64,000 nt of DNA. It comes from Promethearchaeota archaeon (GTDB lineage: Archaea > Asgardarchaeota > Lokiarchaeia > Sigyniarchaeales > SOKP01). Both the position numbers and the translations under genes were made by a program. The notes below the pieces were generated by a model. It saw only the letters and a program-made list of their open reading frames with translations. It did no database searches and was not told the DNA's origin. Below are positions 1-64,000 of the stretch, piece after piece. How positions within the stretch are numbered: the stretch's first letter is position 1; each line of letters begins with the position of its first letter. The stretch lies in assembly GCA_016839765.1 (NCBI GenBank), contig JAEOTP010000007.1, positions 64,001-128,000 on the forward strand. The letters are read 5' to 3'.

Positions 1-437
1 AGGATACTATTGATGAAATTTTAGACCCTGCTATTAGAAAATCTGGAGGAGAAAAAGAAACTTTAGGAAAAGTTATAATTGGTACGGTAGAAAGTGATGT
101 TCATAGTATTGGGAAAGATCTTGTAGGCTCCTTTCTGTTTGCTAATGGATTTGAAGTATTCAATTTAGGTGTAGAAGTTACCGCTGATGAATTCATCTCT
201 AAAGCGGAAGAGGTCGGAGCGCAGGTAATAGGGTTATCATCTTTGCTTACAATGTCTATGGATTTTCAGAGACAAGTAATTGAAGAATTAAAAAACAGAG
301 GATTAAGAGATAAGTATATTGTAATTGTTGGCGGAGCTCCTACTTCAGAAGATTGGGCAGAACAAATTGGCGCGGATGGTTGGGCAGATGATGCGATTGA
401 GGCGGTAGAACTTATTAACAATTTAATCACAAAATAA
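1..437 (+). CDS. Corrinoid (B12-binding) methyltransferase cognate protein, MttC/MtbC-like, 5'-truncated by window edge
   Basis: Frame is open from base 3 (DTIDEILDP...GKVIIGTVESDVHSIGKDLV...GLSSLLT...VGGAP), with DxHxxG and SxL/GGA cobalamin-binding motifs; the ORF-track start at 243 is internal. Confidence 0.92.
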   Translation, partial: DTIDEILDPAIRKSGGEKETLGKVIIGTVESDVHSIGKDLVGSFLFANGFEVFNLGVEVTADEFISKAEEVGAQVIGLSSLLTMSMDFQRQVIEELKNRGLRDKYIVIVGGAPTSEDWAEQIGADGWADDAIEAVELINNLITK

Positions 438-450
438 AAGGAGTAAAAAG

Positions 451-1980
451 ATGAGATTAAAACATATTGAAGTATTTTCAAAGGATGAAATCCAAGAGAT
501 TCATTCCGCATCCATACAATTATTAACAGATGTTGGAATGAAAATTGATGCCCAAGATGCAAGAAATCTTCTTAAAGAAAATGGTGCTGAAGTAGATACT
601 GAAAGTAAATTTGTGAAATTCCCGGAAGCTCTGATAAGAGAAAAATTAAAAACTGTCCCCGATCATTTTAGACTACATGGTCCAGATGGGCACTTTAATT
701 TTGAAGTAAATACAAAAGATACTATTTTTGCTACTATTGGAACACCAGTAAAAATTTATGACCCGCTCCAGAAAAAAGGAATAAGAAAAACTCTTTTTTC
801 CGATACTATTCAACAGATAAAAATAGTTGATTCTCTTGAGAATATATTATGCTCACATATTGATGTGTGGCCTAACGACATTTCATACATTACTATTCAT
901 GTGCATTGTATTTATCAATGGGCAAAAAACACTAGAAAACCCTATGGATTGGGCTGTCTAGGGAAATTAGCGAGTACAGATATGATGAAAATGACGTCAA
1001 TGATCGTTGGTGGAGAGACAGAATTAATTAAAAGACCTAGGTTAGTTGGATTTATGAATCCAACAAGCCCACTACATCTACCGGTAATTATGACTAATGG
1101 GTTTGCAGTTTTTACAAAATACAAACAACCAACTATTATTGCACCAGAGGCACTTGCAGGATCTTCTGCTCCAGTAACATTAGCTGGATTAATAACTCAA
1201 ACTAATGCCGAAATCCTTGGTAGCATAATCCTTTCTCAAATATATAATCCCGGTGCTCCAGTATTTTATGGAACTGTGTCCCATATAACTGATATGCGTA
1301 CAGGAAATTCTGCAATGGGGTCTCCTGAAATGGGATTAATTACAGCAGGAATTGCACAACTGGCACGTTATTATAATATTCCTTCGCGTGGTCCTGGAGG
1401 AGGTACAGATTCTAAAATTCTCGATATGCAAAATGGAATTGAGCGTTTGCAGACTTTAATGTTAGCAGCTCAAGCAGGAGTAAATTATATCACTTGTGCG
1501 GGAACATATGAAGCTACTTTAGTCGAAGCATTGGAATTATTAGTAATAGATGATGAACTTGCCGGGATGGTACAAAGAGCAATTGAAGGAATTACTGTCA
1601 ATGACGATACAATAGGATTGGATGTTATTAAAAAAGTGGCTACTAGTGAAAAAGAGGGAGTTAATTTCTTGGCTGAAAGACACACTCGAGATCACATGAA
1701 ATCAGAATTATACTTTCCTAAACTATTAGATCGAAATAGACGTACTACATGGTATAAAAAAGGTGCTAAAGATATTATTACTCGTGCACGAGAAAAAGTA
1801 GACCAAATCCTTATAGCTCATAAACCTAACGAATTACTTAAAGATTTGGATAATAAATTGCTTAAATTTATAAAAATTGTTGAATCTAGAACGTTCGATG
1901 ATTATAAAAAAGCAGAGGGTTTAATGGCCTCCAAAATTACATTGCCAGATGGTATTGAAATTAAAGAGAATGACAAATAA
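451..1980 (+). CDS. Trimethylamine methyltransferase (MttB) superfamily protein, non-pyrrolysine
   Basis: 509 aa; IHxAS, NPTSPL, GxxAPVTLAG, TDMRTG, GGTDSK..D.Q motifs; follows the corrinoid protein; no in-frame TAG. Confidence 0.92.
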   Translation: MRLKHIEVFSKDEIQEIHSASIQLLTDVGMKIDAQDARNLLKENGAEVDTESKFVKFPEALIREKLKTVPDHFRLHGPDGHFNFEVNTKDTIFATIGTPVKIYDPLQKKGIRKTLFSDTIQQIKIVDSLENILCSHIDVWPNDISYITIHVHCIYQWAKNTRKPYGLGCLGKLASTDMMKMTSMIVGGETELIKRPRLVGFMNPTSPLHLPVIMTNGFAVFTKYKQPTIIAPEALAGSSAPVTLAGLITQTNAEILGSIILSQIYNPGAPVFYGTVSHITDMRTGNSAMGSPEMGLITAGIAQLARYYNIPSRGPGGGTDSKILDMQNGIERLQTLMLAAQAGVNYITCAGTYEATLVEALELLVIDDELAGMVQRAIEGITVNDDTIGLDVIKKVATSEKEGVNFLAERHTRDHMKSELYFPKLLDRNRRTTWYKKGAKDIITRAREKVDQILIAHKPNELLKDLDNKLLKFIKIVESRTFDDYKKAEGLMASKITLPDGIEIKENDK

Positions 1981-2149
1981 AGTTAATCCTTCATGGTACT
2001 GATAAAATTACAATTGCTATACTAGCAAGAATACCAATAAACATTATAAAAAAAATTAGAATTGCAATTTGTTTCCTTCTCTTCGACCTTTTAAGGGTAC
2101 TTTTTCTAATTTTTCGAGACCTTCCATAACTCATAAGTTACCAATTAAA

Positions 2150-2881
2150 TTAATTTTTCTTTATACTATCATCAACTTCAACTTTTTGTAAAAGCTCCGT
2201 TAGAATAACATTATTATAAGAGAGAAGCATCCTTGGTACGTAATTTTCAGCTAAATAAGCACCATCTTCAACTTCCTCTCTTAATGGAAATAATTGTTTT
2301 TCCTTAATAACAGAGCCTAAATAATTGCGGTCATATTCTTTATATCCAAATAATTTGTTTTTTACAATTATCATTTTTCTTTCATATCCTTCAGGGAGAC
2401 CTGCCTTTTCAAGTATTAAAAGGATTCTTTCTCTGGATAACGATTCTAATAATTCAAGATCTTCTTCAGTCCCTTCATACGCAGGTCCAGTTTGAACTGC
2501 TTCATAATCAATTTCTTCTTCTAGTCCTAACATGACTTTAAACGCAATTGTTTCATTATCTTGGTCAACTGCTGTTATTTTAAATGCAATACCATGCCTA
2601 TCTCTTATTGGAGCTGCCATTTTTGCTGCAATAAATTTCATTCTCGTAGTGGTATTATACCCATGCCATAACCATACTCGATAGTGTTTTGGGTCAATAA
2701 AAAGAAGAATAAAATCATCATCTAATAGATCTTTCAATTCAATCTCAGGATCAATTATTAATTCATCAAAATCTCCAATTTGATCATTAAATTGATAGAC
2801 AATTATGGTTTGCTCTTTTCTACTTACTTTCTCCTCTTCTTTTTTTTCTTCAATGCTTGAAGATGGTGGTTTGTTTGACAT
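2150..2881 (-). CDS. Asgard gelsolin-domain protein (one gelsolin fold plus C-terminal domain)
   Basis: LLDDDFILLFID...RVWLWHGYNTTTRMKFIAAKMAAPIRD...KITAVDQDNETIAF fits the gelsolin repeat pattern (hWxG...K..A...A..I....V.(E/Q)..E...F). Confidence 0.75.
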   Translation of the reverse strand: MSNKPPSSSIEEKKEEEKVSRKEQTIIVYQFNDQIGDFDELIIDPEIELKDLLDDDFILLFIDPKHYRVWLWHGYNTTTRMKFIAAKMAAPIRDRHGIAFKITAVDQDNETIAFKVMLGLEEEIDYEAVQTGPAYEGTEEDLELLESLSRERILLILEKAGLPEGYERKMIIVKNKLFGYKEYDRNYLGSVIKEKQLFPLREEVEDGAYLAENYVPRMLLSYNNVILTELLQKVEVDDSIKKN

Positions 2882-3067
2882 ATTAAATTAAAAAAATAGT
2901 ATTCAAGTCTATATTAGTTATTAGTTTTAATAATATATTATTATTTTTTGTATTAAAATAGATAGGTTGGTTCTCAAGAATTTTATAATTTATGTAATAA
3001 TCAATTAATTAATCGTCCTAAATGTATTTTTTTAATAAAACCTAAATAAAGGTTAAACTAAAATTAA

Positions 3068-3152
3068 GCGGGAATTGCCAAGTCTGGCCAAAGGCGCTGG
3101 ACTCAGAATCCAGTCTCGTAGGGGTTCGGGGGTTCAAATCCCTCTTCCCGCA
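3068..3152 (+). tRNA. tRNA-Leu(CAG)
   Basis: GCGGGAA/TTCCCGC acceptor stem, CTGGA-CTCAGAA-TCCAG anticodon arm, long variable arm, GGTTCAAATCC T-arm; CCA not encoded. Confidence 0.97.
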
Positions 3153-3183
3153 TTTATTTTTTTTATAAGAAAATAACTATATA

Positions 3184-5337
3184 TTAAACCAAACTCAATT
3201 TATTATTACAACTGGGGCAAAATAGGGGTAATTCTTGTTCACATGATTCTAGTATATCACTATTTAGCATCTTTCTCCAGCATACTAGTTTATCTTCTGA
3301 TTGAATCATATCTCTTCCATGATGTTGAGGTATAATCCGTTTTGTTTTACAGTTCTCGCAAATTATCATAATTGATTCTGTATTAATATTATCGGAAGAG
3401 ATTTCAGAAATTTTATTTTTATAACGAAATATTCTCATAGCGTTCAACATTACGGCGAGTGAAACTCCCATATCGCCAATTCCTACAGCTAACCATAATG
3501 TCATTAACCCAATGACCGTTAAAACAGCAAAAGACACTTTAATACTAATTGATGCCCAGATATTTTGTTTTATAATTTTATTTGTTTTCTTTGAGATATC
3601 AATAAAATCAATAATTTTTTTAAGATCATCATTTATAATGATAACATCAGCAGTTTCTAAGGTAAGATCTGTAGCAGAAGCACCAATGGCTATTCCTAGA
3701 TCTGATAACGCTAAAGCAGGAGCGTCATTTATTCCATCTCCCACCATCGCAACACCTTTATAATTAGCTTTTAATTTTTTAATTTCCTCCAATTTTTGGT
3801 CTGGCAATAGTTCACCGTATATATTATCTATATCTAAACAATAACCAATTGTATTGCATACATTTTGATTATCACCTGATATTAGAATAGATTTATATTT
3901 TCTTCTTTTCAAACCATCTATTAATAAAGGAGAAGTTATTCTTAAGACATCTCGAATAGAAATTAATCCAATTAGTCCATTATTTCCAACCAATATTGGG
4001 ATAGTTCCATTCTCTTCAATTTCTTTTAATTCTTCAATTGGTAGATTAAAATTAAGCTCATTAAAAAATTTCTGGCTACCAATATAATATAATCTTCCGT
4101 TAATCTCTCCCTTTATTCCCATTCCTTTTGAGATTTCAAAATTAGTGACATTCAATAAATCAACATTCATCCTTTTAGCTTGGCTAACAATTGCTTGACC
4201 AATAGGATGTTCTGAAAGTGATTCTAAACTCGCTGCGATGCCTAATATTGCATTCTCATCATATCCCCCATAAGCTCTAACCTCAAAAACTTTAAGAGAT
4301 CCCTCCGTTAGCGTCCCAGTTTTATCAAATGCAATTGCTTGAATTTTATCAACTTTTTCAATAAATACATTTCCTTTTACTAAGATACCTTCTTTTGCCA
4401 ATTTTGTGAGCGCTGTAATATTTGCTAATGGCGTTGAGAGTGTTAAAGCACAAGGGCATGATACTACTAGCAAAATTAAGCCACGATAGAACCAATTATT
4501 AAAATCTAATCGAAATATTAACGGAGGTAATATCATTACTATAAGTGACATAATTAGTATTATTGGAGTATAATACTTGGCAAACTTCTCAATAAATTTC
4601 TCACTTTTACTTTTATTTTGCTGTGCTTCTTTTATACTTCGTGCAATTTGAGCTACAACAGTATCATTGGTTTCTCTAATTACTTCAACGTCAACAAAAC
4701 CCTCAGAATTAATACTAGCAGCAAAGACCTCATCTCCTTCAATTTTAAATACTGGTAAAGATTCACCCGTAATTGTACTTTCATCAAAATACGATTTACC
4801 TTTTATAATAATACCATCTAAAGGAACTTTCATTGCTGGTTTCACACCTATTATATCTCCCTTTTTAATTTGGATAGCTGGTACAGAAATATACTCATTT
4901 CCTTTTTTTAACAATGCTTCATTAGGAGATAATTCAAGTAATTCTTTAATTGCATCTCGAGATTTATCTGTGGTAAGTTCTTCTATATGTTCTGCAATAG
5001 CATATAGTAGTATGGCAGTTGCGCCTTCTTGACCATGGAGAATAAAAAAGGAAGCAATAGTTGCAATTATCATTAAAATATTTGCCGTTATTTTTTTATT
5101 AATTACATCTTTAATTGCTTCTTTAACTACACCATAACTAGATAGAATTATCGAAAAGATTGCTAACAATTGGCCTATCAAGACTTCTTCAAAAGCAAAT
5201 TCCAAAAAAATAGCTATTGTTAATAGTATTGCAGAAGGTATTATGAAATACCAAAACTTTTTCTCAAAAAAAGTGCTTTCTTCTATTTCTTCTATGTTAA
5301 TATCACAAGCAGCGTGTGAACATTCAAAATGAGAGAT
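3184..5337 (-). CDS. P1B-type heavy-metal (Zn/Cd/Co-like) translocating ATPase with C-terminal Cys/His-rich domain
   Basis: TGES, SCPC, DKTGT, SEHP, GDGINDAP motifs; frame extends 44 codons upstream of the TTG at 5205 to an ATC at 5337, which follows a GGTGA RBS. Confidence 0.9.
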   Translation of the reverse strand: MSHFECSHAACDINIEEIEESTFFEKKFWYFIIPSAILLTIAIFLEFAFEEVLIGQLLAIFSIILSSYGVVKEAIKDVINKKITANILMIIATIASFFILHGQEGATAILLYAIAEHIEELTTDKSRDAIKELLELSPNEALLKKGNEYISVPAIQIKKGDIIGVKPAMKVPLDGIIIKGKSYFDESTITGESLPVFKIEGDEVFAASINSEGFVDVEVIRETNDTVVAQIARSIKEAQQNKSKSEKFIEKFAKYYTPIILIMSLIVMILPPLIFRLDFNNWFYRGLILLVVSCPCALTLSTPLANITALTKLAKEGILVKGNVFIEKVDKIQAIAFDKTGTLTEGSLKVFEVRAYGGYDENAILGIAASLESLSEHPIGQAIVSQAKRMNVDLLNVTNFEISKGMGIKGEINGRLYYIGSQKFFNELNFNLPIEELKEIEENGTIPILVGNNGLIGLISIRDVLRITSPLLIDGLKRRKYKSILISGDNQNVCNTIGYCLDIDNIYGELLPDQKLEEIKKLKANYKGVAMVGDGINDAPALALSDLGIAIGASATDLTLETADVIIINDDLKKIIDFIDISKKTNKIIKQNIWASISIKVSFAVLTVIGLMTLWLAVGIGDMGVSLAVMLNAMRIFRYKNKISEISSDNINTESIMIICENCKTKRIIPQHHGRDMIQSEDKLVCWRKMLNSDILESCEQELPLFCPSCNNKLSLV

Positions 5338-5477
5338 TTTTTATCACCTAATTTAAAAATACTGAAGAAAACATAAAAACTTGATATTTATGGATAATAA
5401 AAAAAAATCCGTTCTAAAGTTATTAGATATTGATATTTAGTTAAATTTATTATTTTTCAAAAAAAATTCTAAAAAAT

Positions 5478-6359
5478 TTACTTGATAACATATACTAATT
5501 TTTGACCCTCATCTAGAGGAAGGTTTAATTTTTTTCTAATTTCATTTCTTATCAAATATCCACCTACATGAAGAATAGAATCTTTTAAAATTGAGTCTTG
5601 GTCCATGGAAGCATTACACGGATATGAATGATGTGCTTTACTAATTCTTTCATTTAAACTGAGTTCTCCATTACTAATATATTTACTCTTTAATTGTTGT
5701 AGTATAAAATAAGTTGAGCCACATGGAGCACTTTGTAGAACACAGCTGTCTAAAATAGCGTTTCCCTCTTTATTTAATAAAAACGAAATTATAGGAACGC
5801 CTATTTTAAAGTATTCAATAAATTCTAATATGTAATTTCTATCTTTAGTGATATTGAACCCTTCTCTATTATGTTCATTAAGCTCTTTGCTCAATGAACA
5901 GAAAGGTTTCGGAAAAGCGGCTTGAATACCAAATTGCTCAAAATCATTTATAATTTGCACTTGTAATCCCGGTGGAACCCATTTCGGGTTTTCAATTGGA
6001 ACTATAACAGCCTTTATTTTTGTATTCTTCAGATATTCAGGTAATCCTGATAGTAAATCTTGATGAATCCCAACGACTAATAAAAACTCCACCTGTGGTA
6101 TATTTTTTGGTAAATAATCCTCAGGGTTTTCTATAAAACCTGGAACATTTTCTCCAATTTTCTCATAGAAGTAAACAGAACCTGAATAATTTTTTAAATT
6201 TTCTCTACAATGGTCACACTTTACATTTTGTTCGTATAATTCACATGCTTTACAGAATTGATCATCATTAATAAGATTTCCAATAAATTTTTGAGCTAAC
6301 ATCTCTGTATCGGGATCTGCGCCATAGAATACTCCAAGTTTATAATGCTTATCGTTCAT
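5478..6359 (-). CDS. DUF166 family protein
   Basis: HQDL, FPKPFCSL, SAPCGST, YPCNASM..D..LHxGG motifs typical of archaeal DUF166. Confidence 0.75.
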   Translation of the reverse strand: MNDKHYKLGVFYGADPDTEMLAQKFIGNLINDDQFCKACELYEQNVKCDHCRENLKNYSGSVYFYEKIGENVPGFIENPEDYLPKNIPQVEFLLVVGIHQDLLSGLPEYLKNTKIKAVIVPIENPKWVPPGLQVQIINDFEQFGIQAAFPKPFCSLSKELNEHNREGFNITKDRNYILEFIEYFKIGVPIISFLLNKEGNAILDSCVLQSAPCGSTYFILQQLKSKYISNGELSLNERISKAHHSYPCNASMDQDSILKDSILHVGGYLIRNEIRKKLNLPLDEGQKLVYVIK

Positions 6360-6580
6360 TATGAATTATATTTAGTTATTACTTTTATTTATAATTCTAA
6401 TATTTTAAAAACCTTATAATTTTTAACCCGAACATCTTCATTTGCTTTATAATTTCAATTTTAAATAATAATATAGTGAAGAAAGGATTAATATGAGGCA
6501 TTATAATTTAAATACTATATGCATTATGCTTATCATATAATATATTATTTTAAAAAGAAATTTTTTCACTCTATTACGAA

Positions 6581-7417
6581 ATGGAGATTTTAGAAATAAG
6601 AAAAGAAATAATCATTGATTTAAGGAATGAAATTCCAGAATTAGTGGACAAATTTAACCATTTCATATTAAAAAAGTTACCTAGTAAAAAAAACTCCGTT
6701 TTAAATATAGTGTTTAACCAGAAAACGGATCGATTTCCTAAAGAATTTATAATTAAATTATTTAGAACTGATAAATCTAAAAATGAATATTATACCTTGA
6801 ATAATTTAACAAAACAAGAAATAAAATTGCCAAAAATTCTCTTTTTTAAAGAACCATACTTATTTCTTAAGAAAATAAAAGGAGTAAATCTATGTGATTT
6901 CATTAATGATAAATTGCGAAATGTTGTAAGTATAGATGATTTAGATCCAGAATCTAAAGAAGGAATATTTGAAGGTTTAAACAAATTAGCTGCCTGGTTA
7001 GCTCAGTTACATAATATGAATATTGTAGATGCTTCTGACAATTCAAAAATCATCGTTTTAAACAAAGGAGACACAAGATTGAGAGATTTTATTTATAACA
7101 TTGATAAAAATAAAATATCTGGAGTCGATTTTGAAGATTCCTACAATGGAAATCATTTAGATGATATTACATGGATTTGTTGTTCCTTACTTGATACTAA
7201 TCCCGGAATATTTGAATTAGATAATCCAAAATTAAAGATTGATTTGATTAATTACTTTTTACAAAGTTATTATAAAATAAATACTAATTTTCACTTTGAT
7301 TATAATTATTTTGTAGGACAACTGATTGAAAACCTTAATCTCGTAATGAGAAGAAGAAATATCAATTTAACTCTTGATAAAGCATACTTTATTGAAGATA
7401 TTTCAAAAGAACTCTAA
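6581..7417 (+). CDS. Protein kinase-like (APH/RIO/Bud32-type) phosphotransferase
   Basis: IIKLF...NEY, LAxWLAxLH, NKGDTRLRDF catalytic loop, GVDFE, DDI motifs. Confidence 0.75.
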   Translation: MEILEIRKEIIIDLRNEIPELVDKFNHFILKKLPSKKNSVLNIVFNQKTDRFPKEFIIKLFRTDKSKNEYYTLNNLTKQEIKLPKILFFKEPYLFLKKIKGVNLCDFINDKLRNVVSIDDLDPESKEGIFEGLNKLAAWLAQLHNMNIVDASDNSKIIVLNKGDTRLRDFIYNIDKNKISGVDFEDSYNGNHLDDITWICCSLLDTNPGIFELDNPKLKIDLINYFLQSYYKINTNFHFDYNYFVGQLIENLNLVMRRRNINLTLDKAYFIEDISKEL

Positions 7418-7524
7418 TAACTTTTCTTCTCCTTTTTAAAACTTCCTTCTTAAAAAAGCATATTTAATAATAATTACCCTATACATTTATTATAATTTTA
7501 TTCAAAATTGTAGGAGATTTAGTA

Positions 7525-8277
7525 ATGAGTACACCATTATTAGACGCAAAAACCTCGTTAAAGAAAATATTATCTAATGTTGATTATTTAGAGAGCTTAA
7601 ATAAGGATTATATACCTAAATTAAAAGAATTACCAACAAATTTACTAGAGGCTATTCAAAAACTTGAAGATGAGAAAAATGGAATATTGAAGTCAATCGA
7701 TCATAATTCAGATGAAATAAATTCATATAAAAATAAAATAACTGAAAATCAGAGGGAAGTTTCAAAACTCGAGGAATCTAACAGTGACTTAACACAACAG
7801 CGTCAAAACCTTATGGATAAGATACAAAATAAGCAAAATCAATTAAAAGCGACTAACGATACTATTAGAGTAAAAAATGAAGAATTTTCAAACCGTACGA
7901 AACGATTGAATGAGTTAGAGAATAAAATCATAGACTTATCCAGAGAATTACTTCAATCTGAAGATAATTTAAAACAGATTGAGAAAGATCTTGAAAATAC
8001 TTTTCTCAAAAAAGAACGACAAGTCCAGAACTTTGGATATTGCGTGCAAGCAATGAAAATTCTTATTAATAAAAAATATATAAATTCATCATTATATCAA
8101 TTCATAAGAGCATTACAAGTAGGAAGTGCATTAGAAGTAAAAAATATCTTATTAGCAATCGATATGAGGGAAGATCAAGCAATAAAGATTCTTAGTAAAA
8201 TGTTAGAAGAAAATGGTCCAATTGAATTTGATTCAGCAACCGGGACAGTAACATTAAAACAGGAGGTGGATTTCTGA
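7525..8277 (+). CDS. Coiled-coil protein with C-terminal winged-helix-like domain (A)
   Basis: About 150 aa of heptad repeats, then a helix-turn-helix with beta-wing (GPIEFDSATGTVTL); GGAG RBS. Confidence 0.7.
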   Translation: MSTPLLDAKTSLKKILSNVDYLESLNKDYIPKLKELPTNLLEAIQKLEDEKNGILKSIDHNSDEINSYKNKITENQREVSKLEESNSDLTQQRQNLMDKIQNKQNQLKATNDTIRVKNEEFSNRTKRLNELENKIIDLSRELLQSEDNLKQIEKDLENTFLKKERQVQNFGYCVQAMKILINKKYINSSLYQFIRALQVGSALEVKNILLAIDMREDQAIKILSKMLEENGPIEFDSATGTVTLKQEVDF

Positions 8278-9014
8278 TGAGCTCAAACTTAAAGGATGTG
8301 TTCGGATTGATTGAAACACTCGAAAAATCTTTAGATGGATATCAGCAATTTTTTCAAAAAACTCACGAAACTTTAACACAAGATTTGAGTACTGCTTGGA
8401 AAAGAATGAAAGATGAACAAAAAGAAATTGAAGATTTTGAAGCCGTTGTTCGTTCACAAAATTCCGAACTTACTGAATTAAAGCTTAAATCTGACGAATT
8501 AGATAAGAAACTTACTGAAGTACAGAAGATAAAAAGTGAATTGACGTCAAAAATTTCTGAATTAAATAGTTCTTTAGAAACGGTAAATGATGACCTTAAA
8601 ACACCTCAATTAGAATTAGAAAATTTAATGACAAAGTTAAATTCTTTAAATCAAAAGATTATGTCGAAAGAAGATGAAAAATCTGCGATGGATCAGAAAA
8701 AAATGGATTACCAGAATCGCGAGAATTACCTACAAACTACATATACGGAAGAAAAAATGGCTGATCTGAATACGAAATTATCTCAGTTAAAAAGAAATAA
8801 TTTCTTTACGTCGTTTTTAATTGAAAATTCTGAAGAAAAAATTCCAGAAGTAGATATTATCGCAACTATAATGACCCAAGGAAGTGTGAATCTCGATGAA
8901 CTCAAGAAACTACTCGATGTCCCCCCAATTATGGCAGTTAGAACAATTAAACAGCTAGCAATTGCTGGAATTATAAATTTAGATGAAGATACTAATATAA
9001 TCACTATGCCTTAG
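8277..9014 (+). CDS. Coiled-coil protein with C-terminal winged-helix-like domain (B)
   Basis: TGATG overlap with the upstream gene, GGAGGTG RBS; heptads, then GSVNLDELKKLLDVPPIMAVRTIKQLAIAGIINLDEDTNIIT. Confidence 0.72.
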   Translation: MSSNLKDVFGLIETLEKSLDGYQQFFQKTHETLTQDLSTAWKRMKDEQKEIEDFEAVVRSQNSELTELKLKSDELDKKLTEVQKIKSELTSKISELNSSLETVNDDLKTPQLELENLMTKLNSLNQKIMSKEDEKSAMDQKKMDYQNRENYLQTTYTEEKMADLNTKLSQLKRNNFFTSFLIENSEEKIPEVDIIATIMTQGSVNLDELKKLLDVPPIMAVRTIKQLAIAGIINLDEDTNIITMP

Positions 9015-9190
9015 AATTTATGAAATTGAATATTTTTTGTTTTTTCTTTTTTTAAAAATTAAATATTATTCTATATATTTTAATTAAGGGCTATATCCCT
9101 ATTCTATCGTTATTTCCCACCATACATAACACTTATAAATCATTTCAATTTATCATTCTTAACATATTTACATAAAACAAATAGATTAGA

Positions 9191-10369
9191 ATGAAATCAA
9201 AAGATATAATAATCGGAGTATTACTAATTATTTCAGTAGGTTTAGCTGGGGGATTAGGATTTATTTTAATTACATGGGAACCCAAAACGACAAGCCCTCC
9301 CACTTATCTTTCTGGTTTACCCGATGATTGGAGTACTGCGCCAAATTCTAGTTATTTAATTTTAAACAATCAAACTCACAGTGATATTAAAGTTTATTTC
9401 GAAGATATATTAAAAGCAATAGATACTTATCAAAATTCTCAAACAAACGCTTATGAGACTGGATTAGAAATAAAAACAATTATAGATCCAGACACTAACA
9501 TTCCTATAACCGGCTTTAGTATAACTGATTTATTTGATGAATATAATACTTACTTTCCAGGGGAGATTCATTTTCTTTCTGAGGAGGATGTGTATGGGCA
9601 AAGAAATATATTCAATACTTCTGCAAGTGATATCTTAGAAAAACTGGAGGATGGGGATGAAACCCTGATGATTGCTATCGCAGCAAATAAACAATGGTTA
9701 GCAGATTCTCCTTTAGGGGATAAGTTTGGAAATTTTACTTTAATTGGAGAAGGAATGGATGCTCGTATTTGCAATTTAGAACAAATAAATGTTCTTAGTA
9801 ATTGGACTTTAGATATCTATTTAGATGATGAGTTAAAACTTTCTTTACAACCAAATAATATAACAGATGCTTCCTATAAATATAGCTATATATATTCTTA
9901 TAATCGGTCTGATGATTGGAGTATGAATAGATATTATGCCGGAGTAAATCTATCAATGCTTTGTGACTGGGTGGGGCTTAATGACAGTGTAGATTTTGAA
10001 TTAAAGGCTTGGGCAGCTGATAACTTTGCAGCTCCTCATGGGTCATCAAAAAAACGTGGATTCACTGAAATTGAAGTTTATCATGGATTAGAATGGAATT
10101 CAACTTATTGGGATTATGTTAATTCAACAGATCCAGGTGATCCCGGAGTGCCCCTACCTGATGTATATGACGATTTACCAATTATTTTAGCATATGAACT
10201 TCAAATATTAGGGGAATATGATGGAACATCTACAGCAATAAATCCTTCTTGGCCTTCTAAAAAAATCTGTGGTTTCGGTAATGGACCATATGTATTAATG
10301 GTCCCCGGTAGAGTACGTTCATGGCAAATCAAAATGATAAATAGAATTGAAATTATTACTAATCCATAA
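9191..10369 (+). CDS. Membrane-anchored extracellular protein with two degenerate sulfite-oxidase-type molybdopterin-binding domains
   Basis: N-terminal TM; YAGVNLSML, AADNF, IILAYE, GPYVLMVPG...IKMINRIE match the Oxidored_molyb pattern. Confidence 0.65.
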   Translation: MKSKDIIIGVLLIISVGLAGGLGFILITWEPKTTSPPTYLSGLPDDWSTAPNSSYLILNNQTHSDIKVYFEDILKAIDTYQNSQTNAYETGLEIKTIIDPDTNIPITGFSITDLFDEYNTYFPGEIHFLSEEDVYGQRNIFNTSASDILEKLEDGDETLMIAIAANKQWLADSPLGDKFGNFTLIGEGMDARICNLEQINVLSNWTLDIYLDDELKLSLQPNNITDASYKYSYIYSYNRSDDWSMNRYYAGVNLSMLCDWVGLNDSVDFELKAWAADNFAAPHGSSKKRGFTEIEVYHGLEWNSTYWDYVNSTDPGDPGVPLPDVYDDLPIILAYELQILGEYDGTSTAINPSWPSKKICGFGNGPYVLMVPGRVRSWQIKMINRIEIITNP

Positions 10370-10471
10370 ATATTTTTTTAATATTGAATATTTCATCCTT
10401 TCAGTATTCATAATGGTAAGCTTAATATTTGTTATAAAATATAGACATAAACTCGAATTTAAATAAAGAAG

Positions 10472-11020
10472 ATGAAAACCAGAAATTTTTATATACTTAT
10501 ATCATCGATAATTGTTGGAATGGTAATTTTCTGGTTATTTTTATATGCAATAGTTGAATTGGATGCAGATCTATTTCAAGATCCTAACTCGGTCACAATT
10601 CGAGGAAGTGGATTAAATAGAGAAATAACTTTAACCATCACCCAATTAAAATCAGATAAATATGATCAAGTTATAGATAAAACCTATCATTTTATGGATT
10701 TTTTTGAAACAGAATATGATATAATATATTCGGGAGTGTCATTGTGGAGTATATTAGAAGAAGAAAATTTGATCTATGGAGAAATTTCAATACTTAAATT
10801 TGAATTCTGGGGAAGAGACCTTTATCATTCTCCAAAAGCCTTAAATCTGTCCATTGTGAAAGATCATCCTGAATTGGTTATTATCGCTTATGAGGAAAAC
10901 GGGGCTCCATTATTTGGAGACGGGCCATTAAGATCAGTCTTGGATCAATCAATATTGCCAGATGGAGAGTATGGTTCTCAATATTCTGTACAAATGTTAA
11001 GTGAGATCATTATAAAATAA
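10472..11020 (+). CDS. Membrane-anchored molybdopterin-binding-like domain protein (single domain)
   Basis: N-terminal TM; YSGVSLWSIL, IIAYEENGAPL..GPLRSV, SVQMLSEI motifs; no Cys. Confidence 0.72.
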   Translation: MKTRNFYILISSIIVGMVIFWLFLYAIVELDADLFQDPNSVTIRGSGLNREITLTITQLKSDKYDQVIDKTYHFMDFFETEYDIIYSGVSLWSILEEENLIYGEISILKFEFWGRDLYHSPKALNLSIVKDHPELVIIAYEENGAPLFGDGPLRSVLDQSILPDGEYGSQYSVQMLSEIIIK

Positions 11021-11036
11021 TACTGAGTTATGAATA

Positions 11037-11681
11037 ATGAAAATGAATGATAAAGAGATAGCTGAACAGAAGGAAAATAAAGAATATCAACAAAAATTCA
11101 AAGAAACTGGTTTCATTGAAAAAAAGAAAATTACCAATCTTGATCTAATATATTCCTTTATAATTGGAGTATTAGGAGGGATTATTTCCAGTTTAATTCC
11201 TTTTAGTCTCTTAATCAAAGTATGGTTTCCTTTTACGGGAGGAACTCAGTTAGTAAGTGGTCATCATGTTATTTGGGCATCAATAGTTTATGGTTTAACA
11301 AAGAAGAAACAAAACGTTTTCTTTACTATGATTTCTAAAGGATTACTTGAGTTTTTATTAGGAGATCAATTAGGTTTACTAATAATTTTCGTTAATTTCA
11401 TGGAAGCTTTCTTCTTAGTAATAGGTTTTCTTATAATGGAAAAAGTAGGTGAAGGAGAAACTAAATTAGGATGGGGGATCGCAGGAGGTTTCGGAAACAT
11501 TTTTCAAGCACCATTCATTTGGATCATCAAACAACGTTGGTTTCTTCATTGGAGTCTTTGGGCACTAGCTTTTATCTTTGCTTTTCTATCTGGTATATTT
11601 ATAGTTGGTTTATTAGGCAGAACTATAAAGAATGAATTAATAAAGGCAGGAGTTCCAATAACGTTTCAAATAGAGGTGTGA
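11037..11681 (+). CDS. ECF transporter S component
   Basis: About 6 TM, Gly-rich, C-terminal L.KAGV; immediately upstream of the ECF ATPase and T component. Confidence 0.8.
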   Translation: MKMNDKEIAEQKENKEYQQKFKETGFIEKKKITNLDLIYSFIIGVLGGIISSLIPFSLLIKVWFPFTGGTQLVSGHHVIWASIVYGLTKKKQNVFFTMISKGLLEFLLGDQLGLLIIFVNFMEAFFLVIGFLIMEKVGEGETKLGWGIAGGFGNIFQAPFIWIIKQRWFLHWSLWALAFIFAFLSGIFIVGLLGRTIKNELIKAGVPITFQIEV

Positions 11682-11688
11682 TTTTTAA

Positions 11689-13494
11689 ATTTCAAATATT
11701 GCTCTTTCTTTTGAGAACTTTTCTTTTATATACAATCAAGATAAAAAGCAAAAGCCATGTGTCTCGGATATAAACTTCCAATTAAAAGAAGGTGAGACTT
11801 TAATTTTAGCAGGTCCAAGTGGGAGCGGTAAATCTACTTTATCGTATGCCATGAATGGAATTATCCCTTGGAGACAAAAAGGTTTGGTTAAAGGAGATGT
11901 TAAAATTTATGGAAAAAGTTTCTGGGATTATTCATTTTCAGATTTATCTAAAATAGTGGGATTAGTAAAGCAAAATCCTATTGAACAATTAGTAACTTTT
12001 ACAGTAAGAGATGAAATTGCTTTTGGATTGGAAAATCTAAACTGTTCGAAACAAGAGATAGAAGCTAAAATTGAAGAGATTTCCAAACTAATGGGATTAA
12101 ATAATATTTTGGATCGTTCAGTTGAGCAATTAAGTGGGGGTCAAAAACAACTTACTATATTAAGTTCATTTTTAGTAATGAATCCCAAAATCCTTATTTT
12201 AGATGAGCCAATAGCATTTTTGGATCAACAATCTGAGAGTTTACTCCTTGATAGGTTAAAAAGTTTAATTAAATCCAAGGAGTACTCTTTAACATTAATA
12301 ATAATTGAGCATCGTTTATCTCGTGTTATTGATAGTGCAGATAAATTGGTAATTCTTGATGAAACTGGAAAAATAGCTCTAAAAGGAGACGTCACTGATA
12401 TATTACAGAACCACTTTGATGAGTTAAAATCATGTAATGTAAGAGTACCATGGTTAATTGACATCTTTGATGCTTACAGAAAAATTACCAAAAATGAATT
12501 TGTAATTGAAAATTCCATGAATTTTCAAAAATTCTTTAATTTAATATCTAAATTTGATGAAAATAACCTAAAGATTTTACAAAATATTATTGAAAATAAA
12601 GAAATACAAACAAAAGAATTACAAAAATATCAAGAATTAGAAAAAAGAATTGATATAAATGAGACTTATGTAAAGTCATTAAAAAATAAGAAGTTTAATG
12701 GAAATGAACAAGATTTTAATGATGAAATTTCAAATGAAAACAATATAATTTTAGAAACTAAGGATCTTTCCTTTAGTTATCCAAACAGCGGTGTTCAGGC
12801 TTTAAAAGGTTTATCCATAAAAATACAGAAAGGGGATTTTATTGGTCTTATTGGTCCAAATGGATCTGGTAAAACTACGCTTCTTTACTTGCTAGCTAAT
12901 TTATACAAACAAACATCTGGTGAAATTTTTTATCAGAATAAAAGATTAGATGATACTGATCCTTATAATTATGCCAAAAAAGTTGGTTTTATATTTCAAA
13001 ATCCTGAAAATATGATATTCAAATCTACAATTAAAGATGAAATCTTATACGCCCCTAGAAATTTTGGGATCTATAAAGAGTTAAGAGAGGAATACGTTAA
13101 AAAATTAATAGATTTAATCGGAAATGAGGATCCATTGAAAAATCCATATAATTTAAGTTGGGGTCAAAAAAGGCGTTTGAATTTAAGTTCTATATTTATT
13201 TATAGTCCTGAGATCATCTTATTAGATGAGCCTTTTATTGGTCAAGATCAAAAAACTATTGATTCTTTAATAGAAACGCTCTATATTGAAAACAAAAGAG
13301 GAAAAACAATAATCATTTCCTCCCATGATTATCATTTATTATTAAAGTATACAAAAAGGATTATTGAACTAAGTAAAGACGGAACACTTCAAAATTATGA
13401 TACTAAAAGTAATTATTTTATCAAACATAGTAATCTCGGACCTATTATACTCTTAAACGAGATTAATAATAAGTTAAATGAGGTTGGAATTTAA
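11689..13494 (+). CDS. ECF transporter fused double ATPase (A-A')
   Basis: Two NBDs: GPSGSGKS (upstream of the ORF-track ATG at 11851)/LSGGQ/LDEP and GPNGSGKT/LSWGQ/LDEP; start inferred at ATT 11689. Confidence 0.9.
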   Translation: MSNIALSFENFSFIYNQDKKQKPCVSDINFQLKEGETLILAGPSGSGKSTLSYAMNGIIPWRQKGLVKGDVKIYGKSFWDYSFSDLSKIVGLVKQNPIEQLVTFTVRDEIAFGLENLNCSKQEIEAKIEEISKLMGLNNILDRSVEQLSGGQKQLTILSSFLVMNPKILILDEPIAFLDQQSESLLLDRLKSLIKSKEYSLTLIIIEHRLSRVIDSADKLVILDETGKIALKGDVTDILQNHFDELKSCNVRVPWLIDIFDAYRKITKNEFVIENSMNFQKFFNLISKFDENNLKILQNIIENKEIQTKELQKYQELEKRIDINETYVKSLKNKKFNGNEQDFNDEISNENNIILETKDLSFSYPNSGVQALKGLSIKIQKGDFIGLIGPNGSGKTTLLYLLANLYKQTSGEIFYQNKRLDDTDPYNYAKKVGFIFQNPENMIFKSTIKDEILYAPRNFGIYKELREEYVKKLIDLIGNEDPLKNPYNLSWGQKRRLNLSSIFIYSPEIILLDEPFIGQDQKTIDSLIETLYIENKRGKTIIISSHDYHLLLKYTKRIIELSKDGTLQNYDTKSNYFIKHSNLGPIILLNEINNKLNEVGI

Positions 13495-14369
13495 TGAAAG
13501 ATAAGAACAAAGTGTTAGACTATAAGAAATATACATTTGCATATTTTCCTGGAAATTCACTTTTTCATAAATTAAATCCCATCTCAAAGATTATTTTTTT
13601 AATTTTTCTCACGATAATTACGTTTATAATAAAATCTTTACTTTTCTTGACTCTTCTTTTGTTTATTATTATATTATTGACATTTTTTAGTAGCATTTCT
13701 CTAAAAAATTTTCTTAGAAAAACTAGATTTATTATTCTTATTCTAATTTTTAGTGTTTTTCTTAATCTTTTTTTTAACGCTATCCCGAGCGATCAGGATA
13801 TAGTTCTATTTTATCTATTTAATTTAGATTTTTTACCTATAAGAAGATTAGCAGTATATTATGCGCTTAGAGCATTACTAATTGTTCTCACATTATATAG
13901 CTCCACAATTATTTTTAGTAATACAACTTCTGCTAAAGATTTTGTATATTCTTTAATGAAACTGAGGATTCCATACAAATATTGTTTTTCATTCATGGTT
14001 GGAATTAAATATATTCCTTCAATTGAACAAGAAGCAAAAACTATTTCCCTAGCTCAGAGAGCAAGAGGTTTTGGTTTAGAGAAAGCAAATACTATTAAGA
14101 AAGCTTACCGATTAATTTCTGAAAGATTGATGTCCACTTTAGTATCCATCCTTAGAAAAGGGCATACTACTTCTATTTCAATGGAAAATCGTTGCTTTGG
14201 ATTATATAAAAAAAGAACTAATATTACAGAAATCAAATATAAATTATTGGATATCGTTTTTATTTGTTTTTGTACTTTTTGGTTTGTATTAATTACACTA
14301 TATTTATTTAAAATTTTGCCGATACCACAATTCCCTTCCTTATATCAAATATACTTAAACCTCTTTTAA
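13494..14369 (+). CDS. ECF transporter transmembrane T component (CbiQ/EcfT)
   Basis: LHKLNP..K-like start, AQRARG and MENRCF motifs; TAATG coupling. Confidence 0.92.
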   Translation: MKDKNKVLDYKKYTFAYFPGNSLFHKLNPISKIIFLIFLTIITFIIKSLLFLTLLLFIIILLTFFSSISLKNFLRKTRFIILILIFSVFLNLFFNAIPSDQDIVLFYLFNLDFLPIRRLAVYYALRALLIVLTLYSSTIIFSNTTSAKDFVYSLMKLRIPYKYCFSFMVGIKYIPSIEQEAKTISLAQRARGFGLEKANTIKKAYRLISERLMSTLVSILRKGHTTSISMENRCFGLYKKRTNITEIKYKLLDIVFICFCTFWFVLITLYLFKILPIPQFPSLYQIYLNLF

Positions 14370-14460
14370 GAACTTTTGAATCAAACCTAAACCTATTTTA
14401 TTATTTTCAGCTTAAGATTTCAGTAGTTTAATTTTTTAGAAATGAAATATTACTTAAATT

Positions 14461-15333
14461 ATGGTCAATACCATGGCAACTGTTGAAGAAATTCAACAAA
14501 AATATGCGATTGTTGGAAGAACCGAAGAGCTGAAAAAATTAATATTAGCTCGATCTGTTGGAAAACATATTTTAATCGAAGGAGAAGTTGGAGTCGGAAA
14601 AACAACCGTTGCGCGAGCTATCTCTTCTTATTTCGATTCTGGCTTTTATAGAGTTGACTGTAATGAAGAGACTTTATCACATAATCTTGTTGGATATTGG
14701 GACCCCCCCTTAGTAATAGCAAAGGGCTATATAGAAGATTCTTATGTATTTGGGCCACTTGCTTCTGCTATGCTTAATGGAGGGTGTCTATTCATTAATG
14801 AAATAAATAGAATGCCAGAAAGCACTCAAAATTCTTTGTTAACTGCTTTGGATGAAGGAATTCTAGACATTCCTAAATTAAAAACTATTCGCGCCCATAA
14901 AGATTTCTTTGTTGTGGCAACCCAAAATCCTGCTGCTCATGTAGGTGTGACTGTTTTAGGAGAGGCTTTAAAAGATAGATTTATATGGGTTAAATTAGAT
15001 TACCAGAACCCTGAAGAAGAAATTTTAATTATAAAAAAAGAAGCAAACCTTCATGATTCGAATAGTGATAACGTGGCAAAAGTCTGCCAAAATATAATTC
15101 AAATGACACGAGAACTTACATCAATTCGTCGAGGTAGTTCAATAAGAGGTGCAATCGATCTTGCTGGATTGATTTCTAATTCTGGTAAAGAAAGTAGCAC
15201 CAAAAATTGGGTTGAAGCAGGTATTATGGCTTTATATAATAAAATCGAATTAGAAGATGGTGTAACTAGATCAAAGATAGAAATCATTACAGATATTATT
15301 CTTTCTACTTTAAATGAAGTGGATTTTCAATAA
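14461..15333 (+). CDS. MoxR-family AAA+ ATPase
   Basis: GEVGVGKT Walker A, FINEINR Walker B variant, ATQNP, ALKDRF. Confidence 0.9.
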   Translation: MVNTMATVEEIQQKYAIVGRTEELKKLILARSVGKHILIEGEVGVGKTTVARAISSYFDSGFYRVDCNEETLSHNLVGYWDPPLVIAKGYIEDSYVFGPLASAMLNGGCLFINEINRMPESTQNSLLTALDEGILDIPKLKTIRAHKDFFVVATQNPAAHVGVTVLGEALKDRFIWVKLDYQNPEEEILIIKKEANLHDSNSDNVAKVCQNIIQMTRELTSIRRGSSIRGAIDLAGLISNSGKESSTKNWVEAGIMALYNKIELEDGVTRSKIEIITDIILSTLNEVDFQ

Positions 15334-16445
15334 TCGATGATTTCTCTTCTAAAGATTCTGAAGAGATTGAGAATGAACGGTTGCACGTAAGATTAACAGA
15401 AAGGATCCCCGATAAGGATATTTTAAGATTCGAGATCATAAGAAAAAAAAAGAAAAAACCTGATTATTATCATCATTTAGCAGATTCATTGGATTATAAA
15501 CAAATTAAAGACTTAACCTTTTTAGCGATTGAATATAAAAATCTCGAAGCCATTATAGGGTTGCTTAAATCAAATGTGTACGCTGCTACAGATGCTTTAG
15601 ATTGTGATAAGGGCGTTAAATTCTTCTCGGAAAAGTCAAAAGATTCAGCAACCTCTATGGCGGAAGTTTATTTTTTCATAAGAAGACCTATCTCTGATAA
15701 ATATAAAAATGTTTTTAGGCGATTAGCCAGACAAAGTATACTAAAAACTTCTCTTAAAATAACAAGTAAAGGAATAAGAGGAAGTTACAAAAAAACAGTT
15801 CCATATTATGAGATAGGAATGCCTGAATTTGATATAGATGAAACTATACAGCATAACCCTCTAAAAATCCATCAGAGAAGTTTATCTTATAAAGATATTT
15901 ACGGTATTAAAAGAAAACAACAAAAGAGGAAAATCATTTTAATTCTTGATACGAGTGGAAGTATGTATGGAAAACTTCTTCTAAATGCTGCTTTAACGAC
16001 TTCGGTATTAGCTTATAACATGGAAAAAGAAGATTATGCAATCGTGTTATTTAACTCAACAGCCATGGTTTTAAAACATATTAATGAAAGAAAACTAATT
16101 ACAGCTATAATAGATGAGATTCTTGATTCTGAAGCAGTTGGTTTTACAAACATCCAAGTTGGCTTAGAAAAAGGATTGAAAGAATTAAGTAAAGTAAAGA
16201 AGAATCCAAGAAATCAATTTGGAATTTTAATTACAGATGGTAATTATAATCGTGGGGAAAAACCATTTGAATTGGCTAAAAAATATCCAAAATTACATGT
16301 AATAGGGATGCCCGCTGAAAATGATGCTGATAGGGGTATTGATACGTGTAAAGAGATTGCAAAAAAAGGGCGCGGCAAATTCTATGCTGTAAATGACTAT
16401 AAGGAAATTCCTAGGGCTTTAATTGAATTATTATCGAAAACATGA
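15333..16445 (+). CDS. VWA-domain protein, MoxR partner (start uncertain: ATA 15330, ATC 15333, TTG 15381, or a frameshift fusion)
   Basis: DTSGS MIDAS, FTNI, LITDG; frame is open back to 15318. Confidence 0.85.
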   Translation: MDDFSSKDSEEIENERLHVRLTERIPDKDILRFEIIRKKKKKPDYYHHLADSLDYKQIKDLTFLAIEYKNLEAIIGLLKSNVYAATDALDCDKGVKFFSEKSKDSATSMAEVYFFIRRPISDKYKNVFRRLARQSILKTSLKITSKGIRGSYKKTVPYYEIGMPEFDIDETIQHNPLKIHQRSLSYKDIYGIKRKQQKRKIILILDTSGSMYGKLLLNAALTTSVLAYNMEKEDYAIVLFNSTAMVLKHINERKLITAIIDEILDSEAVGFTNIQVGLEKGLKELSKVKKNPRNQFGILITDGNYNRGEKPFELAKKYPKLHVIGMPAENDADRGIDTCKEIAKKGRGKFYAVNDYKEIPRALIELLSKT

Positions 16446-16477
16446 TTTAATTCCTTAATAAAAATATAGTTGGAAGA

Positions 16478-16942
16478 ATGGAAAAAATAATAAGACTTGT
16501 CTCAGAAAAAGATTTCAACCTTTTAAAAGAAATGTATCTTCAAGATGTTGAAAGCCATGAGCAGAGAGCGAAGCAATTCGCTGAAGATTTAGTCCATAGG
16601 TTAAAAACAATTATTTGTGTAACTGATGGTAAATTAATAGGAACTATTTCTTGGGATACTCGAGGTGGCTTAAATGATGGTGTCATTGAACTCATCGGGT
16701 TGGGCATAACTCAAAAGTTCAGAAGACAAGGAATTGCTAAGGAATTAGTTTTGACTTTAATAGAAAAAGCAAAAGCTTTCTATAAATTGTCAGGTTATAA
16801 ATTAAGGGTTATTTACTTTTTTATGGAAAGGCAAAATAAAGGGGGTCGAGCGTTCTATAAACATATGGGATTTCGTGAAGTTTCAATTATACCAGCTTTT
16901 TATCCACATGATGATGCTGTGTTATGGATTAAATATTTCTAG
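16478..16942 (+). CDS. GNAT family N-acetyltransferase
   Basis: FRRQGIA motif A, N...RAFYKHMGF. Confidence 0.9.
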   Translation: MEKIIRLVSEKDFNLLKEMYLQDVESHEQRAKQFAEDLVHRLKTIICVTDGKLIGTISWDTRGGLNDGVIELIGLGITQKFRRQGIAKELVLTLIEKAKAFYKLSGYKLRVIYFFMERQNKGGRAFYKHMGFREVSIIPAFYPHDDAVLWIKYF

Positions 16943-17068
16943 TTTAATTTTAAATTAATTTTGAAAAAAATTCTAAATTAATATTGGAAAACAATTTTAG
17001 AAAATATAGAATTTTTTAAATTAAAAAATCTTATTTCAATAAAACACTAATTTTTAGTTGGATTAAAG

Positions 17069-17611
17069 ATGGAAAAAGATAATCTTTTAATTAGAGTAAA
17101 TATAATCGTTGGATTGATTATAATAATATTGGCAATTCTAACAATTATTTTTGCAAACATTCTCTTACTTACTTTAATGCTTCTTTTATCAATTGCCCTC
17201 TTATTCGTAGGGATAGGAAGAATTTCCAATGCATTCTTAAATGAAAAGTTGAATAAAATTGGGAAAGCGCTAAAATACTTTACAGGTATTTTAGCTATTG
17301 CTGTCAGTATTTCCATAATGATTATAACAATGATAAATCCGACGTTCTCGATTTTAATTTTAATAAATTTAGTCGGCTATACACTCCTTGCAATAGGTAT
17401 TGCCCGAATATTCGTTGGAATTATGATGGAAAAGTATTCGAAGAAGTATAGGTTCATTTTAATCATAGTTGGTATTGCTAGTTTAATATTTGCATTTTTA
17501 GTTGTTATTTTCCCAACATTCGGTTATTTCGTAATAGTGATTTTATTGTCTCTATCATTACTATTCAATGGTTTTGCAAGAATATCATATGCTTTATCAA
17601 AGATAAAGTAA
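17069..17611 (+). CDS. DUF308/HdeD-like membrane protein
   Basis: Six TM segments in three GI.RI repeats. Confidence 0.75.
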   Translation: MEKDNLLIRVNIIVGLIIIILAILTIIFANILLLTLMLLLSIALLFVGIGRISNAFLNEKLNKIGKALKYFTGILAIAVSISIMIITMINPTFSILILINLVGYTLLAIGIARIFVGIMMEKYSKKYRFILIIVGIASLIFAFLVVIFPTFGYFVIVILLSLSLLFNGFARISYALSKIK

Positions 17612-17645
17612 AAATTAATTTTAGAAAAAATTATTTCTAAATAAC

Positions 17646-17949
17646 CTAATTTTTCTTCTTTTTCTTTTATTTCTGTTATTGATGCTTCACAATTTAAAGG
17701 TGGTGCCCATTGAACTTTAATTATTTTAATAGCTAATCTTTAAGCTTCCAAAATTCTGATTTCTTTCTTAAACTTAAAAAATCCTTTATGAAATTCATTT
17801 TCGCTCATAATATTCTTTATATGATTAATAATCTCAGAATTCGTATGTTTTTTTTGTATTACTTAAGGTAATTTTAAACCTATACTATATAGGAAATTCG
17901 TAATATTCGATATTGATAAGTCCTCTAGGTCATAGCGGTATTTTTTATA
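17646..17949 (-). pseudogene. Possible decayed ORF
   Basis: One frame reads about 100 protein-like codons interrupted by two in-frame TAA; no start or family recognised. Confidence 0.25.
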
Positions 17950-18101
17950 AAAAAAAGAAGCGATAAATAGATTATCTTAAGAATATTTTAGAGCAATAAG
18001 ATTTTAACGTAGTTTTTCCACAAAGTTTTTTATATATTCTAAAATTTTTTATTATTTGAATATAAATTTAATTAAAATCAATATTCCTATGATTTATTAA
18101 A

Positions 18102-19091
18102 ATGAGCCAGATTCAGATAAATCTTCCTAATGAACCGAAGACCCTTACAGAATCCTTAATAACTGCTTTAAATGAGAGACTTAACATTAAAAATATGATT
18201 TTATTAGAAGGAAATAACAATTCACTAGTCATTATTCGCTGCCAAAAGGATTCGGTTGCTAGAGTACTAGAAGTACTGAACGCATTAGGAATAGGAATTA
18301 AATATGGGATAATAGATATCTTAAAATTACAAGTAACGATTCCAGAGTTAAAAGAGGAAGAATTAGATGTTTCCGAAGAGCTTTCGAGCAGAGTATCTGT
18401 AGAAGAAATCGAATCCACAATAAAAGAAGGAATGGAATTAAATATAGAGTTTTATCTCTTTATTATGATTGCTGCTTTCATCGCAGGGGCAGGACTTATT
18501 TTAAATTCTGCTGCTGTTATTATCGGGTCAATGATTATATCTCCATTAATGGGACCGATTCTTGGTGTTTCATATGGAATGATAAGTAAAAATTATATCT
18601 TAGTTAAAAAGGGAATACTCGGACAATTGCTAAGTGTTATTATCGCAATAGGAATTGGAGTTTTACTGGCAAGCTTAGCTTTCCTTATTTATAGTTCACC
18701 CTCCATAACAAATGAGATGATGAGTAGAAATTTTCCAACGATTTTTGATTTAATCGTTTCTATCGGTGCCGGCTTAGCTGTAGGTTTTGCTATCTCGGGT
18801 AAAATACAATCTTCTTTGGTAGGGATCGCTATTGCGGTATCGTTAATGCCTCCTGCCGTTAATATTGGAGTAACACTAATTTACGGAAATTTACTTTTGT
18901 CATTTGGAAGTTTTGTCCTTTTAATGTCAAATATTCTTGCGATTAATTTAATGGCAATTTTAATATTTAAACTTAAAAAAATAAAAATTTTGGAAAAAAA
19001 ATACCTTTTCTGGAAGGGTCCTGAGGAAAAGCCGGGTCAATTAAGTTTGGGTGTAAAAATAGTTAAAAAAAAACCTAAAAAGGCTAAATAA
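18102..19091 (+). CDS. TIGR00341/DUF389 membrane protein
   Basis: NSAAVIIGSMIISPLMGP and GIAIAVSLMPP motifs. Confidence 0.88.
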   Translation: MSQIQINLPNEPKTLTESLITALNERLNIKNMILLEGNNNSLVIIRCQKDSVARVLEVLNALGIGIKYGIIDILKLQVTIPELKEEELDVSEELSSRVSVEEIESTIKEGMELNIEFYLFIMIAAFIAGAGLILNSAAVIIGSMIISPLMGPILGVSYGMISKNYILVKKGILGQLLSVIIAIGIGVLLASLAFLIYSSPSITNEMMSRNFPTIFDLIVSIGAGLAVGFAISGKIQSSLVGIAIAVSLMPPAVNIGVTLIYGNLLLSFGSFVLLMSNILAINLMAILIFKLKKIKILEKKYLFWKGPEEKPGQLSLGVKIVKKKPKKAK

Positions 19092-19296
19092 GAACTGCAG
19101 AGGAAACAATTAGATTTAGATAAACTATTATCGATTCTGCATTCATTTTGAATCACCATTTTTAGAAATTATCCTTTAATACTATTTAATATACTTTTCA
19201 TAATAGATTTATAAATTTATTTTTATATGCATAACATATAAATTAAACTTCTTTCTAACTACCTAAATACCAATAAAAATAATAGGTGATTTTGTA

Positions 19297-19965
19297 ATGG
19301 AAAATCTTGATACTCTTGAAAGAGTTGCAAAAGAAAATTTAAGTATAGCAAAAAATGAAATAAGGGTTGCAATGAATTCTAAAAATATTGCGAAATTTGA
19401 AATAAAAAAAGCTAAAGCTAGAGAAACACTCGTAAAAAAGGAACTTGAATTAACAAGAATTAGAAAAGATTTAGCTGAAGAGACAACAAAATTAATAAAT
19501 CGTAAACTGAAAGCTAAAGAACTTTTAAATTTATCAGATTCTGGACTGAAAATTGAAAAAGATCAAGCTGTTTTTAACGAAAAAGTGGCCGATATCCAAG
19601 AAGAAATCGCAGAAATTCATAAAAAAATTGCGAAAACTGAAAAAGAAATAGCTGAAGAAAACAAAAAACTAATGGATGAAAAAATAGATATTGCGAAAGA
19701 AAGAGAGAAATTAGGAAAAAGACAATTATTTTATATCAAACTTGTCAGAAGTTCAGCAATAGAAGAAAAAATAGCCTCTGCTAACGACGATTATCTTTCT
19801 CAACAAAAAAAGTTAAATAAAACTGAGAGAAAAGCTATCGAAAAGAATGAAGATCTAAAAAAATTACAAAATAGGTTATCTGATTTAAAAAGAGAGCTTT
19901 CTATAAAATTATCTGAACGGGAAAAAGTAAGACCATCACCATCCACTCCAACTACTGATTTATAG
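19297..19965 (+). CDS. Coiled-coil protein of unknown function
   Basis: K/E-rich heptads throughout; GGTGA RBS. Confidence 0.7.
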   Translation: MENLDTLERVAKENLSIAKNEIRVAMNSKNIAKFEIKKAKARETLVKKELELTRIRKDLAEETTKLINRKLKAKELLNLSDSGLKIEKDQAVFNEKVADIQEEIAEIHKKIAKTEKEIAEENKKLMDEKIDIAKEREKLGKRQLFYIKLVRSSAIEEKIASANDDYLSQQKKLNKTERKAIEKNEDLKKLQNRLSDLKRELSIKLSEREKVRPSPSTPTTDL

Positions 19966-20065
19966 GAACTTTCTTTCTAAATTTATTTAGCAAATAGAAA
20001 AAGTAAAATATTAATCAAAATTGAATATATAAAATTAAAATTTGAAATTTGGTTTGGGTTGGATT

Positions 20066-20815
20066 ATGCTTTTTCAGGATTTATTTTCAGTTGTAATAAA
20101 TTGGTTAGCTGATAACTTTGTTCCATTGTTAATTTCGGCTATCGTAATCATTGTAGGATATGTGATACATTTAATTCTTAAACGACAAATAAAAAAATTA
20201 GAAAGAAAACATAAATTAAATGAAAGTACCTCTAGAAATTTAACAAAGGTTCTAAAATATATTATAGTTTTAATAATAATATCAGCAGTATTTTTCCAAT
20301 TCGCTGAAAGTTTAGGTTTAATTACTACTTTATTTTCTTTGGTCGGTGGTACAATAATAGGTTTTGCTGCTATGAGTACACTTGGAAACGCTATTGCAGG
20401 GTTTATAATTATGCTTTCACGACCTTTCTCTGTAGGCGATAGAATTTTATATGATAATAACATTGTCGATATTACAGATGTTAAATTGATATTTACAACT
20501 ATGGTTGATCTTAACGGAATAAAGATCTCAGTACCCAATCAAAAATTATTGTCAAATGAGATTATTGATTTCGGAAAAAATTCTATAATCAGGAGAGAAA
20601 TTACTATAACACCTGGATTTGAAGAAGATCGAAATAAAGTAGAAAAAGTTTTGTTGAATTCTGTTAAAATTGTACCGCAAGTTTTAGAAAACCCTGAACC
20701 ATACGTTTGGATAAACAGTTTTCAAAACTATGCTGTAGAATATAAATTATTTGATATAATATCGATATTAGGACACCTCTTCTTCATCGCCAAATTAATG
20801 ATTAAAACTTATTAG
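20066..20815 (+). CDS. MscS mechanosensitive channel, probably C-terminally truncated
   Basis: GFAA..TLGNAIAG..I..RPFSVGD, VPN, EPYV motifs; tail after AVEYKLF looks non-homologous; ATG 20066 preferred over TTG 20042. Confidence 0.85.
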   Translation: MLFQDLFSVVINWLADNFVPLLISAIVIIVGYVIHLILKRQIKKLERKHKLNESTSRNLTKVLKYIIVLIIISAVFFQFAESLGLITTLFSLVGGTIIGFAAMSTLGNAIAGFIIMLSRPFSVGDRILYDNNIVDITDVKLIFTTMVDLNGIKISVPNQKLLSNEIIDFGKNSIIRREITITPGFEEDRNKVEKVLLNSVKIVPQVLENPEPYVWINSFQNYAVEYKLFDIISILGHLFFIAKLMIKTY

Positions 20816-20831
20816 TATTATAAAAATAGTT

Positions 20832-21932
20832 TTAAATCCATTTTTTTCTTTTGAAGAAATATATCATAACTGCTGTAATTGAGGACATTATGATGATTAA
20901 TATTGGATAAGCAAATGGATTTGAAAATTCAGGCATATACAAAAAGTTCATTCCATAAAAACCTGCAAGAAACGCCAAAGGCATGAATATTGTAGATATA
21001 ATAGTTAAAACTTTCATAATTTCGTTCATTCTATTACTTACACTTGAGAGATACATATCTAACATTCCAAAGATAATGTCACGATAGTTCTCTAGTAAGT
21101 CAGTTATTCGAAAAATATGATCATAAATATCTCGCAGATAAATTTGGAGTTCATCTTTTATCAATTTTGATTGTTCTCGTTGAAGTTGATTAACAACCTC
21201 TCGCATAGGCCAAATTAATTTTCTGATATCAATAGTTTTTCTCTTTAAATTATAAACTGCTTGCAAAGTTTCAGGTTTGGGATTTTGTATTAATTCATCT
21301 TCAATGCTCTCTATAATTTCTCCAATTGATTCTAATACAACAAAATAATTATCTATAATCACATCTATCAAGGTATAGATCAAATAATCAGGACCCATTA
21401 TTCGCACTTTACCTTTGGGAATTCTAATTCTTTCCAAGATCGGATTAAAGATTTCAGATTCTTGTTCTTGAAATGAAATAGCAAAATTTTCTCCAAGAAT
21501 TAGACTTATTTGCTCGTTATCGAAATCTTCTTTTATATTATTATAAAATAATCGCTTAACAACAATGAAAACATAATCTTTATAATCTTCAAATTTAGAA
21601 CGCTGATTTGGATTTAAAACATCTTCTAAAACTAGAGGATGAAGATTAAACTGTTTACCTAAACTTTCTATTAATTCTATGTTTGAAAATCCTGTAACTT
21701 TTATCCATCTGTTAAATGATTTTTCAATTCTGGTGTAATCAATTTGAAAGGTTTCTAAATCTTGAATATTATATTTTTGTTCATTATAATCTATTATTGA
21801 AACTTTTGTTTCTATTTCACGTTTTTCTCCAGTATATTTTAAAGTTCCGGGGGGAAGTCCAACCTTTTCCTTCCTTTTACTTGATTTAAATGCTTTTTTT
21901 AATGGGTCAATAAATTTCTTCATATATATCAA
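20832..21932 (-). CDS. corA: Magnesium/cobalt transporter CorA
   Basis: GLPPGTL, LHPLVLED, QRSK, YLRDIYDH, YGMNF..MPE motifs. Confidence 0.96.
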   Translation of the reverse strand: MIYMKKFIDPLKKAFKSSKRKEKVGLPPGTLKYTGEKREIETKVSIIDYNEQKYNIQDLETFQIDYTRIEKSFNRWIKVTGFSNIELIESLGKQFNLHPLVLEDVLNPNQRSKFEDYKDYVFIVVKRLFYNNIKEDFDNEQISLILGENFAISFQEQESEIFNPILERIRIPKGKVRIMGPDYLIYTLIDVIIDNYFVVLESIGEIIESIEDELIQNPKPETLQAVYNLKRKTIDIRKLIWPMREVVNQLQREQSKLIKDELQIYLRDIYDHIFRITDLLENYRDIIFGMLDMYLSSVSNRMNEIMKVLTIISTIFMPLAFLAGFYGMNFLYMPEFSNPFAYPILIIIMSSITAVMIYFFKRKKWI

Positions 21933-22119
21933 TATTTTTTAAGGATAGGATTACAACTTGGAATATTATACTAATAAGCTTGTTAATATCTTAAAAATTT
22001 CGTTTATTTTAAAATTTATAATATTTTTAATAAACGTTAATTTATTTTTTAATAAAAAAATATTTAAATGTAGAAAAAAATACTTAAAACTATAAAATTC
22101 CGTGAGTTAATATTTTGAT

Positions 22120-23061
22120 ATGAAAAGGATATATAAGATTTTCATTTGGTTGGTAAGTATTGGAATTATTTTAGTGATATATTTTTTTGTAATAAGGAGA
22201 TATCTGGATTTTCTTATAGGTTATGAATTATTAATAAATATAATTATTTTAAATATAATCGCTTATTTCTTAAGGTCTTTTTTCATAAACCTAACCCAGG
22301 GTTTAACTAAAAGCTTATTAGCTCGTTATATCATTATGATAATAATAAACATAGCATGGTTTATATTTCCTTTTTGGCTAATTTTTATTATTTCGCCGAT
22401 TTTTTTTATAGCAATTATATCCTTTTTAGTAGTTGCAATATCGTTAACATTTCAGAATATCATCAATAATATTGCTTCGGGTGTAATGCTTTTATCATCA
22501 GAAGGCTTTGAAGCTGGTGATTTAATTGAAACAAATGGAATTGAAGGCTTAGTAAAAGAGATTACTTTAAACTATTTAAAATTAGAAGATTTTGATGGAT
22601 CCTTAACCTATATTCCAAATAAGAATGCTTTTAACTCATCAATAGTTCGTTATACTCATAAACCTGTTGAAAAAGAAATAAAGTTAGGTATTTCGGATAT
22701 TGTTAAAAAATTTGGAACGATCTTAACTAAAGAAAAAAAATTTACTCGTTATATTAAAGTTGTGGAACTTTTAGGTTCAGTAGATCCAGAAAAGCTTGTG
22801 GAATTATTAAAACCTGTATTTGATAAGTATGAATCTATATTAGGGACAAGACCTTATTACTATGCTAATTATACAATCAGTGCAATAACTACTCGATTAA
22901 GTATTACTATACAAATTATGTCAGAGGATCCAAAACTAATCTTAACATATACTGATCCATTAATGAGGGAGATTCTTTTTAAAATTTATGATAAAGAAGT
23001 AAATTATGGATGGAATTTTGAGGAAAGATACAATTCTAATCATGGTTTAGAGGTAGAATAA
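22120..23061 (+). CDS. MscS family protein
   Basis: FQNIINNIASG, FEAGDLI, G.VKEI, YIPN motifs. Confidence 0.85.
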   Translation: MKRIYKIFIWLVSIGIILVIYFFVIRRYLDFLIGYELLINIIILNIIAYFLRSFFINLTQGLTKSLLARYIIMIIINIAWFIFPFWLIFIISPIFFIAIISFLVVAISLTFQNIINNIASGVMLLSSEGFEAGDLIETNGIEGLVKEITLNYLKLEDFDGSLTYIPNKNAFNSSIVRYTHKPVEKEIKLGISDIVKKFGTILTKEKKFTRYIKVVELLGSVDPEKLVELLKPVFDKYESILGTRPYYYANYTISAITTRLSITIQIMSEDPKLILTYTDPLMREILFKIYDKEVNYGWNFEERYNSNHGLEVE

Positions 23062-23063
23062 GC

Positions 23064-23969
23064 ATGGCAATATTTAATACAGATTTGGAAGCATTAATAT
23101 ATCTCTTAATCGTTGTAGTTGGTTTTTATCTTCTTAGTAAATTGATCTCTTCAACAATTGGTAAAAGTAAAAAAATAGCTTTAAAGCAAAAAATAATTAT
23201 TAATTTTGCTTTTAAAATCGCTAATGTTCTTGTTATTATTTTTTTTATTATTGAGGGTTTCCCTTCTATTTCTTTAATTGATCCTGCTTATACTGCGATA
23301 CTTACGAGTGCAATTAGTACTGCGATAGCGTTTGCATCTAGCGGTATATTTGCAAATTTTATTTCAGGGATAGTCATTATGTTAGTACGACCATTTGAAG
23401 TTGATGATTTGGTCAAAATTGAAGGAGACAAGGGAATCGTACGAGCAATTAATTTAACAAAGACAAAATTAGAAACATTTGATAATATTATAATTGAAAA
23501 ATCTAATGCTCAAGTTCTTTCGTCAAAAGTTGTAAATTATACAGTTAAACTAGGCAAAAAAAAAACTTTTGAAGATTTTAAGAGTAAGATCTTAGCACCT
23601 CAGGATATTGGATTTAAAGATTTTTATGAAGGAATTCCAGATACTAAAAAAGACCTTGAAACTAATTTGAGAAAGGCCTATGAATCATTTTCAACTAAGC
23701 ACTACCCAAAGCTTTATAATTTTACCTTTAGGATGGCTTTTCCTTATAAAGGATTTCGGTTAATGATGAGGAAAGTCGCAGAATTATGTAGTTTATATAA
23801 TGAGAAGAATATTTTTAAGATAAAACCCCAATTCGATGTTATAAATTTTAATATTAATATCATAGTCAAATTTAGGTTATTAACATTTAAGGCTCAAAAA
23901 ATTTTTGACTTTCAACCAAAATTTGCTCAAGATGTTTATAATATAATTTATAGCCACAAAAATCTATAA
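23064..23969 (+). CDS. MscS family protein
   Basis: AFAS..IFANFISG..RPFEVDD, G.VRAI, ETFDN motifs; 2 nt after the upstream paralog, GAGGT RBS. Confidence 0.85.
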   Translation: MAIFNTDLEALIYLLIVVVGFYLLSKLISSTIGKSKKIALKQKIIINFAFKIANVLVIIFFIIEGFPSISLIDPAYTAILTSAISTAIAFASSGIFANFISGIVIMLVRPFEVDDLVKIEGDKGIVRAINLTKTKLETFDNIIIEKSNAQVLSSKVVNYTVKLGKKKTFEDFKSKILAPQDIGFKDFYEGIPDTKKDLETNLRKAYESFSTKHYPKLYNFTFRMAFPYKGFRLMMRKVAELCSLYNEKNIFKIKPQFDVINFNINIIVKFRLLTFKAQKIFDFQPKFAQDVYNIIYSHKNL

Positions 23970-24052
23970 AATTAGTAGATTTACAACTTTTATTATTTAT
24001 TTTTTAAGTTACTTTTTATTTATTATAATTATAAAAGGAAAGGTGATTATAA

Positions 24053-24673
24053 ATTTTAATAAAACATAGGGGATATGAACCTAAAGTAGATCCTTCAGTA
24101 TATATTGCACCTAATGCTCTTCTTGTAGGTAGAGTTAAGGTTGGTAAAAATTCGCGGATAATGTATGGTTCAGTTCTAGATTCAGAAGGCTCTAAAGTTG
24201 AGATTGGTGAATGTTCAATTATCTGTGAAAATGCCGTTCTTAGAGCGACAGCAGCAGGGAACAAGGAGTATCCTGTATTAATCGGTAATAATGTTTTCAT
24301 CAGTCCTCAAACGACTCTTATTGGTTGTAGAGTTGAGTCTTTTTCTTACATTGCTACAGGGGCAACTATTTTACAAGGTGCAATAGTTCATTCTGGAGCT
24401 GCTGTAGCTGTTGGCGCCTTTGTCCATTCATATACCGTAGTTCCGAATAAATTCTTTATTCCTCCTAATACTATAGCAATTGGAGATCCCATTAAAATAT
24501 ATAGCCCTGACGAAAAAGAAAAATTGGCAGAAGCCATAGCGTCTATAGGCTTTGCTAAAATTGCCTTTAATGCTGATGCAGAATGGGACGATCGTTTTGC
24601 AAGATATAAACAAGCCACAGAAACTAGATCTAAGGAATTTGAAAGTCATTTTAAAGATAAAATACTAATGTAA
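24053..24673 (+). CDS. Gamma-carbonic anhydrase-like hexapeptide-repeat protein lacking the Zn ligands
   Basis: Conserved N-terminus (LIKHRGYEPKVDPSVYIAPNA.LVGRVKVG) lies upstream of ATG 24161; start inferred at ATT 24053 after AGGTGA. Confidence 0.85.
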   Translation: MLIKHRGYEPKVDPSVYIAPNALLVGRVKVGKNSRIMYGSVLDSEGSKVEIGECSIICENAVLRATAAGNKEYPVLIGNNVFISPQTTLIGCRVESFSYIATGATILQGAIVHSGAAVAVGAFVHSYTVVPNKFFIPPNTIAIGDPIKIYSPDEKEKLAEAIASIGFAKIAFNADAEWDDRFARYKQATETRSKEFESHFKDKILM

Positions 24674-24720
24674 TTAAATTGATTAAATAATTTTCCAAAA
24701 ACACGTTAAATTGAAGCAAA

Positions 24721-25311
24721 ATGTTTCATAACATACCTGAAGTTATAAAAAAAAGAATGAAATATTTAGAGAAAATTGATTCTAAAGATAGGCTCGATGG
24801 AACGCCCCGAATGAAAAGACTTCGTCAAATACCTCCTGATACAGGAAAGTTTCTATCAATTATGGCTGCTAGTGCTCCAAAGGGAAATTTTTTAGAAATT
24901 GGTACTAGCGCAGGTTACTCTACCCTCTGGATTGCATTAGCTTGTCAATATAGAAGAATCAAAATGAAAACTTTTGAAGTGTTAAAAGAAAAAGTTCAAA
25001 TGGCTAAAGAAACATTCAAAGTTACCAACATGAACAATTTCATTGACCTAGTTGAAGGTGATGCTCGTAATTATTTAAAGGGTATTAAAAATATTGCTTT
25101 TTGCTTTTTAGACGCTGAAAAAGAAGTTTACGAAGAATGCTATGATTTAATAATTCCAAATATGGTTAAAGGAGGACTCCTTATTGCGGATAATGCTATC
25201 AATCATTATGAAACTCTAAAACCAATGATCGATAAAGCTTTAGCCGATAATCGGGTAGACGCGATGGTTGTTCCAATTGGAAAAGGAGAATTACTATGCA
25301 GAAGAATTTAA
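24721..25311 (+). CDS. Class I SAM-dependent O-methyltransferase
   Basis: [27 protein letters not shown] motifs. Confidence 0.9.
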
Positions 25312-25403
25312 TAAGATTTAGTACTCGTTACTTTTTTAATTATATACCTTTCAAATATTAGTAAGATTCATACCCAAAGATGAGATTAAAAAATGAATTA
25401 AAT

Positions 25404-25550
25404 TGGTACATTACATATATATCCTCCGGTTAAATGTACCACTAACTCCGTTCTGCTGAAGTGTAGCAATAGTATTTAATCGCTCTGGATTAGGAGGACT
25501 TCGCCTTGAATCACCTACCCTTGTTACAAGTAAGGGTGCTGAAGTGCTCC
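25404..25550. ncRNA. Candidate structured RNA or MITE-like element
   Basis: Inverted repeats TGGTACATT/AATGTACCA and GGAGGACTTC/GAAGTGCTCC; GC-richer than flanks; lies between convergent genes. Confidence 0.35.
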
Positions 25551-25673
25551 CAAAAACCCTATTTGAAGTCGATTATGTATAGATTTGATAACAATATCGT
25601 TAAAGTAATCAAATTTTAATAAAAATATTTCTTTTATTATGGAAATATCTAAATCGCAGAAAGAAACACTTTT

Positions 25674-26570
25674 TTAATTTAATAGATCTAAAAATCTGTT
25701 TAAAATAGCATGATATTCATCTCTTTTGAGTAAAGTGCCCATATGCCCTACATTCTCAAATATTATTTCTTCCACATTGGGATATTGACTTTTTAAATCC
25801 TCATGATAAGGAAATCCATGATCATCATTTGCTGTATAAATAAGAACTTTACCATCCCATCCGTAATAATCTTCTATATTGTATTTTTCACCATTGAATT
25901 CACCTGTGAGAGTTGATTGGCATAGTATGACACTTTTCTCTATTTTACTAAACCTTTCTTTTGCAAATGCCATTGCAAAATTAAACTCCTCCCGAATTTC
26001 AGTAATCATTTCTTTGTTTTCATTGGCTAATTTCAAAAGTTTTTTTGATATCAACTTCCTTAATAGAAAAGCCGGTATGAATTTAAACACCTTTTTCATT
26101 TTTTTAAAATCGTTTACCCATTCATATCTTGGAGGATAACTATTGATAAGAATAAGCGCCTCTATATTTTTATAATTTCTATGGAAATACGGTTGAGCCA
26201 TAAAACTTCCAAAACTCTGACCTATTAATATATATTTTTCCACATTTTCTATTTTTAGAATTTCATTTACGCCTTCACTAAATTCATCCAAACTTTCAAA
26301 ATTAGTAATTGATGGGGCAATAACCCTATAGTTTTTTTCAAAAAATCGTATAGCTTGAAAATTACCCTCGGCATTCCCAAGTGCTCCATGAAAGGCAAGA
26401 ACTGTTTTTTCACCAGTTCCACAACTTATATATTCTAGTTCCTTATTTCTGAACATTATAGTTTTTATGGGATGATTTTTTCTATAATCCACAAGGCGTT
26501 GATAAAGTTCCGGGGTTACATCCTTATAAAATTTGAAATTCCTTTGGTTTTTCATCTCTACCACCTTCAC
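25674..26570 (-). CDS. Alpha/beta hydrolase
   Basis: FHG, GQSFG nucleophile elbow, GH near C-terminus. Confidence 0.88.
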   Translation of the reverse strand: MKVVEMKNQRNFKFYKDVTPELYQRLVDYRKNHPIKTIMFRNKELEYISCGTGEKTVLAFHGALGNAEGNFQAIRFFEKNYRVIAPSITNFESLDEFSEGVNEILKIENVEKYILIGQSFGSFMAQPYFHRNYKNIEALILINSYPPRYEWVNDFKKMKKVFKFIPAFLLRKLISKKLLKLANENKEMITEIREEFNFAMAFAKERFSKIEKSVILCQSTLTGEFNGEKYNIEDYYGWDGKVLIYTANDDHGFPYHEDLKSQYPNVEEIIFENVGHMGTLLKRDEYHAILNRFLDLLN

Positions 26571-26821
26571 TTTTTATCTTACCTAAAATTTTTTCTAGCT
26601 ATTTAGGCATAACTAATTTTGAAATATAAATATTTTCATTTTTTTATGGAATTTGAATAATTTATTCAAATTTTGCGCCAAATACTGCAATTTTCATAAA
26701 TACAATTTTAATAAGATATTTTAAATACTTTTTTTTATAGATGAAAAATTTATGTTTTTTAATTAGTTATTACATATCATATACTTAATTTGATTAATAA
26801 TAGAAATAAGTTTCGTGTATA

Positions 26822-27706
26822 ATGCCAAAAGTGAAGATAAATAATATAGAGATTGAATATGAAACAATTGGGGATCCTACTTCAAAACCACTATTATTGA
26901 TAGCGGGATTGGGAAGTCAGTTGCTTGCTTGGTCGGATGAAATTTGCGAAAATCTTGCAGATAGAGGCTTTTTTGTCATTAGATTCGACAACCGAGATAT
27001 AGGTTTATCAACAAAATTTGAGGATGCGGGCTTACCGAACTTTATGGAGATTAATACAGCCTATACTCGCGGAGAATTGCCTAAAGTACCTTATAATTTA
27101 GAGGACATGGCCGATGATGCTATTGGTGTCTTGGATGCTTTGAATATAGATAAGGCACACATCTGCGGTGCTTCCATGGGCGGAATGATCGCACAGGTTA
27201 TAGCATATAAACATCCCTCACGGGTGCGATCTCTCACGATAATTATGAGCACGACTGGAAATCCTACTTTACCACAAGCGAAGCCAGAAATCATGGCACA
27301 ATTCTTTGCTCCCGTTCCTTCAGAACGCGAGACATATATTGAAGAAATGGTCAAGCGAGATAGTCTCATTCAAGGCACCTTTGCTTATGATGAGGATCAA
27401 GGGAGGGATTACAGAACAAAAGAGTATGATCGCAGTTATTATCCCGAAGGGATAGCACGCCAATTAGCAGCTATGGCTGTTCCCGGTAATATTAAACCTA
27501 AAATTTCTGCAATACAAGCGCCTACTCTAGTCATTCATGGGAGGGAAGATCCATTTAACTCTATTGAAGCAGGAAAAGAGATCGCATCAACAATACCTGG
27601 AGCAGAATTATTGATTTTGGATGGAATGGGGCATAGTTTTCCTCGTGAAATCATGCCACGTATTATAAACGCATTAGTTATGAATAGCAACAAGAATTGC
27701 AATTAA
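26822..27706 (+). CDS. Alpha/beta hydrolase (esterase/proline iminopeptidase-like)
   Basis: RFDNRDIGLS, GASMGG, HGREDP, GMGH motifs; GC-richer than its neighbours. Confidence 0.92.
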   Translation: MPKVKINNIEIEYETIGDPTSKPLLLIAGLGSQLLAWSDEICENLADRGFFVIRFDNRDIGLSTKFEDAGLPNFMEINTAYTRGELPKVPYNLEDMADDAIGVLDALNIDKAHICGASMGGMIAQVIAYKHPSRVRSLTIIMSTTGNPTLPQAKPEIMAQFFAPVPSERETYIEEMVKRDSLIQGTFAYDEDQGRDYRTKEYDRSYYPEGIARQLAAMAVPGNIKPKISAIQAPTLVIHGREDPFNSIEAGKEIASTIPGAELLILDGMGHSFPREIMPRIINALVMNSNKNCN

Positions 27707-27788
27707 ATAATTCTAATTTTTCATATAATTTTTTTACTTTCATACATACCATGGTACTGCTAGAAAATATATAGTATAACTGAGATTC

Positions 27789-28220
27789 ATGTTCAAAAAC
27801 GAGATTAGAAAGGAAATTGAAGAAATAGTAAATAGAGAGACTAGAGCTTGGGATAATCAAGATGTTGATCTTTTAATGACCATCTTTCATCCTGATATGG
27901 TTTGGCCTTGGCCAAAAACACCAAAAACTCATGATCCAATAGATTGGGTTCTAGAATGGGGTAGATATGATTATACCCGTTGGAGAAATGGCTGGCTAGA
28001 ACTCTTCAATACAAATAAATTAGAACATAATTATAGAGAAATTAAAAAAATTGAAATTTCTAAAGAAGGTGATGGTGCATTTGCCGTGGTTGATATTGAT
28101 ACGCTATGGGTTGACAAGGATGGCAATAGAAATCATTGGAAAGGAAGAGTTTGTAAAGTATATACAAAGATTGGAAATGAATGGAAAATGATCATGCATA
28201 CTGGAGTACTTAAATATTAG
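27789..28220 (+). CDS. NTF2/SnoaL-like (DUF4440) protein
   Basis: AW..QD.D.L..FHPD, A.VD.DT, WKMIMH pattern. Confidence 0.8.
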   Translation: MFKNEIRKEIEEIVNRETRAWDNQDVDLLMTIFHPDMVWPWPKTPKTHDPIDWVLEWGRYDYTRWRNGWLELFNTNKLEHNYREIKKIEISKEGDGAFAVVDIDTLWVDKDGNRNHWKGRVCKVYTKIGNEWKMIMHTGVLKY

Positions 28221-28272
28221 TTATAGAAAATGCAATATTACCTGAATTTAAGAATAGATATAGATAAGGAGA

Positions 28273-29118
28273 CTATTCTAAATCTTCCAAAAGAGGTTGG
28301 TCCTCAATAAATTCACAACTTAGACCTAGTCGTTGAAAGTATTTACATAAGGCGATACAGGCGAATTTCTCTGTTGAGTAATGAGTACCTCCAATTAAAT
28401 TTATTCCTTTTTCTTTCTCAAACTCATGCACGTTTTTGCTGTATTCATTTAGTGCCGTTATGCCAGTTACATATGTATTAATTCCTAGATCTACGATTTC
28501 TTGAATGATATCAATTTCATTACCACCCCCCGCTATTACTGCTACATTATGATCCTCAATCTCATTGGAACCATATTTCCATAACTTTATTTTATGTCCA
28601 ACAACATTGCTGAATTTATGAGCTAATTCTTCAGGTGTTTTTAAATCTATTTTTCCATAAATTCCAACCTTTACACCAAAATATTCATAAAACTCTCTTT
28701 CGGGAACAATCTCTAGCGCTTTAGCTAAGGACGTAGTCGTCGAATATTCCCCATTCTTGTCTAATGGAACATGGATCGTATATATTGAAATATTTTGTTG
28801 TTTTAACTTTGGGAGCAATTTTGGATTAATATCTAAAAAGACCTGTGGACTCCTTATATCCCAAACCATCGGGTGGTGAGTTATTAAAAGAACTCCTTCT
28901 TTACGAAGTTTTAATATTTTATTTAGAATATGATCGCTAGGAAAAACTGCGGTATAAACAGAATTGATTTCTTGAGAATGATCTAGCAGGGTTCCCATAT
29001 AACGTTGCTTAAAATTCTCACTAATATATTCGTTGAAATCCATTCTGGACCAATCATCCCTACATTGATCAAGCTCAAAATCTTCATCGAGTTTTTTATA
29101 TAGTGTTTTTGCGTCCAT
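28273..29118 (-). CDS. NIF3-like dinuclear metal-centre protein
   Basis: THHP, HVPLD, AGGG, HYSTE motifs. Confidence 0.9.
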   Translation of the reverse strand: MDAKTLYKKLDEDFELDQCRDDWSRMDFNEYISENFKQRYMGTLLDHSQEINSVYTAVFPSDHILNKILKLRKEGVLLITHHPMVWDIRSPQVFLDINPKLLPKLKQQNISIYTIHVPLDKNGEYSTTTSLAKALEIVPEREFYEYFGVKVGIYGKIDLKTPEELAHKFSNVVGHKIKLWKYGSNEIEDHNVAVIAGGGNEIDIIQEIVDLGINTYVTGITALNEYSKNVHEFEKEKGINLIGGTHYSTEKFACIALCKYFQRLGLSCEFIEDQPLLEDLE

Positions 29119-29293
29119 TAGCTTTTCCTATTATTCGGTTCATTATAAATTTTAACCTTTTTCTACGAGTTAATCTTCTTATCATTGGTGTTATTTTTAA
29201 AATTGGACTATTGAAGTTTCAAGTAGGATTATATTTTCCTAATCATATATCTAAAATATATTTTAATTTTAATTACGACTTGAGGTTATAGTG

Positions 29294-29755
29294 ATGAAAA
29301 AGATTTGGATAATTCATAACTCTACATATGGAAACTCTGAACGTATTTCAAAACAAATTGCTGAAGGTTTAAAAGATGGTTATGAAGTAAGTGTAGATAG
29401 TATTAAAAATGTTAGCCCTGCAGATATTGCTAAGGATGAGCCTTATGGGTTGATTATCGCGGTTCGAATCGTCGCTTTTAGGTCAGATAAAGAGATCCTA
29501 AAGTTTATCAAAAGTTTAGATGAAGTTATAACTAAACCGATTTCGAAAATTGCTTATTTTTCCACCCATGCATTAGGTTGGAAAAAGTTTTTTATAAAAG
29601 GAATGAAAAAGACGATTGAAAAAATTGGATGTGTTGAGGAGGTCTGTCCAGAATATCTTGAAGTAAAAATGCAAGGGGCTGAAGGACCAGCTGTAGAAGG
29701 CTCCGATGCAAAAATTGGAGAATTTATTTCTACATTAAAAGAATTTATGAAATAA
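29294..29755 (+). CDS. Flavodoxin-like protein
   Basis: HNSTYGNSERIS..IAEG FMN phosphate loop. Confidence 0.75.
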   Translation: MKKIWIIHNSTYGNSERISKQIAEGLKDGYEVSVDSIKNVSPADIAKDEPYGLIIAVRIVAFRSDKEILKFIKSLDEVITKPISKIAYFSTHALGWKKFFIKGMKKTIEKIGCVEEVCPEYLEVKMQGAEGPAVEGSDAKIGEFISTLKEFMK

Positions 29756-29886
29756 AATAATTAAATATAATTCTTATTATTCTCTTTCTTATTCTAATTT
29801 ATTTAGATTTATTTCAAACGAATTTACTGAAAAAAATAGTTTTTTTTAATAATCAATTTATAAAATTATAGCACGGTATTCTTGTT

Positions 29887-30831
29887 ATGGATTTATTCAC
29901 TCATTTAGTATTTGGAGCATTAATGTACATACTCTTTTTAAAGGAGGTAACTTTTGATTATATCTTTCTAGCAATCTTTTTCTCAGTTTTACCCGATTTA
30001 GATATATTTATTACGCCTTTGAAAAGAATGTTTAAATCAAAATATCTTGACCATCGTGGAGGTTCCCATTCATATGTTATTGGTATATTAATATCCGTTA
30101 TTGGAGGGATTATATATTCTGCACTAACGCACCGATCATTTCTAATATCTTGGATTATAGGTATGGTCTTTTATGGTCTGCATGTATCTATGGACCTTCT
30201 TACTACTACGAAAATTCCTTATTTATATCCACTTTCTAAAAAAGAGTATAGTTTTTATGCCGAAAAGGCAGGGAGTTTATTCACAATGGTGAATTCAGTA
30301 ATTTTCCTTATTTTACTAGGTGTATTATATCACAATTCTGCAGATATACTTCTTTTCAGGTTACTCATTAACTTATATACTTCGTTTTTTATTATCTACT
30401 ACTTGTATCGAATTATCTCTAAAGTCTGGTTATCTTCAAAGCTTAAAAGTAATCAGAAATACCTTCCTGGAATTTTGCCTTTTTATTATACAATTTATAA
30501 TAATGAAATTGTTGAAAATGAAATCTCATTAAGCCTAGAAAGGAAATTTCATTTCTCAAAAACCAAGAAGATAGGTAACATTAATACTGTCTTAAATACT
30601 GAAGAAATGGTTCTTTTCAAAAAGGGGATGGAGTTATGTAAGACAAATTATTATTATGCAAAATGGACCGTGTTTCCAATCTTTATTAGAAATGAGGGGA
30701 TTTTTTCAATCAAATTTTTCTTTTTAGAAACGATGATGCGTAATAGAACTATGTATATACAGTTTGATTTTGGTATGCTTACTCAACAAGTAATTGGTTT
30801 TAATAGAGGTTCTGGACGTATCCAACCCTAG
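29887..30831 (+). CDS. Membrane-bound metal-dependent hydrolase (YdjM/DUF457-like)
   Basis: MDLFTH, PDLD, HRGGSHS, HVSMD motifs. Confidence 0.88.
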   Translation: MDLFTHLVFGALMYILFLKEVTFDYIFLAIFFSVLPDLDIFITPLKRMFKSKYLDHRGGSHSYVIGILISVIGGIIYSALTHRSFLISWIIGMVFYGLHVSMDLLTTTKIPYLYPLSKKEYSFYAEKAGSLFTMVNSVIFLILLGVLYHNSADILLFRLLINLYTSFFIIYYLYRIISKVWLSSKLKSNQKYLPGILPFYYTIYNNEIVENEISLSLERKFHFSKTKKIGNINTVLNTEEMVLFKKGMELCKTNYYYAKWTVFPIFIRNEGIFSIKFFFLETMMRNRTMYIQFDFGMLTQQVIGFNRGSGRIQP

Positions 30832-30890
30832 TGTTTTATTTTGAAAAAATTTACCCAATCTTCTACCAATTGCAATTGAATTATAATATT

Positions 30891-31298
30891 TTAATACTTA
30901 ATTATTTTAATATCTTCGATCTTTTCAAAATGTTTTACGTTTTTAGTGATGATTTTATTAATTCCATTACTGAGCATGATTCCTATAATTAAAACATCAT
31001 TATCATCAATTATTTGTCCCTTTGATTCTAATAAATCATAGATTTCTGCTGCTTTCTCTGCTTCTTTAAAACCTAATGGAAATACCTCCATTCCGCTTAT
31101 AAATTCCATCCAGCTTTTATATAACTCTTTATATCGTTGTTCTGAAATTCTTCTTCTAGTTCTTTCTAGACCAATACCAACTTCATAGATTGTTATGGAA
31201 GTTATATGAATTAAGTTTTCTTGCTCAAATAAAACTTTTTTAAGTTGTTTATTACCTTTTAGATAATCAATACATGTAGAAGTATCAAGAATTATCAC
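30891..31298 (-). CDS. vapC: VapC PIN-domain toxin
   Basis: IILDTS, ITIYE, D.LI, TKNVKHF motifs. Confidence 0.93.
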   Translation of the reverse strand: MIILDTSTCIDYLKGNKQLKKVLFEQENLIHITSITIYEVGIGLERTRRRISEQRYKELYKSWMEFISGMEVFPLGFKEAEKAAEIYDLLESKGQIIDDNDVLIIGIMLSNGINKIITKNVKHFEKIEDIKIIKY

Positions 31299-31534
31299 TT
31301 GAATTCACCGATATCTGATTTTTTCCATTTACGTCCAGAGCGGTTTAGTATATCTCCCCATATTTCTTTTAATTCTTGTTCATTTAATTTCCATGCTCCA
31401 AATGATTTTTCAAAGTTAACTTTTTGGACTTTTAATAATCTTAAGAATAATTCAGAGAAGCTTTCATTATCTCGTTTAACTTTCATTAATTTATTGTAAA
31501 CGTCCTCTGTAATACTAATATTTTTTGAAGTCAT
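31295..31534 (-). CDS. vapB: VapB-type antitoxin
   Basis: KNISITEDVYNKL..K..ESFSE..RLL, FGAW; 4-nt overlap with vapC; ATG 31534 preferred. Confidence 0.9.
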   Translation of the reverse strand: MTSKNISITEDVYNKLMKVKRDNESFSELFLRLLKVQKVNFEKSFGAWKLNEQELKEIWGDILNRSGRKWKKSDIGEFK

Positions 31535-31564
31535 ATGTATACACATATACATACGCGTATAAAA
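31534..31564 (-). promoter_or_regulatory. Putative vapBC promoter/operator
   Basis: Inverted repeat TATGTATA-CACA-TATACATA (31534-31553), palindrome ATACGCGTAT (31551-31560), TTTTATA box 24-30 nt upstream of the ATG. Confidence 0.55.
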
Positions 31565-31621
31565 TTTTTTCTATTCGTTTCTTAGTTTTTAATAACAATA
31601 AAAACCAAAAATTTCAGGCAT

Positions 31622-31771
31622 ATTAGGAGGATTTTTTCTGCAGGCTTACTTGGTAAAAAGAGTAATAACAGATTCTATGAACGCGGTGGAGTATAACTGC
31701 TATAGATGACATTATCTCGAAAGCTTTAATTAAAGAAATTAAAAAGTTTCCAGAAATCGATAATTTTCGGA
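31622..31771 (+). repeat. Degenerate direct copy of an internal nre segment (36001-36151), pseudogene fragment
   Basis: Manual alignment gives 14 differences over 151 nt including a 1-nt deletion; the last 69 nt have 1 mismatch. Confidence 0.95.
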
Positions 31772-31863
31772 CATGAATTGCATGATTATCCGCATACTCT
31801 GATGCTTAAATTCTCTTTCTTCATTCTTTTTTTACTTTCTCATCCCAAATAAATATTGGATTA

Positions 31864-33168
31864 TCAAATTATTGCTCTTTGAATTTTCTCTCTTGAGTTT
31901 GTTACATCCAATAGTTTGGAACAATTATCAATACTTAAAATATCTCCCCATTCATTTAATTGTTGAGAATTTTGATCTGAAACTCTTTTAGACTCAACTA
32001 AATCATGATATTCGGATTCTATTTTTATTATTGCGTTTTTATTAGCTCTACCATTCCTTCTCAAAATATTATATTTCGCAAGATTAACATCCGATTGACT
32101 GTTTATATAATCATTTTCTTCCAATGAATTATAAACGAAATAATTGTGCCATATCTTATGTTCAATTGGTGGAATAGTTAAAATTGATATTGTTTCACTT
32201 AACTCTCCGTATAGATTGTTTCTTAGATAATTTCCTACACTCTGCTCAAAGCCAAATAGAGAAATAAAAACAATTTGGGGATATATGTGATTATATCGCT
32301 TAAAATCTTTCTTATGCATTAAATGAGTAAAATTTTTTACTTCCTCTAATAACTTTAGCATCTGAATTAATCTTAATTGTGATTTTCTTTTATGGGCAAA
32401 AATAAAAGTAATTTTAAGATTGCCCGCTTCTTTTTTTACTTCATCTAAATTTTGTTTTTGGAAGTTATTATTAATTCTTTTAAAAGGCGTTCCTGAACTT
32501 TTTTCTTCTTCACTTATGATTAAATCAGCAATTCGCTGAGAATAAGCATTTTGTAAAGCAAAATCATAATTTCTAAATACTTTTAAAGAGTTATTTTTAA
32601 CTGTTATAAATTTATTCTCTAATAGATCAATATAGTGGTGATATATATCATGCCATGATTCCCAAGATCCGTCAATATCAACTAAAGAGAAATGATATTT
32701 TCTCAATCCATCATTATAATTATATCTCTCATGTAATGAATCTAACAACTTTATTAATATATCTTTTTCAATTTCAATCAATTGATTTTGGAAATATTTA
32801 TCTATTCTCTTAATTTTTAAATTAGCAAATACATAGTTATTCTCATGTTCTTTCCTATTTTTAATTAAATTATGTAAAGTCTTTCCTAATGGTTGTTTAG
32901 ATTTAATAGTATTCTTCGATGAATTATGATCCTTTAGGATTTGATTGTTATATAAAGCTAAAATAGAAAAAGAAGTTCGATTCTTTGATTTATTAATGGA
33001 ACTACGTATAATTACGGATTGATCATTTCTATTTGTACCTATGATTAATAAATTAAGGTCATCTGTATAAGAATTCTTATCAATTTCAAAGCTTTTATTA
33101 ATTATATTTTTTATGAGCGAAAAAACGTCATCTAGTCTAAATATTTTTTCAATTGTATGAACTCTCAT
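31864..33168 (-). CDS. Hypothetical protein with a possible restriction-endonuclease-like (Mrr_cat/PD-(D/E)xK) domain
   Basis: RIADLII...ITFIFAHK...IVFISLFGFEQSV.NYL...ISILT pattern; AGGTGA RBS. Confidence 0.5.
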   Translation of the reverse strand: MRVHTIEKIFRLDDVFSLIKNIINKSFEIDKNSYTDDLNLLIIGTNRNDQSVIIRSSINKSKNRTSFSILALYNNQILKDHNSSKNTIKSKQPLGKTLHNLIKNRKEHENNYVFANLKIKRIDKYFQNQLIEIEKDILIKLLDSLHERYNYNDGLRKYHFSLVDIDGSWESWHDIYHHYIDLLENKFITVKNNSLKVFRNYDFALQNAYSQRIADLIISEEEKSSGTPFKRINNNFQKQNLDEVKKEAGNLKITFIFAHKRKSQLRLIQMLKLLEEVKNFTHLMHKKDFKRYNHIYPQIVFISLFGFEQSVGNYLRNNLYGELSETISILTIPPIEHKIWHNYFVYNSLEENDYINSQSDVNLAKYNILRRNGRANKNAIIKIESEYHDLVESKRVSDQNSQQLNEWGDILSIDNCSKLLDVTNSREKIQRAII

Positions 33169-33343
33169 TTATTTTTCACCTATCTTTTAATTTTATTATT
33201 TTAAAGAAATTTTTTAAACAGTAAGGAGAGGAATGGGAGATTGGTCACACGATTATTTATACAAAAAGCTCCATTCCCTCAACTATTTGAAGATCTTCTA
33301 TTTAAATTATCAACTTACTGATAAACTCTTTTGCCCATTCTTC

Positions 33344-33595
33344 TTAATTATAAGAGAAAAAATAAATAGAATCTGCTAAATTAAATTCTTCAATCTTAAT
33401 ATCATTTATTATTCCTTTTTTGTATGCAAGAGATAAAGGTATCTTGACTACAAGTTTATATTCGTCCAAATATAAATTATTATAAAAAATTCTTTCATTT
33501 TTATTAAAATCAATAAATTTATTTACAAAATTATCTATAATTGGCTTTCTTTTAACATTTTTAAATCTAGTATACATCTTCTTATTTTTATTCAT
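33344..33595 (-). CDS. Small hypothetical protein
   Basis: 83-aa ORF, co-oriented with the 434-aa gene. Confidence 0.45.
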   Translation of the reverse strand: MNKNKKMYTRFKNVKRKPIIDNFVNKFIDFNKNERIFYNNLYLDEYKLVVKIPLSLAYKKGIINDIKIEEFNLADSIYFFSYN

Positions 33596-34019
33596 TGAAA
33601 CATCTCTAATTCAAGTTAAATTTCCTGTTATCTCAATTGCGACATACCTTCTTAAAAGAAACAAAATGACAGTTTTCTGTTTTCATTATCAAAATAATGA
33701 TAATGCTCTAAGAAATATGATTAAAAGAGTAAATCAGAAATTTCAAATTTTTAATAATTTTAAATTTCTTATATGTTTGAAGTAATAATATTTATAATAA
33801 TATTTAAATTTATCGCTAAATAGTTCTAAATTCTTAATGCTTTACAGAAATAAATTTTTATTTTACTAAAATTTTAGAGCTAAATCTCCTTTAACCCTTT
33901 CTCCCATAAATCCTCCCATTTGGCTAATAATTTCCTTTATTACTATTTTTAATAGTTTGGGACAACTTTTAAAAAGAAAAGTCACTTTTCACACTTTGTT
34001 ACATTGTTAGGTTTTATTA

Positions 34020-34976
34020 TTACGCCACAGTTAGTACTACATTTCCCTTTTTGTGCCCTTTATCGACATACCTGTGAGCCTCGGCAATTTGTTCCAAGGG
34101 ATAGCGTCTATCTATGGCCGATTTTATCTTTCCCGCTTCAATAAGCTCTTTGAGGAAGATTAGATCTTCAGTACTTTGCTTCATTATCCCCTTTTTAACT
34201 GTCACGTATGTCCCGTTCGGAGTTAGTGCTTTCTTGCAATTTGAAAATGAGTTTTTTCCAACGGCATCAAAAATAACATCATAGGTCTGACTGCTTTTGG
34301 TAAAATCCTCTTTAGTGTAATCAATTACCTTATCGGCTCCCAGGGATCTCACCAATTCTACATTCGTGGTACTGCATACCCCGATAACTTCTGCCCCAAA
34401 GTACTTGGCAAGCTGTACCGCAAACGTACCTACGCTTCCAGAAGCTCCATAGATGAGGACTTTTTGTCGGCTCTGAATATTTGCTTTATCTCTAAGATAA
34501 TGCAATGCGGTTAATCCCCCAATAAGAACGGCGGCTGCTTCCTCATGGGTCATGTTGACCGGTTTTATTGCCACCACGTTATTTCCAAGCATTTTATTTG
34601 TGGATGATGGTTCTTCAGGCAAGCACGCGTACTCGGCATAAGAACCAAAATCCAACCCGGTGGTAGTTCCAAAAATTTGGTCCCCTTTCTTAAATAGTGT
34701 TACGTCCTTGCCTATTGATTCAATTTCCCCGGCTAGCTCCGTCCCTAGAATGGTTCTTTTAGGTTTTCTGAGACCAAACCTTATTCGTGCGAAGAGCCGT
34801 ACCAAGGGAGAGAAATTTCTCATGCCATTTCGAAGAATTACGTCCGCTACTGTTACTGTTGTCGCATGTATTCTTATCAGTACTTCATTTTCCTTGGGAG
34901 TAGGTTTTTCTACTTCTTTGAGCTGAAGAACATCCGGAGGCCCGTATTTTGTGCATACAATCGCTTTCATTTTCAT
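34020..34976 (-). CDS. NAD(P)-dependent MDR-family (quinone oxidoreductase/ADH-like) protein
   Basis: [34 protein letters not shown] motifs; GC-richer. Confidence 0.93.
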
Positions 34977-35319
34977 ATATAATAAGAATAATCAGTAATT
35001 TATTATATCTTCCAAATCGAGCCCAAGATTAAATCTAACAAATTTGGAATGTAGATACAAAACTTTCATTAGATACTATTTGTTTTCACAAAACAGAGTT
35101 TTATAAATCATCCAGAGATTTAAATGAAGTTTTTATAATCTCGAATGTTAAGTATGATTTAATTTTAAAGATCAATAATATACATCAACAACACATACAT
35201 TCAATAAAAAATTTATATTAATTCTTTTATAAATATTAAAAATTTATACTCTTATAGCTTTTTAATAATTAGGATTATATATTAAAATTAAAATACACAA
35301 TATTCTAAGCGATAGAAGA

Positions 35320-36651
35320 TTGGTTCGACCTCTAACTGAAGGAAATATATGCCTCCGATGTAAAGGAGCGCGATTATTATGTGGTAAAAAAACGTGCCCT
35401 ATTCTTTTAAAGAAATCTGTATTAAAATCAATGGTACCATTCAAATTAGACTCAACTATCAGAGATGTAGAAATTTTTGGCGCCAGCCCTCCAGGAGTAT
35501 TTATAGGGCATTTTAATTATCCTAATGTTTACATCGGACCTTTAGTTCCCTTTCAAGAATTTGATTTGAAATTGAATATTTCGGATAATTTCATCCTTGA
35601 TGCACCAGAATTATGGTTTGGAAAAGAAATGGTTGATATTATTCGTTATAGGAGCAGTCTAGTACGCAATAATTTTAAAACAAATGTTCGAGTAGGTCGC
35701 ACAGGCAGAAAAAATACTCCCTCTATTAAAGTTCAAAAGTTATTAGATGCCTCCCAAGAATTAGCTATGGCGGCAAGACCCGTAGATACTGAAACAAAGC
35801 TAGGAAAAATGAATTTTAGAATGTTAATGGATAATCATGCTCCACCTATTGGACCCACTGGGATGACTGAAAAAATTGAAATCACAGAAAATGTAAAGGT
35901 ACATCCAAAAGTAGATTATTGTGTATCGGATACAGATTTGAAAGCTACTAATGCGGTTTCTGAGTACTTATACTTTGATGGTCATGTTCCAGAATCAACA
36001 ATTAGGAGGATTTTTTCTGCAGGATTACTTGGTCAAAAGAGCATTAGAAGACTTGTACCAACGCGTTGGAGCATAACTGCTGTAGATGACATTATCTCGA
36101 AAGCTTTAATTAAAGAAATTAAAAAATTTCCAGAAATCGATAATTTTCGGATTTTTGAATCAACCTATTTAGATAACCATTTCAAGATTCTTCTCTTTCC
36201 TGGTAAGTTTATGTATGAAATGAATGAAGTATGGGCTCCTAATACGCTATGGAATATAGCTCTCGATGGTAATACTCGGAGGTTAAAACCTCAAATAATG
36301 ACGGATTTTGAATTTTATCAAGGCAGAAAAAAATATGCGAGTAACATAACTGGTGCGTATTATGCTGCGCGAAAATCGATTTGTGAATATCTTTATAATA
36401 TTAAAAGGCAAGCAAGAGTATTAATATTCAGAGAAGTTTCTGGGGGATACGTTGTGCCTCTTGGCGTGTGGGTTATAAGAGAAACGTGTAGAAACGCTAT
36501 GTATACCACCGAACCAATCCTTCTGGATAATTTTAACGATGCTATTACCAAAATGGCTGAAGGGTTCATGGTGGATTTCAAATATTGGAAAAAGAGTAGT
36601 AAATTAATAAATTTCATCAAAAAACAGAGATCCATCTATGAATATTTATAA
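35320..36651 (+). CDS. nreA: Archaeal DNA repair protein Nre
   Basis: CLRCKGARLLCGKKTCP, SPPGVFIG, RRLVPTRWSITAVD, PLGVWVIRE, C-terminal PIP box QRSIYEYL. Confidence 0.93.
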   Translation: MVRPLTEGNICLRCKGARLLCGKKTCPILLKKSVLKSMVPFKLDSTIRDVEIFGASPPGVFIGHFNYPNVYIGPLVPFQEFDLKLNISDNFILDAPELWFGKEMVDIIRYRSSLVRNNFKTNVRVGRTGRKNTPSIKVQKLLDASQELAMAARPVDTETKLGKMNFRMLMDNHAPPIGPTGMTEKIEITENVKVHPKVDYCVSDTDLKATNAVSEYLYFDGHVPESTIRRIFSAGLLGQKSIRRLVPTRWSITAVDDIISKALIKEIKKFPEIDNFRIFESTYLDNHFKILLFPGKFMYEMNEVWAPNTLWNIALDGNTRRLKPQIMTDFEFYQGRKKYASNITGAYYAARKSICEYLYNIKRQARVLIFREVSGGYVVPLGVWVIRETCRNAMYTTEPILLDNFNDAITKMAEGFMVDFKYWKKSSKLINFIKKQRSIYEYL

Positions 36652-36740
36652 TATACTTCTTTTTTCTATTTAAACTAAATATTAAGTTTAATTTTTCCTA
36701 AGAAAGGAATTTTCCTATTTTTTATAGTTTTATTTATTAA

Positions 36741-37631
36741 ATGAACAGATGGTTTAACGTGATTTGGAAAACAAAAATAAATCAAATAACAAGTACAAAA
36801 TATCCTCTCATAATGGCTGCATTTGCTCGAATAAGTAGTATAGATTTTGCAGCAGCATTTTCTAATGTAGGAGGATTAGGGATAATTACAGCCTTAAATT
36901 TTAAAATTGACATTTTCAAGAAAGAATTACAAAGAATGCAATCATTAACAGATAAACCTTTTGGAGTTAATATTACTGTTGTTCCTCCTAAAGCAAGACT
37001 TGAGAGATATACTGAAGATGATTATCTAAAATATGTTGAAGTAGCACTCAACGAAGGAGTTAAAATATTTACCACTTCAGCGTATCAGGCATCTTTCATA
37101 GGAAAAAGAGTACATGAAGCAGGAGGTTATTGGTTTCACAAATGTTCTCTAATTAGGCATGCTATTTCAGCTGAAAGAGTTGGAGCAGACGCTATTACTT
37201 TAACTGGTCTAGAAGCTGCTGGTTTTAAAAATCCTTATCAACATTCTACATTAGTTAATATAACTGTAGCGAAAAGAATATTAAAAGTACCAATAATTGC
37301 TGCGGGAGGTATAGGAGATGCGCGTGGGTTTCTAGGAGCATTAGCTATGGGAGCAGATGCGATTTGTTTGGGGACTGCTATCTTGTTGACTAAAGAAAGT
37401 CCTCTCCCATTACATCTAAAGGATGACTGGTTAAATACAGATATTTTATTAGAAGATTATTACAAAAAACTGTATCATTTCTCTCTAAAAGGAACACGCG
37501 TACCCTCACCTGCTACAGCGTTTATCATTAATGAAGTTTCTTTAAAGGATTTTATTGAAAGTTTAATTGATAGGGCAGAAAAGATTTTAAGAACATGGGG
37601 TTTCACAAAAGAAGAATTTAACTGTATATAA
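36741..37631 (+). CDS. Nitronate monooxygenase/FabK-like FMN-dependent oxidoreductase
   Basis: GGLGII, TDKPFGVN, G.EAAG, IAAGGIGD.RG, ALAMGADA..GT motifs. Confidence 0.9.
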   Translation: MNRWFNVIWKTKINQITSTKYPLIMAAFARISSIDFAAAFSNVGGLGIITALNFKIDIFKKELQRMQSLTDKPFGVNITVVPPKARLERYTEDDYLKYVEVALNEGVKIFTTSAYQASFIGKRVHEAGGYWFHKCSLIRHAISAERVGADAITLTGLEAAGFKNPYQHSTLVNITVAKRILKVPIIAAGGIGDARGFLGALAMGADAICLGTAILLTKESPLPLHLKDDWLNTDILLEDYYKKLYHFSLKGTRVPSPATAFIINEVSLKDFIESLIDRAEKILRTWGFTKEEFNCI

Positions 37632-37762
37632 ACTTATTTCTGATTTTAAAATAATAGCTTAAAATCTTATTTACTATATTGAAAATATTTTTAAATTTAT
37701 TTTATTTAAAGAGAATATCATTAAATTTTATATGTTATCCATTTGGAATTAGAGGATAAATT

Positions 37763-38977
37763 ATGTCAAATAAATCTATAGTATATTGGGCCCCACCAAA
37801 TGAAATTAGTGCTATATCTTATGACAAGGAAAAAATGCTATCTAATAATTTAGTAAAAACGCGATTAATTTTGGATAAAATTTTAGATCATATTAATTCT
37901 GGAGATAAAGTAGGAGTAAAACTTCATTTTGGAGAAGCTCACAATACTCGTTATTTACGTCATGATTATATTCGCGAAGTTGTGGAAGCTATTAAATCAA
38001 AAGGAGGCATTCCCACACTTATAGAAACTCAAGGTTTAGGGATGTACATTCAGCAAATAAATATTTCTGAAAATTATTCGGTTTTTCTCGGACACCGGAA
38101 AACAAAAGCTGATCACGAAAAAATAGCACATCTTCATGGGTTTTCAGAGTCAATAATCGGAGCTCCAATAAAATTCATTGATGGTGAAAAAGGTATAGAA
38201 AGTAAAATTATAAAAATTGATGGAATTCATTTTAAAGAAGTTCACGTAGCGGCAGGTCTTTTTGAATATGATAAAATTGTAGTAGCATCTCACTTTAAGG
38301 GACATCCACAGGCTGCTTTTGGAGGGGCATTAAAACAGCTTGGAGTTGGTTGTATAACTAAACACCACAAATATGCACTTCATTTTATCGGTGATTTAAG
38401 TATAAATACAGAAATTTGTAATATATCTAAATGTTCTCAAGAATGTATTGAAGCATGTCCAGTAGGAGCAATAAAAATCGAGAATGAATCTGCAGTAATA
38501 GACAATTCTCTATGTGTGTATTGTACAGCTTGTTTAGAAAGTTGTCCTGTAAGAAAAGCAATAAATAGAACATTTAATACTAACGAGAGTGAATTTAACA
38601 TTATGGCAGAAAAAGTCATTGATAATGCCACAGCTGTTATTAATTCCTTTGGTCCTGAAAATATTCGGTTTATCAATTTTGCGTTTGATATACCTCTTAT
38701 GTGCGATTGTGTAGTTAACGCTAATATGCCTATAATACCTGATCTTGGTATCTTTGGTTCAAAAGACCCTGTAGCCATAGATAAGGCCTGTGTTGATGCT
38801 GAAATTAATGCCCCTGGACTTCCAATCTTGAATGAAGATGGTCAATGGACAGAACCACTTTCTATTGGGATTGAAAAAATTAACGCAATGAGTAATTATC
38901 TCGATACATCTTGGCAAATTGACGCAGCAATCAAAAATGGACTTGGATCTAAAGAATATGAGTTAGTAAAAATATAA
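37763..38977 (+). CDS. DUF362 Fe-S protein with ferredoxin insert
   Basis: KLHFGE, SHFKGH, GGALK, CxxxC..CP and CVYCTAC..CP, CDC, DPVAID motifs. Confidence 0.9.
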   Translation: MSNKSIVYWAPPNEISAISYDKEKMLSNNLVKTRLILDKILDHINSGDKVGVKLHFGEAHNTRYLRHDYIREVVEAIKSKGGIPTLIETQGLGMYIQQINISENYSVFLGHRKTKADHEKIAHLHGFSESIIGAPIKFIDGEKGIESKIIKIDGIHFKEVHVAAGLFEYDKIVVASHFKGHPQAAFGGALKQLGVGCITKHHKYALHFIGDLSINTEICNISKCSQECIEACPVGAIKIENESAVIDNSLCVYCTACLESCPVRKAINRTFNTNESEFNIMAEKVIDNATAVINSFGPENIRFINFAFDIPLMCDCVVNANMPIIPDLGIFGSKDPVAIDKACVDAEINAPGLPILNEDGQWTEPLSIGIEKINAMSNYLDTSWQIDAAIKNGLGSKEYELVKI

Positions 38978-39190
38978 AACTAATCCAATTTTTTTTAAAT
39001 TTTTTTTAATTCATTCTAAAATTTACAAATATTTTTGCTTCTATCTGTTCAATTTGTTTGATATAAATAGGTACCAATTTAGATAAAAGTTTAAAACTTT
39101 AAATGGAATCATCTCAAATATATCATTTAAATATTAAACAAAAATAATAAAAAATATTAAAAAAACATTTAATAATTTGGTGATGAATTT

Positions 39191-40411
39191 ATGGCTCTCG
39201 CGGGAGAAAAAGTAGGACTTCCTTCTGCTGACGAAGCTCCTATGATTGTTATGGCTCGATATAAACAGCCACTTGCAGGATTTCTATCAATTTTAATTGT
39301 TTTTATCATAAGTTGGATAACATGGTTAATATTTTTTGATCCTCGTTGGCATAACCCCATGCCATCATCGGATGTTCGTATGGAAGTAACAGCATGGGCA
39401 ACAGTTATTGGTGGTTTTGGATTAATTGGAGTAGTTTGGGCAATTTGGTTCGAAAATTGGCCTTATTATAACTGGTTTCGTACTCCTTGGAAAGTGGGGC
39501 TAGTAGGTACTGCTATTAATGCTGTAATCATTATTATTTTTACTTTTGTACTTCTACCCTTCTTTAATTCAATATATGGTAGTCAAATAACAGATCCATA
39601 CATAGCATGGTTTGTCGGGGCATCAATTTTTGGTGCTTTAAGTGGATCATGTTTTTCTTTTGGTGTTCTTTGGGTTGCTGGAACTATGTATTGGCCCTTT
39701 TTCAAAATAAAACAACCAAAGCGTGGAATTATCGTGTGGATTATTGGTACTGCTATAATGATACTTGTATGGTTTTTATTATTCTTTCCAGCGGGAAATC
39801 GAGTGGCTACTTCTGAGGCTTCAGCGGTACAACCTATTACCTTCTTTCCTAGTTATGCATTTTCACTTGGTTGGACGCAATGGATAATCTTTTTTTCACT
39901 TCTCACTCTAATGGTATTTGAATATTGGCCATGGAGCAAGTTAGGTAGAAAACAACCATTTATAGGGATGATTGCTTTTGGAGCTTGTGTATTATTAGGT
40001 TTATTGTTTAATTGGCTTGGACGTTATATTGCTCAATTTATTTTCGATCCTTTTTTTCAAGCAATTGGTGGAGTGCCTGTTGATGAGGTATCGCAATTAA
40101 AAGGGTGGTATATGATGCATATTACATATGCTATATTTCTTATATGTGCGGTTGTATTGGTATCATTGTTCTTTGACAATTGGCCAAAAAAATATTCACA
40201 GTGGAAGAATTTTCTTTTTCGATTTTTGCTGGTCATAGCTATTGGGACAGCGACTTTTCTAGCTTATTATCTTTTATCTCCAATTCTATTTGGAGACACC
40301 ACAAATTACTGGGAAATGAATCCTACTCCATTTGTCTTGTGGTTTCTTTGGATTGAAATATTGTTCGCTTATGTCTGGAGAAAATGGCCTATTTATAGAG
40401 CAGTAGGGTGA
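39191..40411 (+). CDS. Polytopic membrane protein with repeated WP motifs, putative permease
   Basis: About 10 TM; WLIFFDPR; ENWP, YWPF, YWPW, DNWP, KWP repeats; first gene of the operon. Confidence 0.65.
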   Translation: MALAGEKVGLPSADEAPMIVMARYKQPLAGFLSILIVFIISWITWLIFFDPRWHNPMPSSDVRMEVTAWATVIGGFGLIGVVWAIWFENWPYYNWFRTPWKVGLVGTAINAVIIIIFTFVLLPFFNSIYGSQITDPYIAWFVGASIFGALSGSCFSFGVLWVAGTMYWPFFKIKQPKRGIIVWIIGTAIMILVWFLLFFPAGNRVATSEASAVQPITFFPSYAFSLGWTQWIIFFSLLTLMVFEYWPWSKLGRKQPFIGMIAFGACVLLGLLFNWLGRYIAQFIFDPFFQAIGGVPVDEVSQLKGWYMMHITYAIFLICAVVLVSLFFDNWPKKYSQWKNFLFRFLLVIAIGTATFLAYYLLSPILFGDTTNYWEMNPTPFVLWFLWIEILFAYVWRKWPIYRAVG

Positions 40412-40420
40412 TTATGCAAT

Positions 40421-41971
40421 TTGGTTAAGGCGGGAAAATATTTAATCCCAGATGAATTCACTTGGATTGGAGATTGGGCAAAACGACGTGCAATATTAAC
40501 TCCAAATCGTGAAGCGATATTCGATAATATTGAGAAAAACCTATATACATATAATGACCTTAACTTAAGAGCAAACCAGTTAGCTCGCGTTTTATTGAAT
40601 GAAGGGATATCTAAGGGAGATCGTGTAGCTATGTTTTCTACTAATAGAATTGAATGCCTGGACCTTTTTTTAGCAACAGGAAAAATAGGAGCAATTCTTG
40701 TTCCATTTAACGTGAGATTATCAATTCAAGAACTAAAGTATTTAATCAATAAAACAAGCCCTTCAATTTTTTTCTATGAATCCAAATTAAATGAAAAAGT
40801 TTCGCAGATTAAAAAAGAAGATTTAATTAAAAAAAACGTTGTTATGGGAAAAAAATCAATATTAGGGGATTCTACTACAAATACTTTAACAGGAAAAGTT
40901 TCAAGCTCAGAAGTTGAGCGCCCTATAATGAATTTTGAAGACCCTCATCTTATATTATTTACAGGGGGTACAACAGGACTTCCTAAAGGAGCGACCCTCC
41001 CTCATAGATTAATCTTTTGGAATTCTGTGAATACAATTCTTTCATGGAGTTTAAAACCAGATGATATTCAACCATTATTATTTCCTCTGTTTCACACTGG
41101 AGGTTGGAACGTTCTCTTAGTTCCTTTTTACCACCTTGGAGCAAAAACAATACTAATGGGAGATTTTGATCCTGAAAAAACAATCAATCTCATTGAAAAA
41201 GAAAAATGCACTATTGTGATCGGAGTTCCCACAATGTTCCATATGATGGCTAAAAATTCACTTTTCGATGAAAACAAATTTGGATCAGTAAGAATCTTTA
41301 TATCTGGAGGGGCTCCATGTCCCGTTGCAATTATGGAAAAGTACTGGGCAAAAGATAAACTGTTTAAAATGGGATATGGATTAACAGAAGTAGGTCCTAA
41401 CAATTTCTATCTTCCTGAAGATAAAATTAAACAAAAACCAACTTCTGTAGGTTTACCGGTATTTCATTGTGATATGAAAATTATCAATACAAAGACAGAT
41501 AAAATAGTAAAACAAGGAGAAGTTGGAGAACTCTTACTTAAAGGTCCTCATATATTTTCAGGGTATTGGGATGAGCCTGAAGAAACTGCAAAAACTATAG
41601 AATCTAATGGATGGGTTCATACTGGAGATCTAGCCATGCAAGATGATGAAGGTTTTTTTTATATTGTCGGACGTAGAAAAGAGATGTATATTAGTGGAGG
41701 GGAAAATGTTTTTCCCGTTGAAATTGAAGAACTATTATTTAAACATCCTGCCATTGACCTTGCAGCTGTTATTGGAGTACCGGACGAGAAATGGGGTGAA
41801 GTAGGAAAAGCCTTTCTTACTTTAAAATCAGGTCAAAAATTAACTACAGAAGAAATCAAAGATTATTTAACAGAAAGATTAGCTAAGTATAAAATACCTA
41901 AATATTATGAAATAAGAGATTCGTTACCTACAAGTGCAACTGGTAAAATTTTAAAACGAGAATTAGAATAA
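40421..41971 (+). CDS. Acyl-CoA synthetase (long-chain fatty acid-CoA ligase family)
   Basis: FTGGTTGLPKG, GYGLTE, HTGD, GRRKE.YISGGEN, GKI motifs. Confidence 0.94.
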   Translation: MVKAGKYLIPDEFTWIGDWAKRRAILTPNREAIFDNIEKNLYTYNDLNLRANQLARVLLNEGISKGDRVAMFSTNRIECLDLFLATGKIGAILVPFNVRLSIQELKYLINKTSPSIFFYESKLNEKVSQIKKEDLIKKNVVMGKKSILGDSTTNTLTGKVSSSEVERPIMNFEDPHLILFTGGTTGLPKGATLPHRLIFWNSVNTILSWSLKPDDIQPLLFPLFHTGGWNVLLVPFYHLGAKTILMGDFDPEKTINLIEKEKCTIVIGVPTMFHMMAKNSLFDENKFGSVRIFISGGAPCPVAIMEKYWAKDKLFKMGYGLTEVGPNNFYLPEDKIKQKPTSVGLPVFHCDMKIINTKTDKIVKQGEVGELLLKGPHIFSGYWDEPEETAKTIESNGWVHTGDLAMQDDEGFFYIVGRRKEMYISGGENVFPVEIEELLFKHPAIDLAAVIGVPDEKWGEVGKAFLTLKSGQKLTTEEIKDYLTERLAKYKIPKYYEIRDSLPTSATGKILKRELE

Positions 41972-41981
41972 GGGTTGTAGC

Positions 41982-43001
41982 ATGAAGTTTCGTCCTGTTG
42001 GGTTAGAATCATGGGGTATATATCTTCCTAAAGAAAGACATTCTAGTGATTACATTTCAAAAGAAACAGGAATTCCGAAGGTGATTCTTGAAGATAAATT
42101 TGGGCTTAAAAGTAAAACTGTTCCGGGTCCTGAAGACCATACAGTGGCAATGGGAGCAAAAGCAAGTTTTCAAGCACTTGAAAGAGCAAGAATTACTCCT
42201 AATGACATTGATATTATTATTTGGGCAGGTGAGGTTTATGCAGAAAGACCTATGATGACATATGGAATAAAACTTCAAAAATTTTTAGGGAATCCTACTC
42301 ATCCTTGGGCTTTTGATATAAATCAAAGATGCGGTACTTTTCTAGTTGGTATGTTGTTGGCCAAAAGCTTGATTCAAACCGATCCCGAAATTAATAGAAT
42401 TTTAGTAGCTAGTGGGTATAGAAATTCTGATTTAATTAATTACAAAAATCCGAGATCACGTTTTATGATAAGCCTCGCCGCAAGTGGGGCCGCAGCTGTA
42501 ATAAAAGGTGATTCTAATAAAAATGAAATATTAGGTATATCTGCAATTTCTGATGGAAGATTTGCTGATGATGTTTATGTACCTGCTGGGGGAACTGAAT
42601 ATCCTATTTCTGCTGAAGCAATTGAGCAAGATTTAATCTATCTAGATGTTCCAGATCCAGACGGATTAAAAGAGCGTTTAGATAATTTTTCTATGGCTTC
42701 ATTTGTCAAAGTTATCGATGATGCTCTTAAAAAATCGGGTTATAAAAGAGAAGATATTGGCTATTTAGCTCTGCTTCACATGAAGAGGAGTGCATTTGAG
42801 TATGTTGCTAATGCTATTGGAGTCGATCCCTACAAACAAGCTACATATTTTGAGGATATTGGACATAATGGTCAAAATGACGGAATAATCTCTTTGGAAT
42901 ATGGCATAAAAAGTGGGAAGATTAGTGATGGAGACATAGTAGTTTTGACGGCAGCAGGAATAGGATGGGCTTGGAATGCAGGAGTAATTAAGTGGGGATA
43001 A
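41982..43001 (+). CDS. 3-oxoacyl-ACP synthase III (FabH-like) condensing enzyme
   Basis: FDINQRCG catalytic Cys, LLHMK, GHNGQND, AAGIGW motifs. Confidence 0.9.
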   Translation: MKFRPVGLESWGIYLPKERHSSDYISKETGIPKVILEDKFGLKSKTVPGPEDHTVAMGAKASFQALERARITPNDIDIIIWAGEVYAERPMMTYGIKLQKFLGNPTHPWAFDINQRCGTFLVGMLLAKSLIQTDPEINRILVASGYRNSDLINYKNPRSRFMISLAASGAAAVIKGDSNKNEILGISAISDGRFADDVYVPAGGTEYPISAEAIEQDLIYLDVPDPDGLKERLDNFSMASFVKVIDDALKKSGYKREDIGYLALLHMKRSAFEYVANAIGVDPYKQATYFEDIGHNGQNDGIISLEYGIKSGKISDGDIVVLTAAGIGWAWNAGVIKWG

Positions 43002-43028
43002 ATTTTTTAAGAATTAAAAAATTTTTTT

Positions 43029-43805
43029 TTATTTTTTCCAAAACGAGATTGTAAGATCATTAAATTCTTTTGGATGATCTAGTATAGTTAAATGTCCTGC
43101 ATCAGGGATAATAACCAATTCTGATTGAGGTAACCATTCATGAATCATTTCACTTGCCCACACAGGACAAGTTATATCTTTTTTACCGACTAATACTAAC
43201 ACTGGAAAATTTAATGTTTTTAAATTCTCACAAATATTTACTCCTGCAGAACCCATGGTTGCTTGAATTAAATCCTTTTTTGTCATATGATCTATAACCA
43301 TTTTTTTTACAATTTGAGCCGTTTTCTCATCGTAAGGAATCAAACCTCGTACACTGATACCTGATGCAAAATCATCAACCTTATAAGTGTTGATACGACC
43401 AAGAACATCTGTCATGGCTTCTTGGCTTACGAAACAGAAACCATCTGCCACCACCATTTTTTTAACATGAGAAGGATAAAGTATAGGATATGCTAGAGCA
43501 ATTATCCCCCCAAGAGAATGTCCAACCAAATAAAGGTCTGTTGTCCAATTTAAATGATTAAGTAGAGCATGTAAATCTTCAGCATAATTTCTTACTGTAA
43601 ATCTCTTTTTAGGTTTTGTTGTTCTTCCATGACCTCTAAGATCATAACGTAAAACATGAAATTCCGTTTCAAAAACAGGCAATTGTTTATACCAACAATC
43701 ACTATTAATGAATAGACCATGAATTAATACCATTTTGGGTTTATTACGATCCCCACTTATTTCATAAGCAATTTCAAACCCTTTTTCAGGAGAATAGAAT
43801 TCCAC
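43029..43805 (-). CDS. Alpha/beta hydrolase (enol-lactonase-like)
   Basis: IHG, YDLRGHG, GHSLGG, G.KD, AGH motifs. Confidence 0.92.
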   Translation of the reverse strand: MEFYSPEKGFEIAYEISGDRNKPKMVLIHGLFINSDCWYKQLPVFETEFHVLRYDLRGHGRTTKPKKRFTVRNYAEDLHALLNHLNWTTDLYLVGHSLGGIIALAYPILYPSHVKKMVVADGFCFVSQEAMTDVLGRINTYKVDDFASGISVRGLIPYDEKTAQIVKKMVIDHMTKKDLIQATMGSAGVNICENLKTLNFPVLVLVGKKDITCPVWASEMIHEWLPQSELVIIPDAGHLTILDHPKEFNDLTISFWKK

Positions 43806-43993
43806 TAGTTAACACCATATACTATTTTTTATTCCTTAAAATACAGATTATCTTTGAGTTCTAATAAACTTTAATTAAAAATAAATGAAAAATAAATCTA
43901 AGTAGATGGGAGTTAGAAATATTTATATAGCTGACTAGTAAAATATAGATTAATTAGAATTTTAATATAAAAAATCAATTGAAAGGGTTTATA

Positions 43994-44878
43994 ATGAAAA
44001 AATTAAAAGTAACTCTCTTGGCCGTTATTTTTATAAGTATCGCTTTTTCATTTACTCCGCCAGTACTTCCTCAAGTTGGGACCTATACATTTCATGGGGC
44101 TGCGGGAAATGAAAAAATATTAGAAGTAAGGGTTGCTGATAATTCAAGTCTCGAAGATCTTTTCGGTGCAGGCTATGCTTCAATCTTAGAGGGTTTTTTT
44201 GATCCAGGATGCTTAATTGTAGGAGCACAAAAGAAATCTTTAGTCACAGCAGTAAATTTTAGTGCTAAATTTGATCCGTTAACTTATATTTTTCCAACTC
44301 CTGGGCCTATAGTTGATGTAGCTGAATACAACACAAGTAATTGGGATTGGACAACAGGGGCTTTTAGTTCAACTCCAGATTCAATCGGGGACATCGTAAT
44401 AAGTTTCTACGATCCAACAGAACTAACACAATTCATTAACAATTTTTATGTCACATGGGGTGGTTTTTTGGGGGTAGGGAATATACCCTATAATATTTCT
44501 ACTCATACTGCTGGTGCCTTCTTGGCTCAATTACCAACACCAGTAGCCCAATATTTAGGCGCATTGGTATGGGAACCTGATTGGACAAATATTGGTAACA
44601 CTATTGTACACAATGCAGCAGCTCTTGATTATATCTTTGGAACGGCTATTCAATATCTAGAAGATTGTACAGAGACTTGGACCTATGATGGTACATATGG
44701 AGCATGGATTGGCTATAATATTTTAGATAATGAATCTAATACTATTTATGAATTCTCAATTGAATTGCCTGCTGCTGCCGAAATTCCCGGTTATGAGCTT
44801 ACAATTATTTTAGGCGTGGCTACACTGACATCAATCGGTTTAATATCTGTTTTGATGAAAAAGAAAAATAATAATTAA
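43994..44878 (+). CDS. Secreted surface protein with C-terminal IPGY-TM-basic (Loki-CTERM-type) anchor
   Basis: Signal peptide MKKLKV...; ends EIPGYELTIILGVATLTSIGLISVLMKKK. Confidence 0.8.
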   Translation: MKKLKVTLLAVIFISIAFSFTPPVLPQVGTYTFHGAAGNEKILEVRVADNSSLEDLFGAGYASILEGFFDPGCLIVGAQKKSLVTAVNFSAKFDPLTYIFPTPGPIVDVAEYNTSNWDWTTGAFSSTPDSIGDIVISFYDPTELTQFINNFYVTWGGFLGVGNIPYNISTHTAGAFLAQLPTPVAQYLGALVWEPDWTNIGNTIVHNAAALDYIFGTAIQYLEDCTETWTYDGTYGAWIGYNILDNESNTIYEFSIELPAAAEIPGYELTIILGVATLTSIGLISVLMKKKNNN

Positions 44879-44920
44879 ACTTCAAAATTTTTTTTTATTT
44901 TATAATATTTTAAATGCAAT

Positions 44921-45670
44921 TTATTTATCAGAACTTTTTTTAAATAAATTTTTAAAAATTTTAATTCGCCCAGTTGTTATACCACGTGATAAATACATAA
45001 ATGGAGTATCTATAACTCCAAAAAACCACTTAGTAATGATTTGTCCTAATATCATTTCCCCGATAAGTATTAAAGGATAATCTCCCATAAAGGCAATAGT
45101 TATGAAAAGCACGCTGTCTAAAGCTAATGTTGGTATATCACTGAAGACATTCCTGATCCACAAATTCTTATCTTTAGTCAATTTTTTAAGTTTTGCATAT
45201 ATCACGGCATCAAGATTTTCTGTTATAATGAATGCGATCCACGATGCTGCTGTTATTCGTAAAGTTGAGCCAAAGAAACTTATCCAATATTGTTGAGTTG
45301 TTGTTGGATCGCCCCCCCAAAAGGGTGCTGGAATTATCTCAATACTAAACCAAATAAATATCGACATAAAGATTTGAGTAATAAATGCGATGAAGATCAT
45401 TCTATGTGTTCTTTTTCGCCCGAAATTTTCATTTACCATGTCTGTAATCTGAAATGTAAATGGAAAAATAAGAACTGCTACCGGAGCTGTAATTTGAAAA
45501 GTTCCGATGCTGAAGTCTCCAATTTTTGCCGCAATTATTTGAGAAATTGTTATAAATAAAATATAAAAGGCAATTGCTACATCTTCTTTTTGCTGAGTTT
45601 TAATATACTGGCTTATAAAGAGCGTTGAGATGAAAATCGTAATAATCCATATTAATAATATTAACCACAT
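44921..45670 (-). CDS. Queuosine/archaeosine precursor transporter (YhhQ/VUT family)
   Basis: FPFTF..TD..NE.FG, R...AS..AF, W.RN..S, D..LF..IAF, DTPF motifs. Confidence 0.88.
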   Translation of the reverse strand: MWLILLIWIITIFISTLFISQYIKTQQKEDVAIAFYILFITISQIIAAKIGDFSIGTFQITAPVAVLIFPFTFQITDMVNENFGRKRTHRMIFIAFITQIFMSIFIWFSIEIIPAPFWGGDPTTTQQYWISFFGSTLRITAASWIAFIITENLDAVIYAKLKKLTKDKNLWIRNVFSDIPTLALDSVLFITIAFMGDYPLILIGEMILGQIITKWFFGVIDTPFMYLSRGITTGRIKIFKNLFKKSSDK

Positions 45671-45870
45671 TTCAATCGACTTATTTCAATTTTTAAAATA
45701 ATAATAAAATTTTATTTATCCTGCTTTTTAAAATAATCTCTTAGTAGATTATTAAATAAAGTTGAATGTTATATAAACAATGTATTTTTATTTTACTTCA
45801 TATTTTATCATGGGATAATTGGAGGTAAGAAATTATCAAAAATAACTTAGTTAAAACTATTTTAGATTTA

Positions 45871-47148
45871 TTGTCTGAATTTACTGAAGGAAAAACTCAA
45901 ATTATTAAAGAAGAGAAGAGGTATAATCCTCAAATTATCCATTATTATAACGAAATTATCAGAAATTGGAATAAATTAAATTTTATTGTCCAAAAGACAC
46001 TTAGATCATTGGAAAAATCCAATGAGGATAGGTCTTATACCAATGAGCTATTATTGCTTGCTACATATCGGTTAATATTTGAAAAAGTAGACATTGAAAC
46101 AATTATCAAAGAAATGGGCCAAAAAAATGACTTTATTTCATTCTTAGAAAAGCTAAAAACATTTTCTTGGAAACTTGCATTAAAGGGTAAAAGTAAACTT
46201 GAAAAATTAAGCATTAAGGAAGCAATTCCTAGCTTTTTTATTGAACATCTAGTACCGGTAATGAACTTTGATTTTTTAAAAGAAAATATTAAATATATGA
46301 ATCAGTATACATCTCAGAAGAATATTACCTTTAGAATTAATACATTACCTAATGATTCATTAGAATCATTAAAAAATTCAATAGAAAAAGAATTTAATGA
46401 AAATAATATAAAAATTAGGCAAGATGCTAAAATTCCACTTATATTTCATACATCACTTAAAAACAAAAGAAGAATTCTTCTTAGCGATTGGTATAGAAAT
46501 GGTAAATTAATTTTTCAAGATAAAGCATCTTTTTTAATTATTCAATTATTATCACCCCAATCAGGAGATTTTATTTGCGATATGTGTGCTGCCCCTGGAA
46601 TTAAATCTAGTTTAATTGCTCAATTAACTAAAAATGAAGCTAAGATTATCTGTAATGATTTTAATAATAAACGATTGAAATTTACTAAGTTTTTTTTGAA
46701 TTTTTTAAAGGTGTCGAATATTTTTTTAATCAATTCAGATGGAACAAACTTTCCTGTTAATTTAAAAACTAAATTTGATAGAATGTTGATTGATGCTCCT
46801 TGTACAGGTAGTGGAACTTTTTTATCAAATCCAGAACTTAAATGGCGTCAAAATCCAACATTTCTTCATCAAAATATTGTATTTCAAGAAAAATTACTAG
46901 AATCAGGATTAAAATATCTAAAGCCTAACGGTATATTAATTTATTCTACTTGTAGTTTGTATCCTGAAGAAGGAGAATTACAAATTATAAAGTTTAAAGA
47001 AGCCTTAGAACCTTTAACTGTACCAAAATGGTTTTCACCTAGTTATAAAATTAATAATGTGGAATTGAAAGGTACAGGAAGATTATTTCCAGCAATTCAT
47101 AAGACCCAAGGATTTTTTGTGGGTAAATTCAAAAAAAAGGAAAAATAA
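45871..47148 (+). CDS. RsmB/NOL1/NOP2/Sun RNA m5C methyltransferase
   Basis: QDKAS, DMCAAPG.K, DAPCTGSG, YSTCS, EGE, GFF motifs. Confidence 0.94.
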   Translation: MSEFTEGKTQIIKEEKRYNPQIIHYYNEIIRNWNKLNFIVQKTLRSLEKSNEDRSYTNELLLLATYRLIFEKVDIETIIKEMGQKNDFISFLEKLKTFSWKLALKGKSKLEKLSIKEAIPSFFIEHLVPVMNFDFLKENIKYMNQYTSQKNITFRINTLPNDSLESLKNSIEKEFNENNIKIRQDAKIPLIFHTSLKNKRRILLSDWYRNGKLIFQDKASFLIIQLLSPQSGDFICDMCAAPGIKSSLIAQLTKNEAKIICNDFNNKRLKFTKFFLNFLKVSNIFLINSDGTNFPVNLKTKFDRMLIDAPCTGSGTFLSNPELKWRQNPTFLHQNIVFQEKLLESGLKYLKPNGILIYSTCSLYPEEGELQIIKFKEALEPLTVPKWFSPSYKINNVELKGTGRLFPAIHKTQGFFVGKFKKKEK

Positions 47149-47186
47149 TATAAATTATTACTTTTTCAATTCAGTAGGTTATTTAA

Positions 47187-47999
47187 ATGGTTAATAATAA
47201 GAAAAAATTCTGGACTATAAGTGAAATTGATGCAACTGGTGTGAGAGGGCCTCATGAAATAGAATTAAAAAACATTAGTAATGCTAAATACCATAATTTC
47301 ATTAATATTGACCAAGAAAAACTCTTAAAGATTGTAAACGAAGATTTAGGAGCAAAAATTGAAAATATGGGATTAAATGAAGATTGGACTATAACAATTG
47401 AAATGTTTCCTCAAGTAAAAATTCATATAATTTATAGTTATTTTGGTGATGAATTTGGTGACATCGAAGCAGAATTTAAATTTTTATTTTCTGGCGAACA
47501 TGCAAATATGGTTCCAGGTGAAGATAGTGCCACATTTATAGATGTTATAATAGATTTCTTAGAAAGAAGGATTAAAGAAGAAGAACCTTTTGGTAAAAAT
47601 TATGAAAAGAAATCTGAGTTAATGGAAAAGGTTCTAATTCAGAGAGCTAACCCTTTTTCATTATTAGTTGAAAAGGATCTCGAAAAACTTGCAGAATTTA
47701 TAGGAGCTAAAGTATGGAAAACTAAAGGTGGATGGAAAATTAAAAGACAAATCTTTCCAAAAATCTTTACAGAAATAACATGGGATTACCAGAATGGATT
47801 AGATATTTCCTTCTTTGGAGATAATTTATCAAAGAATATAAGCAGTTATCATGGAGAATTAATCGGGATTTTCACCATAAATCACATTTTGAGATATATA
47901 ACAATTCGAAATGAAGAGAAAGATTTACCAGATATTTGCTATATGATGTTTTCTCGGCATTACACAAAAGCTAAAAATTGGAATCATAGAACTCGATAA
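47187..47999 (+). CDS. Hypothetical protein with internal duplication (DUF3786-like)
   Basis: Two copies of W.I...FP...I...F.G(E/D). Confidence 0.6.
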   Translation: MVNNKKKFWTISEIDATGVRGPHEIELKNISNAKYHNFINIDQEKLLKIVNEDLGAKIENMGLNEDWTITIEMFPQVKIHIIYSYFGDEFGDIEAEFKFLFSGEHANMVPGEDSATFIDVIIDFLERRIKEEEPFGKNYEKKSELMEKVLIQRANPFSLLVEKDLEKLAEFIGAKVWKTKGGWKIKRQIFPKIFTEITWDYQNGLDISFFGDNLSKNISSYHGELIGIFTINHILRYITIRNEEKDLPDICYMMFSRHYTKAKNWNHRTR

Positions 48000-48042
48000 T
48001 CTTTTCCTTCCTTAAAAAAAAATTAATAAAAAGAATAAAATT

Positions 48043-48600
48043 TTATTCAATTGTCCAAATTACTGTTCTTCCTTTCTTTTTGAACCTTTTAACTTTTTTA
48101 GCACTTTCTAAATCGGACATAACTTTCCAAATTTGAGAGTTGCTTAGCTTAAAATACCTTCTTAATTCTGGTGTTGACATTTGAGTGCCGTTTAAAAGGT
48201 TTATTATTAATCTCTTAATCTCATCAACAGTATCTTCGTCTGAACTATCTGAATCTTCCTCAGAGTCATTATCATTTACTTCCATTTCATCAATTATCCT
48301 CAAAGCAATTTTATTTAATTCTTTTAAGTTATTTTCAATACCCTGGGGTTTCATAAATAAGCAACATAATTCTAAGTCTCTTGGAAAAGCTACTATATAA
48401 AATTTGTCGTATAGTATTGCTCTTGGTTTTTTTCCTGCATTTCCTCCTCGAAATGCAAGATAAAAATTCATAGCAAAATCATCTAATTTCAATAGCTTAG
48501 CACTATTACTATATCCTCGTTTCCATTTAAGAAATGGACCATCAATCATATCAAATCCAATAAGAGCAGCCCCAAAAAGTTCTTTTTCATTAAAATGCAA
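48043..48600 (-). CDS. uDENN/longin-like domain fused to a C-terminal winged helix
   Basis: AALIGFDMIDGP (hhhxFD..GP), acidic linker, STPELRRYFKLSNSQIWKVMSDLESAKKVKRFKKKGRTVIW; GGAGG RBS. Confidence 0.65.
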   Translation of the reverse strand: MHFNEKELFGAALIGFDMIDGPFLKWKRGYSNSAKLLKLDDFAMNFYLAFRGGNAGKKPRAILYDKFYIVAFPRDLELCCLFMKPQGIENNLKELNKIALRIIDEMEVNDNDSEEDSDSSDEDTVDEIKRLIINLLNGTQMSTPELRRYFKLSNSQIWKVMSDLESAKKVKRFKKKGRTVIWTIE

Positions 48601-49135
48601 TTTCTTTCATCCTCCTTTTAGCAATTTTTTCTAATTCTTTTTTTATAATATTCATAAGTTTACGACGTTCAGCGGGATTAATTGCTGTAAGGCCATATGT
48701 TTTTACATGAAGTATATCTTCTACTCTTTTAGGTTCCATTCTTCCATCATTTTTCGCTAAATCCTGCTTATTGGCAATCACTATTATAGGGCAGTTATTC
48801 TCGACAAAATGGGTTGCATAATTAATTAATTCGCGAGATTTTAGAACATTTTTCGGTGATGAATCGGTTACTACAAAAAGGAGATCTGAACCTAATAAAT
48901 GATCCCTGCTGCAAGATTGTAGATAACCTTGCTGTCCAGCGAAATCCCATAACTTGATGGTAAAACTATCAAACTTTACAGTCTTTAAGTCAAACCCATG
49001 GGTGGGTAGATAAATTCTATCAATTGTATTTTTAGAAAGCAATTTTAAAATTGTAGTTTTACCAACAGCGGGAGATCCAATTATGCTAACCTTGTAAAGA
49101 TTATGTAATTCAGAACTCAACATCTTATTAATCAA
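48590..49135 (-). CDS. Ras-superfamily small GTPase (Arf/Rab-like)
   Basis: G1 GSPAVGKT, G2 PT, G3 WDFAGQ, G4 NKQD, G5 TA. Confidence 0.93.
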   Translation of the reverse strand: MINKMLSSELHNLYKVSIIGSPAVGKTTILKLLSKNTIDRIYLPTHGFDLKTVKFDSFTIKLWDFAGQQGYLQSCSRDHLLGSDLLFVVTDSSPKNVLKSRELINYATHFVENNCPIIVIANKQDLAKNDGRMEPKRVEDILHVKTYGLTAINPAERRKLMNIIKKELEKIAKRRMKEIAF

Positions 49136-49245
49136 AAAAAAAGAATTTGTTTAAAGTTAAAAGAACTCATAGTTTATATGAATCTGGATAATATCTACAT
49201 ATCATGGAAGCATTTAAGGAAAAATAAAGTAAATATTGAACTTTC

Positions 49246-51156
49246 TTATATAGAAATATTTCCAAAAGTTATGTTGTAATAGAATAATAAAATCAATAAT
49301 GAGAAAAAAGTAGGTAAAATAAGACTATACGTTAACAACTTCTGAGAAACCCTAATACATTCTTGAAGCGTATTCATGATTGCATCAAAATATTTTGGAT
49401 CTCCCCAAATCTTTACGTTTTCTATTTCAGAGGAGTAGTAACTAAATTCAACCTTGGTTAAATTCTTCTCGGCTTTTGCTATTAATTCTTCGAGTTTTGT
49501 TAAGATATATTCTAATTTAATTTTCTCTCCTATTGGCGAATAACCTCTACTAGTGAATTGTCTAGCAACAGTATGGCTATCACTGGTAGTTACTTCACCT
49601 AATACTATGCCTCTATTTTGGAGCATATTTAAAATAAAGGATCGGATATCCACATAAGCATTGTTAGCATCAAAATGGACTAACACTGTTTTTTGATCTG
49701 TAGTTAAGTTTTTAAAAAGATGAACAACTATACCACCAGAGCCTATCCCATCACGTTCAGAATACTCGCTCAATGAATCTTTGGCTACTCCATATTTAAT
49801 TTCGCTTGATATTGAATTTACTTTTTTTTTACTTGAGATTAAGAAATTTTCACTCACCTTTATTAAATCTTTCCCTTCAATAGTATCCTTTTTAATTAAA
49901 ACTTCGTCTCCAATTATTGAATTATGAGAGTCGATTATGAGTATATCATGATATCCAAGAGAATGAGCAATTTCATTTATATTTTCACCAATCTCTGCCT
50001 CAATATCATCCGAAGGTAAAGGATGCCTTGTAAGGAAAATAATAGGAACATCGCCAATTTCCGTTCCAATTAGTTTAGCAGAGTTATGCATTTTTCTTGA
50101 TAAATTATTAATCTTTTTAATCCATTTTATATTTTCACTGGATTCAATGTATTTTACATCCTTTCTAATTCTAGTTAAAACTTTTTCGAGTTCTTTATGA
50201 TTAGTTAGATTATGTGAATGATCATTAGTAGTATGATAAACAGTTGTGCCAGAGATGTTATTGAACATACTATAAATACGAGATGGTAAATCTGAGGAAC
50301 CACATGTTTTAAAAGGGCCAAAATGAATATCTGGGATTATAAATAAACCTTTTAACTTTTCAGAATTTACATTTCTAATCGCCAAATATTGAATTTTTAC
50401 CTTTGATTCTATACCAATTATATCAAAAAAATCTTCAATTAAATCATCATTATCCTTTGTCATCATAGACAATACAAAAGCCCTTATAAAAGGGTAGCCT
50501 CCTATACCAGTCACTCTCTTATATACGTTGCTAACGTTGGACATCGCTCTTGCATATGGTATAGCAAAAATTAAAGCACAGGATATGAAAAAAACGCTTG
50601 CTCTAATAAGAAATAAAAACCATAATTGGGCTGTTAATATACTATATAAAATAATCCCGATTATAGGCTGAATTAATGCTAAGATTAGATTTCCATATTT
50701 TCCAACAGTTGTAAATGAATAATAGATGACATAAGCTATAATGTATGAGACAATAGTTCCTAAAATAAAAAACATTTCTTGGAATGTAATATTTCTAAGA
50801 AAAACAGCTAACAGTTGACCTATAATTAATGATGCTCCCAAAATAACACTTATAAAGGTGTTAAGTTGTAAAGCCCAACCATTAGGCGGTGGTTTTAATA
50901 TGGGAGCTCTTTTGGAATAATAATAAATTGAAATAAAAGCTCCTGCACCTGAAATGGAATAAAAAATCAGAAGAACAAAAAAAAAGAAATAAAAATTCCA
51001 AATACTCGTATAAATAGAATTTAAGAAAAATGATAATATTCCAAATACAAATGGTATACTGAAAAAAAGGGAAATAGCTAATCGTTTAGTCCCAAAAAAA
51101 TCCATATATGAAATTATTCCTGGTATTTGACGAGAGGGTGGTTTTTGCGTTAACAT
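49246..51156 (-). CDS. DUF2070 family archaeal membrane protein
   Basis: N-terminal TMs; HFGPF..GSS.LP, HSHN, DSHN, DANN, TSDSH motifs. Confidence 0.85.
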   Translation of the reverse strand: MLTQKPPSRQIPGIISYMDFFGTKRLAISLFFSIPFVFGILSFFLNSIYTSIWNFYFFFFVLLIFYSISGAGAFISIYYYSKRAPILKPPPNGWALQLNTFISVILGASLIIGQLLAVFLRNITFQEMFFILGTIVSYIIAYVIYYSFTTVGKYGNLILALIQPIIGIILYSILTAQLWFLFLIRASVFFISCALIFAIPYARAMSNVSNVYKRVTGIGGYPFIRAFVLSMMTKDNDDLIEDFFDIIGIESKVKIQYLAIRNVNSEKLKGLFIIPDIHFGPFKTCGSSDLPSRIYSMFNNISGTTVYHTTNDHSHNLTNHKELEKVLTRIRKDVKYIESSENIKWIKKINNLSRKMHNSAKLIGTEIGDVPIIFLTRHPLPSDDIEAEIGENINEIAHSLGYHDILIIDSHNSIIGDEVLIKKDTIEGKDLIKVSENFLISSKKKVNSISSEIKYGVAKDSLSEYSERDGIGSGGIVVHLFKNLTTDQKTVLVHFDANNAYVDIRSFILNMLQNRGIVLGEVTTSDSHTVARQFTSRGYSPIGEKIKLEYILTKLEELIAKAEKNLTKVEFSYYSSEIENVKIWGDPKYFDAIMNTLQECIRVSQKLLTYSLILPTFFSLLILLFYYNITFGNISI

Positions 51157-51288
51157 TTAGGGCATTAAAAAGATATATTCTTATAATAATATTTTTTCTG
51201 TTACTATATTTAATAATTTAAATTCAAATTTGTATAATTATCTTTTTTATTTAACAAATTATAAATAATTATAAAAATAATAAAAATT

Positions 51289-52341
51289 ATGTCGGAAGAT
51301 ATACAAACATTACAGAGATTCGCATTTAAAAGTTTTGGTGGAGTTCTCTCCGATGGATACGTTTTGTTTGCTAAGAATTGGCTAAAAATCATTGGTCCCA
51401 TGGCGTTTTTTTTAATTATTTCTATAATACTGAAAAATCTTCTCTTACCTGATTTAATTTGGAATTTAGATCTACTTGAACCTCAAGTAAGTGCTATTCT
51501 AAATAAATCAACTATAAATGATGCAGATATACAGATACTTTTACGTTTCATGTTATTATTTTTTGGTAGTTTTATTTTACAAGGAATTATTGGAGCATTT
51601 TTTACTGTAATAGCCATGTGTTCAATAAGCAGTTATCTTTTAAAGAGATATAAAGAGATTGAGGTTGACTTCATTAAAGAATTCAAATCATCTTTTAATT
51701 CAAAATTATTTATAGTATTACTTCTTATTGGAATTGTAGTCCCTTTAGGGATTTTTTTACTCTATATACCAAGTATATTTATATTTGGATTTTATATTTT
51801 TTCAATATTTACTTATAAAAATCAAAATGAAACCATAAAAGAAGCGCGATCTATTGCTAAAGGCTCATTTTGGAAAATAATAGGAGTATTTTTCATACCT
51901 ATTATAATAATATTTACAATTAACTTCTTTTTTCAGATGATTTTAGATTTTATTATTCCAATTGATGAGATAACTTATTTATCATGGTATAATCCTAGTA
52001 GCAGGAACTATGGAATGATAATTTTGTATGATTTTCTCTATAATAATTTCTTTAATATTCTCTTAGGTCCATTATTTATTTGTTTCCTCACAGTTTTATA
52101 TACATCATCAAAAGCTAAAAAAGTAGCGATATCCCAATATAGAGAACAACCTGTTTCAATGAAGTATCGATATTCAGAACCTGTAACATCTAGATTATAT
52201 TCTGATAAAATGGAAATAGAAAAACCAAGAGTAAATCACAAATTTAGTTCAGGTTTTTATTGTCCTTTTTGTGGAAAATTTATGGAGAAGAAATTCGAAA
52301 AATGTCCATATTGTAATGAACCTTTAGATTTTAGTTTTTAA
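51289..52341 (+). CDS. Membrane protein with C-terminal zinc ribbon
   Basis: 5-6 TM; CPFCG...CPYC. Confidence 0.75.
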   Translation: MSEDIQTLQRFAFKSFGGVLSDGYVLFAKNWLKIIGPMAFFLIISIILKNLLLPDLIWNLDLLEPQVSAILNKSTINDADIQILLRFMLLFFGSFILQGIIGAFFTVIAMCSISSYLLKRYKEIEVDFIKEFKSSFNSKLFIVLLLIGIVVPLGIFLLYIPSIFIFGFYIFSIFTYKNQNETIKEARSIAKGSFWKIIGVFFIPIIIIFTINFFFQMILDFIIPIDEITYLSWYNPSSRNYGMIILYDFLYNNFFNILLGPLFICFLTVLYTSSKAKKVAISQYREQPVSMKYRYSEPVTSRLYSDKMEIEKPRVNHKFSSGFYCPFCGKFMEKKFEKCPYCNEPLDFSF

Positions 52342-52359
52342 TAATAAAAATAGGAGAAA

Positions 52360-53154
52360 ATGATGTATATCAACATTATAAAAAAATTCGATTTAAAGAC
52401 TGAAGAAATTCATAATCCAGTAGTCCTTATAGGTTGGCCTGGAATTGCTTTAGTTGCAAAATTAGCTATAACGTCAATAAAAGACTCTATTAAAGCAAAA
52501 GAGTTCTTGAATATAGAATATTTTGATTTTCCTCCCAAATCAAATGTAGAAAAGGGTAAATTAGAAATTCCAACAGCAGAAGTATATTATAAATCTAGAC
52601 CTGGAAAAAAGGAAAATGACTTATTTATATTAACAGCTAATTACCAACCTCAAACTCCTGAGGGTGTTTTTGAGTTTTCTCAAAAATTTTGTGAAGAAAT
52701 GGATAAAATAACAGAAGGAAAAATCACCATGTATGTAAGTACTGGTGCAATGGTTTCAGATAAAATTAGAGATGAACCAATGGTTCATGTGTGTGGTACT
52801 GATCATGAAGTCGTGAAATCTTTTTTAAAACAGAAAGACACAAAAATTATGGACGGTGGAGTAATAGCTGGAGCCAATGGGATTTTACCTGCTTGGGCAG
52901 GACAAAAGGGATTTGCACCTGGAATTTGTTTATTAGCAGAAACATTACCCTTACCTATGATGTCTTTAGATCCTCGAGCTTCGAAAGCTTTAGTTACAAT
53001 ACTTAAAGATTACTTTAATATTGAAATGGGATTTGAAGAATTAGATAAAAAAATTGAAGAAATGGAAAGTGTGATTGAGTCTTATAAGAAGCAAGCAGAA
53101 CATTTCATGAAAGGTGCCCGAGAAGATAGAGGATCGGATTCATACTTCCGTTAA
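52360..53154 (+). CDS. PAC2 family proteasome assembly chaperone
   Basis: GWPGIALVAKLA, QP, GVIAGANG, LLAET, DPRAS, C-terminal YFR. Confidence 0.9.
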   Translation: MMYINIIKKFDLKTEEIHNPVVLIGWPGIALVAKLAITSIKDSIKAKEFLNIEYFDFPPKSNVEKGKLEIPTAEVYYKSRPGKKENDLFILTANYQPQTPEGVFEFSQKFCEEMDKITEGKITMYVSTGAMVSDKIRDEPMVHVCGTDHEVVKSFLKQKDTKIMDGGVIAGANGILPAWAGQKGFAPGICLLAETLPLPMMSLDPRASKALVTILKDYFNIEMGFEELDKKIEEMESVIESYKKQAEHFMKGAREDRGSDSYFR

Positions 53155-53354
53155 AGAAGCATAAACCTTTTCGAAATATAATTTAAAACATACGATTTAT
53201 AATAAATAAATTAAAGATAAAATCTTTTTTGAATTAATTGATAATTCTTCTACTAGATTTGACATATTTTTTACAAGAGATAACAATTTAAATAGTTATC
53301 AATTTTAATATCTAACAAAATTAATATTTTAAATCTATTTAATAGGAGTTTCAT

Positions 53355-55367
53355 ATGAAATTTTTCAAATTATTCGAACCTTTGAAAATTAATAACATGA
53401 CTATATCAAATCGTATAGTTATGCCCGCAATAAATCTCAATTATGCTAATGATGGTTTTATTACGCAAAAACTAATTGATTTTTACGTTGAAAGGGCAAA
53501 GGGAGGTGCTGCTATGCTTATTGTGGGGGGTTGTTATATAGATCTTTATGCAAAAGGACATCCAATGATGATTTCTATAGAAAATGATAAATATCTTCCA
53601 ATGTTAACCGAGTTAACTAAAGCTGTGCATAATGCAAGGAGTGATGTTAAAGTTTGTTGCCAATTATACCACGGTGGTGCCTATACTTACCCACAGATAA
53701 TTGGAAGAGCCCCCATTGCTCCCTCTGCGGTATATAGCAAATTTAGTAAGGCGACCCCTCGAGAAATGACTCTTGATGATATTAAAAATGAGCAACAAGC
53801 ATTTGTGGAAGCAACATTACGTGCTAAAAAGGCAGGTTTTGATGCAGTTGAGATTTGTGCTAATGCTGGCTATTTAATGGATCAGTTTCTTTCACCTTTA
53901 AAAAATAAAAGAACAGATGAATATGGTGGAGTTCTTGAGAATCGGATAAGATTTCCAATTGAAACAATTGAACTAATGAGATCAAGTGCAGAAGATTTTA
54001 ATATTGGATATCGTATTTCAGGAGATGATTTTGTACCAGGAAGTAATACTTATAAAGAAAAAGCAATAATCGCTGAAATATTAGGAAAACATTTGGATTA
54101 TCTTAATGTTACTGGAGGGTGGCATGTTACGAAAACACCTCAAACCACTATGGATGTTCCCGAAGGATGTTATACTTATTTAGCGGAAAATATTAAGAAA
54201 CATGTATCTATTCCTGTTTTCGCTTCCAATAGAATCAACATCCCGGAATTGGCTGAAAACATATTAATGGCTGGTAAGGCAGATGCAATTTGTATGGGCA
54301 GAACTCTGATAGCTGATCCTTATTTGCCAATAAAGGCAAAAAGAGGTGAATTAAGAGATATAATGAATTGTGTTGGGTGTAACCAGGGATGTTTTGATAG
54401 TATTTTTAAATTATCATCCGTTACTTGTTTAAGAAATGCTAGAGCGGGAAATGAAGCTCGAACTGAGTTGAAACCTTTAAAAGAGAAGAAAAAGGTTATG
54501 GTGATTGGTTCTGGACCTGGAGGACTGGAAGCTGCACGTGTAGCCGCAATGAGAGGGCATGATGTACATATTTTTGAAAAAGAAGATAAAATTGGTGGGC
54601 TTATAAATATAATTTGGGTACCACCTGGCAGAAATGAATTTAAACGAATGATTGAAAATTACACATATTGGATTCAGAAATATGGAATAACTGTACACTT
54701 GCAAGAAAAAGTTAATCTCGATAAAATTAAAGAATATAACCCAGATGTAGTATTTGTAGCTACTGGTTCAAAACCTATTTTGCCACCAATTACAGGTATA
54801 GACCGAGGAAATGTGTACTGGGCTAACCTTGTATTTAGTGGAGATGCTCCCATAGGCAAAAATAGTGTTATAATCGGCGGTGGTGCAACCGGTATTGAAT
54901 TAGCAATTTATTTAGCTAAATATGGAGCACTAAGTCGTGAAGCTTTTGACTTTCTTACATTTTACAAAGCATTAGAGCCTGACGTTGCCTTAAATATGCT
55001 CCATGGGGCAAGAAATAAAGTCACTGTTTTAGAGCAATTACCTAAACTTGGTTCAGCTTTAGGAAAAACAACTAAATGGGTTATGTTAGATAAATGTGAT
55101 GCTTTAGGGATTAAAATGCTTACTAGTGTAAATGTTACTGAAATTGGTCAGAATTATGTGTCCTATATGGATGCTAATGATACTGAACAGGTTATTAATG
55201 ATGTTGATATGGTATATTATGCAACGGGAGTAAAACCAAATGATAATCTTTACAGTGAATTAAAGGAACTTGGCACTTATAGCGTTGTGAAAATTGGTGA
55301 TGCTAAAAAACCTGAAACCGTTATGGAAGCTGTGAGTAGGGGTTATAAGGTAGGAAATAGTATATAA
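53355..55367 (+). CDS. NADH:flavin oxidoreductase / 2,4-dienoyl-CoA reductase (FadH-like, OYE barrel plus 4Fe-4S plus FAD)
   Basis: GYL..QFLSP..N.RTDEYGG, CVGCNQGC, GSGPGG, GGGATG motifs. Confidence 0.93.
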   Translation: MKFFKLFEPLKINNMTISNRIVMPAINLNYANDGFITQKLIDFYVERAKGGAAMLIVGGCYIDLYAKGHPMMISIENDKYLPMLTELTKAVHNARSDVKVCCQLYHGGAYTYPQIIGRAPIAPSAVYSKFSKATPREMTLDDIKNEQQAFVEATLRAKKAGFDAVEICANAGYLMDQFLSPLKNKRTDEYGGVLENRIRFPIETIELMRSSAEDFNIGYRISGDDFVPGSNTYKEKAIIAEILGKHLDYLNVTGGWHVTKTPQTTMDVPEGCYTYLAENIKKHVSIPVFASNRINIPELAENILMAGKADAICMGRTLIADPYLPIKAKRGELRDIMNCVGCNQGCFDSIFKLSSVTCLRNARAGNEARTELKPLKEKKKVMVIGSGPGGLEAARVAAMRGHDVHIFEKEDKIGGLINIIWVPPGRNEFKRMIENYTYWIQKYGITVHLQEKVNLDKIKEYNPDVVFVATGSKPILPPITGIDRGNVYWANLVFSGDAPIGKNSVIIGGGATGIELAIYLAKYGALSREAFDFLTFYKALEPDVALNMLHGARNKVTVLEQLPKLGSALGKTTKWVMLDKCDALGIKMLTSVNVTEIGQNYVSYMDANDTEQVINDVDMVYYATGVKPNDNLYSELKELGTYSVVKIGDAKKPETVMEAVSRGYKVGNSI

Positions 55368-55440
55368 CTAACTTTTATGAATTTATTAATTCTTGTTTTT
55401 TTATTTTATAAAATTTATAAAATAGGAAATTAATTTTTTA

Positions 55441-56436
55441 TTGATCATATTGGAAGAAACCAAATCGAATATTCCGTTAAATGATTTAAAAAATAGGCTA
55501 TCCTCCAATTTAAAAGACATTAATGAGAGGTCAAGAAATTATATCAAAGACGTAATAACCCTTATTCATAAAGAAATTGGAATTAATAAGATTTTGTCCA
55601 TAATGTTGTTTGGAAGTCAGAGATCTGAGAAAAAACAAGAAAGGTCTCTGATATCTGACTGTGATTTACTTTTTATCTTCAAAAATCGAGTATCAAATAG
55701 GCATATTAGAGAAATTGAAAAATATTTAATTGCCTTAGAAGTAAAACATAAATTTAAATTACCGAATCCTTCATTACTTAATAATATCTTAGGGGTTATT
55801 CAATATTCAACAGGAATGTTCGTTAGCCATTTTTTAACGAAACAAAAATTCTGGGAACAGGCTAATTTCCATAAAATATTTCATGTAAATAAAGTGTTTT
55901 CTGCGTTATTTGCTCCTCGGAATATTGTATTAAGTAATGTTATTGATAATTGTACTGTTCTTTATGGAGAAGATTTAAGAAATAATATAAAACCTCGCAT
56001 TAAAATTTCAATTAAAGAGATGTTTAAAAGTACAGTGATGAATTTATTCATATCATTTTTTGCTCTTATAATATTCCCTTTAAAAAAAATTAATTCAATA
56101 AAGTATCAGTTGGAGGCGATAAAATGGACTTTAAGGACTGCAAATTATTATTGCTTTGAAGATACTGAGACTCTTATTTATATAATTAATAGATTTATTT
56201 CTCTCGAATCTTATGCATCCCAAATAAAATCAAAACACTTTTTTAATAAATTCCTCCAATTAAGGAAAAAACCTCAAAATATTTTTAATTTTATGCTACG
56301 GTCTCCTATCAGAATTATTAAAATTCACGTTAAAGCAATCATTTACAAAAAGCTAGTTAAAAAAAATCTAATAAAAGTGCCCATAAAACGTAGGGACCAA
56401 ATCATTACAGGTCAAACCTTCCCTATACAGTTTTAA
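55441..56436 (+). CDS. Pol-beta-type nucleotidyltransferase with helical C-terminal domain
   Basis: MLFGS...SDCDLL motif, LYGED. Confidence 0.75.
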   Translation: MIILEETKSNIPLNDLKNRLSSNLKDINERSRNYIKDVITLIHKEIGINKILSIMLFGSQRSEKKQERSLISDCDLLFIFKNRVSNRHIREIEKYLIALEVKHKFKLPNPSLLNNILGVIQYSTGMFVSHFLTKQKFWEQANFHKIFHVNKVFSALFAPRNIVLSNVIDNCTVLYGEDLRNNIKPRIKISIKEMFKSTVMNLFISFFALIIFPLKKINSIKYQLEAIKWTLRTANYYCFEDTETLIYIINRFISLESYASQIKSKHFFNKFLQLRKKPQNIFNFMLRSPIRIIKIHVKAIIYKKLVKKNLIKVPIKRRDQIITGQTFPIQF

Positions 56437-56513
56437 ATAGAGAAAATAAAAAGTTTTAATAATTTTAGAATTCTATAAATAATTATTAAGGATAAATCAA
56501 ATGCTTTTTTAAA

Positions 56514-57059
56514 ATGGAAAGCAACAGTATTGACATTAGAGAATTATTTTTAGATATTTTAGAAATAGTTAAGTTTGAACTTCGGTTTTATACCATTAAA
56601 GAGAGTCCGATGTTTGAGCGAATTGTGAAAACAAGAGTGTTCCAACAAAAACTCCAAAGACTTAAGGATTTCATCAATGCGTATTTCGAAATAATGTATA
56701 AAGACGAAGATAGTCCCATTAATCAAGCCGCTCTTCGTGCTCAATTAGATAATATTGCCAGAATTACTAATTATTACAACGATTTATCTGATTTTTATAA
56801 AGACCATACAAAAACTCTTATCACCAAAGAGAAGCTCCAGGGTCTAATAGATTACAGCCATATTGAAATTTTATTCCTTATCTTTACTAATATCATAGAC
56901 TGGGAACATTACAAAAGCAGTTTAATTTTTCCACATAATAAGAGTAAAGAAAAATTATTAAAAGAATTTTTAAGTAAAATTGCGAGTTCAGATATAAAAA
57001 ACCTTGAAGATTTAGTTGATCTTGAGCAATCAATTGAGAGCTTTGTAGCAAATATTTAG
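56514..57059 (+). CDS. Hypothetical alpha-helical protein
   Basis: 181-aa ORF with typical composition. Confidence 0.65.
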   Translation: MESNSIDIRELFLDILEIVKFELRFYTIKESPMFERIVKTRVFQQKLQRLKDFINAYFEIMYKDEDSPINQAALRAQLDNIARITNYYNDLSDFYKDHTKTLITKEKLQGLIDYSHIEILFLIFTNIIDWEHYKSSLIFPHNKSKEKLLKEFLSKIASSDIKNLEDLVDLEQSIESFVANI

Positions 57060-57267
57060 ATTTAATTATAACTACTCTTTTTAAAATTTTTAATGCACGT
57101 TCAAGAATTTTTAATTTTCAACATTCTCTTGTGAAATTCAGTCAAAAATATTTTTATAGTCGAAGAAGTATGTCTAGTAAGAATAGTAAATAATAGTTGG
57201 AATTATTTTCAGAATCGTACATTCTGAAATCTATCAGATTATAGAAGTGTACATAGGTATCAATTCA

Positions 57268-57573
57268 ATGGATTGCATAGCTCAAATTATGGAATTTTAT
57301 CACAATAAAGCAAAAAGTGCTCATGATCCAGTTCAATTTAATAGAGTTTGGTTAAGCAAGATTTTGATAAAATTAATGAATAATTTTAATGGTAAAGCTA
57401 CACCAGAGGATAATTTCCAACTTCGGAGTTGTTTAATTTTATTGATTAATTTATTTTCAAACAATGATACTACTGATCACTATAATAAAAAAGGAAAAGG
57501 AAGTAAAGAACTCTCTGCTAAGGAAAAAGAATTTTTTAAAGAACTCTTAGCGAAAGAATTTCTTAATAATTAA
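57268..57573 (+). CDS. Hypothetical protein
   Basis: ATG at 57268 after AGGT; helical. Confidence 0.6.
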   Translation: MDCIAQIMEFYHNKAKSAHDPVQFNRVWLSKILIKLMNNFNGKATPEDNFQLRSCLILLINLFSNNDTTDHYNKKGKGSKELSAKEKEFFKELLAKEFLNN

Positions 57574-57595
57574 TTCGATATTTTTTTGAATTTTA

Positions 57596-59821
57596 TTAAA
57601 AAACTTTTAATTCTGCTTCTTTCCATTTATCATATTCATTAAAAATAGTATCAATTTTATCCAAAATCTTTTTAAGTGTTTTTTTTGTGTCTTTATTTTG
57701 ACCAAACGTATCAGTAATTACATTATATATATTAACATTAAATTCTAAAGTTAGGTCAGAGATTTTTTCTAAGTCTTCTTTATTAATTCCGTTTTCCTCT
57801 AATTGTTTAAAAATATCTTCAAATTCCTGTCTTAATCGATTTGTTGCTATTAATGATTTAGAACATTTTTTAAAAAATTGCTTTTCTTTTTCATAAACTA
57901 ATTGATCTTCTTCAGATAAATCTGAAGTACCATTAATCACTTCTAATCTTTCATTAAGGAGATTTATTACTCTTTCATAGGTTTTAATTGCATCCAAAAT
58001 CTTAACCATGCTCTTAATTAAATTATTTTTCCTTAATAGTCGTGCTTCTATTATTTTTAAATTAGCATCTTCATAATAAATCTGCAATTCTCCGAATGTG
58101 CTTTTTTCTCCTTCAGCAATTTTTAATACTATCTGTTTTAGATCTTCATTATGTAAACTTCTTTCTTTCTGTGATAAATCATCACTTTCTAGTAAGTTAT
58201 AAATCTGATTTGCCATACTTTTTATCGAGGTTGCTTTAATGTTTAGCTCCCGCGCTTTTTGTTCAATATTGGTTATGCTCCTAAATTCACCTTCTTTTTC
58301 ACAGTAATTAAAAATTATAATAGCTTCACTAATTAACTTGTTAAATTTTTCAGGACTAGTCAATATATAATATTTAGCATCTTGAACTTTTTGAATTGCT
58401 CTATCCATTTGAATTTCTAATTCAAAAATATAGTCTAATAAACCAACTTGTTTTCGTTCAGATAGAATCATCGATTTGGTGGTTAAATCCTTTCCAACGC
58501 TCCGACTGGCAAAAATCCATAAAATACACGCTGGTATCCACAAAAACACAGAAATAAACATCATATTATATATTCCACTATTATTAAACATACCATTCAA
58601 AAATGATATTAAGAAATAAGACACAAATAAAGTAAGTCCCTTTCCAATTTGCTCAGAAAGGTTTAAGAACGAAATAGACGTTCCTCTATGTTCGGGTAAA
58701 TTGATATCAATCATAACAGCATTTCTATTCGCTACTGGACCAGCAATTAGAATTGTACCAATAAGCCCAAAAATAAAATAATAAATATAATTGGGATATT
58801 TCGAAAAAATTTCTCCTAATGTTAAGAAAATATAATTGGCAAGTTCAGATGTTGGAATTGGACTAGGATAAGTAATATTTAAAATAGTTATACTAACAGG
58901 CTTAATAAGAAGCAGTGTAACTAGATAGAAAGGGAAAGCACTGATCATACAAACCATTGCCAGTCTTGTTCTATTTTTCTTATTTTTTCGATATAAAATA
59001 TCTCCTAAATAGGAAAGAACTAAATTTCCAATAATATATCCAATACCTAATATACCTGCTAAGATAGTAGCGGTTTGTAACCGAATTTGTAGTGGTAAAT
59101 CATTTAAATAATATAATGTTAACATTGAGGTTAGAAAATATATTGTAACTGTTCCGGGAATAATAGAAAAAAAGCTTTGGTAGATGAGATATCGATTCGT
59201 CTTTTTTTTTAAGATTTTAGATAGATCTTTTTTTGAAATAGTATAACTATATTCAAGATTTAGTTCCGTTAAGTCTAATAATTCAGCCTCACTTACACCA
59301 CGTTTGGGTATTTTAACAAAAAAAAGAAAAAATACTATGGCTATACTTATACCAGATAACAAAAAGAATGGGAATCTCCATGTTAAGATTGGACCAATAA
59401 ATGATGATAAAGCTTGTCCAACTCCATTTGAGACTGAACTTAAAATTGCTAAAGTACCAAACCAACCAGATCGTTCATCAGGCGGAATAGCATCAGAAAT
59501 GATAGAGTATCCTACTGGTAATACACAACCCAGACCTGCTCCACTTAACATCCTTGAAACTACCAACATAATGTAGCTCGTTGAAAAGCCAGTTAGGGCC
59601 ATTCCAAATGTCCAGGAAAATGCTCCTGCCATTATAACTTTTGTTCTATCAATCCGATCAGTATAATAACCCCACAATAAAGCAAAAAAAGCGCTTACCA
59701 CTATAAAAAAAGCATCTGGAATTGCTAATAATGCCTCTGGAATATTAAATTCTAATTGAATAGCTGCATAACTAGGGATCAGCATATTAGCACATGCTAT
59801 TGATACAAATAACAATAACAT
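57596..59821 (-). CDS. MFS transporter (Spinster-like) with long C-terminal soluble helical extension
   Basis: WGYYTDRIDR motif A, ISD..PP.ER, WR.PF, LGD, PEHRG; about 290-aa hydrophilic tail; true start may lie further upstream (e.g. ATT 59881). Confidence 0.85.
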   Translation of the reverse strand: MLLLFVSIACANMLIPSYAAIQLEFNIPEALLAIPDAFFIVVSAFFALLWGYYTDRIDRTKVIMAGAFSWTFGMALTGFSTSYIMLVVSRMLSGAGLGCVLPVGYSIISDAIPPDERSGWFGTLAILSSVSNGVGQALSSFIGPILTWRFPFFLLSGISIAIVFFLFFVKIPKRGVSEAELLDLTELNLEYSYTISKKDLSKILKKKTNRYLIYQSFFSIIPGTVTIYFLTSMLTLYYLNDLPLQIRLQTATILAGILGIGYIIGNLVLSYLGDILYRKNKKNRTRLAMVCMISAFPFYLVTLLLIKPVSITILNITYPSPIPTSELANYIFLTLGEIFSKYPNYIYYFIFGLIGTILIAGPVANRNAVMIDINLPEHRGTSISFLNLSEQIGKGLTLFVSYFLISFLNGMFNNSGIYNMMFISVFLWIPACILWIFASRSVGKDLTTKSMILSERKQVGLLDYIFELEIQMDRAIQKVQDAKYYILTSPEKFNKLISEAIIIFNYCEKEGEFRSITNIEQKARELNIKATSIKSMANQIYNLLESDDLSQKERSLHNEDLKQIVLKIAEGEKSTFGELQIYYEDANLKIIEARLLRKNNLIKSMVKILDAIKTYERVINLLNERLEVINGTSDLSEEDQLVYEKEKQFFKKCSKSLIATNRLRQEFEDIFKQLEENGINKEDLEKISDLTLEFNVNIYNVITDTFGQNKDTKKTLKKILDKIDTIFNEYDKWKEAELKVF

Positions 59822-60029
59822 TACTAATAAAATTGGAGTTAAATCCTTCAGTTTAATTTTTGTTAATTTAAAGCGTCCAATAAGCTTAACCTTTCTAATT
59901 TTGTTATATTTAATAACATTAGAGAATTAAAAAAGCTTTCAAACCGATAATTTTTTAAGTAATGCTCTTAATTTTAATAAAATTTGATAAAAGGAAAACA
60001 AATTTATTCAATTATAGGAAAAAAATTAT

Positions 60030-60719
60030 TTATAAAGACATGTAATAATCCAAAGCTGAATCAATGTGAATTTCTATTGTATCTAATAATTTCAATTTAC
60101 AATCTTTTTGTTTTAGTATCAATGGAAGCTCAGTACATCCTAAAATTACTCCATCTACATCATAATTACTTATAATCTCTAATAATCTTTGTCTACTTTC
60201 TGAATTAAGTATGCCAATAACTAATTCGTCAAATATGATATTATCTATCTCGTTTTGCTCTTTATCTAATGGGGTTATTACCTTCATCCCGACTGCGTTG
60301 AATTCTTCTTGGTAAAAGGTAGATTGCATGGTAAATTTGATACCTAATAATAGCAATTTCCTCATATTTTCTTTCTTTGCCTTTTCTGCCGTTGCTTTTA
60401 CTATGCTAAGAAGTGGAACCTTTGCCCGACTCTTCAAATCTTCATAAACTGCGTGAGGAGAATTGGCGGCCATGTATATAAAATCTACTCCTGCATTCTC
60501 TAATGAGTTTATTCCTTCCATTAAATATTCTATATACTTTTCTTTTTTTTTTCCCAGCTCATAATCTATTACTTTTTGAAAATTTAGACTAAATATAACA
60601 ACTTCCGGATAAGAATAATTATGTTCTTTTTCATAGTATTTCTCCAAGAATAATTGGTAATATTTTAAGGTAGATTCATATGACATTCCTCCAAGCAATC
60701 CAACCCTAGCATTTTTCAT
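60030..60719 (-). CDS. Aspartate/glutamate racemase family protein (single-Cys type)
   Basis: GLLGGMSYEST, AANSPH, LGCTELP motifs. Confidence 0.9.
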   Translation of the reverse strand: MKNARVGLLGGMSYESTLKYYQLFLEKYYEKEHNYSYPEVVIFSLNFQKVIDYELGKKKEKYIEYLMEGINSLENAGVDFIYMAANSPHAVYEDLKSRAKVPLLSIVKATAEKAKKENMRKLLLLGIKFTMQSTFYQEEFNAVGMKVITPLDKEQNEIDNIIFDELVIGILNSESRQRLLEIISNYDVDGVILGCTELPLILKQKDCKLKLLDTIEIHIDSALDYYMSL

Positions 60720-60948
60720 TTTTTTAACCTTTTAGTTTATGATCTGTTTTAATTGATACTTGAATAATAAAATTGCATTGTTTTTATCAATACTAGGTTC
60801 TTAAAAATTGAATATATCTAAATTTTCGTGAAATGCCGATTTATTTAGATTTTATGGTGTATTTCAATAAAAAGTGATTAAAAGGTATACTTATTTTAAT
60901 TTAGAACAAATTGTTGTTTAAATATATTTAATACAATCTAAATTTAGT

Positions 60949-61425
60949 ATGGAAGATGAAAATATAGAAACTCTTAAAAATTTTCTAGTAGGAAAAGAGA
61001 AAGAAAAAAAACTTAAAAAATGCACTAAATGTAAGCAAACTTTTCCTGCTACGTCTGAATTTTTCTATAAACATAGCAGCAGAAAAGATGGTCTTGATTC
61101 TTGGTGTAAAGAGTGTAAGAGAGAATATGATAATAAACATTATAAAATAAAGAACTACAATATTACAATTAAAGAATATAACAAATTAATAAAAAAACAG
61201 AATAATAGATGTGCAATATGTGGTATTGATTTTGATTTTCTTGATAAAATTAGGAACTACAACAAAGTTCCAGGGATTGGTAAACCAAGAATAGATCATG
61301 ATCACAAAAGAGGAAAAATAAGAGGGCTTTTATGCGATGATTGTAATACTGCGTTAGGAATATTCCAAGAAAATCCTCTAATTTTAATTAAGGCAATTAA
61401 ATATATACAAAAACATAAAAAATAA
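60949..61425 (+). CDS. Endonuclease VII-type His-Me finger nuclease with N-terminal Zn finger
   Basis: CTKC...F...DGL.SWCKEC; Q...CAIC...IDHDH..GKIRGLLC..CN..LG. Confidence 0.9.
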   Translation: MEDENIETLKNFLVGKEKEKKLKKCTKCKQTFPATSEFFYKHSSRKDGLDSWCKECKREYDNKHYKIKNYNITIKEYNKLIKKQNNRCAICGIDFDFLDKIRNYNKVPGIGKPRIDHDHKRGKIRGLLCDDCNTALGIFQENPLILIKAIKYIQKHKK

Positions 61426-61726
61426 AAAAAATTAGCTCCCCTAAATCAAGTAATATTGATTCTTTTTAATCTCTTTAAAGGACTTTTGAGTTTTTTATTT
61501 AACGGAGTTTTTATTATCATTAATTCCAATAACAGCAACTAGCGACACTTCCTTTTTATTTAACTTATATAAGCGTCTTATGTAGAATTTAAATGTGCCG
61601 ATTTCGCGTTTTAATATATTGCTTTAGATAATATTTCAATAAATATCTAGATATTACAATCTAAATTTTAAAATTCATAGTAAAAGCAAGAAATATCCCA
61701 AACAAATAACTTTTTTAGCTATTAAA

Positions 61727-61830
61727 TGGTGGAGCTGGGGGGAATTGAACCCCCGGCCTTACGCATGCCAAGCGTACGATCTTCCATTTATCCTGAGGTT
61801 TAAAATTATCTCAGTCTAATCCACAGCCCC
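61727..61830 (-). tRNA. tRNA-Ala(GGC) with 29-nt D-loop intron (61787-61815) and encoded CCA
   Basis: GGGGCTG/CAGCTCC stem with G3:U70; TACGC-TTGGCAT-GCGTA; GGGGG-TTCAATT-CCCCC; removing the intron gives D arm GATT-AGTGGAA-GATC. Confidence 0.93.
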
Positions 61831-61960
61831 TCTTGTTATAAAATGTAAATGTTGAGAAAAGCCGACAGTAAGATAAACTAATCATTAATCTTAAAAAAAA
61901 ATTATGTTTTTTTGAAATATTAAAAAAATAAATAAATAGCTATTTTATTATTTGATACCT

Positions 61961-64000
61961 ATGAAAAAAAATTTTATCAATCTAAAAAAAATACTTATTA
62001 CAACAGTACTAATAATAACTGTATTAACACCGGTTTTTGGAATTAATGCTTTTTTCAGTCAAAATAGACTTTCTGGGGAAAACCTGAAGTTTGATATTAA
62101 TACTTTAAATTTACCTTCAGAATTACAATCAATCTCAAAATCTTCTATTCAAAATTTAGACTCTGATAAAAGCATTTTTGATGAGGATTTAAATCAATAC
62201 CTAAAGGCCAAGACTTTTGAACAAAATCCTGAAGAAAAAGTAAAAATAATAATTTTATTTGATGACAGAACTGATAAATTGGGGAGAATTAACGCAATTA
62301 ATTCAGTATTAGATAATTATGAAATGATCGCTAATTATGATATAATTCCTGGAATTTATTTATCGTGTGATCCAAATGAATTAATTTCAAAAGCAGATCA
62401 ACTAAAAGAAGTTAGTTCCCTTCAAAAGATCTATAAATCAAAACTTTATACGCTAGATTCTACCGCAAATCTAAAATCAAGCGCATTAGATAGTGGAAAT
62501 TATCCCAATTGGTGGATACCAGCTATAGATGCAGAAAATCTAGTCTATGATGGCTCTGGTGTAAGAGTTGCAGTAATTGATTCTGGTATATATGATCATC
62601 CGAATTTAAATCTTATATTAAGCCGAAATTTTGTCTATGGGGAAAGTCAATTTGAAATAAACGATACTAATGGACATGGTACACATTGCGCGGGGATAAT
62701 TGGTGGTGATGGAAGTAGTTCAGGTGGAGAATATAGAGGGGTTGCTCCGGGGGTATCCTTAATTAACGCAAGAGCGGGAAATGCTGCGGGATATTTAGAA
62801 GAAGGTGATATTATTAGTGCAATTAATTGGAGTGTTCATCCTGCTGGTGCTGATGCAGATATAATTTCCATGAGTTTTGGAGGTGGCTTTCCGGATCCTA
62901 ATGAACCTTTCACAAAAGCAATTGAGAGTGCTGCTCAAAACTATGGAGTAATCCTGGTATCATCAGCAGGTAATTCTGGTCCAGACTACCTTACTGGTGG
63001 TTCACCGGCTTCAGGGTCTTATATAATTTCAGTAGGAGCTAGTGATAGCGATAACGAACTTGCTTCTTTTAGTAGTTGGGGCCCGACATATTCTTATATA
63101 GGGTTTCCTGATGTACTAGCACCGGGAGTAGATATTATTTCAACAGAAGCACCAAACACAGTGATTTCTGATGAACAACGCTATAAGCAAGAATTTTTTG
63201 ATTACTCAGGTAATGCAGATTATATCCCTCTAAGTGGAACAAGTATGGCTTGCCCCATGGTGGCTGGAGCATTGGCGATTTTAAAAGATGCTTATCCCAC
63301 CATTAATCCTGGGACTGCAAGGATTGCCTTGTTAGAAGGAGCGACAAAATTAGCAGAGCATAATTTCCTGAAATATGGTGCTGGAATCATTAATGTTTCT
63401 AAATCATTAGAAATTCTAAACCAAATCAGCATAGAAAGAGGGAATGTAAATAATATCACTAAAATATTTCCAGATGAAATACCACTTAAACCATATGACT
63501 TATTACATTTCCCAGGTGATCATCAAACATTCAATTTGACTTTACTTGCAGGTATAGGGATTACATATGATATAAATATCCCATCTGATATTGAAGGACT
63601 CTCAGTTTCTTTAGATAAACCTCAAATACTGTTTACTAATGTAAGTGTTGGTTTTATTACACTTGATATTAAAATAAATATGGATGCGGAACCTGGTATT
63701 AGAACATTTGAACTAAATGTAACTTCAGGATCTACGTTATATGATTCAATTGAGATTTCAATTAATGTGAAACTACCAGAATACAAAATACTGATGGAAT
63801 CATATCATGGTTTAAATGATTGGTTTCCGGAACTTTCTTTTTATCAAATGAGATTTTATGATGCAATGGATTACCTTTCAGAATTAAATATTTCAATTGA
63901 TTATGGTGCAGAATATTGGATGCCTTACTATAATAAGGATACTGATAATACATTATTAACTGAAGAAAAATTAGCTCAATACGATTTAATCGTATTACAG
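61961..64000 (+). CDS. Secreted S8 (subtilisin-like) serine protease, 3'-truncated by window edge
   Basis: Signal peptide, propeptide, VAVIDSG, HGTHCAG, SAGNSG, SGTSMACP; absent from the ORF track because no stop falls in the window. Confidence 0.95.
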   Translation, partial: MKKNFINLKKILITTVLIITVLTPVFGINAFFSQNRLSGENLKFDINTLNLPSELQSISKSSIQNLDSDKSIFDEDLNQYLKAKTFEQNPEEKVKIIILFDDRTDKLGRINAINSVLDNYEMIANYDIIPGIYLSCDPNELISKADQLKEVSSLQKIYKSKLYTLDSTANLKSSALDSGNYPNWWIPAIDAENLVYDGSGVRVAVIDSGIYDHPNLNLILSRNFVYGESQFEINDTNGHGTHCAGIIGGDGSSSGGEYRGVAPGVSLINARAGNAAGYLEEGDIISAINWSVHPAGADADIISMSFGGGFPDPNEPFTKAIESAAQNYGVILVSSAGNSGPDYLTGGSPASGSYIISVGASDSDNELASFSSWGPTYSYIGFPDVLAPGVDIISTEAPNTVISDEQRYKQEFFDYSGNADYIPLSGTSMACPMVAGALAILKDAYPTINPGTARIALLEGATKLAEHNFLKYGAGIINVSKSLEILNQISIERGNVNNITKIFPDEIPLKPYDLLHFPGDHQTFNLTLLAGIGITYDINIPSDIEGLSVSLDKPQILFTNVSVGFITLDIKINMDAEPGIRTFELNVTSGSTLYDSIEISINVKLPEYKILMESYHGLNDWFPELSFYQMRFYDAMDYLSELNISIDYGAEYWMPYYNKDTDNTLLTEEKLAQYDLIVLQ

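Follow-up and report, generated by a model that had tools for sequence, protein, structure and literature searches.

We report a five-gene module of a Promethearchaeota archaeon that is probably a dedicated group I ECF importer of the ready-made W/Mo pyranopterin cofactor, that is, molybdopterin already carrying its metal, or a compound closely derived from it. The module occupies positions 9191-14369 of the window, a 64,000-nt stretch of contig JAEOTP010000007.1 (assembly GCA_016839765.1). This proposal is based on the predicted folds and the missing Cys of two surface proteins, the operon and its conserved linkage, a locus that occurs in three states, a distribution complementary to that of the cofactor genes and, in bacterial relatives, a Moco riboswitch and a fusion of the S component to a SUOX-like domain. 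We know of no prokaryotic system that takes up this cofactor in its finished form, and our literature search found neither a prokaryotic Moco transporter nor an Asgard Moco auxotrophy described.

Gene order and transporter components

A preliminary description of this DNA had listed five co-oriented genes, two for surface proteins and then those for S, A-A' and T components, and the open reading frames agree with it in position and strand (Table 1). The S and ATPase genes are separated by 7 nt, and the T gene overlaps the ATPase stop codon by 1 nt (a gap of -1 nt). With an S component, two A domains and a T component in one operon, the system belongs to ECF group I. The order S, A-A', T is identical in the related loci L001, L003, L005, L006, L007 and L013, and the linkage of the surface proteins to the ECF genes is conserved, being kept in relatives at 42-80% identity and recurring in Firmicutes. 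The MoxR gene begins 91 bp after the T component gene. An Rfam scan of positions 5000-17000 gave zero matches.

Table 1. Features of the module and its right flank, in positions of the window
Feature	Position	Strand	Remarks
392-aa surface protein (P0001)	9191..10369	+	N-terminal TM anchor; domain 1, residues 50-204; probable diverged domain 2, residues 205-392
182-aa surface protein (P0002)	10472..11020	+	N-terminal TM anchor; one Cys-free domain of predicted SUOX/PruR fold, residues 37-182
ECF S component, PF09819 (YkoE) type, 214 aa	11037..11681	+	
Fused EcfA-EcfA' ATPase	11689..13494	+	Frame open from 11689; first ATG at 11851
ECF T component, CbiQ family, 291 aa	13494..14369	+	
MoxR AAA+ ATPase and VWA protein	14461..16445	+	Conserved right flank of the locus

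The S component scored 24.8 bits against PF09819, just under the cut-off of 25.2, and most of its relatives, which share 57-80% identity across the family, carry PF09819. In the Pfam scan of the five proteins PF09819 was the only domain given by the S component, and neither CbiM nor CbiN was detected; a phmmer search with the S component matched no PDB chain, YkoE included. In the JGI annotation, relatives of this protein are named 'thiamin/hydroxymethylpyrimidine transport'. The ATPase matches TIGR04520/04521, as expected of a double ATPase, and the T component matches CbiQ. The first Walker A motif of the fused ATPase lies 5' of its first ATG, inside the open frame, so that the start codon of this gene is perhaps non-canonical.

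Surface proteins with a predicted sulfite oxidase-like fold

Each surface protein has one N-terminal hydrophobic helix, and P0001 contains 11 N-x-S/T sequons. Pfam and NCBIfam scans of both proteins gave no significant match (PF00174 against P0002, E = 0.058), and a sequence-profile search of the PDB with a surface-protein domain retrieved SorA at only E = 0.05; PF00174 is present in more distant members of the P0002 family. The AF2 model of P0002 (pLDDT 91) aligned with the Moco domain of SorA over 129 residues (Z = 15.9, rmsd 2.0 Å) and, across the whole domain, with the PruR structures 7rkb, 7kos and 7kom (Z of about 14), whereas the best unrelated fold reached only Z = 5. Structure searches with P0001, whose matches mostly reflect domain 1, gave sulfite oxidase (SorA and the chicken enzyme) and PruR at Z of about 13-13.5. 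Thus, as modeled, P0002 and domain 1 of P0001 have the SUOX/PruR fold (Z = 13-16), and for these two the preliminary claim of three sulfite oxidase-type domains holds. Domain 2 of P0001 may be a third, diverged SUOX-like domain, an assignment that is weakly supported: hhalign places it in register at E = 1e-3, in profile-profile comparisons of the three domains that are weak (E = 1e-3 to 4e-3, probability below 20%), and PF00174 occurs in just 22% of the members of its closest ESM Atlas cluster (score 0.93).

The pterin-side motifs GV.LW, AYE.nG and GP.R were retained, as had been noted, in register with the SUOX Moco domain, and G-P-x-R-S is invariant in the P0002 family. The Mo-ligating Cys, which had been reported missing, is indeed absent from both families. 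P0002 itself has no Cys, its family has Cys confined to the TM helix, no Cys position is invariant in the P0001 family, and none of the 19 + 24 members of the surface-protein families showed a conserved Cys outside the TM helix. The segment that bears this Cys in SorA is 22 aa long in P0002, against 37 aa in SorA. Judging from these sequences, the surface proteins would not be expected to be catalytic.

A locus in three states and its distribution

Between DUF166 and MoxR-VWA, one syntenic locus of related genomes occurs in three versions: with the module, with tupABC-moaCADE-moeA-moaB, and with the two together. In genome G291 the module is followed by TupABC, moaCADE-moeA-moaB-moeA and MoxR-VWA, and genome G113 has the cofactor-gene locus without the module. 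The MoxR-VWA pair is the right flank in all three states; it may be a cofactor-handling chaperone and is a candidate member of the system.

The own genome, 95.9% complete, encodes eight AOR proteins (all intact), three MopB and one SUOX. Using domain profiles and tblastn, we did not find MoaA (C-terminal domain), MoaC, MoaE, MoeA or MoaB in it, nor did we find TupA or ModA/WtpA; its sole MoCF ORF is CinA-like. ThiC is present. A MobA candidate obtained with TIGR02665 was dropped because the matches were non-specific, and a class of PF13531 solute-binding proteins (375-385 aa), absent here, was uninformative as it occurs in module-only and other genomes alike. Given that W/Mo enzymes are encoded without genes for cofactor synthesis or tungstate uptake, and that the importer sits where relatives have their cofactor genes, the cofactor is therefore probably external.

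We then considered the 135 genomes of the same GTDB family, which are related and so non-independent, as raw counts. The module was found in 51 genomes, MoaC in 66 and MoeA in 72. The module alone occurred in 42 and MoaC/MoeA alone in 64, with both of these states in at least five genera; nine genomes had both routes and 20 had neither. TupA was found in none of the 42 module-only genomes, and five of these that are 99-100% complete encode 3-19 AOR genes each. By comparison, the control gene ThiC was present in 121/135 whatever the module state, a dropout of about 10%. The co-occurrence with W/Mo enzymes and moa loss for which the preliminary description had called is thus strongly positive: the two routes are nearly mutually exclusive, they share one locus, and AOR is kept in module-only genomes. 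However, one of the 20 genomes with neither route is rated 100% complete and has 10 AOR genes, and this group implies either gaps in the MAGs or another route.

The Firmicutes relatives have the same architecture as the archaeal module (PF09819-type S, A-A', T), and in one of them, Anoxynatronum (locus L015, 18072-19190), the S component is fused to a SUOX-like domain, which predicts that the two touch each other directly. A Moco riboswitch (RF01055, 54-79 bits) lies immediately 5' of their operons, and no TPP riboswitch was found there. MoaC is present in three of the four bacterial carriers of the module. Taken with the nine genomes that have both routes, this means that the module is not strictly a substitute for synthesis.

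Proposed import of the finished cofactor and alternative explanations

We propose that the two anchored and probably glycosylated surface proteins, with catalytically dead domains of SUOX/PruR type, would catch cofactor shed by other cells and hand it to the YkoE-type S component, and that the EcfA-A' fusion together with the T component would power uptake. In this way AOR, MopB and SUOX enzymes would stay functional in lineages that deleted tupABC-moaCADE-moeA-moaB. Capture of Moco by Cys-less domains on behalf of the S component had been suggested in the preliminary description; the complementary distribution supports it, and from the data above we infer the identity of the ligand, its hand-off, the direction of transport and the link to syntrophy. 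PruR, a Cys-less SUOX fold that binds a pterin outside the cell (PMC11194511), provides a precedent by analogy. Several points count against import. Moco in free form is highly labile (PMC7849362), even if the organism lives without oxygen; the Cys hairpin has the shortened form seen in PruR, a protein with a cleft described as too short for Moco; bis-pterin/MGD forms would have to arise from the imported cofactor without MoeA; and the genomes with neither or both routes, as well as the bacterial carriers with MoaC, do not fit a simple exchange.

We also considered the possibility that the substrate is a different pterin, resembling folate, methanopterin or monapterin, or some micronutrient not yet recognized, so that the anticorrelation with moa would be a by-product of a shared variable locus. 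The top structural match, PruR, binds small pterins and shares the truncated Cys hairpin, and the substrate of an ECF system is not readable from sequence. Nevertheless, this seems unlikely: the module lies within a W/Mo cofactor supercluster, its bacterial relatives carry a Moco-specific riboswitch, its complementarity with the moa genes recurs in at least five genera, and AOR-rich genomes would be left without any cofactor source. An ECF-type importer of tungstate or molybdate, whose SUOX-like domains bind the oxyanion as NikK/NikL-type accessories do in metal ECF systems, is in our view quite improbable. Group I ECF systems already import Co and Ni, the module adjoins moa/moe genes in relatives, Moco riboswitches also control molybdate transporters, and neither ModA, WtpA nor TupA was found in the own genome. 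However, metal alone could not yield cofactor in the 42 module-only genomes, which have neither MoaC nor MoeA; where both routes coexist TupABC sits between module and moa, making an oxyanion-importing module redundant; and the S component resembles PF09819 and is not of CbiM/NikM type.

Thiamine or HMP import of the YkoEDC type, to which the automatic annotation of the S component points, is scarcely credible here, even with the PF09819 match, the JGI names and a layout of S, fused A-A' and T like that of YkoEDC (PMC5037267). Neither the Rfam scan nor the bacterial riboswitches gave a thiamine signal, ThiC is independent of the module and present in the own genome, YkoE was not matched in the PDB, and SUOX-like partners with a Moco riboswitch fit no thiamine logic. 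Very little also speaks for surface proteins that are sensors or cofactor-bearing enzymes to which the ECF module signals or exports cofactor. PruR does work as a sensor partner (PMC11194511), and ECF-dependent extracytosolic flavin trafficking is reported for Listeria ECF subunits (PMC9973259), but the operon has no gene for a signaling partner, the ligand Cys for Mo is absent, and module-only genomes make no cofactor for export.

Comparison with known systems

In Bacillus subtilis thiamine is imported by YkoEDC, a group I ECF transporter with YkoE as S component (PMC5037267). Both YkoEDC and the module are dedicated operons in which a fused A-A' ATPase and a CbiQ-type T component accompany the S component, which belongs to PF09819 in YkoEDC and is borderline to it here, and bacterial relatives of both systems are under riboswitch control. 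The module differs in its borderline S component without a PDB sequence match, in having at least two extracytoplasmic proteins of the predicted SUOX fold (in one bacterium, a fusion to S), and in a genomic and regulatory context of Mo/W cofactor and not of thiamine; ThiC does not co-vary with the module. PruR is found in the periplasm of Proteobacteria (PDB 7kom, 7rkb; PMC11194511), where it binds a pterin without catalysis; proteins of its type have a PW motif and hold the pterin in a Tyr/Trp sandwich. P0002 resembles it as a small secreted protein of predicted SUOX fold in which the Mo-ligating Cys is absent and the Cys hairpin shortened. However, PruR binds tetrahydromonapterin and pairs with the c-di-GMP enzyme DcpA for signaling, whereas the domains of the module are membrane-anchored, repeated and partnered by ECF genes, with no DcpA-type GGDEF-EAL partner among the neighbor genes, and their context points to molybdopterin. 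The Moco domain (PF00174) of sulfite oxidase, SorA and MsrP (YedY) shares the fold and the motifs in register, but the module proteins lack dimerization and heme domains in addition to the Cys, and their signal is a Sec-type anchor and not Tat.

CbiMNQO and NikMNQO (with NikK/L) and TupABC, ModABC and WtpABC provide the metal for cofactor biogenesis and are often encoded within cofactor operons, and some metal ECF systems likewise have extracytoplasmic accessory proteins. In contrast, the module has a different S type and persists after pterin synthesis has been lost, and it coexists with TupABC in both-route genomes. To our knowledge, Moco is generally regarded as self-made by every cell that uses it. 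Caenorhabditis elegans, which takes up dietary finished Moco, probably protein-bound, from other organisms (PMC7849362, PMC9793310), is similar in acquiring the finished cofactor, but it is a eukaryote and no homologous machinery is implied.

If our proposal is true, Moco/Wco would be a traded 'vitamin' of anoxic communities, and many Lokiarchaeia (42/135 in this family) would be natural cofactor auxotrophs relying on their neighbors. It would also correct the automatic 'thiamine/HMP' or 'cobalt' labels of the transporter family. The membrane passage of mature Moco, a question that also bears on the therapy of human Moco deficiency (PMC7849362), would become directly testable with a defined transporter and capture proteins. 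Finally, the importer would account for the survival of AOR-rich Asgard archaea that have no moa genes, and syntrophy models for these archaea, the nearest to eukaryotes, would gain a specific metabolic dependency.

Organization and conservation of the operon

The 9191-14369 region carries five tightly spaced ORFs in one orientation, and the ORFs and family models agree with the preliminary description of two surface proteins followed by the S, A-A' and T components of an ECF transporter. The ATPase ORF was listed as starting at ATG 11851. Given that the same frame is open from 11689, and that the first Walker A motif (GPSGSGKS) lies upstream of this ATG and aligns with the N-terminus of a relative, the gene spans approximately 11689-13494. 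The frame begins straight after a TAA at 11686-11688 (window 11683-11860). Because no ATG, GTG or TTG occurs between its opening and the Walker A motif, the start codon is probably non-canonical (ATT at 11689); a relative begins with GTG at the equivalent position.

The linkage was also found to be conserved. Relatives with as little as 42-47% identity, and with other genes on the flanks, share the order P0001-like, optional ~290-aa gene, P0002-like, S, A-A', T. Neighbours of this module include a genuine sulfite oxidase-fold (SUOX) enzyme, MoaD and MoaB in one related locus (L005), an AOR gene in another (L006), and moaC-moaA-moaD-moaE-moeA directly after the T gene in a third (L007). The ~290-aa gene, absent from the window, lies between two SUOX-like genes in many relatives; its copy in the related genome G291 hits PF09459 (EB_dh, heme-binding/DOMON-like; E 1e-10).

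Coordinates of features in the window and in related loci
Feature	Locus	Coordinates (strand)	Description
DUF166 gene	window	5478-6359 (-)	constant left flank; weak match to selenoprotein model DfsP
278-aa gene	window	within 6581-9014 (+)	constant left flank
Coiled-coil/winged-helix gene pair	window	7525-9014	some relatives only; outside module
P0001	window	9191-10369 (+)	392 aa; first of five ORFs
P0002	window	10472-11020 (+)	182 aa; second of five ORFs
S component	window	11037-11681 (+)	214-aa membrane protein; PF09819 at 24.8 bits (cut-off 25.2)
ATPase	window	~11689-13494 (+)	double ABC ATPase; matches ECF_ATPase_1 and ECF_ATPase_2
T component	window	13494-14369 (+)	CbiQ-type
MoxR-VWA	window	14461-16445 (+)	right flank
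MoxR-VWA	L013	17044-19001	right flank
MoxR-VWA	L014	1733-3714	right flank
~290-aa gene	L013	3295-4179	
~290-aa gene	L001	7131-7997	
~480-aa ORF	G171:C99	7110-8450	three tandem P0002-like domains; adjoins module
~480-aa ORF	G289:C4	109311-110615	three tandem P0002-like domains; adjoins module
Anoxynatronum sibiricum locus	L015	9305-23503	two Moco riboswitches

Fold of the surface proteins

P0001 and P0002 each have a single N-terminal hydrophobic helix, and P0001 has 11 N-glycosylation sequons, consistent with an extracellular location in an archaeon. Asgard metagenomes are the source of nearly all homologues, which belong to Promethearchaeota/Lokiarchaeota or, for some, are labelled Hod- or Odinarchaeota. 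Pfam at normal thresholds recognises neither protein; PF00174 is present on more distant P0002-family members. The number of P0002-like domains per protein ranges from 1 to 8.

The preliminary description had assigned three sulfite-oxidase-type domains to these proteins and noted that the Mo-ligating Cys is missing. In a structure search, the AF2 model of P0002 (pLDDT 91) matched the SorA Moco domain (Z 15.9, rmsd 2.0 Å, 129 residues) and other sulfite oxidases, YedY and the pterin-binding protein PruR (Z 12-15), with unrelated folds from Z 5 down. Residues 50-204 of the P0001 model (pLDDT 74) match the SUOX/YedY/PruR set at Z about 13, so that two of the three domains are supported. For residues 205-392, a profile alignment that runs in register (E 1e-3), together with the closest language-model cluster (score 0.93, PF00174 on only 22% of members), makes a third, diverged SUOX-like domain likely but unproven. 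The missing Cys was corroborated: P0002 has no cysteine, 19 of its relatives carry Cys in the TM helix only, and none is invariant in the P0001 family. Compared with SorA, P0002 is 15 residues shorter in the stretch that bears the Mo ligand there; the equivalent Cys-bearing stretch of PruR is likewise described as shortened (PMC11194511).

Alternation with cofactor biosynthesis

In the window's assembly (3.32 Mb, 95.9% complete), no match was found to MoaC, MoaE, MoeA_N, the MoaA C-terminal domain, ModA/WtpA or TupA, nor by tblastn with MoaC, MoaD, MoaE, MoeA and MoaB queries from relatives. The sole MoCF-domain ORF is a CinA-type protein, and the genome encodes 8 intact AOR genes, three MopB-family ORFs and one SUOX enzyme.

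The G291 locus is ordered module, TupABC, moaC-A-D-E, moeA, moaB, moeA, MoxR, VWA. In G113, a congener of the window's genome, TupABC and moa/moe lie between the same flanks (left, DUF166 and the 278-aa gene; right, MoxR-VWA) and the module is absent. In the window, MoxR-VWA follows the T gene by only 91 bp; this locus therefore lacks the entire block for tungstate uptake and cofactor synthesis. Either block can be lost with cofactor-dependent enzymes kept, as expected of two alternative routes to one product. The MoxR AAA+/VWA pair is the constant right flank in all three states, and by analogy may be a chaperone for cofactor insertion or handling; comparable pairs are CoxD/CoxE and chelatase pairs.

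Among 135 genomes in the window's GTDB family, the P0002 profile was detected in 51 and close S-component homologues in 47, almost the same set; MoaC was found in 66, MoeA in 72, a TupA-like protein in 56 and the control ThiC in 121. When the module was compared with MoaC and MoeA combined, 42 genomes were module-only, 64 biosynthesis-only, 9 had both and 20 neither. Together with the retained AOR genes, this bears out the proposed co-occurrence with W/Mo enzymes and moa loss. At least five genera include both single-route states, and the window's own genus contains 21 module-only, 12 biosynthesis-only and no dual genomes. The TupA-like tungstate-binding protein travels with moa/moe and occurs in 0 of the 42 module-only genomes. 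Five module-only genomes, 99-100% complete and one in about 10 contigs, carry 3-19 AOR genes.

Judging by the ThiC count, ordinary MAG dropout is about 10%, and much of the 'neither' class can be put down to it; members of this class keep AOR genes too, one being rated 100% complete. Five congeners (G138, G266, G281, G121 and G159) have 6-12 AOR genes, with module, MoaC and MoeA not detected, the 100%-rated genome among them; the cause is either gaps in the assemblies or another source of cofactor. For the window's P0002, the copies in two other genera are closer matches (E about 1e-85 to 1e-91) than are most own-genus copies (about 1e-73), a sequence pattern that suggests two subtypes or lateral module exchange among Lokiarchaeia.

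Bacterial relatives

Out of 1.84 billion, an exhaustive profile search retrieved only 209 representative proteins (E <= 1e-3), among them some with 6-8 domain copies, such as an SLH protein of Clostridium formicaceticum. In all four bacterial loci examined that encode its relatives (two from Anoxynatronum species, one from a Tissierellaceae MAG and one from a Bacillota MAG), the Moco/Wco riboswitch RF01055 lies directly upstream (54-79 bits; gathering score 36), which ties the system to the cofactor through regulation. In the Anoxynatronum sibiricum operon, a Cys-less 188-aa lipoprotein homologous to P0002 is followed by a metallophosphoesterase, by a PF09819 S component that carries a fused SUOX-like domain, and finally by the fused A-A' ATPase and the T component. 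The fusion of S component and SUOX-like domain favours the view that the two work together directly. At this locus, one riboswitch stands ahead of an SLH surface protein rich in SUOX-like repeats and then the rest of the operon, and a second precedes a PF12822 S component. MoaC is present in three of the four bacterial genomes, so that the system there supplements synthesis and does not replace it.

Interpretation

The best-supported reading, which we hold with moderate confidence, is that this ECF module imports W/Mo-pterin cofactor in ready-made form and that the SUOX-fold proteins capture it; the ligand, transport direction and hand-off are proposed parts of this reading. Because metal uptake is lost along with pterin synthesis and metal insertion, the imported compound is expected to contain the metal already. 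Import of tungstate itself is less likely than that of the cofactor. Thiamine/HMP import is also less likely, since ThiC is found whatever the module or biosynthesis state, which argues against such salvage. We likewise rank import of another pterin or some micronutrient, a sensing function, and cofactor export to surface proteins below cofactor import. Real reservations about cofactor import come from the shortened hairpin, from how labile free Moco is, and from the genomes that have both routes or neither.

In the literature searched, Moco uptake is described for nematodes only, and a riboswitch-regulon survey includes no Moco transporter among its coenzyme uptake systems. In the paper describing the first Asgard archaeon to be cultured, the compounds predicted to be exchanged are B12, biotin, lipoate and TPP; W/Mo-pterin cofactor is not among them. 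ECF importers and PruR-type binders are already known; if cofactor import is true, the novelty would lie in the substrate class and in the capture proteins.

Follow-up and report, generated by a model that had tools for sequence, protein, structure and literature searches.

The window analysed here (a stretch of 64,000 nucleotides from a Promethearchaeota archaeon) contains a gene for an AAA+ ATPase, followed in the overlapping −1 frame by a sequence encoding a VWA protein, and the features of this locus are listed in Table 1. The ATPase reading frame ends with GTG GAT TTT CAA TAA, as read at the locus, and after the TGA closing it upstream the −1 frame runs without a stop codon as far as position 16445. 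This TGA sets the 5' limit of a 16-nt interval in which the change of frame has to occur. Upon a −1 slip on the heptamer, the A-site tRNA-Phe can pair again perfectly, with UUU at 15324-15326. The peptide encoded 3' of the heptamer in the −1 frame is ..SIIDDFSSKDSEEIENE, and the predicted fusion consists of ATPase residues 1-289 and 372 residues from the −1 frame, giving a protein of 661 aa with the junction ..NEVDF/SIIDDFSSK. An earlier note, made from the sequence alone, had read the locus as a candidate programmed −1 frameshift; the end of the ATPase gene, the heptamer and the open −1 frame behind the TGA were all found where it had placed them. It was also right that the VWA frame has no ATG near its 5' end: within the first 110 codons the only canonical start codon is TTG 15381, and ATG does not occur until about 15654.

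Table 1. Features of the ATPase/VWA locus, with positions counted from the first letter of the window.
Feature	Position	Strand	Basis or remark
AAA+ ATPase ORF, zero frame, MoxR class, 290 aa	14461..15333	+	Pfam
Closing TGA of the −1 frame, two codons upstream of the heptamer	15315..15317	+	
Putative slippery heptamer G_GAU_UUU (GGATTTT)	15321..15327	+	Read at the locus
TAA, zero-frame stop, 3 nt 3' of the heptamer	15331..15333	+	
Near-invariant 25-nt block: heptamer, stop and TCGATGATTTC	15321..15345	+	Synonymous third positions fixed
Weak hairpin, 7 bp TCTCTTC/GAAGAGA, 10-nt loop, 15-16 nt past the heptamer	15343..15366	+	
Possible closing helix of the weak hairpin	15334-15337 with 15367-15370	+	
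−1 frame past the predicted slip: linker, helical domain and VWA domain, 372 residues	15324..16445	+	
TTG, sole canonical start codon close to the −1 frame's 5' end	15381..15383	+	Most likely a Leu codon (R-L motif)
MIDAS motif D-T-S-G-S of the VWA domain	15948..15962	+	Invariant columns D209-S213

The first protein of the pair is an AAA_5 ATPase of the MoxR class, the second a VWA partner that carries a MIDAS motif. The ATPase scores 76 bits with Pfam AAA_5 and 68 bits with AAA_3, and has GEVGVGKT as its Walker A motif and Asn-Glu instead of Asp-Glu in Walker B; all orthologues in which the latter motif was located share this Asn. Its nearest solved single-domain relative is MoxR (2r44, 59 bits), followed by NorQ and CbbQ. 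The top PDB match was to midasin/Rea1 (E 8e-39), but this value is summed over six AAA repeats and the best single midasin module scores only 40 bits, below the 59 bits of MoxR; an ordinary paralogue of the ATPase likewise matches midasin, and a midasin-like assignment was dropped. In the −1-frame protein, Pfam VWA matches residues 206-365, and the MIDAS residues D209-S213 are invariant in the orthologue alignment together with the distal T275 and D305. AlphaFold predicts the first 24 residues of the −1-frame part to be disordered (pLDDT below 50), residues 30-147 to be helical and residues 195-372 to form an alpha/beta VWA fold, which is closest to BatB and the VWA domain of NorD. The acidic linker described earlier at the junction was borne out, being variable, acidic and disordered; its indels are exclusively in-frame. 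The earlier note had also likened the locus to chlD-like chelatase genes, and while frameshifting would give both an ATPase and an ATPase-VWA protein there, the pair in the window is not chlD: membership of the ChlD/cobaltochelatase families was rejected with scores of 30.7 and 24.8 bits for TIGR02442 (cut-off 779) and 24.6 bits for TIGR02031 (cut-off 500). CobN (1269 aa) is encoded on another contig, adjoining its own ChlD-type gene, and this true ChlD-type gene is a single ORF of 658 aa scoring 707 bits with TIGR02442.

The arrangement of the two reading frames was compared in 170 related loci, and the VWA frame was in the −1 phase relative to the ATPase in 161 of these. This holds for 30/30 loci within the order, for 80/80 additional species from the window's own family and for 51/60 loci taken from the phylum's other families. 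The −1-phase loci cover 18 of the 20 Asgard families read, and all except two contain an in-register N_NNU_UUU/C. In the 142 unique −1 junctions having the motif, N_NNU_UUU is always in register (one is N_NNU_UUC), with GGATTTT in 83, AGATTTT in 15, AAATTTT in 13, GGGTTTT in five and other variants in the remainder, and the T-run, which is four in the window, reaches 6-7 in several families. The zero-frame stop comes 0 nt after the heptamer in 32 junctions, 3 nt after it in 109 and 6 nt after it in one. The last upstream stop of the −1 frame is never located 3' of the U-run (0/142); it is the −1 P-site triplet itself in two junctions, and in many loci the −1 frame is closed just one or two codons 5' of the heptamer. 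With phase, U-run and close stop recurring in 161 of 170 loci, the junction layout is more than chance. The heptamer and −1 phase are kept in orthologues far beyond the genus, which answers the earlier note's call for a check of orthologous loci. Within the window's own family, of which 83 unique junctions were aligned, mean column identity is 0.98 over the 15 nt that begin with the stop, and third positions +4 to +13 are 90-100% conserved, compared to approximately 0.65 elsewhere in both genes.

A variable phase with a normal ATG for the VWA gene had been named as an outcome that speaks against frameshifting, and one family shows an arrangement of this kind: here all nine loci have the VWA gene in the +1 phase and eight of them have an ATG 10-13 nt past the stop, which shows that the ATPase/VWA pair can function as two proteins. 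Naturally fused homologues, which the earlier note had suggested looking for, were found: in one Asgard family both halves are in a single ORF, with five genomes containing uninterrupted ORFs of 717-732 aa which read ..FFR.. through the site. P0149 (711 aa) is likewise a single ORF collinear with both halves; its identity is 50% with the ATPase, as far as the same ..DF, and 33% with the VWA part. There are further AAA_5+VWA single ORFs, one of which is named from Ca. Borrarchaeum. Many fused homologues were recovered by exhaustive profile search, and their absence from a word-index search was a false negative. A tie to the upstream ECF transporter was rejected, since gene neighbours differ among families and the context is not conserved: the frameshifted pair can be next to genes for a PhoU-type regulator, PAPS reductase, MoaA, Cdc48 or TFIIE-alpha.

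With regard to RNA structure, the arms of the stem-loop proposed in the earlier note (TCGAT/ATTGA and CTCTTC/GAAGAG) are present as placed, but the folding is no better than that of shuffled sequences: the hairpin in the window has a minimum free energy of −8.2 kcal/mol, with z-scores of −0.35, +0.34 and −1.68 relative to dinucleotide shuffles, and is at the 10th percentile of control positions in the same genes. The closing helix TCGAT/ATTGA did not survive comparison, as its 3' arm is altered in many relatives without compensation. A similar hairpin is found at offset 15 in the window's own family (dG −6 to −10.5, median control percentile 0.10), with a loop that varies through in-frame indels, and no Rfam family matched beyond chance over positions 15000-15700. 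Other families have a much better hairpin than the weak one in the window: in most families a hairpin begins exactly 10 nt past the heptamer and its arms covary. When 43 distinct sequences were aligned with a covariance model, 92.7% of cells of this hairpin were paired versus 68.6% in shuffles (26-76% in slid registers), all six pairs have changed on both sides, and the covariation score was reached by 0/500 shuffles. Outside the window's own family, 26 of 59 loci have hairpins at or below the 5th percentile of their own-gene controls. The proximal hairpin is lost in the window's own family, where the weak distal hairpin, the stop codon or the invariant spacer may act as stimulator; the position of the hairpin is taken there by the 25-nt block, which is invariant even at synonymous sites.

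We also observed that approximately 45% of junctions outside the window's own family have, exactly 8 nt past the signal, a GA-flanked hairpin followed by GAUGA, which resembles the core of a kink-turn. GA is present at +9/+10 in 36-40 of 60 such junctions (background 8%), and the full GA-hairpin-GA(UGA) arrangement in 23-27 of 60. For the canonical stem that a kink-turn would have on the far side of its G-A pairs, next to a three-nucleotide bulge, just two to three pairs including G-U are possible between the bases around the stop codon and the UGA behind the hairpin (alignment columns 10-13/42-44). A kink-turn is only partly supported in these families, and its 5' strand would fall inside a ribosome sitting on the site. 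In the window itself a kink-turn was rejected, as the sequence TC-GA-TGA has no hairpin between the two GA's. A protein-bound element (by L7Ae or another protein) which sets the ATPase:fusion ratio, and hence a regulated frameshift of the type known from eukaryotic viruses, is a speculative and rather doubtful extension.

The two reading frames could also be two genes, with the VWA protein started on its own at a near-cognate codon (ATA 15330, ATC 15333, ATT 15366) or TTG 15381, or by re-initiation after the ATPase stop. A separately started VWA protein (MPKG../VPKG..) is seen to be viable in the family with the +1 phase and in one member of the fused family whose halves are split. About half of the junctions outside the window's own family have an in-frame ATG, GTG or TTG within 25 codons, so that separate initiation may occur there, and downstream initiation was detected beside frameshifting in some test constructs by Antonov et al. 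(PMC3711429). Against this, no start codon for the VWA frame is conserved among related loci, and in the window's own family 80 of the 83 unique junctions have no ATG, GTG or TTG within 45 nt from the stop, 62 have none up to +75, and 78 have no ATG within 120 nt. By contrast, a paralogous pair of AAA_5 (313 aa) and VWA (830 aa) genes in the same genome uses an ordinary ATG 15 nt past the stop. The coupled start at ATA/ATC, which the earlier note had kept as its alternative, finds no counterpart in other families, which read TTA GGT, CTA AAG, CTA ACT or other sequences at the equivalent position. Position 15330 is not preceded by a Shine-Dalgarno-like motif, and the bases before GAT vary between TCG, GCG, ATG and TCA. 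Similarly, TTG 15381 is replaced by TTA, CTT or CTC in relatives, and on this comparison most likely is a plain codon for the Leu of a conserved R-L motif. A frame-0 ATG in TCGATGA was rejected as start codon, as it does not share the frame of the VWA ORF and arises only incidentally from GAT-GAN (Asp-Asp/Glu) codons. Separate initiation also leaves three things unexplained, namely the constant −1 phase, a −1 frame that always extends back to the U-run with its limit never further 3', and the in-register position of the U-run, and we regard it as improbable.

Still less credible is stuttering of RNA polymerase on the T-run, whereby one U would be added to some transcripts and ordinary translation would give the fusion. 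The conserved element is indeed a homopolymer run, of four T's here and 6-7 in several families, and transcriptional slippage makes fusions in some bacterial genes (PMC5009743), but a run of four is far below the lengths known to support productive slippage (see PMC5009743). Transcriptional slippage also needs neither the codon register, nor a stop 0-3 nt on, nor a covarying hairpin at +10, all of which are seen.

We therefore favour, with a probability of roughly 0.85, that the ATPase and VWA ORFs represent one gene recoded by programmed −1 ribosomal frameshifting, and the comparative data support the earlier note in this interpretation. The majority of ribosomes would read GAU UUU CAA, terminate at UAA and release the free AAA+ ATPase of 290 aa, while a minority would slip back by one base on G_GAU_UUU, with tRNA-Phe pairing with UUU again and the P-site tRNA-Asp re-pairing merely in part. 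Shifted ribosomes would continue in the −1 frame through the disordered acidic linker into the helical domain and the MIDAS-bearing VWA domain, resulting in the 661-aa fusion. Both the occurrence of the slip and its efficiency are what we infer from sequence comparison. Fusion subunits joining rings of free ATPase would tether the VWA adaptor at fixed stoichiometry, by analogy with ChlI/ChlD and NorQ/NorD, and the locus may make free ATPase and fusion at a set ratio. Among the points that speak against frameshifting are that the heptamer departs from the canonical X_XXY_YYZ, that 17 junctions have A or U as its first base, with almost no P-site tRNA pairing retained, and that the hairpin in the window is no better than shuffles and 15-16 nt away from the site.

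According to the earlier note, the same heptamer G_GAU_UUU is a −1 slippery site in dianthoviruses. It is also found in the umbravirus PEMV2, of which the −1 site G_GAU_UUU_UGG_UAG was experimentally dissected (PMC4737148; PMC5009743), and which shares with the Asgard locus the non-canonical heptamer (PMC4737148), a zero-frame stop 3 nt past it, with a stop there being required in PEMV2 (PMC5009743), a downstream hairpin, and a P-site re-pairing that contributes only moderately. PEMV2, which also uses a long-range 3' interaction, differs in being a viral RNA read by plant ribosomes, whereas the putative Asgard site is in an archaeal chromosomal gene. The frameshifted chlD genes known from Mg/Co chelatases (Antonov et al. 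2013, PMC3711429; Kuznetsov et al. 2022, PMC9227772) are similar in gene organisation: overlapping frames at one locus encode an AAA+ and a VWA module with an acidic linker between them, a −1 frameshift would yield an ATPase-VWA protein besides a short ATPase, some relatives are fused in frame, and databases annotate two genes. They represent another protein family, however (the Asgard pair has 25-31 bits versus ChlD/cobaltochelatase cut-offs of 500-779), and use poly-A sites (A_AAA_AAR, 7-11 A's; PMC3711429) instead of N_NNU_UUU with close stop and hairpin, and Asgard archaea are absent from the clades listed in both papers (PMC3711429, PMC9227772). At the protein level, NorQ-NorD (PDB 9qhd, 9qh6), CbbQ-CbbO and RavA-ViaA also consist of an AAA_5/AAA_3 ATPase and, after it, a VWA protein whose MIDAS is intact, and the predicted Asgard VWA fold is like that of the NorD VWA domain and BatB. 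These pairs are separately initiated genes, whereas the Asgard VWA protein has no start of its own and would be covalently linked to part of the ATPase subunits. In Saccharolobus solfataricus, fucA1 is an archaeal cellular gene with an experimentally supported −1 frameshift (PMC8211752), and likewise is a chromosomal gene with two overlapping −1 frames, a heptamer and a putative stem-loop; however, its A_AAA_AAU site is found in one species and the shift merely completes one enzyme, whereas the Asgard site is phylum-wide and would give two functional products.

Very few programmed frameshifts have been documented in archaeal cellular genes, with a 2021 review including fucA1, methanogen chelatase genes and some viruses (PMC8211752), and we found no description of the Asgard AAA_5/VWA frameshift in the literature. 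The layout described here, which is kept over most of the Asgard phylum, would thus be a rare archaeal cellular case. It also has consequences for annotation: gene calls for the VWA protein in databases span 294 to 367 aa, so that hundreds of VWA entries would lack N-terminal residues because arbitrary starts were chosen, and annotation misses the predicted 661-aa product. The presence of recoded, fused and split states in sister families would constitute a natural experiment on the partial tethering of an AAA+ ATPase to its VWA adaptor. The signal is like the sites of eukaryotic ribosomes, with a U-run heptamer, tolerant P-site pairing, a close stop and a hairpin at fixed spacing, and the Asgard site may serve as a natural reporter of whether Asgard ribosomes frameshift as eukaryotic ones do. 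Should the doubtful regulated form be true, this would be a trans-acting stimulator of frameshifting acting on a cellular gene, in the archaea closest to eukaryotes.

The 3' end of the ATPase ORF, the heptamer G_GAU_UUU and the opening of the −1 frame (Table) were all present in the window as described in the earlier note, which had proposed a −1 frameshift fusing a MoxR ATPase to a VWA protein. Since a TGA closes the −1 frame on its 5' side and the ATPase stop follows closely, the frame change must occur within 16 nt of this DNA, which has a G+C content of ~30%. Nearly identical proteins in public records belong to Asgard MAGs labelled Promethearchaeota or Lokiarchaeota. From comparison of the junctions we put the probability of a programmed −1 frameshift between ATPase and VWA at about 85%.

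Table. Coordinates of features at the AAA+/VWA junction and at two other loci of the same genome (G000)
Feature	Position	Strand	Remarks
AAA+ ATPase ORF	14461-15333	+	290 codons; 3' end GTG GAT TTT CAA TAA
Walker B	near residues 110-117 of ORF 14461-15333	+	Family-wide departure from Asp-Glu
−1 frame	TGA 15315-15317 closes 5' side; open from there to 16445	+	Sequence reading
Putative slippery heptamer GGATTTT	15321-15327	+	Sole shift-prone stretch in the 16 nt available
Window hairpin	15343-15349 with 15360-15366	+	-8.2 kcal/mol
TTG	15381	+	First canonical start of −1 frame; first ATG ~336 nt into frame
Paralogous AAA_5/VWA pair	G000 contig C50:23500-28500 (L031)		
CobN and ChlD-type gene	G000 contig C17:37500-52500 (L186)		

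Junctions were read in 170 related loci (30 from the genus or order, 80 from further species-level genomes with 72-94% identity, and 60 from other families of the phylum). The heptamer and phase proposed earlier proved to be conserved: the VWA frame was −1 in 161/170 loci, and after removal of identical junctions all 142 unique −1 junctions contained an in-register N_NNU_UUU (N_NNU_UUC in one). The first three bases of the heptamer varied (GGA in 83, AGA in 15, AAA in 13, GGG in 5, CCG in 4, UGA in 2, the rest single occurrences), and the ATPase stop followed the heptamer after 0 nt in 32 junctions, 3 nt in 109 and 6 nt in one. In these 142 junctions the −1 frame is last closed 0-24 codons upstream of the heptamer, with one codon the commonest distance, and in no case 3' of the U-run. 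The closing stop in two of them is a UGA that coincides with the −1 P-site triplet, so that the shift must take place at the Phe codon. Two more −1 loci are without the motif beside the stop: in L160 the U-run is unchanged and the stop comes 18 nt farther on, within a hairpin, and L112, from a family in the same class as the window, has no U-run and reads A_AAC_CCU followed directly by UGA. The latter heptamer is canonical, of another kind, and a TTG overlaps the stop (TTGA), so that expression of L112 is ambiguous, possibly involving either the heptamer or a stop-start overlap. A second copy of the locus in genome G097 (L169, on a 2.9-kb contig) resembles that of another family and is probably a binning contaminant, not a duplication; contamination of this genome is estimated at 11%.

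Among the 83 unique junctions of the window's family, ATG, GTG and TTG were absent within 45 nt after the stop in 80 and up to +75 in 62, while ATG was absent up to +120 in 78. The TTG in the window is the Leu codon of a conserved R-L motif, and is TTA, CTT or CTC in relatives. The ATA or ATC put forward earlier as coupled starts are not conserved, being absent at the corresponding position in other families. Gene callers placed the length of the VWA protein anywhere between 294 and 367 residues. Production of the VWA protein by separate initiation is improbable, as it would leave unexplained the constant −1 phase, the register of the U-run and the sharp boundary of −1-frame stops. Transcriptional slippage on the T-run is less probable still as the source of the frame change, since it is unlikely on four T's and would need neither register, stop nor hairpin. 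In the same genome, a second, paralogous pair encodes an AAA_5 protein of 313 aa and a VWA protein of 830 aa, the latter with an ordinary ATG after a 15-nt gap following the stop; copies of ~830-860 aa are present in most genomes of the genus.

The proposed −1 shift may be assisted by downstream RNA. In families other than that of the window, a hairpin starts 10 nt after the heptamer, following an 8-nt spacer and GA. When scored per locus against 30 control positions from its own genes, this hairpin was at or below the 5th percentile in 26/59 loci and the 10th in 31/59. Its arms are complementary though different among families (GGAGG/CCUCC, GGAGAU/AUCUCC, AGGAAUU/AAUUCCU, GGGAAUUC/GAAUUCCC, UCCCGAG/CUCGGGA and GGGUGA/UCACUC). 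In a hand-picked seed of 16 sequences, 96.9% of cells were paired, versus 74.5% after shuffling and 32-69% in slid registers, with both-side changes in 5/6 pairs. A covariance-model search of 78 unselected loci (43 distinct sequences) gave 92.7%, 68.6% and 26-76%, respectively, with both-side changes in 6/6 and a covariation score matched by 0/500 shuffles, figures to be read as support and not as probabilities, as the alignment was fitted to the model and thus biased towards it, and the sequences are related. Nearly all families have GAT as the Asp codon 3' of the hairpin, creating a conserved GAUGA (e.g. L117, L120, L122, L126, L128; window counterpart 15336-15341), and in L128 Asp is replaced by Asn (AAT), yet AUGA is retained; the constraint looks like one on RNA rather than protein. 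GA flanks around the hairpin are common outside the window's family; the canonical stem is barely present and the motif is missing from the window, which leaves a kink-turn reading partly supported.

In the window's family, the 8-nt spacer and GA run directly into UGA, as though the hairpin had been deleted, and the 25 nt from the heptamer onward are almost invariant, synonymous positions included (83 unique junctions). At 15 nt from the heptamer there is a recurrent hairpin, UCUC..GAGA (dG -6 to -10.5; median control percentile 0.10). The stem-loop described earlier is present in the window, but its stability does not exceed that of dinucleotide shuffles (z -0.35, +0.34, -1.68), and its closing helix is lost where the 3' arm has changed.

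The umbravirus PEMV2 uses the same non-canonical heptamer, on which the A-site tRNA regains all its pairs and the P-site tRNA retains one; preventing P-site re-pairing reduces but does not abolish shifting, which also requires a stop codon 3 nt farther on (PMC4737148; PMC5009743). The Asgard arrangement of heptamer and nearby stop matches this layout, so the near-constant stop position may have a role. The nearest protein-level precedent is the frameshifted chlD genes, although these have poly-A sites and belong to another protein family (PMC3711429; PMC9227772). A full-text literature search found no publications on frameshifting in Asgard archaea.

Pfam assigned the first ORF to AAA_5/AAA_3 and the second to VWA (residues 206-365). 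The closest solved single-domain relative of the ATPase is MoxR (2r44), followed by NorQ and CbbQ; midasin, its apparent best match, was an artefact of summing over six repeats, and scores for GvpN, ChlD and cobaltochelatase were far under those models' cut-offs. Walker B reads h-h-h-Asn-Glu, not Asp-Glu, in every orthologue in which the motif was found (130/153 distinct proteins, the remainder being cut or unmatched by the pattern), and the MIDAS motif of the VWA part is invariant. In an AlphaFold model of the VWA part (mean pLDDT 82), the first 24 residues are disordered; a helical domain comes next, followed by a predicted VWA fold that is closest to BatB and the VWA domain of NorD in the NorQD complex. 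Elsewhere in the genome, CobN (1269 aa) adjoins its own single-ORF ChlD-type gene (658 aa, TIGR02442 707 bits), and the recoded pair is therefore not the chelatase; searching the whole genome with Mg_chelatase revealed no separate small subunit of the ChlI type. Gene neighbours of the recoded pair were not conserved between families.

Natural fusions, which the earlier note had suggested looking for, were found. An exhaustive profile search identified numerous proteins of 560-711 aa, each encoded by one ORF, with an N-terminal AAA_5 and a C-terminal VWA module, including P0149 (711 aa), which has 50% identity over the entire ATPase through the same ..DF, then a 90-residue linker and 33% identity to the VWA part; another fused cluster bears a name from Ca. 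Borrarchaeum. In five genomes of one Asgard family (L172-L176), uninterrupted ORFs of 717-732 aa read ..FFR.. through the site, and in a sixth (L177) the halves are split, the second beginning at a GTG that overlaps the ATPase stop. In all nine loci of another family (L130, L134, L135, L137, L138, L141, L144, L145, L147; junctions at ~1000-1500 in each) the VWA gene is in the +1 phase and is preceded by UUU UUU CGG without variation; the CGG is constrained by the +1-frame Gly codon. An ATG follows the stop by 10-13 nt in 8/9 (MPKG..), with none until +52 in L135. The VWA gene here would be a separate one of the ordinary kind, or else its protein would come from a +1 frameshift at the U-run before the CGG codon. 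As judged from these ORFs, the AAA+/VWA module exists in a recoded, a fused and a split form, three states that speak for the fusion being a working protein and also show that the two parts are able to act as separate chains.
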